In this document: piece after piece, positions 1-42,443 of the stretch | Numbering within the stretch: position 1 is the first letter of the stretch | Layout: every line of letters starts with the position of its first letter | Origin: a virus | Taxonomy: Duplodnaviria; Heunggongvirae; Uroviricota; Caudoviricetes | DNA length: 42,443 nucleotides | Direction: 5' to 3' (one strand) | IMG/VR virus record: IMGVR_UViG_3300033553_000816 | Notes under the pieces: model-generated | Told to the model about the DNA's origin: nothing | What the model saw: only the letters and a program-made list of their open reading frames with translations | The model's database searches: none | Position numbers and translations under genes: made by a program

Positions 1-2
1 TT

Positions 3-1028
3 TTACATTTATCTAGACACATTGCTAGGCAATCAATAAGAAAACAACCGTTACCTGATTTTTTAAAAGTCAACACAATGCTGATGGACGGAACTGTAGC
101 TAATTTAGAGAAAACCAAAAACACACAAGACATATGGTTACGCATCTCCACCCTCAAAAAAGGTAAACCCACTCTCGTCCCCATTAAACTCAACAAATAC
201 ACTAACAAACGAACCGGCCAATGGAATAATGGTGTACAGATCATAATCCGTAATAACCAAGCTCATTATGCTCTCACGAAAACATTACCTGATACTGAAC
301 CCAGAGAAACAGGTGCGGATATAGGTTTAGACTGGGGTTTGGTTAACCTGTTCACAGACTCGCGAGGCAACCAGTATGGTCAGGCGCTCTATTCTTGGTT
401 GAAAGAACGTGACCAGGAGCTCACTAATTTAACCAGTGCTTTACAGAAACAAGGGGTTAAGCCCTCCCAATCTAAACGTTACAAAATGTTTAACAAACGT
501 ATCAGTGAGTACGTCAAAAACGAAGTTAACCGGGTACTCAACAAGTTAGCATCCCAGGACATTCGTAGTTTAGCGGTTGAATCTCTAGATTTTCGCCACA
601 GTAGATTATCCCCAAGAATGAACCGACTACTCACCCGAGCTGGCAGAGGAGCTATTCGAACAAAACTCAAAGACCTAACAGAACTTTCCGGCATCACAAT
701 CCACACAATAAACCCCGCCTACACCTCACAAGAATGCTCAAAATGCGGTTGGGTATCCAAAATAAACCGCAAAACACAAACAAATTTCCAATGCACAAAA
801 TGTGATTGGTCTGGTCACGCTGACGTTAATGCAGCTCGTAACATCCTGGGACGTTCCCAGAGTGGAGATGCATGGTTATATGTTAAACGTGACATTATCC
901 GCGAGCGTTTGCTCGTGCGATACTCCGAGGAAAACACTCAGAGAACGCCTTCAACAGTAAGGCTAGCTGATACTCCCCCACTCACGCGGGAAAGTAGCCA
1001 GCTTAACTTGATTCATGAAATACCATGA
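3..1028 (+). CDS. tnpB: TnpB RNA-guided nuclease, copy 1 (5' end outside window)
   Basis: Frame is open from nt 3 (LHLSRHIARQSIRKQPLPDF aligns to copy 2). RuvC-I DIGLDWG, RuvC-II AVESLDF, zinc finger CSKC..CTKC, RuvC-III HADVNAARNI. Confidence 0.92.
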   Translation, partial: LHLSRHIARQSIRKQPLPDFLKVNTMLMDGTVANLEKTKNTQDIWLRISTLKKGKPTLVPIKLNKYTNKRTGQWNNGVQIIIRNNQAHYALTKTLPDTEPRETGADIGLDWGLVNLFTDSRGNQYGQALYSWLKERDQELTNLTSALQKQGVKPSQSKRYKMFNKRISEYVKNEVNRVLNKLASQDIRSLAVESLDFRHSRLSPRMNRLLTRAGRGAIRTKLKDLTELSGITIHTINPAYTSQECSKCGWVSKINRKTQTNFQCTKCDWSGHADVNAARNILGRSQSGDAWLYVKRDIIRERLLVRYSEENTQRTPSTVRLADTPPLTRESSQLNLIHEIP

Positions 1029-1061
1029 AAAGAGATACTGTCTATGTCGTAACTTATGTAA
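900..1061 (+). ncRNA. Putative omegaRNA of TnpB copy 1 (scaffold to ~1041, guide from ~1042)
   Basis: Similarity to copy 2 continues past the stop codon to GATACTGT (1041), then ends abruptly. Compensatory stem change GCTG/CAGC versus GTTG/CAAC. 5' boundary is approximate. Confidence 0.6.
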
Positions 1062-1201
1062 TTAAAATCAGGGTCCTCTTTAAGCTTCTCATTTATCTCC
1101 TGAAGAGTAAATACAGGGTAGTAGACTTTACAGCGTTTAGACCCTGAGCCGTCAAGACCTAGCTCACATGCCTTAACTATGCGCGTGTCTTCTGTCGCCA
1201 T
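1013..1201 (-). CDS. Hypothetical protein; last residues (SISFHGIS*) come from the TnpB element right end
   Basis: ORF with RBS (GAGG) and an upstream TTGACA promoter. 3' end overlaps the sequence shared with TnpB copy 2. Confidence 0.6.
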   Translation of the reverse strand: MATEDTRIVKACELGLDGSGSKRCKVYYPVFTLQEINEKLKEDPDFNYISYDIDSISFHGIS

Positions 1202-1236
1202 AACTGACCTCTTTCACTGTCCGAGTTTATAGTTTA

Positions 1237-1265
1237 AGTTTAGCAAGCCTGACAGTAGTTGTCAA
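1237..1265 (-). promoter_or_regulatory. Sigma70/SigA-type promoter TTGACA-17-TAAACT
   Basis: Consensus boxes with a 17-nt spacer upstream of ORF 1013..1201. Confidence 0.7.
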
Positions 1266-1294
1266 GGGGTGCCTACCTTTTGCTACCGGGACGC

Positions 1295-1326
1295 AAAAAA
1301 CGTACTAGCTATTTCTAACTAGTACG
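1295..1326 (-). terminator. Intrinsic terminator
   Basis: Stem CGTACTAG/CTAGTACG followed by T6 on the minus strand, downstream of ORF 1338..1589. Confidence 0.75.
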
Positions 1327-1337
1327 CCTAGCCGGAC

Positions 1338-1589
1338 TTACTCCCCGTTGGGGCACTCATCATAGGTGTGAGGGCAGTCCGAGCCGTTAATTGCGGTACA
1401 CATTTCACCGAGAACCTCGTAGAGGCTGTCAATGACAGCGGTGGGGAAAACATCAGCGGGGCTGTCCAAGTACACTTCCATCAGGGAGTTATAAGCGACA
1501 GCGGCCTTCTGGAAGTCATCTTCCGTGAGGAAGCGAGGCTTAGTGGTGGCGGTTACGGTTTCGTTGGATGCTGTGATTGTCATTTTCAT
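1338..1589 (-). CDS. Hypothetical protein with Cys/His-rich C-terminus
   Basis: RBS AAGGGAA before ATG 1589. TTGACT promoter upstream. Confidence 0.65.
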   Translation of the reverse strand: MKMTITASNETVTATTKPRFLTEDDFQKAAVAYNSLMEVYLDSPADVFPTAVIDSLYEVLGEMCTAINGSDCPHTYDECPNGE

Positions 1590-1669
1590 TTCCCTTGTCT
1601 CTTTATACTTTAAGTATGACACAGCTCAACAGGAAAGTCAACCACTATTTTTCGCCTATATGTAGCAGT

Positions 1670-2320
1670 ATGAGAATAATAGTAGCTGAATGCTCTGTCA
1701 TATATGCGGGGCGCGGCAACACGAAGCTAGATAAAGCTGTGCGCATGATCATGATTAAAGACGACGGTAGTGTCTCCGTTCACAGCGACGCAAGTAACAA
1801 ACCCCTAAACTATATGGGCGGAAAAGTAGCTTTTAACGTGCTTAAGGACACTCAACGGTCAAAAATATGGCTATTCGAAGCGCGTAACGAAAGTATAGAA
1901 ATCAACATCACAAAAATTTTGTCAGACACAAACCATACTCTCGCTTCGAAAGAACCGGGGTTAGTGAGAGACGGAACGGAAACACAGCTACAAGCTTGGT
2001 TAGCTGCTGACCCTACAATCATTAACCCTAACTTCCAGCTGGTGGAAAGGGAGTTCAGAACAGTTTCAGGTCCAGTTGATCTTCTATGTGAAGATCTGTC
2101 GGACGGTTCGCTGGTTGCTGTTGAAGTTAAACGCGTAGGGCTGCTGGGCGTGGTTTACCAAACGGTTCGTTATGTAGATGCGATTGAAGAACAGTTCCCG
2201 GAGACGAAAGTGAGGGGCATGGTAGCTGCTTTAGATATAAGACCTAAAACTCAACTGTTAGCTGCGAAGAAAAACCTTGAGATGTTTATAGTACCTCAGG
2301 ACTGGAAAAAAACTGAGTAA
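1670..2320 (+). CDS. nucS: Mismatch-specific endonuclease NucS/EndoMS
   Basis: MRIIVAECSVIYAGRG N-terminus, KDDGSVSVHSD, KPLNYM, GPVDLL..VEVKR (PD-D/ExK), QTVRY. No SD at 1670, probably leaderless. Confidence 0.92.
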   Translation: MRIIVAECSVIYAGRGNTKLDKAVRMIMIKDDGSVSVHSDASNKPLNYMGGKVAFNVLKDTQRSKIWLFEARNESIEINITKILSDTNHTLASKEPGLVRDGTETQLQAWLAADPTIINPNFQLVEREFRTVSGPVDLLCEDLSDGSLVAVEVKRVGLLGVVYQTVRYVDAIEEQFPETKVRGMVAALDIRPKTQLLAAKKNLEMFIVPQDWKKTE

Positions 2321-2323
2321 AAG

Positions 2324-2740
2324 TTAGCTGCCGTATATGTTTTTTCTGGCTTTTTTAACATCAGCTATCCAAGTCACAAATTTAGCATCATAACTTTGAA
2401 TAGACGCATATATCAGACTCTTCAGTTCTGGCCGTGCCTTATTATCTACATCAGCTGTTATATCCCTTACGGTGCTTAACATTTTAGCTAATGTGCTATT
2501 AGCGAAAAGAATAGCGGTGTTAATATTTCCTCTATTGTCACCCGAATTTTCCATGTAACCAAGAGCTGCCATGTATGTATCAATAAATTCGTCTACTTGA
2601 GGCGCTAAGTCAGGGTACTTGCCAGCTATACCCTCATATGAACTTAGATTTTTAAGGTGCGGGCCAACGCCATGGATCATTTCATCAACTAATATCACTC
2701 CATCTGTGATAACTTTTTGCGGGTAGAGGTTATTTAACAT
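2324..2740 (-). CDS. Hypothetical protein
   Basis: 138-aa ORF with RBS AAGGAG. Confidence 0.65.
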   Translation of the reverse strand: MLNNLYPQKVITDGVILVDEMIHGVGPHLKNLSSYEGIAGKYPDLAPQVDEFIDTYMAALGYMENSGDNRGNINTAILFANSTLAKMLSTVRDITADVDNKARPELKSLIYASIQSYDAKFVTWIADVKKARKNIYGS

Positions 2741-2906
2741 CTTCTATATCTCCTTATTAGGTGTAACGTATCCTATCGCAATGTTTAACCTGCCATTGGA
2801 ATTGCTCACCCCGTTAACTGTTACCTAATATATATAAGGTCCGCCTAAATATGCTAAACTGGTCTTATGGACGGTTGAAACCGATATTTAAGATAAGGAG
2901 CTCATC

Positions 2907-3425
2907 ATGGATAATAAAGACACTGAACGTTCTAAAACACGTGACATGATGATGGCTCAACGCTGGAATGATTTCCAGCCTATGCGATATTTAGTTAACT
3001 CTGCTGCCATGAGCCTCTCCGCTATTGCTGTGGCATTAGCCCCTTCAGTTCTTTTCAACACTTATTCTTTCTTCACAGGTGTACTGTTCGGTTTGATCTT
3101 TGCGTTACTTCTAACTAGAGCTAAAGGGCTAATTGTGAAAAGAAAAAACGAGTCAGATGGCGTTGTTAAACGAAACCAAGAGATATTAGCTTCCTTGGGT
3201 AAATATACAGACAACAACGATTTAGCTCTCGCTATGGCAGTCGCAGCAGCTTCAGAGGGCTACATAGACATTTACAGTAAAACCCTTGAAGATAGCCTCA
3301 ACAGTATTAGAGATTGGCATCGTAAGAGCGAGAAGTTCAAATTAAAATCCGATTGCTCTAAAGGGCACAGCGCCGTATGTAAACACCGTAGCCCTGAGCT
3401 TTACCAGTGGTTAACAGAAAAATAA
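2907..3425 (+). CDS. Membrane protein (2 TM)
   Basis: RBS AAGGAG; two hydrophobic segments. Confidence 0.7.
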   Translation: MDNKDTERSKTRDMMMAQRWNDFQPMRYLVNSAAMSLSAIAVALAPSVLFNTYSFFTGVLFGLIFALLLTRAKGLIVKRKNESDGVVKRNQEILASLGKYTDNNDLALAMAVAAASEGYIDIYSKTLEDSLNSIRDWHRKSEKFKLKSDCSKGHSAVCKHRSPELYQWLTEK

Positions 3426-3444
3426 ATGAAAGAAGGGTCCGAAC

Positions 3445-3993
3445 ATGAAAATAAAATATGATGAAGATATGGAGTTGACAGACCTAGCTTTACAATTCAA
3501 CCGTAAACGAATAACAGCGTGGGCTGTGACGCTCATGGTGATGGCTGCTGTGCTTGTTAAAATGGTCTATGATGCTTTCCCGGTTGATAATCTCATAATT
3601 GTGTTTGCTGTTCTAACAGGTATTGAGATTTTAAGAACCATCGACAGTAACTACAAAAGCTTCGGGTTACTAGTTTATGTTGTAGCGTTCGTTTATTTCT
3701 TAGGGTACTACCAAGTTAATATTCTAGCTGGCGCGCTGATTGGGTTAACTGGTGTTGTCCTAGGGTTCTTATTCCAACAAGTACTGTACCTCATTGGAAG
3801 TAAACCTTACTACTCGAAGGCTTTTTCGGTTTTCCCTTACCCTAAATCTTTCACCCGGATAAGCGATAAAGACATGGCTTGGTTCAAAGAAACAGTTGTT
3901 GACCCTGACCCTAGCGCATCTGAGAAACTATATGACAGGATGTCAGAGGAGAAAGACCCAAGCCCCGTAACGGAGGACGAAGGTAGGGTATGA
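3445..3993 (+). CDS. Membrane protein (~4 TM)
   Basis: Several hydrophobic segments; stop overlaps the recX start (ATGA). Confidence 0.7.
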   Translation: MKIKYDEDMELTDLALQFNRKRITAWAVTLMVMAAVLVKMVYDAFPVDNLIIVFAVLTGIEILRTIDSNYKSFGLLVYVVAFVYFLGYYQVNILAGALIGLTGVVLGFLFQQVLYLIGSKPYYSKAFSVFPYPKSFTRISDKDMAWFKETVVDPDPSASEKLYDRMSEEKDPSPVTEDEGRV

Positions 3994-4559
3994 AGAAACC
4001 TAAAATAGTTGTCATCCCAGAAAACATGACGGATGAGCAGCGAAAGAAGCTGCTGCGCCGCGCCTACAACTATTGCGTCTGGTCACTTTCGAACTCGCAG
4101 AAGACCTCTAAACAACTATCCGAGAAACTAACGCGCAAAGGCTACACTGAGGACCTTGTAGAGGAAACTCTGAATAAACTAGTAGAAGATAGTTACGTTA
4201 ATGACGAGGATTTCGCAAGGCGTTTCGTTGAATACAAACTCAACGAGAAAGGTAGCCGAGCTATCACCTATGACCTGATGCGAAAAGGTATTGACCGGGA
4301 AACTATCGAAGCGGCTTTCAGTGAAGTGGATGATTTGGAGGAGTTAGAAGAAGAAAAAGCTGTTTCTTTTGCTCTTCAGAAAGCCCGCTCATACCCACAG
4401 AATTTAGAGGAACAGAAGAAACTACAGAGACTAGTTGGGGCTTTATCCCGAAAAGGATACGCAAGCAATGTTTACACAATAGCTAAAGAAGCTTTAGCTT
4501 CAGTTGCTGCTGACAGGGCAGAAGAGGAAGCTGATTGGGAGTCCGAAGAAGATGACTAA
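3990..4559 (+). CDS. recX: RecX-family regulatory protein
   Basis: S+QT-KQL-EKL-RKGY, YVNDEDFARRFV, KGSRAI-YDL-RKGI, KL-RLVGAL-RKGY helical repeats. Confidence 0.88.
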   Translation: MKKPKIVVIPENMTDEQRKKLLRRAYNYCVWSLSNSQKTSKQLSEKLTRKGYTEDLVEETLNKLVEDSYVNDEDFARRFVEYKLNEKGSRAITYDLMRKGIDRETIEAAFSEVDDLEELEEEKAVSFALQKARSYPQNLEEQKKLQRLVGALSRKGYASNVYTIAKEALASVAADRAEEEADWESEEDD

Positions 4560-4631
4560 ACGGTTAGATTTGGTTGACATTCATAAAGCATCCCGATAGT
4601 TAACATATAACAAACTCAGGAGTGAACTTTC

Positions 4632-5180
4632 ATGAAAATTCCTTTCCTTAACAACCTCAGACGAGGTTTCGCTACTAACTCCTCATCCTCACATTCTTTA
4701 ATTCATTTCAAAACACCTCAAGGGCCAGCGCACAGTAAATCATCTAAAATAAACGCTAGTGGTTTTGAGTTAGAATACAACTGGGAGGATTTCACTCTCA
4801 GAACAATACCTGAGAAGCTCTTTTATGTACTCGTTAACCTCATCGGTAGCGGCGGCTACTGGGATGAGGATGGAATGTTAGAAGATGATGAAATAGACGG
4901 TAAATACCGAGCGTTCGGGCATCTGTTCCCTGAATTCTCTAAAGCTGATTTTAGGTTAGCTTACATGGGTAGTGTTGACCACCAGTCCAGAGCCCAGGCC
5001 CTTAAGCCAGATAAACTAGTTGAGTATGCTCGTGACCCTAACACTGTTATTTATGGCGGTAATGACAATGGTGGTTCAACAGCACATAGTATTTTAGATG
5101 ACAACTCTAAAGAAGCAGATTGGGGTATGGACGTAGGTTCCTATAGTGATAATAAAGTCTACACTAAAGACGTAAAATAG
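4632..5180 (+). CDS. Uncharacterised 'RRGFxTNSSSxHS' family protein
   Basis: Motifs RRGFATNSSSSHS, WEDF, EKLFY, VDHQS, GGNDN. Convergent with the radical SAM gene. Confidence 0.75.
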   Translation: MKIPFLNNLRRGFATNSSSSHSLIHFKTPQGPAHSKSSKINASGFELEYNWEDFTLRTIPEKLFYVLVNLIGSGGYWDEDGMLEDDEIDGKYRAFGHLFPEFSKADFRLAYMGSVDHQSRAQALKPDKLVEYARDPNTVIYGGNDNGGSTAHSILDDNSKEADWGMDVGSYSDNKVYTKDVK

Positions 5181-5183
5181 TAG

Positions 5184-6059
5184 TTACAGTTTACTGTAAC
5201 GTTCAACCCATTTGTCATCAAAAGGAACCAAGTCGTTCTTCTCATCGAAAGATGAAGCTCCCATCTCCATGGACACAGCATCTATGTAAGCGGAAACGAA
5301 CCCTTCTCTCGTGTGAAAAAGTTTCTTATCCACAGGGAAAAGACCGTTGTATTGTTCAGCTAAAGGAGTGTCAATACTGAACGTCGGGCAGACTTTCATA
5401 GCTAAAAGAAAATCAACCGCATCTATCCACCAGTCATAGTTAACTGGGATAACATTCTTCCCTCTGCCTGTGGTTTTGTATCCAAGTAAAGTAACGCGGA
5501 AACCCAGCTCAGAAGCTCTTTTCATGAAAGCAACAAAATGCTCTTTATCTTGGAGACCCATGATGTAATGAATGTTGATGCGTTCTCTCGGGATGTCTTT
5601 GAACATCACATCCGCCGAATCTAGATGCTGTATAGTGTCAGCTGAGTAAGCGAAAGCTCCAACATAAGGTTCAATCTCATCCCAGTTCCTTTTAACCCAA
5701 CCTAAAGACCGGGTTGTGAAATTAGGTACAATACCGGCATCATGGAAATCTTTCAGCATTCTAATGAAATCAGGATGATCTGTTGGTTCACCTCCACCAG
5801 CTGCTATTTCAAAAACTTTAGCTTCAGCTAGTCTTCTTATGATGAGTTGTAAATTCTCATATGACGCATGTTGACCTTCGATTGTTGAACCCTGGTAACA
5901 GAAAGTACATCCGAAAGCACAGTAATCAGTTATTTTAATGTCAACCAGTTCAGGGTATTTGCTTTTATTGTATTTACCGACAGCTAAACGTATTTTAGTA
6001 CCATTGTTAGTATCGAAGAGCGCGAGGGCGTTCTTGTCTCTACGTATTTTAATTAACAT
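5184..6059 (-). CDS. Radical SAM enzyme
   Basis: CAFGCTFC (CxxxCxxC), GGGEPT, PNFTT; C-terminal SAYIDAV. Confidence 0.92.
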   Translation of the reverse strand: MLIKIRRDKNALALFDTNNGTKIRLAVGKYNKSKYPELVDIKITDYCAFGCTFCYQGSTIEGQHASYENLQLIIRRLAEAKVFEIAAGGGEPTDHPDFIRMLKDFHDAGIVPNFTTRSLGWVKRNWDEIEPYVGAFAYSADTIQHLDSADVMFKDIPRERINIHYIMGLQDKEHFVAFMKRASELGFRVTLLGYKTTGRGKNVIPVNYDWWIDAVDFLLAMKVCPTFSIDTPLAEQYNGLFPVDKKLFHTREGFVSAYIDAVSMEMGASSFDEKNDLVPFDDKWVERYSKL

Positions 6060-6168
6060 GCGCCCTCTTCTTCTGTTCGCCTGGTTGTAACATATAACTA
6101 TCGGATTAACATAACTCCGGGTGTGTGATAAATTATTTTTTGAGCATGTTTATGCTATCATTAGTAGC

Positions 6169-6387
6169 ATGAGTATAAACAACACTGAAGAGGGTTTATC
6201 CGCCCTAGTAGAAGAGTTATCGAGTAACCAGCGGTCCTTAGGCAGACCTTTGAAGCTGTCTGAAGCTAAAGGTAGGATAATGGTTAAACTCGGCGCAACT
6301 GTCCAAGAATCTCAAGCGATTCTGAGTAAATTAGAGGCAACTGGCAAGTTATCTCTGTATAACGAAACCGTTAATATCATAGTTTGA
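6169..6387 (+). CDS. Small hypothetical protein, probably leaderless
   Basis: Extended -10 TGC-TATCAT lies 7 nt before ATG 6169. Confidence 0.55.
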   Translation: MSINNTEEGLSALVEELSSNQRSLGRPLKLSEAKGRIMVKLGATVQESQAILSKLEATGKLSLYNETVNIIV

Positions 6388-6402
6388 AAGTTTGGAGGAG
6401 CC

Positions 6403-7140
6403 GTGGGAAGCTGGAATGAAACTTGTGGGTTAACGAGTTCTGCGATCCTGGAAGGTGAAGATGTTGTAGCCCTTGTTGTACGAAAAGACATAGAAGGAGA
6501 ATGGCATCTCTATGGAGTTCCTCTTTACGGCACATATGGTGGGTATGGCAACGTAAAACTAAAACCAAGTCAGCAATATAAGTATTCTCTCTTTCCTCAA
6601 GTTCATGAAGACATGGATGCTTTCCTTAAGAGCGCTATCACTAAAAACGGGGTGGACAAATACACTAAGAAAATAATAGTTGAAGATGTGGATATACTCT
6701 TCGTTAAAGCACCAGTGTTTTCGAAGATGGTGGCGTATTTTGAAAAAACAACTTCAGATGATGGTGTTCTTCCAATCATCCCTGGGGGGTTAATAACCTA
6801 CCGGGAGCATATTGAGAAGATAGTTACACCTTATCTTCTTAGAGGTAAAGGTTTCGTTAGTAGCCTACCTCTTGAGGAGCAGGTGAAACAGATGGAAGAG
6901 GAGCAGTGGGCTGATATTCACCTCCGCCATATACTCCTTAATTTCAAACCTTTGAACAAAGCGCAGATTATCCAGGTTGTTGACATGGCAATTGTTGAAC
7001 TAATGTTTGAATGCCTCCGCAAACCGTTAACTCCTGGGGTTATGCGTGGAAGCCAAAGTGAAAACCATATGCATCTCCTTAAACTTAAAGAGGTTTCTGA
7101 GATATGTCATATTTTCAATCCTGAGGAAATAGATTATTAG
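6403..7140 (+). CDS. Hypothetical phage-type protein
   Basis: 245 aa; RBS GGAGGAG; MGSWNETCGLT start. Confidence 0.7.
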   Translation: MGSWNETCGLTSSAILEGEDVVALVVRKDIEGEWHLYGVPLYGTYGGYGNVKLKPSQQYKYSLFPQVHEDMDAFLKSAITKNGVDKYTKKIIVEDVDILFVKAPVFSKMVAYFEKTTSDDGVLPIIPGGLITYREHIEKIVTPYLLRGKGFVSSLPLEEQVKQMEEEQWADIHLRHILLNFKPLNKAQIIQVVDMAIVELMFECLRKPLTPGVMRGSQSENHMHLLKLKEVSEICHIFNPEEIDY

Positions 7141-7200
7141 ACAACTACCGTTAGAGCATAATCATGATTACCGAAAAACTAAGATAATGGGGTTGTTATA

Positions 7201-7527
7201 ATGGAATACACAGAAGTTGTAGAATTCGCAGATGCTTTAGCCAAAGCTATAAACGAAAAAAAACATAAGGGTTATTATATAGAATGCACCAAAGGCCAGA
7301 AGTATGTCAAATATGTTATACATAACACAAGTAACAACCATGGTAGTGTTCTAGCTTTCGTTGAGTTGAGCTCTGGCGATATTATTAAACCAGCTAGCTT
7401 CCAACAACCACAGAAGGAAAAAGGCGGGTTAGCTGTTCGCGGGAACATATCAACCCCCGCTGGGCGTAAAATTGTTTTAGACGCAGCTGACCCGTTCGGC
7501 GGTTTCCTCTACAAAGACAGAATGTAA
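7201..7527 (+). CDS. Conserved phage-type hypothetical protein
   Basis: GQKYVK..GSVLAFVE..GDIIKPASF..P..VRGNI pattern, recalled from phage proteins. Confidence 0.7.
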   Translation: MEYTEVVEFADALAKAINEKKHKGYYIECTKGQKYVKYVIHNTSNNHGSVLAFVELSSGDIIKPASFQQPQKEKGGLAVRGNISTPAGRKIVLDAADPFGGFLYKDRM

Positions 7528-7559
7528 TTAGTTTCAAACAACACCGAAGGTAAAATTTT

Positions 7560-7763
7560 ATGGAAGAAGTAAACGAGCATGTCACAGTCCCCATTCCTGA
7601 TGGTAGCGTAGGTATATATGTTAAAGGAGTCTATGATGGTGTTATTATCTGGATGCTTGTAGATGGAACATACATCAACAGGTTCGAAGGTGTTCCCGGT
7701 TACGAGCATGTTGCTGCTGAAGCTGCCAAATACATCGACCGTATGGAAACCAAAAATAGTTAG
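7560..7763 (+). CDS. Small hypothetical protein
   Basis: 67-aa ORF following the previous gene. Confidence 0.55.
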   Translation: MEEVNEHVTVPIPDGSVGIYVKGVYDGVIIWMLVDGTYINRFEGVPGYEHVAAEAAKYIDRMETKNS

Positions 7764-8209
7764 CCAGTTAAATAACTCAATGCTTCTTCTATCTTTCTGA
7801 AACGCTTAAGGTTATATCTTGAAACAACTATATCTACGTTACCTTGACGCCAGAAACCATCCGGGCAAACAACAATGATTTCTTTACCTAATTGAGAACA
7901 AATCCCTAACTCTAGAAGGCTTATAGGGCTTTTAGAATTAGGGTCGAAATAAAACAACACCACATCAGCGTTCTCTAAATTCTCTAACTCCCAACTCACC
8001 TGGCCAAAGAAAACAGGATTACCAATGCTCTGCTCCCAGCTGTTATCCCAATCTCCTCTGCGCGGGTTAAAAACATCATAACTACCGGAAAGCTCTTCAG
8101 TCACTTTGGTTTGCCAGTCCTCGCTGTTACCCTTTTCTATAGTTCCAGCTAAGAAAATACTTTTAGGGAACTCTCTGCGAGGGGTGTGAGGAGGATAATT
8201 AACAGCCAT
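7760..8209 (-). CDS. Nucleoside 2-deoxyribosyltransferase-like protein
   Basis: IFLAGTI, DWQ, VFNPRR..W, QVSWE, ADVVLFYF, SPISLLELG (catalytic Glu). Confidence 0.85.
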   Translation of the reverse strand: MAVNYPPHTPRREFPKSIFLAGTIEKGNSEDWQTKVTEELSGSYDVFNPRRGDWDNSWEQSIGNPVFFGQVSWELENLENADVVLFYFDPNSKSPISLLELGICSQLGKEIIVVCPDGFWRQGNVDIVVSRYNLKRFRKIEEALSYLTG

Positions 8210-8394
8210 TTTAACGTCCTTAACTTAAGTAGCGGCACCCATATACGACCGATAATATATTTTAACAGAAGAATAGTTATAGTAATTATATTTTAGCTTA
8301 TTTACGGAACGAATTATGTGATACGTAAACACCTTAATTGCCTATATAACAGATGTAGTGTGTTGATTTTTTATACCCAAGGAGCCTGAGTTTT

Positions 8395-9024
8395 ATGAGT
8401 AACCCGCTGCTTGCTGATCTTGAAGAGATAAAACCGCCGTTAGGTGTTAAAGAAGTGTATTCAAAAATCCTTACCAGCTACTCTGAGCCTGAAAGAAAAT
8501 ATTTCACTATCCAACGGGCAGCTCGTATCCGTAACATATTCTTAGGTTATGTTGATGAGAGCATGGAAGACCCGGAGCCGAATAAAATACTTCACGCTAA
8601 AATGGCAATATGGTTCAAAGACATAATTAAGAACCCTTTGTCATTGAATAACGAAACAGCATCAGCGGAGTTAGCGGGAGAGTGCCTCAAAGGTGTTTAT
8701 AGTGTCAACGTTAAATTACTTCAAGAAAGCATTTTAGCTTTCGACACTCGGAAGGTAATGCCTCATAGTGTAATGTCATTTGCTGTTGATGCGGAGAACT
8801 CGGTTCTAGGTTCACACTCAGAAACATATTTCGAAGAGTACCTGCCTAACATAAGGTCAGAGTATGAGATGATAAAAGATTCAGTTTGGTATATGAAAAG
8901 ATCTGAGTTTATAAAAAGATTACTAGCTGAAGAGAAAATATTCTTTAACATCCCTAACTTAGAAGAAAGAGCTAGAGAGAACCTTCATGATGAGTTAAGA
9001 ATTATAGAAGAGTCAAGATCTTAA
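8395..9024 (+). CDS. HD-superfamily phosphohydrolase-like protein lacking the His ligands
   Basis: YSEPERKYF (vs Y.EPHR.YH), AIWFKD (vs AAWFHD), NNETASA, IRSEY, ARENL..EL. Confidence 0.72.
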   Translation: MSNPLLADLEEIKPPLGVKEVYSKILTSYSEPERKYFTIQRAARIRNIFLGYVDESMEDPEPNKILHAKMAIWFKDIIKNPLSLNNETASAELAGECLKGVYSVNVKLLQESILAFDTRKVMPHSVMSFAVDAENSVLGSHSETYFEEYLPNIRSEYEMIKDSVWYMKRSEFIKRLLAEEKIFFNIPNLEERARENLHDELRIIEESRS

Positions 9025-9072
9025 ATTTTCATTAACCCAAATTTATTAAACGACTGTACGGAAAAGGAAAAA

Positions 9073-9660
9073 ATGCTCACCGAATATTATAAATTAGTCA
9101 ATTCAGACAACAGTGATTTTATACAAGAGGATTTATTTTGGCACCCGAATACTGTAGTGGAAAGTGGGAATATATTATCGGCCAGTAGAGTTAGAACCGC
9201 TGTGCCTACAATAAGGATGAACAGTAAACTAGTTACGTTACATCCCGTGGAAGGGCATCACATTAAAACTTATGAGCATATCCACGATAGTTGGCTTGTT
9301 TCCTCCAGCAGCTGGGAAGTTAAAACCGAAGAGAACATGGCCACTGTTTTCGGTGAACACGGCGAAGCTGTTGTAGAGGCTATAGCTTTCATTGACGGAG
9401 CCTCCGAGGAGGAGTTAGCTGAAATAGCTAAAGCATATAATGTGAAAACAGGTAAACGAGAAATTATAGCCAATTATGCTGGCGAAGAAGGCTCATACAG
9501 GGTAGCTAAAAAAGCTGGACTCGAGAAACCTTTTCTTTATATTTCTCGAACATATGAGTATCCGTATGTTACTATATTACAAGCTATTCTTTTACAAGAT
9601 AAAATTGCGGCAGCCGGTATCGAAACTGTGCTTGCCTACTGGAATGAGATAAGGAAATAA
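9073..9660 (+). CDS. Hypothetical protein
   Basis: 195 aa; RBS AAGGA. Confidence 0.7.
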   Translation: MLTEYYKLVNSDNSDFIQEDLFWHPNTVVESGNILSASRVRTAVPTIRMNSKLVTLHPVEGHHIKTYEHIHDSWLVSSSSWEVKTEENMATVFGEHGEAVVEAIAFIDGASEEELAEIAKAYNVKTGKREIIANYAGEEGSYRVAKKAGLEKPFLYISRTYEYPYVTILQAILLQDKIAAAGIETVLAYWNEIRK

Positions 9661-9663
9661 GTT

Positions 9664-10311
9664 TTGTTTAACAAATACCTTTTCAAAGAGACAACCCCTG
9701 TTGGGTTGATATTACGTAACGTTTACCCTGGGTTCTTTGAAGATAAGTTCAACATCAACTTCCACACCCCACATGAAGCCTGGCAGATAGTAGCGAGCTA
9801 CATGATGTTAAGTAGTTTCGATGAGAAAGTAATTTTAGAACTAATGGCGGCGCTCAAAGAAAATGAACTTTTCGATGAAGCTGTAGACTGTAATATTGTC
9901 TGTGAAGACGAGCCGCCATATCTCATAAACGGTCACCACCGGTTCGTAGCGGCTCTCCTATCAGGCGCTGAGAACATAAAAACAAACTACTCGTGCAGAA
10001 CTGAAGCTCACATGATGGATAATATCCCTCTGTTCGGTTTCATGGAAACACATTTCAAATTCACAAAAAATAGTTTAGAACTCGAAGAGTTGATTGATGA
10101 GTTCTACCACATTAAAACAGCTGATGGTAAGAAATGGATTAAATCTTTAACCGCTGGTGCGAGATGCGGCGAAGTTTCTGTAACATGGGAAGCTAATAAC
10201 TATTTATTATCCCCTGATGAGATAAATGACTTAGTGTTAGCCAAACTCAAAGAGCTGAACTTAGAGGGCGCAACTTCTGAAACTAAATTCGCTGTTGATA
10301 ACCTATTTTAA
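9664..10311 (+). CDS. ParB/Srx-like domain protein
   Basis: PYLINGHHRFVAALLSG motif; TTG start. Confidence 0.55.
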   Translation: MFNKYLFKETTPVGLILRNVYPGFFEDKFNINFHTPHEAWQIVASYMMLSSFDEKVILELMAALKENELFDEAVDCNIVCEDEPPYLINGHHRFVAALLSGAENIKTNYSCRTEAHMMDNIPLFGFMETHFKFTKNSLELEELIDEFYHIKTADGKKWIKSLTAGARCGEVSVTWEANNYLLSPDEINDLVLAKLKELNLEGATSETKFAVDNLF

Positions 10312-10622
10312 GTTAAATCAGCTCTTGTAACAACTTTACTGAGGAAACTCTCATGTTCTAAAACCCCTTCGCAGGCGTTAATGAAGTTATCCACAAACCG
10401 GTTGCTTTTATGATAAGCATCATCAAGATCTTCACTTGAATATTGGACATATATCTCAAGATAATTATCAGCGTTGTTAATCAGATGACTTTTCTTCAAA
10501 GTTGTTCGTGTTCTCTCCTCAAGGATAGAGAACAGAGTCTTCCTTAAAAAAGTTAGTTCCTCTGTAGTTGCTGTCTTATCGAAAATAATTTCAGTTTCAA
10601 AATATTTAGGGTTCTTATCCAT
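10308..10622 (-). CDS. Hypothetical protein
   Basis: 104 aa; RBS AAGGA. Confidence 0.6.
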   Translation of the reverse strand: MDKNPKYFETEIIFDKTATTEELTFLRKTLFSILEERTRTTLKKSHLINNADNYLEIYVQYSSEDLDDAYHKSNRFVDNFINACEGVLEHESFLSKVVTRADLT

Positions 10623-10803
10623 TCGTATCCAAATCCTTTTTATGTCATTCGCTTCTAATGGCGTATCTGTTCATCAGTCTAACATTATTTTACGCTTATA
10701 TCAAACCAGAGAACGGGGTGTCGCTGTGGTGTTAATCACAGTATGAAATAGATGCGTTAGGAAGGAAGTTCAACTGTTAAAAAGGACTTTAGGGGTACTG
10801 CCA

Positions 10804-11091
10804 ATGATGGAATTTGAGAATGGTCAGAAAATCAAAGCTAAACACCAATCAGCGGAAGATAATGTTGTGGGTTTAGATGCAGAAGGAGATCTTATTGCGG
10901 TGGACATATCTAATCATGGTGGTAAAAGATATGTCTCCTATTACCTTTTAACGCCTTGCTGTCAGGCAACAGCAACCGGCACAGAATTCGGCATAGCCTG
11001 TAGAGGATGCTATGAGGAAGGGTACGAGGAGTACGGCATGGAAGTTGGTTTGGGTAGCATAGCTGTCATGCGCAAAGGCGTTAAGTTGTAA
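10804..11091 (+). CDS. Putative zinc-binding protein
   Basis: LTPCC..CRGC. Confidence 0.65.
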   Translation: MMEFENGQKIKAKHQSAEDNVVGLDAEGDLIAVDISNHGGKRYVSYYLLTPCCQATATGTEFGIACRGCYEEGYEEYGMEVGLGSIAVMRKGVKL

Positions 11092-11099
11092 ATTTCAGC

Positions 11100-11396
11100 T
11101 TAAATCATTAGACGGAAACTAATCTGGTCACACAGATAGTCTATGTTTGTAACGTCAGCATCAGTTAGCTTGGTAGGGGTTTTTACTAAAGCTATAAAAG
11201 AGTTCAGGAACTCTACTATTTTAGGGTCTTTGTCATTCTCAGCTAACTCAAGCATCTGTTTGAGCTCTTTCAGGGCAGCGGCAACAAATTTGTGATATAG
11301 AACAGTGTCTGAATTATTTGCGATAGCCATAGATAGTTCTTCTGAAACAGTCTCAAGTTTAACTTCGGCTATATCATAAGTTAAATGTGTTACCAT
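11100..11396 (-). CDS. Helical hypothetical protein, paralog A of 12937..13236
   Basis: True start is 11396 (RBS GAGGTG). Collinear with the paralog: YDIAE.KLE..SE..DKDP..NYLC.QISFR. Confidence 0.75.
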   Translation of the reverse strand: MVTHLTYDIAEVKLETVSEELSMAIANNSDTVLYHKFVAAALKELKQMLELAENDKDPKIVEFLNSFIALVKTPTKLTDADVTNIDYLCDQISFRLMI

Positions 11397-11555
11397 TATT
11401 TTCACCTCTCCATTACAAGGGGACGTTTGTAACGTTAACTTCCTAACGTATTGCATAACTTCATTCATTTTCTTGTAAACCCTGCGTAGATGGCGTAAAA
11501 ACTGTTTCTTTCCTAACGGGTTTTTATCCGATATTGTTCCTGGTAGGAGTCTTAT

Positions 11556-12870
11556 ATGAGAACACAAGCATTCAGGGTTAAGCGTTCCTCACTCGACTAT
11601 TCTGCGGCTGTCAACCAGATCACAGAAGCCCGTAGACTATACAACACTCTTATAGCTGTTTCCCGTGAGTCAAGGGCTATTTTTCTTAAACCAGGTTCGG
11701 ACACTCATATTAGTAAAGAACTGGGCTTGTTGGACTGGGTTGAGTCTCCTGGGTTTTTGGGGAATTTCGGTACGTTTGAGCGGATACGTAAAACCGTTGA
11801 GCAGGAACAAAACATTGTTTTGCCTCAGAAAGTAGCTCAGCATGTGGCTCGTGAAGTTGCGTTAGCTTGGAAAAGTTATTACGCGTTGAAGAAAGTTAAC
11901 CCAAAAGCTCAACCTCCGCGTTATAAACAAAAGTTTGGGCTTGTGCAGTACACGAAACAAGCCGTGAGTACGGTCAAAAACCCTGGTAAACTAACCCCAA
12001 CAGGCTGGTCACATGGGGTCCAACTCCCTGAGTATATTAACCCTATTCTTATTCAAGCCGCGAGACTAACATATAAGAACGGCGATGTATGGTTAGAAGT
12101 TATACACAAAACCCCGCACATAACCGATAAAAAAGCAGGTCGTTTTTCAGCAGCTATTGACCTGGGGGTTGATAACCTCGCTACCTTAATTGTTAACAAA
12201 CCGGGTTACAGGCCCAAAATTGTTGATGGGAAACACATCAAAAGTGTCAACCAGTTCGCTAACAAAGTTTCAGCTGAGTGGCGCACAAAACTAGATATCG
12301 AAGCTTTTAACATTTGGAACAAACTAGATGAAAAAGAGGAGGTGATGAAAGGAAAAATAGGGAGCAGGAAATTAGAACAATTCTGGGGTAAAAGAAACCG
12401 CAAAATCAACCATTACCTCCACTCGGCAAGTAACGCCATGATAAAAGAACTCATAGCAGCTGGAGTGGGCGGGTTAGTAATAGGTTGGAACGAGGGTTTC
12501 AAACAAAACTCAAACATAGGTAGGAAAAATAACCAGAGTTTTGTTCAAATCCCACACGCTAAATTCCGTGACATGCTCATATCAAAAGCCGAACGAGCAG
12601 GAATAAGCGTGACAATACAAGAAGAATCTTATACTAGTAAAGCCAGCTACCTCGACAAAGACACGATCCCGGTGTACGATAAAAAAAGTCAAGAATATAG
12701 TGGAGTTCTCAGGTAAACGTGTAAAAAGAGGGGAGTACGTCAGTGGCAAGGGTATAAAAATTCACGCTGATGTTAACGCAGCTTGGAATATTCTACAAAA
12801 AAGTAAACCCTCTAGAAGAGGGCCTAGGGGCATCATAGTTATGCCACAGAAGCTGAAGTTCGGTTTCTGA
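11556..12870 (+). pseudogene. tnpB: TnpB (zinc-finger-less SKASYLD/FSGKR type) with a 1-nt frameshift in an A7 run (12681-12687)
   Basis: AIDLGVDNL, VIGWNEGFKQ, EESYTSKASYLD. FSGKRVKRG..IHADVNAAWNI continues in the +1 frame to TGA 12870. Confidence 0.85.
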
Positions 12871-12936
12871 AAACATAAAACACAGATTTTATGGAACTAT
12901 TATTTTATGCTGCAACTTCGTGCTTCTTAAAAGCTT

Positions 12937-13236
12937 TCACCATATCATTGTCCTGAAGCTGATTTGCTCACACAGATAATTTACATTTTCCATATCAGAA
13001 TCGGATAGCCCAGTAGGTTTCTCAACTAAAGCCACAAAAATATTCAGCAGATCCAAAGTTTCAGGGTCTTTGTCTTTCTCGGCTAAAACAACCATTTGCT
13101 TGAGCTGGATTAAAGCTTCGGAGACCTTTTCAGCGTATATTTCAGGGTCAGAGTTGTGTATAAGAGCTAATAATAAGTTCTCTGAAATCATTTCAAGTTT
13201 AAGTTCAGCTATATCATAATCTAAATGTATTACCAT
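12937..13236 (-). CDS. Helical hypothetical protein, paralog B of 11100..11396
   Basis: Aligns end to end with paralog A; RBS GAGGT. Confidence 0.75.
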   Translation of the reverse strand: MVIHLDYDIAELKLEMISENLLLALIHNSDPEIYAEKVSEALIQLKQMVVLAEKDKDPETLDLLNIFVALVEKPTGLSDSDMENVNYLCEQISFRTMIW

Positions 13237-13291
13237 TATTTTACCTCATGAAATAGTTGTAAATTTTGCGTTGAGTGGTTCCTAACGGAAT

Positions 13292-15244
13292 TCACACAGT
13301 CGCTTTGTGCTTCTTGAGGGCTTTCACCATGGCGTCGCCAACTACTGTTGCGAACTGGCTTGGCTGAGTGAGTTTCACGTAAGTAACACCCTTGTTGGAC
13401 GGGATGAAGTTGTAGCCACCATATCCGTTGCGGTCTTTGATGTGACAATACACTACTTGAACCCCAGAGGCAACGAACTTGTCAATAGCTTTGTTTGTAT
13501 CTGCGTGGTTGCTGAATTCTCCATCGGTGAGGATAACAAGCATACGTACACCTTCACTAGAGCACAGCTGTAGAGCACCTTCAAGGGCGTTAAGGGACGG
13601 AACAATAGCTGTCGTACCGCCACCGGAGCCGATAACGGGAACTTGAGAGGGGAACCGGCCAGGTGCGATGATTCCGCGTGTGCTGGTATCCCAAGCTACA
13701 CTCGCTACTTTACCTTTAACGGTACGAAGCGCCTGTGTGATGGACCAACTGAAAGCGGAGATATCACGCACCCATGCTCCTAGTGAGCCGGAAACGTCGA
13801 ATGAGATACCGAGTGTAATGGGAGGTTGGTCCGTTACACGCCTGCTGGTTCGGGTCCAAGGGGTTGCTGTAATTTCTGTTTTACGGGCGATTTGTGAATC
13901 CCTGCGCATAATTTCGCTTGCCCGTACTTTACCTGGTGGCATATCAGTGCGGCGCTTAGAGCGAGCAACATCACGGTATTGGGCTTTGCGGAGCTTGTTT
14001 GTGATACCGCGTGCGTAAGCTAGGTCTTGAGCAGTGGGTGTAATGTACTTGATATCTAGGTTGCTGGAACCCCAGCCCCAACCGCTACCGCCGCGCTTAC
14101 CTTCAATTTGAACGTCACCGTCAGGGAACACTTCATTAGCGGCGTTTTTAGCGGTGGCACGATCACGTTCCTCAGCGAGACGCTTCTTCAGTGCCTTTTC
14201 GAAAGGGTTACCGTTATCGCCAGAGCCGTTAGCGGCTTCTTCTGCCACATCTTCCTTAGCCGCTTCCTTGGAAGCTTCCATGGCATCCCGAAGGGCATCA
14301 CCGAGCGGGTCATCAGACTTTTCTTCACTGTCAGATGTATCTGAACCACTTGAAGGCTGACTTGCGCCTGGTTGACCTGCGCCGTTGGAAGGTTGAGAGC
14401 CCTGTCCGGTGCTTTCTCCTTCTTCCGCGTAGTCAGCACCACAGCTGAACCCCATGCTAGGCATTTCAGGGGTTTGAACGTCGTTCTCTTCAAGGAGCTT
14501 AGCGAAACGACTAGCGACATCAAGCATCTCTTCGAAGTTACCATCTTCAACTTCATGAGCTTCAGACCAAAGGTCACTCATCTTTTCAAGCAGGTCTGAA
14601 CCTAAAGAATCTTCAACTTCTTCGCGGATGGTCTTAAAATCATCAGCTTCAAGAGTCCCGGCGTCAACACGTGCGAGGATAAGGACAGCAATACGCGCAT
14701 TAGCGTACTTATTGGACGCGTCAGCATCCATTGTCTCTGACTTTCCTTCAAGCACAACGTTCTTCACGAGTGAGCTGATTGAACCACGGAGCATATCGCG
14801 CTCCCTGGGACGACGGTCAATCAACATCTTCTCAATTCGGGATTCTTCAAGAGCCATGAACCATTCCATGGTCTTAGCGTCCTTTTGGAGTTCCTTACGG
14901 CGCTCCGGCATTGAAATATCAAAAGCATCGGTGTGAGCTGCGTGAGCCGCTTCGTGAGCGGCAACACCAATAAGGTCGATGTACTTGATACGGTCATAAT
15001 CATCAAACGGGTCGATGGTTGTAGGGTCATCATCGGCGGTCATGAATTTAGAAGCGTCAAAGTAAACGGCTGCTTGTTCACTAATGAAGTAACCTGCGGC
15101 CACGTGAGCTTTTCCGTTAACATCCGTGTGCGGGGTGACGTTAGCAACCAGGTCATCCCTGTTGGCAATGAAGTTGATAAAACCGTTAAGGTTAGAGGCG
15201 AGCTTCAGCCAATCCTTATTGTGAACATCTCGGTAATCAGTCAT
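13292..15244 (-). CDS. Metallopeptidase (HExxH)-linker-vWA protein (MoxR partner, CobT-like architecture)
   Basis: AAHEAAH and LEESRIE; acidic Ser/Gly linker; MIDAS DVSGS; LTDGE. Confidence 0.85.
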   Translation of the reverse strand: MTDYRDVHNKDWLKLASNLNGFINFIANRDDLVANVTPHTDVNGKAHVAAGYFISEQAAVYFDASKFMTADDDPTTIDPFDDYDRIKYIDLIGVAAHEAAHAAHTDAFDISMPERRKELQKDAKTMEWFMALEESRIEKMLIDRRPRERDMLRGSISSLVKNVVLEGKSETMDADASNKYANARIAVLILARVDAGTLEADDFKTIREEVEDSLGSDLLEKMSDLWSEAHEVEDGNFEEMLDVASRFAKLLEENDVQTPEMPSMGFSCGADYAEEGESTGQGSQPSNGAGQPGASQPSSGSDTSDSEEKSDDPLGDALRDAMEASKEAAKEDVAEEAANGSGDNGNPFEKALKKRLAEERDRATAKNAANEVFPDGDVQIEGKRGGSGWGWGSSNLDIKYITPTAQDLAYARGITNKLRKAQYRDVARSKRRTDMPPGKVRASEIMRRDSQIARKTEITATPWTRTSRRVTDQPPITLGISFDVSGSLGAWVRDISAFSWSITQALRTVKGKVASVAWDTSTRGIIAPGRFPSQVPVIGSGGGTTAIVPSLNALEGALQLCSSEGVRMLVILTDGEFSNHADTNKAIDKFVASGVQVVYCHIKDRNGYGGYNFIPSNKGVTYVKLTQPSQFATVVGDAMVKALKKHKATV

Positions 15245-15343
15245 GTTTCCCTTTCATGCCTTTAGGTTTACTAATTTACCATAGAACAGGTGTGAAAGCA
15301 ACTGTTTGTACATTTTAATGGAAACTATTTTTCACGGTTGACA

Positions 15344-15367
15344 AAACATTGGTGTTTAAGCTATAGT
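15344..15367 (+). promoter_or_regulatory. Spacer and -10 of promoter TTGACA(15338)-18-TATAGT
   Basis: Consensus boxes upstream of the AAA gene. Confidence 0.7.
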
Positions 15368-15399
15368 TGTGTTTATCAGAAAGACACGGAAGGGAAAAC

Positions 15400-16815
15400 A
15401 TGTCTACTCTTAAACCAACTATCGGGGTTATTCTTCGAGACCCACAGTCAGCAACTGAGAAGTTCTACTCTATTGTCCTCACTTCAGAGGGGGAGATTGT
15501 CACTTCGCATGGTCAAGGTCAGCTTTCCAGGTATGCCGCTCGTGCTCGCATGACAGAGCAGATCAGGAGTACTCAGAGTAAAGCTGGGATGGTCAAAGTG
15601 TTCAACAATCGCGTCCTCACTAAGCGTAAGCGCGGTTACACGCAGGTTGAAATTCCTATGGTCAACTTCTCCACTAGTGGTGTTGTGGCCAGCGATATTA
15701 TGGCCGATTTTCTTAAGTCCACTGGTTTTAAGAAAGTTGAGAACGCTAAGCGTTGGATTAAAGAAAATGAGGTTATTAGTAACTTCGTTGACGCCGCGTC
15801 CAGCGGTAAGGAAACCTTTAGGATGAGCGGCCCTGAGGTTGTTCTTCTTCGCCATAACTCAACCATGCGTAACGCAGATAAGGAGAACGGCAACAGCACA
15901 CCCGCTGTTAAGGACACTTCAGCTAAGACAAACTCTGTTAAATCAAGTGTTGACACTATTGAGAAGGGCCTCGCTGGTCTTAGAATTTCAGGTGCCCTCA
16001 TCCGACCTAACGGAGAGTCTTACACGCCTCGTTCAGTTGGTGCCCATCACGACGTGGCTCTTCTTCGCCACCTGTACAAGTCAAACATCGCTGTGCGGCT
16101 CCCTGGGCCTCCTGGGGCGGGTAAGACAGCACTTATCGAAGCTGCGTTCCCTGGCGCTATTACGGTCGCTGGACACGGAGATATGACTATTGATGATTTC
16201 GTTGGGACTGACCGTCCGGACACTAAGAGCCCAGGAGCTTGGGTGTGGATTGATGGTCCGCTGACAACTGCTATGAAAACCGGTAACGTCCTGTACGTCG
16301 ATGAGATTACCCGAGTACCCCAAGAAGTACTCGCTATCCTCTACTCTGTTATGGACGGTCGTAACGTTCTTCGTCTTGACCGACGACCGGACCTTCCTCC
16401 GGTGAAAGCCCAAGAGGGTTTCGGTGTCATCGCGGCATACAACCCTGATGTGTTTGGTGCTCGCCCTCTGGATGAAGCTCTCATGTCACGTTTCAAGGTT
16501 GCTATTGAAGTACGTACAGATTTCGACACCGCCAAGGTACTGAAGGTTCCTGCGAAGTTCATCACTGTTGCCCGTAACATGGCTACCCGTGACAAGAAGG
16601 ACCGTGAGAACGACGGACCTGGCCTGTGGGTACCGCAGATGCGTGAACTTCTGGCCGCACGTGACCTCATCAACGCAGGTGTGGGTGAGGATATCGCAAT
16701 CGGTACTCTCCTCGGAGCCTGCCCAGATGTTGACACCCTACCGGTCCTCATCCAAGTGGCATCGAACGTATTCGGAACTGACGTTAAGCTCCTTGCGCTC
16801 GGAAAGTCGGTTTAA
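15400..16815 (+). CDS. MoxR/CbbQ-type AAA+ ATPase with N-terminal WGR-like domain
   Basis: Walker A GPPGAGKT, Walker B LYVDEI, AYNP, RPLDEALMSRF; N-terminal EKFYSIV..V.SHG. RBS GGAAGGGAAAA precedes ATG 15400. Confidence 0.88.
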   Translation: MSTLKPTIGVILRDPQSATEKFYSIVLTSEGEIVTSHGQGQLSRYAARARMTEQIRSTQSKAGMVKVFNNRVLTKRKRGYTQVEIPMVNFSTSGVVASDIMADFLKSTGFKKVENAKRWIKENEVISNFVDAASSGKETFRMSGPEVVLLRHNSTMRNADKENGNSTPAVKDTSAKTNSVKSSVDTIEKGLAGLRISGALIRPNGESYTPRSVGAHHDVALLRHLYKSNIAVRLPGPPGAGKTALIEAAFPGAITVAGHGDMTIDDFVGTDRPDTKSPGAWVWIDGPLTTAMKTGNVLYVDEITRVPQEVLAILYSVMDGRNVLRLDRRPDLPPVKAQEGFGVIAAYNPDVFGARPLDEALMSRFKVAIEVRTDFDTAKVLKVPAKFITVARNMATRDKKDRENDGPGLWVPQMRELLAARDLINAGVGEDIAIGTLLGACPDVDTLPVLIQVASNVFGTDVKLLALGKSV

Positions 16816-16831
16816 CAACTGAATAGTTTAC

Positions 16832-16881
16832 CCAGCTGGGGCTTAACACCTTTTCCCTTCCCTTCCTTAAGCCCCAGCTGG
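16832..16881 (+). other. Perfect 15-bp hairpin with pyrimidine loop (terminator or 3' structured RNA)
   Basis: CCAGCTGGGGCTTAA / TTAAGCCCCAGCTGG; loop CACCTTTTCCCTTCCCTTCC. Confidence 0.85.
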
Positions 16882-16914
16882 TTTCTTAAAAAAATAATAG
16901 AATAAGTTTTAACT

Positions 16915-16979
16915 GACAGATAACCATGGCAGCTCGCGCGCCCTTCCCTTCCCGTAGCGAGCTGCCATGGTTATTTGTT
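16915..16979 (+). other. Perfect 18-bp hairpin (extendable to ~23 bp) with CCCTTCCCTTCC loop
   Basis: ATAACCATGGCAGCTCGC / GCGAGCTGCCATGGTTAT. Confidence 0.85.
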
Positions 16980-17004
16980 AACTCCGACACGATAGAGAAC
17001 TATT

Positions 17005-17232
17005 ATGAAAGAATTAAACGGAACTGAATATTCTGACCTCGAATATATGATAACTTTTCAGAAAGGCATTCACATTCTTGCGCGCAAAAGGATGAAGAAA
17101 ATCTATCAGGAGCAAGGTAAGAAAGAGATGCTTGAAGCTTATAATGACGCTGTGAAACGAAACATGATCAGCGATGACATAAAAGAAGAGCTACATAAGC
17201 TTATAGATACAGAAGATCACAGCTGGAATTAG
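17005..17232 (+). CDS. Small hypothetical protein
   Basis: 75-aa ORF. Confidence 0.6.
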   Translation: MKELNGTEYSDLEYMITFQKGIHILARKRMKKIYQEQGKKEMLEAYNDAVKRNMISDDIKEELHKLIDTEDHSWN

Positions 17233-17261
17233 ATATAACAACTTTAGGTTGATAAATTATT

Positions 17262-17384
17262 ATGGGCAAGAAAGAGAAAAGCGATTTAGCCGCTAGCATG
17301 AGATTAGATGATGATGGTGCACCTATCGCTGAAGACAGCGTTAACGCTGACCCTGAAGCTGAAAGTACTGTAACTAACCTTTAG
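17262..17384 (+). CDS. 40-aa acidic peptide (not in ORF track)
   Basis: MGKKEKSDLAASMRLDDDGAPIAEDSVNADPEAESTVTNL*; fills the intergenic gap. Confidence 0.4.
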   Translation: MGKKEKSDLAASMRLDDDGAPIAEDSVNADPEAESTVTNL

Positions 17385-18637
17385 GCGAGAACCTCAGTTA
17401 AGGTTCGCTTATCCCCTAATCTAGGACCATGGGACTCAATCATAATTCTTTTACCTGTAGTACTCTCAATAACCGATTTAAGGGCATCTAGATCTTTCAC
17501 TTTAATTGTTTCATAATCAGTAGCTGTTTTAAGCGCATGGTTATATGCTTCCATCAGGTCAAGCTCATCTTCACCTGCTGGCGTGAGAGCAACTTTGCTT
17601 TTAGCTAATTCCGTGACAAGGTAGTCGCAGTGTGTTAAAGCGATACTATCTATCTCCCCGTCAACTTCAACAGCGTATTTTAGGGTGGTTAGGTCTAGAT
17701 TACCTATACGAAAACTACCTTGCCATTCCCCGTCTTTGTTGTGGGCTTCCGGGAATTGAATAATAAATTCGTCATCTTGAATTTCTGTTGGAAAAGGACC
17801 GTAACCGTGACGAGTTCCGTATGTTCTTGTAATACCAATCACTTCTACATCATCACGACTGTAACCCGCTTCGTAAAGTAAAGTTAGCGCGTTCTTTGAC
17901 GTTGTTGTTGACCATGTTGTGTTCGGATGAAAACCGTGCCATTCGTCAAGAAGTATTCCTTGCGTGCCTTCGAATATTAGCTTATCTGATCGTGTTATGA
18001 AATCGCTTATAGTTTCGTCATCTATAATGGGAAAAGGATTGTAATTGTATGTTTCAATAAGCCCTTCGCATACTTCTTCTAAGTTGAACTCCATGTTAGG
18101 AAATTCCAATCTAACCCAATCATAGTATGCTGACAGTTTATCTAACAGTCTCTCCGGTTTGAGTATATCTCCGACAATAGGGGAGTCAGGCTCGAAAGGT
18201 TGCGTAGCGTACAGCATAGTTTCACCTATGCCATGTGCGCATGAACCGTGGGCTTCTAACCCACGAGCCCGTTCTCTTTGTCGGTTAGCTTCGCGGTGTA
18301 TCTCTGTTATCAGGAGTGCGTTCTCACTTACAAAGACATTACCCATCGGGTTGTATCCGATTTTACTTTCTAACACATCTGCTTCTAAAGCAAGAGACAA
18401 AGGGTTAACTAAGGTGAACCTGGATAGAATAGTAGCTACTCCTTGTAAAGTAGCGGACCCAAACTGCCTGAACGTATGATGAGTTCCGTCATCAAGTATT
18501 ACGTTATGAGCAGTTTGAGGCCCGCCGCTGAACTTTACAATAGCATCAGTTTTACCGTTAGTAGCTAAATAACTAGTTATAGTTCCCTTGCCTTCATCTC
18601 CGTAACCAAGTCCTACAACTATCTTATGTTCACTCAC
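17381..18637 (-). CDS. Adenylosuccinate synthetase-like protein (divergent PurA fold)
   Basis: GYGDEGKG, GGPQTAH, HGIG, FEGTQGILLD, TRHGYGPFPTE, FRIG.LD, SHGP. The TTGR aspartate loop is replaced. Confidence 0.9.
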   Translation of the reverse strand: MSEHKIVVGLGYGDEGKGTITSYLATNGKTDAIVKFSGGPQTAHNVILDDGTHHTFRQFGSATLQGVATILSRFTLVNPLSLALEADVLESKIGYNPMGNVFVSENALLITEIHREANRQRERARGLEAHGSCAHGIGETMLYATQPFEPDSPIVGDILKPERLLDKLSAYYDWVRLEFPNMEFNLEEVCEGLIETYNYNPFPIIDDETISDFITRSDKLIFEGTQGILLDEWHGFHPNTTWSTTTSKNALTLLYEAGYSRDDVEVIGITRTYGTRHGYGPFPTEIQDDEFIIQFPEAHNKDGEWQGSFRIGNLDLTTLKYAVEVDGEIDSIALTHCDYLVTELAKSKVALTPAGEDELDLMEAYNHALKTATDYETIKVKDLDALKSVIESTTGKRIMIESHGPRLGDKRTLTEVLA

Positions 18638-18685
18638 AGCCGGTTTCCTTTCCAGGGATATCTAAACGTATTCTACCATATTTTA

Positions 18686-19693
18686 TTACAACCTAGCAGC
18701 TCCTGGTCCAACTAGGTCAACATCAACCTCAGTAGCTGAGCGAGTTATGATATCTAAACCAGCTGTTGATTTCTTAACAGATTCTATAGTGCGACGGTCC
18801 ACACCCATATCAGCTAAGTCCTCTGTACTGTCATCCAAATCGATGTTACCTTCTAGTAGACCAATTGCGACACCAATTGTTTCTGAGATGGCCTCTACGT
18901 CTTGGATTACGAGTACGTGGTCTTTACCGAAGAGGTTCTCATAGAATTCCTTGGATTTCTGCATAGCAGCTGAAGCGTTGTCGATAAGTAGAATATACGT
19001 ATCCCACTTCTCTTGAACTGTTTTAGCTAACCCTTTAGCGGTGATGTCGCCTTGGACTTCATCAACCCCGAGGTTCTCTTTAACGTGCTCTGGTCTAAGG
19101 TCAAGTGCTCTTTCATCAGCGATGAAGAAAGCGTAACCTTTTTTGTTTCTCTTCTCAAAAGCATCAGTGGAAGTGTGGTTAGCTAAGTAATACCAAGCTA
19201 AAGTCTGGGTTTCGCCCATATTTCCACCACCACCGCCTTCTAGGAAGAGGTTGTCCAGGTTGTCATCAATCCTGTTGTCAGATTCGAACTGGCTTAACTG
19301 TAACGGTACTCTGTCAACGTAAGCGTCACCGTACGCACCAATCATGATTTGAGGATCTTCAGCATAACCTTTCCTTACAAGCAAACCAAACAGTGTTGTT
19401 AATCTAGCCTGTACAGTACTTGGGATGCTACCCATTGAACCGGTGGCGTCGAACATTACGCAAATAGGTAATGAGTTCGGGTGTTCATCACTGTCACGAG
19501 ATTCTTTCATGACCTGCCCGGCGTATGTTGACGTGTCACCAGCTTTTTTCTTAGGGTCAAGATCTTCGTGGGATTTCCATGAGGACCTTCCTGCTGATCT
19601 TGTTGAGTGGGAGTAACCGAATGTCGCTCCCGAGGATACTCGTGCTCCTGCGGCACTAGCATATGTGTCTGCTGACCATGTTCCTGATCCCAT
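18686..19693 (-). CDS. vWA domain protein
   Basis: MFDATGSMG (MIDAS-like), AYGDAY.D..PLQ, EGGGGGN..E; RBS AGGAAG before ATG 19693. Confidence 0.82.
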   Translation of the reverse strand: MGSGTWSADTYASAAGARVSSGATFGYSHSTRSAGRSSWKSHEDLDPKKKAGDTSTYAGQVMKESRDSDEHPNSLPICVMFDATGSMGSIPSTVQARLTTLFGLLVRKGYAEDPQIMIGAYGDAYVDRVPLQLSQFESDNRIDDNLDNLFLEGGGGGNMGETQTLAWYYLANHTSTDAFEKRNKKGYAFFIADERALDLRPEHVKENLGVDEVQGDITAKGLAKTVQEKWDTYILLIDNASAAMQKSKEFYENLFGKDHVLVIQDVEAISETIGVAIGLLEGNIDLDDSTEDLADMGVDRRTIESVKKSTAGLDIITRSATEVDVDLVGPGAARL

Positions 19694-19793
19694 TGTAACC
19701 ACTTCCTAAAGTAATACTAAGATAGTCACTTTGACTATCTATAATAGAATATCGGAGGGTTAGACAAGTTTTTCTGAAAAAAGGAAAGAAAAG

Positions 19794-20852
19794 TTAACTA
19801 ATTTTCATTTCATGGAATCTAGGCGTCCCGTAAACCTCATATAACACTTCATTGAACTCATTGAGGAGAACAGCCGGGTGAGGAGTAGAGTACTTACATC
19901 CCTCAAAGAAAACAGCTAGTTTTTTAGGTAGCTCAGCGGATGAAACTTTCAACATGGTTTCTGCTGCCATCTTAATGTCTAAGTTGTAGTCAACAGCTTT
20001 CTTATTCAAACTAGCTTTAGTGTACATTCCCTTATGTTTACTATTAACGGCTTTGAGAGTATCACCAGCCTCAACGCTGTAATGCCAGTCTCTTAGTACT
20101 AACCCGTGCGCTTGAGGGTTAATTAGAATACTGTCCTCATTAACGTTGGCATGTACGAAACCCGTATCATAAGCGTTACCAATTGAAACCAGTAGGCGTT
20201 TGAAAATCCAAGCAACATCACGACCCTGTAAGTTGCTGTTAAAAATGTCTGCTACCTCTTTAAGGGAGAACCAATCACCTGCGAGTTTATTGTTAACAAA
20301 GCCGAAGTGTTCTTTACCTGAAATCTTAAATAAGCCCTTATCTACAACGTCAGGGTAGAAAGCAGCCAGCTTATCGTTATTTGCGATGATCTTCTTAAGG
20401 TTTTTGAAGCCATTCTCAACCAGGTCGTTATCCTTATGGTTAACAGGTAGGGACAAGAAACCCGTTCTAGTTACCTTTTCTTTATCTTTATATTCAACCT
20501 CAAAAGTCTTAACAACCTCATCATAAGACAGCTGCCCGTCTTTACTCAAAGCAACATAATGGTTCTTCTTTGTTGAGAAAACCAAAGGGGATGACTTCTT
20601 AGCTTTACTTTCACCCTTAGCCCCGCTTCCAGCTTCTAAAGACAACAGAAACTCATGGTACATACTAGTAAGCTTATTAAAAAGCGTGTTACCCTTGTTC
20701 TTCATACCCTCAGGCAGATAATCAGGGTGAACCGCTCGCGCTAACTTAAGGTAAGAGCGCTTAGCTTCTTTAGCTGTTGAAACAGTAAAAATGTCTTTAT
20801 ATTTTTTGGCCTCATCAACCAGCTTAACGTAATCTTCAGACTTATTTGCCAT
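19794..20852 (-). CDS. J-domain (HPD) fused to a kinase-like, probably pseudokinase, domain
   Basis: YLKLARAVHPD; GFVHANVNEDSILINPQAHGLVLRDWHYS resembles the catalytic loop and DFG region without the HxD Asp. Confidence 0.78.
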   Translation of the reverse strand: MANKSEDYVKLVDEAKKYKDIFTVSTAKEAKRSYLKLARAVHPDYLPEGMKNKGNTLFNKLTSMYHEFLLSLEAGSGAKGESKAKKSSPLVFSTKKNHYVALSKDGQLSYDEVVKTFEVEYKDKEKVTRTGFLSLPVNHKDNDLVENGFKNLKKIIANNDKLAAFYPDVVDKGLFKISGKEHFGFVNNKLAGDWFSLKEVADIFNSNLQGRDVAWIFKRLLVSIGNAYDTGFVHANVNEDSILINPQAHGLVLRDWHYSVEAGDTLKAVNSKHKGMYTKASLNKKAVDYNLDIKMAAETMLKVSSAELPKKLAVFFEGCKYSTPHPAVLLNEFNEVLYEVYGTPRFHEMKIS

Positions 20853-20964
20853 TCACATTCCCTCAAATTCAAGTTATAAATAGTATATCACAGTTTGCGT
20901 CACTTGACTAATCCGCTAGGTAACTGTAACATGTTAAATACGTATCAAACATAAAGGAGTTATC

Positions 20965-21087
20965 ATGGTAAAAGACAACGGCGAAACTCAAGAGAACGAA
21001 ACTTTTGATGAATGTATCCTTACCGGTGAGCCGGGAGAGAACCCCGATGATTGCACCACTCATGACCACCGAAACTATGACAAGTAG
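20965..21087 (+). CDS. 40-aa acidic Cys/His peptide (not in ORF track)
   Basis: RBS AAGGAG, promoter TTGACT-17-TAACAT; MVKDNGETQENETFDECILTGEPGENPDDCTTHDHRNYDK*. Confidence 0.65.
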   Translation: MVKDNGETQENETFDECILTGEPGENPDDCTTHDHRNYDK

Positions 21088-21176
21088 AGTTGTGAGCTTC
21101 CATTAAAATATAAGTTTTTTGAACGCTACGATTCGTGGCCGATATATTATAGGGTAACAAGAAAAGGATAATCATT

Positions 21177-21335
21177 GTGTTCACATTCATAGGATCTTTA
21201 GTGACAGGGTTAGGTTTCGCTGCGTTAGCGGCGTATGAGATGAAAACTAAACCTAGCTTCAATAAAAAAGTAGGTTACGCTATGTATGCCATCGGTGCGG
21301 CCTTCGTAGTTTTCGCAGTTATAAATATGCTGTAA
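21177..21335 (+). CDS. 52-aa two-TM protein (not in ORF track)
   Basis: GTG start, RBS AAGGA, two hydrophobic helices. Confidence 0.6.
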   Translation: MFTFIGSLVTGLGFAALAAYEMKTKPSFNKKVGYAMYAIGAAFVVFAVINML

Positions 21336-21429
21336 GAAATATTTATTCAACAATAGTTCAGCACATGCCGATAAATTATCTGAACAGATAAAAAGTTCAT
21401 TTCCGTCTGGCTAAAAAGGAGCTGATACT

Positions 21430-21915
21430 ATGGAAAGCTTTTGGGATGAGACTCCTTTCGGTAACAGCTACGCCACGGACTTCATTGAAGAGCTGAGAAA
21501 CAACGGTGTTAGCCTATTAGAGGAAACCTATGTTGAGTTCAGCGAGAAATGTGAGACTGACATCGAGTTAGAATCTAAAATTTATGCTGCTGCTTCAATT
21601 ATTAAATACGCATTGAAGGGCGATGATGAAGACTCTGTACTCCGCACTATAGATGGATGGCTAGAGAGACAAGATGATTTTAATGCTGAGGATTTCATAG
21701 AGGATACCTTAGCTTACCTTGAAAGAATTAAGATGAACTCGGCTTTAGCTGAATATTGGAAAGAAGAGGAAGTTTATTCTTCTTGGAAAAGCGAAGTTCA
21801 AGAGATTATCAACGCAATAACTCGTTGGATGTCTGAAATTAACGATAAAAACGAAGATGATGAACCTAAATATGATTCTCAAGTGTTATACGATTTCGAT
21901 GATGAGGACTACTGA
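21430..21915 (+). CDS. DUF4259-like acidic protein
   Basis: W..TPFGNSYATDF N-terminus and helical C-terminal W..EV..I pattern. Confidence 0.55.
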   Translation: MESFWDETPFGNSYATDFIEELRNNGVSLLEETYVEFSEKCETDIELESKIYAAASIIKYALKGDDEDSVLRTIDGWLERQDDFNAEDFIEDTLAYLERIKMNSALAEYWKEEEVYSSWKSEVQEIINAITRWMSEINDKNEDDEPKYDSQVLYDFDDEDY

Positions 21916-21926
21916 GTTAAAAACAG

Positions 21927-22574
21927 TTAATATTCAATACCTTTTCTGTTAGCTACTTTCAGCTTAGCTTTACTCTTACCGTCAGGGTTACGCTGCATAT
22001 GGTGTTTACGGCAAAGAACCTCGTAGCGAACATTATCTTCATTAGCGGTGTCGCCAATAACAACCTGTTCGCCTTCAACAACCATTTCGTTATCCACAAC
22101 CCGAGCGTTATGTGTACCTCGTTTACCACACCAGCATAATGTTATAACTTGAATAGTTTCAACACGGTCAGCTAACTCTATCAGCCTTGAAGAGCCAGGG
22201 AAGAGATGTGTTTTGAAATCCGTGGTAATACCGAAAGCATAAACGTTAATGTCGAGCATATCAACGATCCTAGCTAAATGCTCAATCTGAGGTACCGTGT
22301 AGAACTGAGATTCATCACAAATCAGGTAATCTATTTGTTTACCTTCACCTATCAGCGCGCTAACATCATCCCAGATTTTAGTTTCATCGTTAACATCTCT
22401 AGCTTCAGCTTTCAAACCTATTCTAGAGGTCAGAAGCTTAGCTCCGTCTCTGGATAACTTAGAATAAATAACCCCTTGACGGCCACCTTCGATGTGGGTG
22501 AAGTTCATTTGTAACGCAAGCGTGCTCTTACCGGCTCCCATAGGGCCTGTGAAGAAAACCAGTTCCGCCATCAT
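21927..22574 (-). CDS. tdk: Thymidine kinase
   Basis: FFTGPMGAGKST, CDESQF, FGITTDF..LFPGS, CWCG..GTHNAR, YEVLCRKH. Confidence 0.95.
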   Translation of the reverse strand: MMAELVFFTGPMGAGKSTLALQMNFTHIEGGRQGVIYSKLSRDGAKLLTSRIGLKAEARDVNDETKIWDDVSALIGEGKQIDYLICDESQFYTVPQIEHLARIVDMLDINVYAFGITTDFKTHLFPGSSRLIELADRVETIQVITLCWCGKRGTHNARVVDNEMVVEGEQVVIGDTANEDNVRYEVLCRKHHMQRNPDGKSKAKLKVANRKGIEY

Positions 22575-22712
22575 GAATCCTTTTCAACGAATATACTATT
22601 TAGCTTGTATATCGTCCTGACTGAACGTAAACCTAACTAAAGGACAGTGGATTATATTGACAAGATACCCGCCATCATGATAGTCTTGTATTAAATAATG
22701 AGGAGAGAAAAT

Positions 22713-22931
22713 ATGTCCAAGAGAAACATGCGTGGAACTACCGAATATGCGGAAGCTATGAACCCTGTACAGAAGGCACTGAGCACTGCGTTTTCCTTCA
22801 TTATTTTTGGGGCCGGGTATTCACTGGCTTTCCTGTTTTATCACCCCAAGAAGAATAGCGCCACCCACGAATCCAGGGAAGAGCTGTTCGGAATGGTTTC
22901 AGACACATGGAAGCATCGACACGAAGTCTAA
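22713..22931 (+). CDS. Small membrane protein
   Basis: RBS GAGGAG, TTGACA promoter, one TM segment. Confidence 0.6.
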   Translation: MSKRNMRGTTEYAEAMNPVQKALSTAFSFIIFGAGYSLAFLFYHPKKNSATHESREELFGMVSDTWKHRHEV

Positions 22932-22999
22932 AAACTTTAACTAATTCATGTCACCGTTAGATATTCAGTTGTTCAGTAAAAATAAGGTAGGTACCTAAA

Positions 23000-23389
23000 A
23001 TGTCAGTCGAAAAATATTTGAATGAAATCCAAGAGCGCGCTTCGCGAGCAACACCAGGCCCTTGGGAAGCCGGTGGTATGGACTCAGGGCACTCAAAATA
23101 TTCAATGGAAGCTTGGGTCACCACTAAAAAGATGGGCGACCAGATTTGTAGCATGGATGGTTTAACTCGTTCACAGAACGAAAAGGAAGCTAAAGATGAT
23201 GGTGAAGCGGACGCTTGGTTTATAGCTCACGCCAGAACAGACATCCCTAACTTGGTAGTGCCTCTCAAAGAAATTCTTGAATTACATGCCCCTTCTCCGG
23301 ACGGTAAAACTTGTGTTGCATGTAAGACAGCCATTTACCCTTGCGCTACCATAAAAATTATGTTAGCTTATCTAGCAACAGAGGATTAA
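23000..23389 (+). CDS. Ead/Ea22-like phage protein
   Basis: RATPGPW..DAWFIAHARTDIP; C-terminal CVAC..YPC.T. Confidence 0.7.
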   Translation: MSVEKYLNEIQERASRATPGPWEAGGMDSGHSKYSMEAWVTTKKMGDQICSMDGLTRSQNEKEAKDDGEADAWFIAHARTDIPNLVVPLKEILELHAPSPDGKTCVACKTAIYPCATIKIMLAYLATED

Positions 23390-23474
23390 AGCTCTTAACT
23401 GAGCAAAAAAGGGTTGACAATAGCTCCTGTTTGAGTTAAGCTGAAACTAACAAATCCTTTAGAGAGGGAATACA

Positions 23475-23951
23475 ATGGACAACAACGAATCTTATGAGAA
23501 GTACGCTAAGAAGCAGCGGAAGCGTTTCATTTCCAGGATTATAAACTATGCGTTTGTTTACTCGGTCGCAGTTATCGGTTTCACCATGATTTTCGGTGGT
23601 ATATGGGATATGATCGCTGGGATGTTCCTCATGACCCTCCCAGCGTTTTACCACTCCAACGTTAAGCTTAAGCATGGCGCTGATTATAAGAGAATTCTTA
23701 ACCTCGAAATCATTGAACACATCCACTGGGGTCTGATTGGTGTTGTACTTATTATTCAGGGCAACAACCCGTGGGTTGTCACACTAGGTATTCTTGATTT
23801 GATTATGGTGGCCATTGGTGCTTTAGTTATTGTTCTTTTCAACAAAGTTGAAGGCTCGGATGACCCTAAGGAGCAGGCTCTTCGTGAGGGCCTTATCAAC
23901 ACTTGGGAGAGCATGGGCGAACCTGTTAAGTGGGTTTCAGCTAACAAGTAA
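23475..23951 (+). CDS. 4-TM membrane protein (family of 26116 and 26732)
   Basis: TTGACA-17-TAAGCT promoter; hydrophobic segments; NNP motif. Confidence 0.75.
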   Translation: MDNNESYEKYAKKQRKRFISRIINYAFVYSVAVIGFTMIFGGIWDMIAGMFLMTLPAFYHSNVKLKHGADYKRILNLEIIEHIHWGLIGVVLIIQGNNPWVVTLGILDLIMVAIGALVIVLFNKVEGSDDPKEQALREGLINTWESMGEPVKWVSANK

Positions 23952-23958
23952 AATAAAC

Positions 23959-24009
23959 TAAGATAAGCAGGGCGGCGGTTCGCTGAGAGCTGTTACCCTG
24001 CTTATCTTA
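23959..24009 (+). terminator. Long hairpin after ORF 23475
   Basis: TAAGATAAGCAGGG / CCCTGCTTATCTTA (14 bp), extended by G:U pairs. Confidence 0.7.
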
Positions 24010-24099
24010 TGCTCGTGGGCGGTAACTGATGTAATAAGCGTTGCCGATATGTATCTGTGTACGACTTTAAAAGTTATGATGAACTACGCATCAAAAGGC

Positions 24100-26090
24100 A
24101 TCTGAGTTCCTTAATACTTAGTCTCGTAGCAGTCGTCAATTTGCGCGTTTTTATGCAACATACCGATATTATGTAATATGAATGATTTTATCAGAGTAGG
24201 AGAAGTGGCGCGGGAATTACACGTCACTACTCAGACAGTACGGCGTTACGTAAAAGATGGTCGGCTCAAGACGGATTTAACACCCGGTGGTCGCTATACG
24301 TTTCAGCGTTCTTATGTTGATGAGTTCCTTGGCTTGGAACCTCAACGACCTGTGACTGTGTTTTATGTTCGCTCCAGTGATGGAGACCTAGTTAAAATCA
24401 AGAATCAGGAAGTCTACTTGACCGAATCTTATGGTAGCCCAGCGCGTATCTATGTGGATAAAGCAAGTGGTCTGAATGAGAAGCGCCCAGGGTTACAAAA
24501 ACTTCTTCGTGATGCTAAACTTCGCAATTTCTCCCGTGTGGCTGTCACACAACGCGACCGATTAGCGAGATTTGGAACTCATTATCTAGAGACACTTCTG
24601 AAAGAATACGAAGTTGAGTTAGTGATTTTGAGTGACAAAGGCGATAAGACTTTACATGAAGAACTCATGCAGGATTTTATGAGCCTGATAGCCTCATTCT
24701 CTGGTCGCTACTACCGCTTACGTGGACATGAACAGTCTAAAAGGTTACTCCGCGAAGCTGAGGCTCACATCCGATGAAACCTGTTCTCTCAGCCCTCCCC
24801 CGTCTCACACCTATGAGTGTCGTGAACACGGGCACGGGTGAGGTTTTAGAATGGGAAGATCTTCAAAAAAGTGACCTGTCCTCACTCCTAAACTGGGTGT
24901 TTTCTGAGACCACACGACTGTATACGACCGATAAGGTAAGGGTTCATGAGGTTGCGAATGGTTTGAAGTTTAATGCCGCTGAGTACGCTCGCCAAGCAGG
25001 TTTTACCGCTGATCATATGGGCCTGTCTCGTGATGTGAAAGCTAAATCCCGTTTGAACAAACTAGTTGGTTATAAACTTATGAGTGAAACAGCTTCGTAT
25101 GAGCGGAACCCGAATCCAAGAAAGCAACCACACGCGTTCAACAAAACTACCAACCTCGGAGCGGTGGATGGTCAAATGGCCAGCCTGGAGCGAGAAGGCA
25201 ACCTACTTATTCTCACCTGGAAATGCTGGGAAAACGAATATGAGATAAGCTTTCTCATACCGCATTACCTTCAAACACGTGTTATCACCAAATGGACTTT
25301 ACCTGTTGTGAGTGAACAGGGGTTTATTTTTGTTTGTGAGGAGCAACCAGAGCCTATTACGGGGTCTCAAACCGCTGGGATTGACCTTGGGCGTGTGGAG
25401 CCTTTCACTATGGCTGTGTTGAGTAAAAAAGGGCTGTTAGAGGCCGAGTATAGGGCAAGGCCACAGGTTCGTTCAACTAACATCAAACGTGAACGTATTC
25501 TTAAAGAGATATTAACAACCCGAGCGAAAGCAGAAACCTATGAAACTCTAGGAGCAGACTCTAATGTTCTTCGCACAGAAATAACCCGGATGCGAGCAAA
25601 AGCCAAAAGAATAAGTAATTCTCTCTCCGGGGAAATAGCTGCTGACATCACAAACAAAATCACGCGCCATGAGGTGAAAACGCTCCACATAGAAAACCTC
25701 AAATGGGCTGTCGGAGCTAAATACGGTTCACGCTGGGCTCACGGTCAAACCGCAGAAAAAATCGAACACGCCGCAGCAAGAGCTGGTGTGGGAGTGAAAC
25801 GTGTTAATGCTCGTGGCACCAGCCAAAAATGTCACAAATGCCAAAACGTGGTGGCACATAACTCAAAAACCCGTGTGGCCACTTGTACGAGTTGCCGCAT
25901 TAAACTTGACCGTGACGTGAACGCAGCGATGAACATCGCTAAAAACCAAGGAACCCGCCTGCCAATAGAGGGCTTGCCGGGTAACGTTAGAGGGGAACAC
26001 GGTTTACGTGTTCTACCAGGCGTTTTGACTAAAAAAGTCAATCCCAGCGGTTCTTGTAACATAGCAACCCATGTTGCGAATGTTGCGTTA
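24100..26090 (+). mobile_element. IS607-family element (ends approximate)
   Basis: Serine recombinase tnpA overlaps tnpB. GCAACAT-type short repeats near both presumed ends (24156; 26063-26087). Confidence 0.85.
24178..24777 (+). CDS. tnpA: IS607 TnpA serine recombinase (MerR-like HTH)
   Basis: GEVARELHVTTQTVRRY..G; FYVRSS; KASGLNEKRPGL; RDRLARFG; EELMQDFMSLIASFSGRYYRLR. Confidence 0.93.
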   Translation: MNDFIRVGEVARELHVTTQTVRRYVKDGRLKTDLTPGGRYTFQRSYVDEFLGLEPQRPVTVFYVRSSDGDLVKIKNQEVYLTESYGSPARIYVDKASGLNEKRPGLQKLLRDAKLRNFSRVAVTQRDRLARFGTHYLETLLKEYEVELVILSDKGDKTLHEELMQDFMSLIASFSGRYYRLRGHEQSKRLLREAEAHIR

Positions 26091-26135
26091 ATTACTACTC
26101 TGGAAGAGAAGAATAATGGAAGAAAATACCGCTAA
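24774..26135 (+). CDS. tnpB: IS607 TnpB nuclease
   Basis: AGIDLG, LHIENL, TSQKCHKC..CTSC, DRDVNAAMNI. Confidence 0.92.
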   Translation: MKPVLSALPRLTPMSVVNTGTGEVLEWEDLQKSDLSSLLNWVFSETTRLYTTDKVRVHEVANGLKFNAAEYARQAGFTADHMGLSRDVKAKSRLNKLVGYKLMSETASYERNPNPRKQPHAFNKTTNLGAVDGQMASLEREGNLLILTWKCWENEYEISFLIPHYLQTRVITKWTLPVVSEQGFIFVCEEQPEPITGSQTAGIDLGRVEPFTMAVLSKKGLLEAEYRARPQVRSTNIKRERILKEILTTRAKAETYETLGADSNVLRTEITRMRAKAKRISNSLSGEIAADITNKITRHEVKTLHIENLKWAVGAKYGSRWAHGQTAEKIEHAAARAGVGVKRVNARGTSQKCHKCQNVVAHNSKTRVATCTSCRIKLDRDVNAAMNIAKNQGTRLPIEGLPGNVRGEHGLRVLPGVLTKKVNPSGSCNIATHVANVALITTLEEKNNGRKYR

Positions 26136-26568
26136 AGGTAATCCCCCGATAAAACATAAGCGCATACCTAGAATGTCTTTGATGAGTATTCTGCTTATGT
26201 ATGCTATCGCATTTATTGTTGGCTCAGAAGTCTCTAACGCTAGGGGTTTCGAAACTGGTGCTGTAATATTTGGTTTACCTTTGGTGTACAACATTTATGT
26301 TAGCGCAAAAGCCATAGCTCCTGCTTCGATGTTACATGATTTCAAATATTTGACATATTTGTATTTCGCCATAACAGCTCTGCTGTTCGCCTTCTACAAT
26401 ATGGGTTCAATGCTGTCGGTTTCAATATTTCTGTTAGCTTTGATTTTCATCTCTATGGTAGTTATGATATCCGCTATGGCCTTAAGGGATTTTTTATTCA
26501 CATACGAACCTGGTGTTAGAAGTTTTTTCAGGTCTTTCTTCGGGTTTTTCAAATCAGCCATACGTTAA
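26116..26568 (+). CDS. 4-TM membrane protein
   Basis: Hydrophobic segments; weak similarity to 23475 and 26732. Confidence 0.7.
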   Translation: MEENTAKGNPPIKHKRIPRMSLMSILLMYAIAFIVGSEVSNARGFETGAVIFGLPLVYNIYVSAKAIAPASMLHDFKYLTYLYFAITALLFAFYNMGSMLSVSIFLLALIFISMVVMISAMALRDFLFTYEPGVRSFFRSFFGFFKSAIR

Positions 26569-26731
26569 ATTGATGTTTACGTAAATTCACACCTGTATGC
26601 AAAAAGCCTATATCAGCAGATAGGATATTTTTGAAACAATAATAAGAGCTGTACATTAGTATAATGTTTAAGCTAGTAGAATTAGTTCACACAACTAACT
26701 TTATGATATTATCAAGAAAAAGGACTTAGAT

Positions 26732-27199
26732 ATGACCGATAACAACAGTACCGCCGAATTTTGGATGAACCCTACAACTTTTTATAATAAGGTCATTCCT
26801 TTTATCGTATATGCCGCTATTGCTGTCAGAGGTATCTACCTTGTTGGATGGACAGAGTATATGGTTCAGGGTTTACTTCTTATAGTTATACCTGTAGTGC
26901 TTTTCGTTGCGAAACAAGTTAATAAGAGAGTTAGTGCTGTGGTTGGTTTCCTTACGTTGTTCTCTACCCGCATGTACATAATTGGTGCGTTAACTGCTAG
27001 CTTTTTCTTAAATAACAACCCGGTAATTGTTTGTACTTTAGCGGCGTTAATATTTGGTGGTTTAGCAATCTCATTCTCACTGGCGCGCGCGTTCACTTAT
27101 GCTTCACCTGCCTCAAAAGGAACAGATATACCTACTTGGTTAATGGCTAGAAAATTTCTTGTGTATGGTTTTGGAAAGTCAAAATCCACTGAAACTTAG
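26732..27199 (+). CDS. 4-TM membrane protein
   Basis: RBS AAGGA; hydrophobic segments; NNP motif. Confidence 0.72.
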   Translation: MTDNNSTAEFWMNPTTFYNKVIPFIVYAAIAVRGIYLVGWTEYMVQGLLLIVIPVVLFVAKQVNKRVSAVVGFLTLFSTRMYIIGALTASFFLNNNPVIVCTLAALIFGGLAISFSLARAFTYASPASKGTDIPTWLMARKFLVYGFGKSKSTET

Positions 27200-27311
27200 A
27201 CCGTTCACAAGTCAACATCTTTTCCGGCAGCTAATAACTTAGCTTGCTAAATTACCTTACTCATGCTATTGTAGATTTTATAGTAGCAAGGGAAAGGTTA
27301 AGGGAAGCTTC

Positions 27312-27740
27312 ATGAAGAACAGCTATGACGCTAATATCGAAGTTATCAACAAGCCCCTTTCCCGTAAGAAAGAGCAGTGGCTTAACCGCACTATCGGTTT
27401 AGCGTACAACTCTGACTGTAATCAGCGTCTCGGCGCGATCATCGTTAAGAGCGGAAGTTTACTTGCCACTGGTATCAACAGTATGCGTAACAACCCTAAT
27501 GATTTGTATTACGGTGGAACTTCTGTTCACGCTGAAATGGCGGCTCTTCGTGAGCTGCGCGGCCCGGACAACACTTATGCTTCCGCTAAGGGGGCAACTA
27601 TTTTTGTTGCTCGCATCTGGAAGAACGGAACCACCGCAAACGCCCGGCCTTGCGACAAGTGTTACAAAGCACTCAACGAAGCTGGTGTGAACACCATCAT
27701 TTACACTTCTGATAGTGAATTCCCGTCCGCTACTGTTTAA
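27312..27740 (+). CDS. Zinc-dependent deaminase (CDA/dCMP deaminase fold)
   Basis: SVHAEMAAL and ARPCDKC. Confidence 0.88.
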   Translation: MKNSYDANIEVINKPLSRKKEQWLNRTIGLAYNSDCNQRLGAIIVKSGSLLATGINSMRNNPNDLYYGGTSVHAEMAALRELRGPDNTYASAKGATIFVARIWKNGTTANARPCDKCYKALNEAGVNTIIYTSDSEFPSATV

Positions 27741-27816
27741 CGAAACGCGTTAAAAACACTTTTCCTCGCTAGATACTTATTAAGTTAATATTAGATAAGG
27801 AAAAGGTGTATACAGT

Positions 27817-28098
27817 ATGGTCAAACTTCATTTGTCACCTTTATATGAAAAGTCAGATCTAGTAGCAGATGACGGAAATTTGAGAATAATTTTCCACTCT
27901 AGTCAGAAAGACAACTACCGTGTTGTGTTCGCCCAGGAAGGGTTGAACACATACGCTGAAGTTAGTGTAATCTTAGACAGAGATGAGAGGAAATACATTT
28001 TTGTTGACGTTATTTTTAACAACACAACTTTAACGACGAATGATATCAAAGAAACTTTGAAAGAAATTAACACAAATTTCTTCAGGGTCTTCCCGTAA
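27817..28098 (+). CDS. Hypothetical protein
   Basis: 93-aa ORF with RBS. Confidence 0.6.
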   Translation: MVKLHLSPLYEKSDLVADDGNLRIIFHSSQKDNYRVVFAQEGLNTYAEVSVILDRDERKYIFVDVIFNNTTLTTNDIKETLKEINTNFFRVFP

Positions 28099-28117
28099 TA
28101 ACAAGGATTTATATAAC

Positions 28118-28273
28118 ATGATAAGAAGAAACAATAAAAGAGACGAGCCCAGAACACGTTACGTCACCCAGTGTCCTGACTGTACTTTATCGTTAGTTTC
28201 TTTTGTATCTGAGATAGACTTAGCTATGAAAGTAGCTGAACACGCACAAGTACATGAAACAAACAAGGAATAA
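28118..28273 (+). CDS. 51-aa C2H2-like zinc-finger peptide (not in ORF track)
   Basis: QCPDC..EHAQVH; RBS AAGGA. Confidence 0.55.
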   Translation: MIRRNNKRDEPRTRYVTQCPDCTLSLVSFVSEIDLAMKVAEHAQVHETNKE

Positions 28274-28280
28274 ATAAATA

Positions 28281-28487
28281 ATGGAAATAAAATGGGATGG
28301 AGATTACATCATAGTTGACGGCGTAAAGGTTTTCGCACCTCAATATCAGAACCGTAACACCCTGATGCTCTCCTTACATCAAAGAGCTGAACATTTAATG
28401 AACCTAGGTAAAGACAATGAAGGGTCAGCGCATCACCAAGCCGCTGATTACATTGGTGCTACCAGCAGGACCGGAAGTTTAGCTTAA
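28281..28487 (+). CDS. Small hypothetical protein
   Basis: 68-aa ORF. Confidence 0.6.
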   Translation: MEIKWDGDYIIVDGVKVFAPQYQNRNTLMLSLHQRAEHLMNLGKDNEGSAHHQAADYIGATSRTGSLA

Positions 28488-28492
28488 CCATA

Positions 28493-28720
28493 TTTCTGGA
28501 TTATTCCTGTGTGAGAGAATGTAGGCGGGTTTTCTGGATTATTCCTGTGTGAGAGAATGTAGGCGGGTTTTCTGAATTATTCCTGTGTGAGAGAATGTAG
28601 GCGGGTTTTCTGAATTATTCCTGTGTGAGAGAATGTAGGCAGGTTTTCTGAATTATTCCTGTGTGAGAGAATGTAGACAGGCTTTCTGAATTATTCCCGT
28701 GAGGGAGAATGTAGACAGCT
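28493..28720 (+). repeat. Six tandem 38-bp direct repeats without spacers
   Basis: TTATTCC anchors at 28501, 28539, 28577, 28615, 28653, 28691. Unit TTTCTG(G/A)ATTATTCCTGTGTGAGAGAATGTAG(G/A)C(G/A)GG(T/C). Confidence 0.97.
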
Positions 28721-28740
28721 TCCTTTTAGTGTGCTATAGT
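28712..28740 (+). promoter_or_regulatory. tilS promoter TAGACA-17-TATAGT (TG extension)
   Basis: The -35 box lies inside the sixth repeat. Confidence 0.72.
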
Positions 28741-28771
28741 TGAAACTATAACTCACAACGAAGGAACTTTG

Positions 28772-29770
28772 ATGCCTAAGATTAACCTCTCAGTAGCTGC
28801 TGGCCGTAACGCCGTTGCTTCAGCTATTAAAGCTTCCGGCAGGAAGAACCCTGACATTTGGGTTGCCTGCTCAGGAGGTGCTGACAGTTTAGCTCTGGTG
28901 GCTTCAGCGAAGTTCTATGCGGATCGTAATAACCTTAATCTTTATGTGATCAACATCGACCATAACCTACAAGCCGGGTCTGATGAAGTATCCAGACAAG
29001 CTAAGCGTATCTGTTCAGAGTTCGGCGTACCAGAGGAAAACTTTTTCATCGAAACTCTTGACATTGACATCAACAACGGTGGTCTTGAGAACGCAGCTCG
29101 TGAAGCTCGTTATGGCGCTATTGAACAAACCATGTCACGCATCTCCGGGGACGGAGACAAAGTTGTCCTCACCGGTCACACCATGGATGACCAAGCTGAA
29201 ACTGTTCTGCTTTCGCTAACCAGAGGTTCAGGAGCTAAGAGCATCTCAGGTATCCCGCCCCAAAGAGGGGATATTCTCCGCCCTTTCCTCATTATTCGCA
29301 GGTCAGACACTGAAGCTATCTGTGACACCCTTGGTATTGAATACTGGGATGACCCTACGAACTTCGCTACAGAAGACGGCCCGATGAGAAGTATCCTCAG
29401 GAACACCATCATGCCGGAGCTAGCTAATGTCCTAGGTGACAGCGTTTCTAACAGTTTGGCGCGTACCGCAGACATGGCCCGAGCTGATGAGGAGTTCATC
29501 TCAGCGCAAGTTGACACGTGGATGTCCGCGAACCTTACTGATGCCAGCGGCACATACTCCTGTGACCTGCTCGCCACGCTACCTGAAGCTCTTCTGGGGC
29601 GAGTGTTGAAGAGGATCGCTGAGAAGGAAACCAGCACTCAAGACATCAACCATAAGCATGTTACAGCTTTGAAGAAATACGTCATCAACTATAATGGCCA
29701 GCACGAAGGTAAACTTCCAGCGGAAACAACTGTTATGCGTAAAAACAGGCAGCTTATTTTTATCAAGTAA
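28772..29770 (+). CDS. tilS: tRNA(Ile)-lysidine synthetase
   Basis: VACSGGADS PP-loop, IDHNLQ, AAREARY, TGHTMDDQAETVLL..RGSG, ILRPFL, WDDPTN. Confidence 0.95.
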   Translation: MPKINLSVAAGRNAVASAIKASGRKNPDIWVACSGGADSLALVASAKFYADRNNLNLYVINIDHNLQAGSDEVSRQAKRICSEFGVPEENFFIETLDIDINNGGLENAAREARYGAIEQTMSRISGDGDKVVLTGHTMDDQAETVLLSLTRGSGAKSISGIPPQRGDILRPFLIIRRSDTEAICDTLGIEYWDDPTNFATEDGPMRSILRNTIMPELANVLGDSVSNSLARTADMARADEEFISAQVDTWMSANLTDASGTYSCDLLATLPEALLGRVLKRIAEKETSTQDINHKHVTALKKYVINYNGQHEGKLPAETTVMRKNRQLIFIK

Positions 29771-29788
29771 ACGGAGCTACAAAACTTT

Positions 29789-30193
29789 ATGGACAAAGTA
29801 ATTTCTGACAGCAGAGGCATGGGGCATCTTATAACAACCAGCCCTGTAACAGCAGCTGAGAAAGCAAAAGTGAAATACATCTTCAAGAACGGTCAGTGTT
29901 TACCGTATGCGGTTGCTTTAGCTAAAAAGAACAACTATAAGCAAGTTCTCATTTTACAGGAAACTGACGGTGAGAAGATTATTCACGCATATGCTCTCAA
30001 AGATGACAAGACGGCTTTTGATATAGAAGGGGAACACTCCCTGAAGGATTTGTATTTCAACAATTTCGACGAGAATGTGTCTTACAACGAAGTTGAAGAG
30101 TTCATAAAAGTAGATGTGGATAAGGCTGTGGATAAGTACAGTAAGCAGTTAGTTAATTTAGACTGGGACTTCGCGAGCAAGTTCGTCGCTTAA
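29789..30193 (+). CDS. Hypothetical protein with possible Cys-His-Asp triad
   Basis: GQCLPYAVAL..IHAY..FDIEG. Confidence 0.65.
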   Translation: MDKVISDSRGMGHLITTSPVTAAEKAKVKYIFKNGQCLPYAVALAKKNNYKQVLILQETDGEKIIHAYALKDDKTAFDIEGEHSLKDLYFNNFDENVSYNEVEEFIKVDVDKAVDKYSKQLVNLDWDFASKFVA

Positions 30194-30835
30194 TTAAAAA
30201 ATGTATTTTTAGGGGACAAGAAATTGTCATTTTAAGGGAGCTTTTCAGGGGTCCTACCCAACCCTCTCTTCAGGTTGTAAAAATAACCTCTTTTTAGGTG
30301 TTTTTGGGCTGTTAGGGGATTATCCTAAGCTTATATGCCCAAAAATCAATTCTAAGCCGAAAAAATAGCGTCCGTGATAAGTTGTGCCTACCTTGGGTCT
30401 AAAAACGCTCAGAGCGGCGCTGGCGGGCGTTTTAGCGCCATAAAAAGACCACATGTAAGACACTGGTTAATGTTTATGGTAAAAGTATTAAAAATGAAGC
30501 CCTAATTCTTTAGTGGCTGAGCAAAAAGAAAATAAAAGAAAAGAGAGAAAGAAAGAGAAAAGAAAGTAACCAAAGAAAAGAGAAAGAAAGAGAGTAAAGA
30601 AAACAAAAGAAAAATTCTTGAGTCACCTGATCTTTAGTTAAGTAAACAGACTCCCTGCTAAGCCAGATTTCCTTCGTCAATCTAACTTAGCAGCAAGGTC
30701 ACCTTTTTTCGTTTGTTTTTTACAAACTGATCGGGGGACGTTGAAGTGAAAATGTATTTTTGGGGGACGTTTTTTTGTGATTTTATGAAGCTTCTTTTTT
30801 GTTGTTCAAAGAATGTCTCAACTACTGTGTATAAG
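30194..30835. other. Structured non-coding region (origin candidate)
   Basis: No ORF. Bracketing 20-bp direct repeat, TTTT(N)AGGG repeats, nested inverted repeats and a ~90-nt purine tract. Confidence 0.6.
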
Positions 30836-31600
30836 TCACTCAGGTATCAGCCAGTCAGCTTCGAAATTGCGGGTCAGTTTAGGTAGAGTTTGGAAGAAAC
30901 TTAGGATAGAATTATTGAAATCGGAAACTACTTTGAGGATACCCTCCGGGTTGTCTCCTCTACTGTAATCGCTGTACAGTTTTGAGATGTAGTTGTACAT
31001 CACTACGAGTTTAGTTAAAGCTTCTACAGTGGGGTCAGTTTCGAACAGCGGGTCAGCCCCTATGGATTTAGCTGATAATTTAAGGCCAGCGGTGAAAATC
31101 TTAGCTGTGTCATCAGGAAGTAACGAGTTGTACTCTTCTATACTGATAATAGCATCCCGTATGTCACCTAACGTTTCATGTGTTTCATGGGAGGTGATAG
31201 CTTCTTTTTGTTCTTCAGTGATGTTGAACGGTGTTGTTTTTAAACTGTCCAGCAGGTTGTTAACTATTTCCTCTAACCCCATTGTGGTTATCCCAGGGTC
31301 AACATATGTTGTTGTGAGTATCATCGGTATGGTAGCTAAGTTACTTACAGCTTCCAAGTAGTTCTCTTTCATCTCCTCGGAATGCCAACCGTTCTCAACT
31401 ACTTCTTTAGCAGCTAACCCGGCAGCTGAATATGAAATGTATGAACCCATCTCCGGGTCTATTGACTTTCTTTTATCTATAAAAATTATGGAAGTCAAAA
31501 TGTTCTTCAGATTTTTCTCTTTGAACTCAGGAATGAAACTACTCTCAACGCTATTTTCGGCATTGAAGTTATTTTTAGCTCCACGATCTGAGACTGACAT
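30836..31600 (-). CDS. Hypothetical protein
   Basis: 254 aa; RBS AAGGA. Confidence 0.72.
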   Translation of the reverse strand: MSVSDRGAKNNFNAENSVESSFIPEFKEKNLKNILTSIIFIDKRKSIDPEMGSYISYSAAGLAAKEVVENGWHSEEMKENYLEAVSNLATIPMILTTTYVDPGITTMGLEEIVNNLLDSLKTTPFNITEEQKEAITSHETHETLGDIRDAIISIEEYNSLLPDDTAKIFTAGLKLSAKSIGADPLFETDPTVEALTKLVVMYNYISKLYSDYSRGDNPEGILKVVSDFNNSILSFFQTLPKLTRNFEADWLIPE

Positions 31601-31712
31601 GTATTAGTTTCCTTTTTTACTGTACATTCCATCTATCGGCTTTTAGGTGCGGTAAACAACTGAACGGATGCTACCGATATTGTTATATGAAACTTCAATG
31701 TTAGGACATATT

Positions 31713-32069
31713 ATGCAGAACACGGTTTTCGATTTCATTATAGTGTTAAGTTTGTTTTCACTATCCACCCTTGTGACTGTCGCCTATTACATTTGGGCTG
31801 TCCCTAAGTTAAAAAGAAACACCTCTCAGTTCAAACAGGAAAGAATTTCATCCCTGAAAAGCCTTATGGGGTTCAGAGATGTCAAAGTTGATGGTGCTGA
31901 TAAGATAATGAGAAGACTGACAGCTGATTTCCATGAAACTAACAACCGGTTTATGCACAGCAGAGATAAAGTTGTTGCTACGTTAACTGCTTTAACTACA
32001 GCAACAGTGTTTCTGTTAATTTTCACTTCTATACTTCTTATAGGTATACTCGATACATTGTTGGTATAA
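31713..32069 (+). CDS. 2-TM membrane protein
   Basis: RBS AGGA before ATG 31713; terminal hydrophobic helices. Confidence 0.65.
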   Translation: MQNTVFDFIIVLSLFSLSTLVTVAYYIWAVPKLKRNTSQFKQERISSLKSLMGFRDVKVDGADKIMRRLTADFHETNNRFMHSRDKVVATLTALTTATVFLLIFTSILLIGILDTLLV

Positions 32070-32087
32070 ACCAGGCTACATGTCATA

Positions 32088-32387
32088 ATGAACATTAAAG
32101 CAACTGTTGTTAGAATAGCTGAAATCCTTAAAGACGAAGGTTTATTCGGTGATCATTCATATTCGAATGAGATAAAAGAAACTTTCATTAAATACGTTTA
32201 TAAAAACAATTGTGATGCCGAATGGAATGAACGTGGTATTAACATTAAAGTAAGAGTTTGTTTAGATGATGATAATATAAAAGTTGATATTGAAGATATC
32301 TCTTTAGGTGATGAGAGATGCGGCTGGGATAAAGATAAAATTCGTAGTACCAGAAAAACAATGAATGTTTTATTGGGCTCATCATGA
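32088..32387 (+). CDS. Hypothetical protein
   Basis: 99-aa ORF. Confidence 0.6.
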   Translation: MNIKATVVRIAEILKDEGLFGDHSYSNEIKETFIKYVYKNNCDAEWNERGINIKVRVCLDDDNIKVDIEDISLGDERCGWDKDKIRSTRKTMNVLLGSS

Positions 32388-32473
32388 TGTTAGACCCTAA
32401 GAACTCCCCATTAAACTCCAAGTGTGCTATAATTCAACTTGTTAACCAATAAATAATTCAGGAGATACTAAAC

Positions 32474-33193
32474 GTGAGTGAAGATGAAGATTATTTAGAT
32501 GAAGTTGTTCAAGAGTTCGACATGTCTGAAGGTATCATCGACGCCCTCTCCGATTGGCTAGAAGTTGAAGAAGGAATGAAAGTTGTTGGTGTAGCTGTCT
32601 CCGCTCGATTAGAAAACCCTGATGAGAGCGACAACTATTACGAATCGTTTGTTCTCCCTCAGGGCCTTTACGCTCACTCTAAGTTAGGTCTGATGAGCGC
32701 CGGTAAGGAAATAGCTACAGAAAGACTTAACGGAACTATTTACAAAGATGTTATAGATATCAGAAACGAAGAAAGCAAAAAGGATTACACTAAGCATCTT
32801 ATGGAAACTTTGAGTGCTGATGAGGAGTTCGAAGCTATTCAAAACAAACTAGTCGAATATTTCAACTTCCATAAATACACCCCTCAAGTAGTTGAGGAGG
32901 AGGACTTTAACCAAGGTTATTTTAATGAAGATGACGACGACATGGACGAGGATGATGGGGATGAGGATACCTCTGAAGATTCCAGCTCACATAAGAAAAT
33001 AACAGTTGCTTTCAAAAAAGCAGAGAACCGTATAATCTCCGAAGGTGTGATGCTCATACATCTTGTTGAATTAGAAACAAATTATTCTTTCTACGCATAT
33101 AAGCAGATACCGGAAGCTTCACCTGTACATTCACAAAAGCAACTATGGGAAATAGGGTATCAGAACGTTTCAGACAGAATTGAAGAGTTTTAA
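32474..33193 (+). CDS. Highly acidic hypothetical protein
   Basis: RBS AGGAG, GTG start, Asp/Glu tract. Confidence 0.72.
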   Translation: MSEDEDYLDEVVQEFDMSEGIIDALSDWLEVEEGMKVVGVAVSARLENPDESDNYYESFVLPQGLYAHSKLGLMSAGKEIATERLNGTIYKDVIDIRNEESKKDYTKHLMETLSADEEFEAIQNKLVEYFNFHKYTPQVVEEEDFNQGYFNEDDDDMDEDDGDEDTSEDSSSHKKITVAFKKAENRIISEGVMLIHLVELETNYSFYAYKQIPEASPVHSQKQLWEIGYQNVSDRIEEF

Positions 33194-33597
33194 CTGCCAG
33201 CTGCTTCCTTAAGGACACCTTTAACGTAACTACATGGCGCTAAAGTATAATCGTCACATGAGCATCTCACTAAAATAACAGGTAAAGATGAGTTTCTTCT
33301 ATATGCGAAAGCAGCTTTTTTAGTTCCGGCCATCAGAATGTTCATTCCTTTTCTAGCCATAACAACTGTGTCAGCGAGTAAGAAATTCTCTTCAGGTGAA
33401 CTACCAACTGCTTCTTCAGCCGCTGTTCTTTCATCGCCATCCAACAAGTCGGTGGAGGCATCCTCTAAACGCTGCCCATCAAGATCGTAAACCATGAGTT
33501 TTTTAACATCATATTCTGATAGAAGTCTGTTTTCCTGCTTATGTTTACCTAATGAAACCATGTTGTTATCCGTCCCTAATATAGAAATATAAAACAT
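33190..33597 (-). CDS. Hypothetical protein
   Basis: 135-aa ORF. Confidence 0.6.
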   Translation of the reverse strand: MFYISILGTDNNMVSLGKHKQENRLLSEYDVKKLMVYDLDGQRLEDASTDLLDGDERTAAEEAVGSSPEENFLLADTVVMARKGMNILMAGTKKAAFAYRRNSSLPVILVRCSCDDYTLAPCSYVKGVLKEAAGS

Positions 33598-33678
33598 ATC
33601 TAGCGGGACACGTTAACTGTTTTTTATTTCCGTTAGATAAAGAGAATACCAGTACCAACAAGAGGAGCCCCAATTCTT

Positions 33679-33981
33679 ATGGATAATAGAATAGATAATC
33701 TAGTGGCTGACCTTAACGGTTCTTTAGATAATGTTAAAGCAAGAGAAAACCAAGGTATAAAAGAGAAATACGAATACAACTATTTAGCTAAAAATTTAGA
33801 GAAAATCAAAAAAACAAGCTCATCAACAATGTTTAATGATGAGACTTTTTTCCATATGCTAATAAGTGAACTAAGATCAGAAGCGCAACAAACTCTAGAT
33901 CATAACACAGCTTTAGGTGCTCATCGTGCTGCTCATAAAATCCTCAAAATAACAAAACAATATGTCATAACTGATAGATAG
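33679..33981 (+). CDS. Hypothetical protein
   Basis: RBS GAGGAG. Confidence 0.65.
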   Translation: MDNRIDNLVADLNGSLDNVKARENQGIKEKYEYNYLAKNLEKIKKTSSSTMFNDETFFHMLISELRSEAQQTLDHNTALGAHRAAHKILKITKQYVITDR

Positions 33982-33998
33982 GCCAGGTTAATTAAATA

Positions 33999-34451
33999 AT
34001 GTTGAACGGTAAAGTAGAAAGCGAAGAGCTGTATGGGGCTATAAGTGTTTTTGAAAAAGTTTTTAACAACAAAAAAGTCATTGGTAAAGCCCCCATCTTT
34101 TATGATACTTTTGAAGCCACCCCTGGAAACAAAGAAGAATATTATAAAGCACTGAAAATTATGGATCGTTTCAGGAATAGAAAAGAATTCAAATATAGTT
34201 TCAAAAATTATCATGACACTATTGAAAGTTTTTACACTGATATAGACACTACAAAAACTTCTGAATATGTTTGCTCTCAAAGTTTACTTATCTTTATTTT
34301 TATGAGACATGTAGAGAAACTGATATTAAAAGCGTATTTAGAGGAATTCCCGGATGAACACCCATTAACTGATGATGAGCTTAAAACACTTGAAGCTTTA
34401 AGCTTAGGGTATGAAGCTATCCCCTCTCGTCATAAACTTTTTAGTAAATAA
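33999..34451 (+). CDS. Hypothetical protein
   Basis: 150-aa ORF. Confidence 0.62.
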   Translation: MLNGKVESEELYGAISVFEKVFNNKKVIGKAPIFYDTFEATPGNKEEYYKALKIMDRFRNRKEFKYSFKNYHDTIESFYTDIDTTKTSEYVCSQSLLIFIFMRHVEKLILKAYLEEFPDEHPLTDDELKTLEALSLGYEAIPSRHKLFSK

Positions 34452-34474
34452 TCTAAGGTAAGGAGTAGGCCGAA

Positions 34475-34675
34475 ATGGAAACATGTCGCTGCCCGATGAC
34501 ACAACACCATTTACCGAGCTGCCCGGTCCTCAGAGTTGGCTTCGATGAAGAATACAAATATGATGAAACATTAGAGGAAAACGCTCCGGATTATTTTTAT
34601 CGTGGAACCGGATTCTATTATGATGAAGATGAAGAGTGGCCAGAAACTTTAGAGGAATTCCTAGACAGAAAATAG
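34475..34675 (+). CDS. Small Cys/His-containing acidic protein
   Basis: RBS AAGGAG; CRC..HH..SCP. Confidence 0.6.
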   Translation: METCRCPMTQHHLPSCPVLRVGFDEEYKYDETLEENAPDYFYRGTGFYYDEDEEWPETLEEFLDRK

Positions 34676-35338
34676 CTAGCTACCGTAGACAACTACAACT
34701 GTTGATGTACCAGCGGGGATTTCAGTTAAACCCCAATCCCGGACATTCAAGCTGTCTGCTTCATCAAAAAGTTCGTCATATCTACTACAGACATTAACAC
34801 TGTAACCACTGTTGACCCATTGGTTCGTCACGTGCGGTTCGGCTGTGTGTAAGAAAACCTGTACTCCATGTAGCATTTGAGCTAGAAGCTTACCGCTAGT
34901 CATATCAACACTAAAATTAGGGGCAACGTTAAGGACCCCTTCTTTTAGGGGGAAGCTGTTTGTGTTCAGCTGAAGGCCACTCATCTGTAACTTGTTTATA
35001 ACTTCAGGAGTATTTTCTCTCTTCACGGGAGGGAATATAACAACTTCAGCTCCTTGAAACTCACCGTAGCATGCGCCTTTAAGGTTTTTTACATCATCCC
35101 AGCGGGCACCCCTGGCTCGTTTAACAACTTTTTTCATACTACCTTTGAACCAGGTTGGAGGTAAAACATTTTCATTCTCAATAAACATTTTAACAAAAGC
35201 GTTAGTTGCTGCTTGAAAAACTTGATTAAAATCTGATGTTGAGCTCTTCTCAACTCGCACAACAACGTTAAGAACATAAGAGTCATCAAGGTTCTTTTGG
35301 AAAAGCTCATCTCTTTTCACAGCAACTTTGTTAAACAT
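34676..35338 (-). CDS. Peptidyl-tRNA hydrolase (Pth2-like, actinobacterial type)
   Basis: KKVVKRARGARW, MTSGKLLAQMLHG, VRDWGLTEIPAGTSTVV. Confidence 0.82.
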   Translation of the reverse strand: MFNKVAVKRDELFQKNLDDSYVLNVVVRVEKSSTSDFNQVFQAATNAFVKMFIENENVLPPTWFKGSMKKVVKRARGARWDDVKNLKGACYGEFQGAEVVIFPPVKRENTPEVINKLQMSGLQLNTNSFPLKEGVLNVAPNFSVDMTSGKLLAQMLHGVQVFLHTAEPHVTNQWVNSGYSVNVCSRYDELFDEADSLNVRDWGLTEIPAGTSTVVVVYGS

Positions 35339-35341
35339 TTT

Positions 35342-35776
35342 CTACTTTACCTTCATATTTTTCATTTTACCACGGTTCATGGTGTACCTAACGGGGTTTA
35401 ACATAGGGTCAGTCTCAGTCCAACAGTCATAACCCAACACAGTTGAATGATATGCGTGCATAAGCTTACCGTGCTGACAAACAACACTTTCTCCTCTGCT
35501 AACTGCTTTGAAGTTACCGCTGATGTCTACAATACCGTTTTGGTTGTGAATACAGTTCTTCCTGTGCTGAAGGTTGCTTGCTGCTTTACCTAACATTTTA
35601 GCAGCTAAACCAGCGGCTTTTCTTGTTTTAGTTTCAGCAGTCGGCTCCTGGTTGGTGCGCTTCGCAGGTTGTGTGTGCATAACAGTTTTGCTCTGAGCTG
35701 CTCGCGCTGCGATGTCTCTAGGGTGAACAGGCGCGGGTTTACTTGCGATTCTAGCTTTAGATGTGTTATCAGACAT
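35342..35776 (-). CDS. Basic hypothetical protein
   Basis: RBS AAGGAAG before ATG 35776; C-terminal CIH..CQHG..H. Confidence 0.62.
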   Translation of the reverse strand: MSDNTSKARIASKPAPVHPRDIAARAAQSKTVMHTQPAKRTNQEPTAETKTRKAAGLAAKMLGKAASNLQHRKNCIHNQNGIVDISGNFKAVSRGESVVCQHGKLMHAYHSTVLGYDCWTETDPMLNPVRYTMNRGKMKNMKVK

Positions 35777-35895
35777 AATGTAACTTCCTTTTTCAACTGT
35801 AACTATAGTATCATAAAAAATCATGTAGGTAAATATTTGACATATGATGACTTTTAGAGGTAGAATTGTTTCATACAACCTTTTGGGAGACGGAA

Positions 35896-36549
35896 ATGAC
35901 AGTTAGTGTCGATAAGCTTAAGCAGTTCCTTGTTGCTAATGGTGTGTCTGACGCAGGTAGTCAGGACGCTGAGGATAAGGCTGTTGAGCTGTTGGACCTT
36001 ATTCGCGCGGAAAGTTCCACAGGTGGGGACAGTCGCAACATTGTGGACCATTTCAAGTCCTGGGGTACTGCTGAGATTACTGATGAGCTAACTGCGACAC
36101 GTTCAGGTATGGTGTCTGTGTTTGTTAACATTGCCTCTGATTTTAACAAGGCAACAGGTGTTCGTAACGCCAACTGGTTTAACATTTTCAAATCAGTTAT
36201 CGCGGGGCGGCGTCAGTGGGATAAGCGCGGTGCTGTGGGTACGCACCATTACAGTGAAGTTGAACGTCATGCTGATATTCTTGAAGTTATCAGTAATTTG
36301 CGTAACGAAGGTTACACTATTGTTGCTGCTGAAATCACTGAGAACGCTGTGCCTATCACCACTTACGAATGGGATGTTAAGACAGCTGTTATTTACGGTG
36401 AGGAGGGAGCTGGTTTGACTGAGGAGGTTCTTTCCCTTGTGGATGATGTGGTTTTCATTCCCGGTCGAGGTAGCGTTCGCTCATTGAATGTTGGCACGAC
36501 CAGTGGTATTTTTATGTACGATTATAGTATGAAGCTTGGTCTTATCTAA
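35896..36549 (+). CDS. TrmH/SpoU-family RNA 2'-O-methyltransferase
   Basis: VRNANWFN, WDKRGAVGTH, IYGEEGAGL, IPGRGSVRSLNVGTTSG (SPOUT knot). TTGACA-18-TAGAAT promoter. Confidence 0.92.
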   Translation: MTVSVDKLKQFLVANGVSDAGSQDAEDKAVELLDLIRAESSTGGDSRNIVDHFKSWGTAEITDELTATRSGMVSVFVNIASDFNKATGVRNANWFNIFKSVIAGRRQWDKRGAVGTHHYSEVERHADILEVISNLRNEGYTIVAAEITENAVPITTYEWDVKTAVIYGEEGAGLTEEVLSLVDDVVFIPGRGSVRSLNVGTTSGIFMYDYSMKLGLI

Positions 36550-36581
36550 CATCTTCATCAAAAATAGTTTAACTTTATATC

Positions 36582-36985
36582 AAAAGCACGTTAGCTTAGT
36601 TTATAACAAACATTTTAACAACTTTTGTTATATTGAAGGAGATCGAAAATGAGTAACGTACATGCCGCACAATGCCTAATATTCGCTATAGATAAAAGAA
36701 ACAGTTATGGTTTACCGCCAGGTGGTTTCACCGGTAAACTCCTGGAAGCATGGTTCTCCGCTGACAGTACGAACGCCGCGAAACTCGCTTCAGTTTTCCC
36801 TGACTACGGTGACGTTATGACAGTATACAGAGAAAGAGGTATGAACGGTTTAGAAGAGATCGTAAAGAACCGTTAAGAGTTCAGGAGCCGAACCTGAGGG
36901 TCCTTTCTCTTATGAATGATGTGGGTTTCATTCCTGGCCGCGATATTTTCATTTTATACTAAAAGCACGTTAGCTTAGTTTATAA
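36582..36985 (+). repeat. 25-bp identical direct repeat (36582-36606 and 36961-36985) upstream of paralogous genes
   Basis: AAAAGCACGTTAGCTTAGTTTATAA, twice. Confidence 0.9.
36649..36876 (+). CDS. Small phage-type protein, paralog 1
   Basis: PGGF..KLLEAW..AD..N..KL...FPDYG..KNR*. Confidence 0.75.
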   Translation: MSNVHAAQCLIFAIDKRNSYGLPPGGFTGKLLEAWFSADSTNAAKLASVFPDYGDVMTVYRERGMNGLEEIVKNR

Positions 36986-37018
36986 GGAAATGTTTTAACA
37001 ATTTTGGAGATTACAAGG

Positions 37019-37246
37019 ATGATTAAGGTCACACATCAAGCAGCTAGAACAGTGATATACGCAGCAAGAGAAACTTTACCGAGAGGTAGTTTTGAAAGCG
37101 CCCTATTCAAAGCGTGGTTCAGAGTTAAAGCTGGAAGCCCCGAGGGGGCTGCGCTTACTTCAGCTTTCCCTGAATATGGTGAAGCTATGAAAATTTATGA
37201 AACAGAAGGTACAATGGGTTTAGAAAAGATCTTAAAGAACCGTTAA
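37019..37246 (+). CDS. Small phage-type protein, paralog 2
   Basis: PRGSF..LFKAW..FPEYG..KNR*; RBS GGAG before ATG 37019. Confidence 0.75.
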   Translation: MIKVTHQAARTVIYAARETLPRGSFESALFKAWFRVKAGSPEGAALTSAFPEYGEAMKIYETEGTMGLEKILKNR

Positions 37247-37276
37247 TTACCAACAACTATCAGGAGGTTCGCACCC

Positions 37277-37456
37277 ATGGAAGATAAACTATATTTCGAC
37301 GTTACAGCCGGTGTTTATGTGAAACCAGCTGAAATTACAAACAGGTTCCTCATCGGTTTCCCCAACGCTTTAGGTAAAATATTGTGGGATACCCCGGACC
37401 TTGACTCTGAATGGGATGTTGTTGACAGATACATTCTCAGCCAAGCTAATAATTAA
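37277..37456 (+). CDS. 59-aa hypothetical protein (not in ORF track)
   Basis: RBS AGGAGG; open frame MEDKLYFDV..QANN*. Confidence 0.62.
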   Translation: MEDKLYFDVTAGVYVKPAEITNRFLIGFPNALGKILWDTPDLDSEWDVVDRYILSQANN

Positions 37457-37540
37457 GGAAGTTCAGTAAAATCTCTTGACAAAAAGGCCTTAAGCTTATA
37501 GTATTGTACTCATAAGCAAGGCCTTACAAAGGAGATTATT

Positions 37541-37636
37541 ATGAACAAGTTCTCAACTTTCACTGACCAGCGTGATGTAGGAGTTTACGGTTACGATGTA
37601 GGTGTCCACGGCGGTACCCCCGCAGGTAAGCGCTAA
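37541..37636 (+). CDS. 31-aa peptide
   Basis: TTGACA-17-TAGTAT promoter, RBS AAGGAG; MNKFSTFTDQRDVGVYGYDVGVHGGTPAGKR*. Confidence 0.65.
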   Translation: MNKFSTFTDQRDVGVYGYDVGVHGGTPAGKR

Positions 37637-37648
37637 GGTAACTTAAAC

Positions 37649-37792
37649 ATGAAGAAAGCAGCTGCCTTCCTCACTCGCCACGACCAGCTAATTGATATTG
37701 GCATCTACGGAGACTACAGCGACCAACGGGGACAGAAGAAAGAACTTCTCTCAGACCGCGCTTACAGTATCTTTTTTCATGGTATTTCATGA
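37649..37792 (+). CDS. 47-aa ORF, probably interrupted by TnpB copy 2
   Basis: MKKAAAFLTRHDQLIDIGIYGDYSDQRGQKKELLSDRAY, then SIFFHGIS* from the element right end. Confidence 0.55.
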   Translation: MKKAAAFLTRHDQLIDIGIYGDYSDQRGQKKELLSDRAYSIFFHGIS

Positions 37793-37900
37793 ATTAAGTT
37801 GAGTTGGCTACTTTAGCGTTCACACGCTGAGTATCAACTAGCCTTACTGTTGAAGGCGTTCTCTGAGTGTTTTCCTCGGAGTATCGCACGAGCAAACGCT
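37744..37900 (-). ncRNA. Putative omegaRNA of TnpB copy 2 (element end ~37764, guide AAGCGCGGTCTGAGAGAAGT)
   Basis: Shared 3' scaffold with copy 1; AGCGT-GTGA-ACGCT hairpin. Boundaries approximate. Confidence 0.6.
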
Positions 37901-39263
37901 CGCGGATAATATCACGTTTAACGTATAACCACGCGGCATCATTCTGGGAACGTCCCAGAATGTTTCGTGCTGCGTTAACGTCAGCGTGACCTGTCCAAGC
38001 GCATTTTGTGCATTGGAAGTTTGTTTGTGTTTTGCGGTTTGTTTTGGACACCCAACCGCATTTGCTACATTCTTGTGAGGTGTAGGCAGGGTTTATTGTG
38101 TGGATTGTGATACCGGAAAGTTCAGTTAGGTCTTTGAGTTTTGTGCGGACAGCTCCTCTGCCAGCTCGGGTGAGTAGTCGGTTCATTCTGGGGGATAATT
38201 TACTGTGACGGAAATCAAGAGATTCAACCGCTAAACTACGGATATCCTGAGATGCTAATTTGTTGAGAACACGGTTAACTTCGTTTTTGATGTACTCACT
38301 GATGCGTTTGTTAAACATTTTGTAACGCTTCGAATCGGAGGGCTTAACCCCTTGTTTCTGTAAAGCACTGGTTAAATTAGTGAGCTCCTGGTCACGTTCT
38401 TTCAACCAGGAATAGAGCGCCTGACCGTACTGGTTGCCTCGCGAGTCTGTGAACAGGTTAACAAGACCCCAGTCTAAGCCAATGTCATCCCCGTCAACAC
38501 GCAAATCAGCATCCGGTAGGGTTTTAGTGAGGGCATATGTTACGCGTCCGTTTTTGAGACTTATTTGCGCCCCGTTATTCCATTTTCCTGAGCGCGCTTT
38601 CGCATAATCGTTCAAACTCAAGGGGATAAGAACGGGCTTACCTTTAGTGAGGGTTGAGACGCGCAGCCACATGTCTTGAGAGTTACTAGACTCTTCAAGG
38701 TTCGCTACAGTGCCGTCCATGAGCATTGTTTTCACATGAGAGAAATCCGGAAGTGGTTGTCTCTTAATTGCGCGACGTGCGATATGACGGGCGAGTCTCA
38801 GAATATCCCCCGAAACTTCCCACTCGATTTTCTCCGCACCCTTAGTATGAGTCAACTCACCGGCCTCATCCACCCACATCGGTAAGACAAGTGAAGTGCT
38901 GAACCAGGCTTTGTATTGGTTTATTCTGTAGAGAGTGATTTTAGTGAACTCATCTAATTTGGAATGAGTCACATAAGACTTAAACACGCCCTGCACACGA
39001 GACTCCCATGCGCTCAAACCACCAAACGCTTGCACCCACACAGAGTTAATCTGCCGCGCAGACAACTCAGTATCAAGTTCCATCGTTTTCAACGAGAAAC
39101 GCTTCCTCACTGGCACGCCGCTCAACGTAAAATTACGGTACGCGTAACGTGTAGCATCATTCAAACTCGCCCGCCACGGGATAAGTAGCTCCGCAATTTG
39201 AGTCTCTTTAGACAAGTTTGAGGGTGACGTGATTTTGTATGCTCTCACGGCCATGTGCTTCAC
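37794..39263 (-). CDS. tnpB: TnpB RNA-guided nuclease, copy 2 (489 aa, no adjacent transposase)
   Basis: DIGLDWG, AVESLDF, CSKC..CTKC, HADVNAARNI; all RuvC acidic residues intact. Confidence 0.92.
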   Translation of the reverse strand: MKHMAVRAYKITSPSNLSKETQIAELLIPWRASLNDATRYAYRNFTLSGVPVRKRFSLKTMELDTELSARQINSVWVQAFGGLSAWESRVQGVFKSYVTHSKLDEFTKITLYRINQYKAWFSTSLVLPMWVDEAGELTHTKGAEKIEWEVSGDILRLARHIARRAIKRQPLPDFSHVKTMLMDGTVANLEESSNSQDMWLRVSTLTKGKPVLIPLSLNDYAKARSGKWNNGAQISLKNGRVTYALTKTLPDADLRVDGDDIGLDWGLVNLFTDSRGNQYGQALYSWLKERDQELTNLTSALQKQGVKPSDSKRYKMFNKRISEYIKNEVNRVLNKLASQDIRSLAVESLDFRHSKLSPRMNRLLTRAGRGAVRTKLKDLTELSGITIHTINPAYTSQECSKCGWVSKTNRKTQTNFQCTKCAWTGHADVNAARNILGRSQNDAAWLYVKRDIIRERLLVRYSEENTQRTPSTVRLVDTQRVNAKVANST

Positions 39264-39502
39264 CCCATATAATACGTTTACTGCCTATTATATCATACTT
39301 AGCGTAGAAAAATATAGTGTATAATTTAGATAATACTACGTTTTGTGGCACTAGTCGCCACACTAACGTTTGGTCAGCTGCTTTCGGTGCTTTTGTAATG
39401 GCGCTCTTCTTAGCTTTCAGTTAAATCCCCATCTCAGCCCTAAAAACATTATTCTTTCAGGGACGTTAGAGACTGAATAGCAGAACCAAAAGGGGTGAAA
39501 AA

Positions 39503-39646
39503 ATGAGCTCAATAGAAGACCGCTGGTTAACTAGCATAAAAGCTCTGTTCACACTGAAAAACGCAGGTGTAATAGAGGAACAAGATCTCGAAGAGTGTTT
39601 GAACCTTGTTGACAGTTATATAGAAAATAAGTACGGCAAACTATAG
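39503..39646 (+). CDS. 47-aa hypothetical protein (not in ORF track)
   Basis: RBS AAGGGGTG; MSSIEDRWL..KYGKL*. Confidence 0.55.
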   Translation: MSSIEDRWLTSIKALFTLKNAGVIEEQDLEECLNLVDSYIENKYGKL

Positions 39647-39688
39647 CACCCTGTTGCCGTACTTATTTTTGTTTAATAACTAGTTTTT

Positions 39689-40243
39689 CTAAAAGCCCAT
39701 AGCTTTTTTGATAGCTAAATATTCCCCTATGGATAGTAGAATGTCAGCTTTCGCTTCATGCGGTGTTGGTTTATCGTGTTCGAAACCGTCTAACCATTCG
39801 TCTGCGACAGCCCGTAATGTTGACACGTCAATAACGCGGTAATGGAGATACTCAGAAACTTTAGGTAGGAACTTATCTATGAAGTTAAAGTCTAACCGAA
39901 CAGAGTTACCTGCGAGACGCCCAAACTTAGGTTCTTTAACAAACTTTTGTATATAAGCGAGAAGTTCTTGCTCCACTAGCTCTAAAGGCTTACCCTCAGG
40001 TAGCAGATCCCAAAGGCCGCTGACAGTGTGCATATTAACGACATAAGGATCGGTTTTCTTCTTCAACTCCTCAACCTCTTCAGGGGTGTACCTAATAACA
40101 GCATGGTACCCCTCTTCATCGAAGAAGTTCCCGTCAGGGTCTGTGATGAAACAAGCTACCTCCAGGAGTTTCTCACCCAGAAAAGGGTTAATCCCTGTTG
40201 TTTCCGTGTCAGCCCATATTCCAACCCAATTATTATTACTCAT
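39689..40243 (-). CDS. orn: Oligoribonuclease (DEDDh)
   Basis: WADTETTG, LLEVAC..TD, MH..SGL, LAGNSV..D..F, YRVIDVSTL, HEAKADI. Confidence 0.93.
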   Translation of the reverse strand: MSNNNWVGIWADTETTGINPFLGEKLLEVACFITDPDGNFFDEEGYHAVIRYTPEEVEELKKKTDPYVVNMHTVSGLWDLLPEGKPLELVEQELLAYIQKFVKEPKFGRLAGNSVRLDFNFIDKFLPKVSEYLHYRVIDVSTLRAVADEWLDGFEHDKPTPHEAKADILLSIGEYLAIKKAMGF

Positions 40244-40365
40244 GTTCTTATCCTTAAATATTACGTATTGATACAAAACATTATACCATCAAACATATTT
40301 TTATCAAAAAGATACAGATATTATTGTATATAGACATATAAACAACAAAAGGGAATTTCTTTATT

Positions 40366-41166
40366 ATGATTTATCCGAATTACTCAAATGGTTTAGAACA
40401 AGTAGAAACCATTAACTTATCCTCAATTAATTTCATCTTCACCGCTTTGATGTTAATTGGTCTCGCGACATTAGTTACAGTAGTTATCGCAAATTACAGA
40501 TTCCAAGACAGCAAGGGCAAAAAAGAACTCAAGCTTAAGAGAAAACTAGAGCAACCTGTTATAGCTATTCTGTCCGTGGCTGTCATCGTTATATCTGCGT
40601 TCGCACTCACAGCTTCCTCTAGAATTGAGAATGAAAACTTAGCTGACCAAATGTCCAAAATTCAGCATAACTTAGAACAAAACTACAGTATTGTGTTCTT
40701 GAACGACATTGAAGCTCTTCCAGCTGATGAGGATACGATCATTAAAGTCGCTGTTGCCCCAACGAACGGCAGCTACAATCAGTACTACCCTCCGTATGAC
40801 CTTAGAATGGGCGCTACAGCGTACAACAAGTGCTACTTGACATTGGAGCACGGATACTATGCTATTGAGTGCCTACAGCCCCTTAATGCGTTCCCTATAT
40901 ACTACTATGACACACCTGTGGCGTCCCCTGAGCCGGGTATTCTAAAACCTGAACCTATGCCGAACCCCAACGAACCGTATTGGAACGAACCGGACCAGGG
41001 TGTCTACAACGATTACAACAACATGATGCCAGGGGGAGACATGGGGATGTTAACACCCGAAGGTTCCGCTGCGGGAACATGGGACCGTCAAACTTATGAT
41101 GGTGGCACAGACACCCCCATGGACTATGGCAACGAGTTAGACATGATGGGGCCGGGCTCTCGCTAA
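40366..41166 (+). CDS. Membrane-anchored protein with Pro/Gly/Met-rich tail
   Basis: Two N-terminal TM segments; low-complexity C-terminus. Confidence 0.72.
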   Translation: MIYPNYSNGLEQVETINLSSINFIFTALMLIGLATLVTVVIANYRFQDSKGKKELKLKRKLEQPVIAILSVAVIVISAFALTASSRIENENLADQMSKIQHNLEQNYSIVFLNDIEALPADEDTIIKVAVAPTNGSYNQYYPPYDLRMGATAYNKCYLTLEHGYYAIECLQPLNAFPIYYYDTPVASPEPGILKPEPMPNPNEPYWNEPDQGVYNDYNNMMPGGDMGMLTPEGSAAGTWDRQTYDGGTDTPMDYGNELDMMGPGSR

Positions 41167-41276
41167 GAATTGCCATCAGCAGGTTAGCGAATGACACACG
41201 CCTGCTTGCGCGCCGTAAAGAATTTATTTTCAACGTTCAGTGTTAAACTAATATAAGTAGAAGTGGGTGTATAATT

Positions 41277-41543
41277 ATGGATAATTTAGAGGATCTAATT
41301 ATTGAGGATCTGTATGAGATTCAAAAAAACTTAACCGGTGAGTGGATATTTGCAAGAAAATCCGGCATCAACACAGTTATTAATCGTGTTGACAATAAAC
41401 TTAAAGATAAAACAGCTGCTCAGCAGCATCGCATTTTAGATCAGTTGATAAAAGATTGTCGCATAATATACGGTAAAGGCTTCAAAGGCTTTGATGAGTG
41501 TATCCCCGTTCTGATTAAATACGAAACACAGCTCGAAAAGTAA
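41277..41543 (+). CDS. 88-aa protein, paralog 1
   Basis: LI.EDLY..SGI.TV..ILD.LIKDC..KGFKGF.ECIPVL..Y..Q.EK shared with 41647. Confidence 0.75.
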   Translation: MDNLEDLIIEDLYEIQKNLTGEWIFARKSGINTVINRVDNKLKDKTAAQQHRILDQLIKDCRIIYGKGFKGFDECIPVLIKYETQLEK

Positions 41544-41646
41544 TTTTATGCTGGCGCGATTATGGATTATAAGCCAATCAGACATGACGGGGCCAACATC
41601 TCGTTAGGACTATGTTAACATTCAAACCGAGTAGGGAGTATAAGCC

Positions 41647-41913
41647 ATGGCTGGTTTAGGATATTTGATTATGGAAGATTTGTATCTTCTTCAAAATGAC
41701 GCCCTGAAAGAAGAAAAATATGAGATTTCCTCTGGAATTGGAACAGTTGTAGACTGGGTTGATGATAGTCTCAAAGGTAAAATGAGTAACGAATATTACA
41801 GTATTTTAGATAAATTAATCAAGGATTGTTATTCAACACAATCTAAAGGTTTCAAAGGTTTCAAAGAATGTATACCTGTACTTGTTGGCTACAAAAACCA
41901 ATTCGAAAAATAG
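41647..41913 (+). CDS. 88-aa protein, paralog 2
   Basis: Same length and motifs as 41277. Confidence 0.75.
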   Translation: MAGLGYLIMEDLYLLQNDALKEEKYEISSGIGTVVDWVDDSLKGKMSNEYYSILDKLIKDCYSTQSKGFKGFKECIPVLVGYKNQFEK

Positions 41914-41944
41914 TAATAAACAAATTTAACTAAAGGAGCATATT

Positions 41945-42262
41945 ATGGCAGGATCTCTGACTGGTGTTGAAAAATATATTGAACAATTCCGGGATACCGG
42001 ATGGACTGAATGGTTAAATGAAGATGAGTTACGACGCATGTGGGAAGAAACCAACGGAGTAGCTGACCATAAAAATTTCACTAAAGCAATTAGAAACAGG
42101 AAATTCAACGAATGTGTTGCTTACGAATGTGTGAACGGGAACTGTACAATCCTTTGGCATCCGTTCTTCGGTAACACCGGAGGGGTAGGTATCCCCGGAT
42201 GTTCTTGTGATGATATGGAAGACCCGCGTGGAGTTTTAATGGAGGAAACTAACGATGAGTGA
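41945..42262 (+). CDS. Cys-containing hypothetical protein
   Basis: RBS AAGGAG; YEC..GNC..WH..GCSC. Confidence 0.68.
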   Translation: MAGSLTGVEKYIEQFRDTGWTEWLNEDELRRMWEETNGVADHKNFTKAIRNRKFNECVAYECVNGNCTILWHPFFGNTGGVGIPGCSCDDMEDPRGVLMEETNDE

Positions 42263-42443
42263 ATCGTTAGTAAATAAACGAGTTATCATCTGCTCAGTGG
42301 ATCATCCTGATGGCGCGGCAGCTGAAACAGCGGTTTACACGGAACGCGATTACGATTATTCTCTAGAATCCTGGCAGCTTCTTGAACGGCTTCAGCGTCT
42401 CTACCCTAACTGCGAATTGCGTATAGAGGAAATTAAAGAATAA
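42255..42443 (+). CDS. Small hypothetical protein
   Basis: RBS GGAGG; stop at the window end. Confidence 0.6.
   Translation: MSESLVNKRVIICSVDHPDGAAAETAVYTERDYDYSLESWQLLERLQRLYPNCELRIEEIKE

Follow-up and report, generated by a model that had tools for sequence, protein, structure and literature searches.

Directly after the stop codon of a MoxR/CobS-like AAA+ ATPase gene on a phage-like contig stand two long hairpins with unrelated stems, whose apical loops carry the same pyrimidine-rich motif and are complementary to the ribosome site (SD) of that ATPase gene. The stretch of DNA that we analyzed, hereafter the window, is 42,443 nucleotides long (IMG/VR virus record IMGVR_UViG_3300033553_000816) and is part of a roughly 203-kb phage-like contig whose proteins match phage families. 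The observation is real and not due to chance. Tentatively, with a probability of about 0.45, we read the twin hairpins as a 3'-UTR element whose anti-SD loops would pair with the SD of the gene cassette that carries them, either in cis or as a processed fragment. The elements on which this reading turns are the following.

13292-15244, minus strand: divergent partner gene of 650 aa, described as vWA-type in an earlier note on this DNA.
15338-15367, plus strand: sigma-70-type promoter of the ATPase gene, TTGACA-18-TATAGT, with 11 of 12 matches.
15382-15405, plus strand: predicted small 5'-UTR hairpin (AGACA / UGUCU) in the minimum-free-energy fold, with the SD in its apical loop.
15388-15398, plus strand: SD of the ATPase gene, GGAAGGGAAAA, just 5' of the ATG at 15400; the proposed target of the loops.
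15400-16815, plus strand: MoxR/CobS-like AAA+ ATPase gene of 471 aa, Pfam AAA_5 at 1e-19.
16832-16881, plus strand: hairpin 1, arms 16832-16846 / 16867-16881 with 15 of 15 Watson-Crick pairs, 20-nt loop CACCTTTTCCCTTCCCTTCC at 16847-16866.
16882-16913, plus strand: A-rich spacer, core AAAAAATAATAGAATAA at 16889-16905.
16914-16980, plus strand: hairpin 2, core arms 16920-16937 / 16957-16974 with 18 of 18 pairs, 19-nt loop GCGCCCTTCCCTTCCCGTA at 16938-16956.

Twin hairpins and their complementarity to the ATPase ribosome site

Hairpin 1 is separated by 16 nt from the ATPase stop codon (16813-16815), and the core stem of hairpin 2 can be extended outward to 24 bp (16914-16937 / 16957-16980), including two plus-strand G.U pairs. 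A 180-nt plus strand spanning the region folded at -72.4 kcal/mol (z = -11.2 against shuffles), and the minus strand of the hairpin region also folds well (z = -5.0). The two stems are unrelated, with a longest common substring of 5 nt, and the loops share a word of 12 nt. The window contains two copies of the motif CCCTTCCCTTCC and no more, one in each loop (16855 and 16941); when up to three mismatches were allowed, the number of matches in the 42-kb window equaled the chance expectation and no further copy emerged. The sequence and the stem comparison thus agree with the earlier note, which had described a perfect 15-bp and a perfect 18-bp hairpin presenting an identical loop motif on unrelated stems. 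The loop of hairpin 1 is predicted to be unpaired with a probability of 0.999, and the SD-complementary words are unpaired at 0.97-1.0 in this loop and in both loops of a related locus, L010, described below. In loop 2 of the window the apical motif is unpaired in the minimum-energy fold, the probability of 0.07 obtained for this loop having been computed solely for a word that runs into the stem-proximal CG. A scan of 2.36 Mb of assorted DNA for loop words of at least 10 nt shared by neighboring hairpins with unrelated stems returned the window and L010 only.

Several other classes were examined for the motif and its hairpins. A low-complexity or chance repeat was ruled out, the motif being confined to the two loops, and the region does not behave as a REP- or MITE-like dispersed palindromic repeat, given that within the 42-kb window only hairpins 1 and 2 carry the motif. 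An Rfam scan of positions 15000-18000 with E values up to 10 gave two chance snoRNA matches elsewhere and no known RNA family, and a G-quadruplex or i-motif reading was dropped, the required runs being missing in L010. Downstream of the window hairpins come TTTCTT and TTATTTGTT.

Each of the four stems, two in the window and two in L010, includes a palindromic, restriction-site-like word (CAGCTG, CCATGG, CCTGAGG and GCTCAGC; window 16833-16838 and 16925-16930, L010 4629-4635 and 4706-4712), for which the rough chance is below 1%. The spacer core is identical to that of L010 (4676-4692) at 16 of 17 positions; it can be parsed as four A-R-N triplets, a kind of motif that the distal face of Hfq binds, with the sole change at an N position. 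Intergenic regions of the window hold two more perfect hairpins with long stems, at 23959-24009 (14 bp, 23-nt loop) and 39624-39669 (16 bp, 14-nt loop), both with loops unrelated to the CU motif.

Loop 1 contains the word TTTTCCCTTCC (16851-16861), the exact 11-nt reverse complement of the ATPase SD, which bears out what the earlier note had proposed for this pair of sites. Over both strands of the window (84.9 kb), no other complement of loop 1 is as long as the ATPase SD, and the longest complement of loop 2 (9 nt) is the ATPase SD too. Composition-preserving shuffles of the window loops matched their own 5' UTR at equal length with a frequency of 0.002 for loop 1 and 0.007 for loop 2, and shuffled L010 loops reached the match to their own SD at 0.004-0.007. 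Among 1249 unrelated upstream regions, none reached 11 nt with loop 1 of the window and four reached 9 nt with the L010 loop. Complementarity to the own SD therefore goes beyond chance in both loci (11 and 9 nt in the window, 9 nt in L010).

Purine-rich ribosome sites complement any CU-rich loop to some degree, and weaker matches are present elsewhere in the window. The word AAGGGAAA is found on the minus strand at 15246 and 1589; at 15246-15253 it forms the SD of the partner gene, an 8-nt complement of loop 1. The AAGGGAA-type ribosome site of a deaminase gene (27312-27740) is partly complementary to loop 1 as well, so that the partial matches to the ribosome sites of the vWA gene, ORF 1589 and the deaminase, which the earlier note had listed, were all recovered. 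Ribosome sites of the AGGGAA type are used by about 8 of the 65 window genes. The second-longest complement of loop 1 (10 nt, GGAAAAGGTG, 27799-27808) is the ribosome site of a 93-aa gene at 27817-28098.

Across the whole ATPase transcript of the window, the two best partners of the SD region are the two loops, at -17.7 and -16.1 kcal/mol, and opening the ATPase SD is calculated to cost 1.6-3.0 kcal/mol; the computed loop-SD duplexes range from -13.5 to -17.6 kcal/mol. When all 28-nt windows are ranked by their energy with loop 1, the window SD comes only about 10th. Several sites within the coding region of L010 equal or surpass the loops as partners of the SD region there. Own-locus duplexes are not better in energy than cross-locus ones, and the L010 loops reach -16.6 kcal/mol with the window SD versus -13.5 kcal/mol with the SD of L010 itself. 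An 11-bp helix within a 20-nt hairpin loop is also topologically strained.

Since the listed TTG at 15367 overlaps the -10 box, the first start codon that the ATPase mRNA contains is the ATG at 15400; L010 has an ATPase promoter at the equivalent relative place (TTGACA-17-TATAGT). The L010 counterpart of the small 5' hairpin is a predicted CGGA/UCCG stem around AAGGAAA, at about 3104-3118. From these folding models we infer that both loci may present the SD on a 5' hairpin, with weak stems of 4-5 bp. In both loci the anti-SD word lies downstream of the stop codon on the same strand as its target SD, where it would belong to a 3' UTR if transcribed, and scans of the window and L010 found no promoter-like site between the ATPase stop and the hairpins. 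The ATPase itself matches PHROG families of ATPases and of 'porphyrin biosynthesis'. The partner gene has no Pfam match, and one of its remote homologs is named a VWA domain protein (PF05762). Upstream of the partner gene, the word GTTGCTTTC is common to the window (15290-15305, minus strand) and L010 (about 2975-2990, minus strand) and marks a conserved promoter-like site of that gene, TTGCTT-17-TAAATT in the window, with TAATGT in L010.

A related locus and a mobile cassette

Among 5.8 billion protein clusters searched, the only close relative of both proteins was found on an ENA metagenome contig, L010, with 49% identity for the ATPase and 47% for the partner. Its twin hairpins begin 12 nt past the ATPase stop and lie in the orientation of the gene, as in the window. 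Their stems are unrelated, one of 15 bp and one of 13 bp that extends to 15 bp with a U.G pair, and their loops contain an identical 22-nt word, AACCCTTCCAATTCCTTTCCCG; across both loci the loops measure 19-27 nt. L010 hairpin 1 is followed by six A (AAAAAA), not T. When hairpin 1 of the window was compared with that of L010, 9 of 15 stem positions aligned and six pairs were changed on both sides, while none of the 13 pairs present in both was broken.

The L010 loops find their unique longest complement within the 10.6-kb locus in the ATPase SD, GGAAAGGAA, whose 3' end is 7 nt upstream of the ATG. Set against the window, where SD and loop read GGAAGGGAA and TTCCCTTCC, the L010 pair (GGAAAGGAA and TTCCTTTCC) differs by one compensatory change from G:C to A:U; this double change is visible in all four loops, as a covariation drawn from two loci and a single compensatory event. 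The earlier note had named conservation of the loops in related genomes as a check of its proposal, and L010 answers it with twin hairpins on different stems, identical SD-complementary loops and the compensatory change. In the L010 5' UTR there is also a second element, a distal GGAAGG, and the CCTTCC half of the longer L010 loops matches it.

More distant relatives look different. We compared eight further ATPase loci (L011-L015 and L347-L349) with identities of at most 46%. Ordinary short-loop, terminator-like hairpins follow the gene in six of the eight, L013 has a weak fold only and a converging gene 40 nt on, and the L348 contig stops 41 nt past the ATPase stop codon. The twin-loop element was not found in ATPase homologs at or below 46% identity, and because these homologs lack it, the protein pair can work without the element. 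No protein relatives of the cassette were detected in IMG/VR. Scans for the twin-loop pattern in IMG/VR, JGI metagenomes and GTDB genomes, filtered for hairpin context, gave only tandem or low-complexity repeats among the matches listed, and a pattern that included the A-rich spacer core gave nothing in JGI metagenomes. The window had no nucleotide match in the phage collection. A contig of 10 kb assembled independently (L009, Logan contig from run SRR13628066, 1-9969) has a hairpin region identical to that of the window over 231 aligned nt, encodes an identical ATPase protein and ends inside the partner gene.

The window and L010 contigs have nothing in common except the gene pair and the hairpins. 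This shared segment (13292-16980 in the window, 1058-4765 in L010) has a GC content of 50-57% versus 40-44% in the flanks, and GC drops right after hairpin 2 in both loci. Because a GC-rich pair is common to otherwise unrelated, AT-richer contigs, we regard the gene pair as a horizontally moved cassette. Directly left of the cassette region in the window is a TnpB-type gene (11556-12716; OrfB_IS605 and the start of a Cas12f-like TNB domain) with a 10-bp stem and 24-nt loop at 12502-12545 within its 3' part; this gene has no counterpart in L010, and TnpB genes are frequent in the window phage. To the right, a converging three-gene block (17381-20852) begins with a PurA-like gene that matches Adenylsucc_synt and PHROG 1211 ('2-aminooxy adenylosuccinate synthetase'). 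The nearest phage relatives of this flanking gene, 35-42% identical, are too distant to fix the insertion site of the cassette.

Possible roles of the twin hairpins

Taken by itself, the sequence match fits loops on the plus strand, which would be complementary to the SD, and loops on the minus strand, which would be identical to it. Several features favor a plus-strand RNA, namely the 3' UTR of the ATPase mRNA: the hairpins have a fixed position and orientation just after the stop, a strong, conserved promoter with 11 of 12 matches drives that strand, and the non-Watson-Crick stem positions are mostly G.U on the plus strand (three or four versus one). An anti-ribosome-site role of such an RNA is further favored because L010 retains SD-complementary twin loops with a compensatory change. 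What we infer from this pattern is that the plus strand is transcribed through the element, that the loops pair in vivo, and in which direction the effect goes. The proposal of the earlier note, a 3'-UTR or processed small RNA acting against ribosome sites, accordingly gains from the conservation in L010; it is weakened by the homologs at or below 46% identity that do without the element and by own-locus pairing energies that are not superior.

In the reading that we prefer, the twin hairpins would form the untranslated 3' end of the mRNA of the ATPase, within a mobile two-gene cassette. Their long perfect stems would make and shield the mRNA 3' end, and each stem would keep a pyrimidine loop of 19-20 nt open as an anti-SD sequence, available for pairing with the ATPase mRNA at its GGAAGGGAA-type SD. 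This might happen in cis through a 5'-3' contact, possibly a loop-loop contact with the small SD-presenting 5' hairpin; such a start is plausible because, in the predicted folds of both loci, a small 5' hairpin carries the SD in its apical loop. Pairing might also happen in trans, after a stable 3' fragment has accumulated. Weaker pairing would be possible with the SD of the partner gene (8 nt) and with other AAGGGAA-type sites of the phage, e.g., that of the deaminase at 27312. The expected outcome is lowered translation, altered mRNA decay, or both, and with it a dosing of the ATPase and its partner. A more ambitious version is conceivable, although we find it doubtful: the twin-hairpin 3' end might be cut off as a stable small RNA and serve as a portable governor, its loops kissing the 5' hairpins that present the SDs of the two divergent cassette mRNAs, as well as other AAGGGAA-type phage sites such as that of the deaminase, so that ATPase and partner would be dosed wherever the cassette lands, with loops and SDs co-evolving as a private code.

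A purely structural role is, in our estimate, unlikely. The hairpins would then be tandem, 3'-end-forming and exonuclease-blocking (or RNase III) structures, the CU-rich loops would be passive fillers kept alike by gene conversion or shared origin, and the SD match would have no function. Such a role would suit the location at the 3' end of a transcription unit, the TTTCTT and TTATTTGTT behind the window hairpins, the single strong hairpins at the equivalent place in more distant homologs, and the other long-stem, large-loop hairpins elsewhere in the phage. However, with loops of 19-27 nt and stems of 15-24 bp the hairpins do not resemble terminators and were not called by the terminator scan, L010 hairpin 1 runs into six A and not T, and passive loops would be expected neither to keep a common sequence inside a locus (12 nt in the window, 22 nt in L010) when the stems have diverged fully nor to follow the SD through a compensatory change. 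A loop repeated unchanged on unrelated stems is also the classic signature of loop-specific protein operators, and the loops have changed in concert between the loci; a dimeric or two-site RNA-binding protein might therefore read the CCCUUCC..UUCC loops as twin binding sites, with the loop co-evolving with the protein. The candidates would be a host KH, S1, cold-shock or Rho-type pyrimidine binder, or the ATPase of the cassette itself, whose residues 14-82 resemble an N-terminal WGR domain weakly and below threshold (E = 0.053). One relative has the WGR family in its precomputed Pfam list, and WGR is treated as a nucleic-acid-binding domain in the literature (PMC7824862). We hold protein sites to be quite unlikely: they leave the complementarity to the own SD in both loci unexplained, no known binding motif was matched, and the WGR match falls below threshold.

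It is highly improbable that the minus strand is the active one. An antisense RNA would show SD-identical loops, GGAAGGGAAGGG, and could act as a decoy for the 30S subunit or for a CsrA-like repressor that binds the ribosome sites of the cassette. Being the same match, SD identity is as strong as complementarity, each loop would offer 2-3 GGA motifs, with several per loop in both loci, the strand folds well, as noted (z = -5.0), and at a distance of 25 nt from hairpin 2 of L010 it bears a weak promoter-like sequence (9 of 12 matches, extended TG). Yet no promoter is conserved on that strand and none lies near the window hairpins, most wobble positions would turn into A.C mismatches, the fixed position and orientation just past the stop fit a 3' UTR, and there is no Rfam match to the CsrB/Rsm families. 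Small minus-strand reading frames that start in the loops were set aside, since, read by eye, they are not conserved in L010. The least likely reading of all places the function in the DNA: the hairpins would delimit the cassette on its right and, in single-stranded or cruciform form, serve as a recombination, nicking or replication signal for its movement. For this speak the restriction of what the two otherwise unrelated contigs share to two genes and the hairpins, the fall in GC right after hairpin 2 in both loci, the perfect Watson-Crick stems with a palindromic site in each, and the abundance of TnpB genes in the phage. But the hairpins are adjacent and flank nothing, no matching structure is found at the other edge, the cassette has no recombinase or HUH gene, the left TnpB is absent from L010, and a DNA signal would not need complementarity to the SD. 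A more specific version, in which the hairpins are IS200/IS605-like transposon ends, was dropped, as they are adjacent and the nearby TnpB lies outside the shared cassette.

If pairing of the loops with the SD holds true, the locus would be a clean natural case of duplicated anti-ribosome-site loops in a 3' UTR that travel with a mobile phage gene pair, and the few proven bacterial cases of 5'-3' UTR pairing (icaR, hbs) would be extended to phage cassettes. It would also constitute a compact, transferable module for tuning translation. The window and L010 form a ready-made natural compensatory pair (G:C versus A:U), which makes the pairing idea directly testable.

Comparison with known RNA elements

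Intrinsic and tandem terminators resemble the element in their place at the end of a transcription unit, in their strong GC-containing stems and in the weak T runs that follow the window hairpins. Unlike their loops of 3-8 nt, those of the twin hairpins measure 19-27 nt, on stems of 15-24 bp, and an A run follows L010 hairpin 1. Terminators need no conserved loop, whereas the loop sequence of the twin hairpins is conserved within each locus. Intrinsic terminators were rejected as a class: the short loop and the T run right after a GC-rich stem are lacking, and the scans did not call the sites. CsrB/RsmZ sponges offer a parallel for the minus strand, in whose loops several GGA motifs would appear, with the sequence of the SDs in the regulated mRNAs. 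The element differs from them in having two hairpins only, no Rfam match, no conserved minus-strand promoter and wobbles that favor the plus strand; although GGA motifs are present, a sponge of the CsrB/Rsm type was rejected for lack of a minus-strand transcription unit of its own and of a family model match.

The nearest parallels are RNAs that act on ribosome sites. In PMC2837412 and PMC6158497, loops 7, 13 and 14 of RNAIII and the duplicated motifs of RsaE/RoxS are described as identical C-rich loops that target SDs. The motif CCCTTCCCTTCC, C-rich and repeated unpaired in both window loops, follows the same plan: a UCCC-containing C-rich motif recurs in loops that are unpaired and carried by unrelated stems, and the window loops resemble the RNAIII and RsaE/RoxS motifs, which target G-rich SDs, including by loop-loop contacts. 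Those RNAs are free-standing small RNAs with promoters of their own, unlike the window element, which has no promoter between the stop and hairpin 1 and no sequence or Rfam relation to them.

Pairing between the two ends of an mRNA has been described, in PMC12697547, for the icaR and hbs mRNAs; the same paper reports that distal, pyrimidine-rich anti-SD-like words of B. subtilis pair with the ribosome site and repress mRNAs. Staphylococcus aureus icaR (Ruiz de los Mozos 2013, cited in that paper) uses a single UCCCCUG motif. As in icaR and B. subtilis, a pyrimidine-rich anti-SD word in the 3' part of the mRNA complements the SD of the same mRNA, and a like effect on translation and decay would be expected. 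Unlike in icaR, the word is present twice in the window, each copy displayed by the apical loop of a long perfect hairpin, and the cassette that carries it is mobile and phage-borne. Control by 3'-UTR anti-SD words and C-rich loops is thus of a known kind, and what is notable and novel here is the twin display on unrelated stems, carried by a mobile phage cassette.
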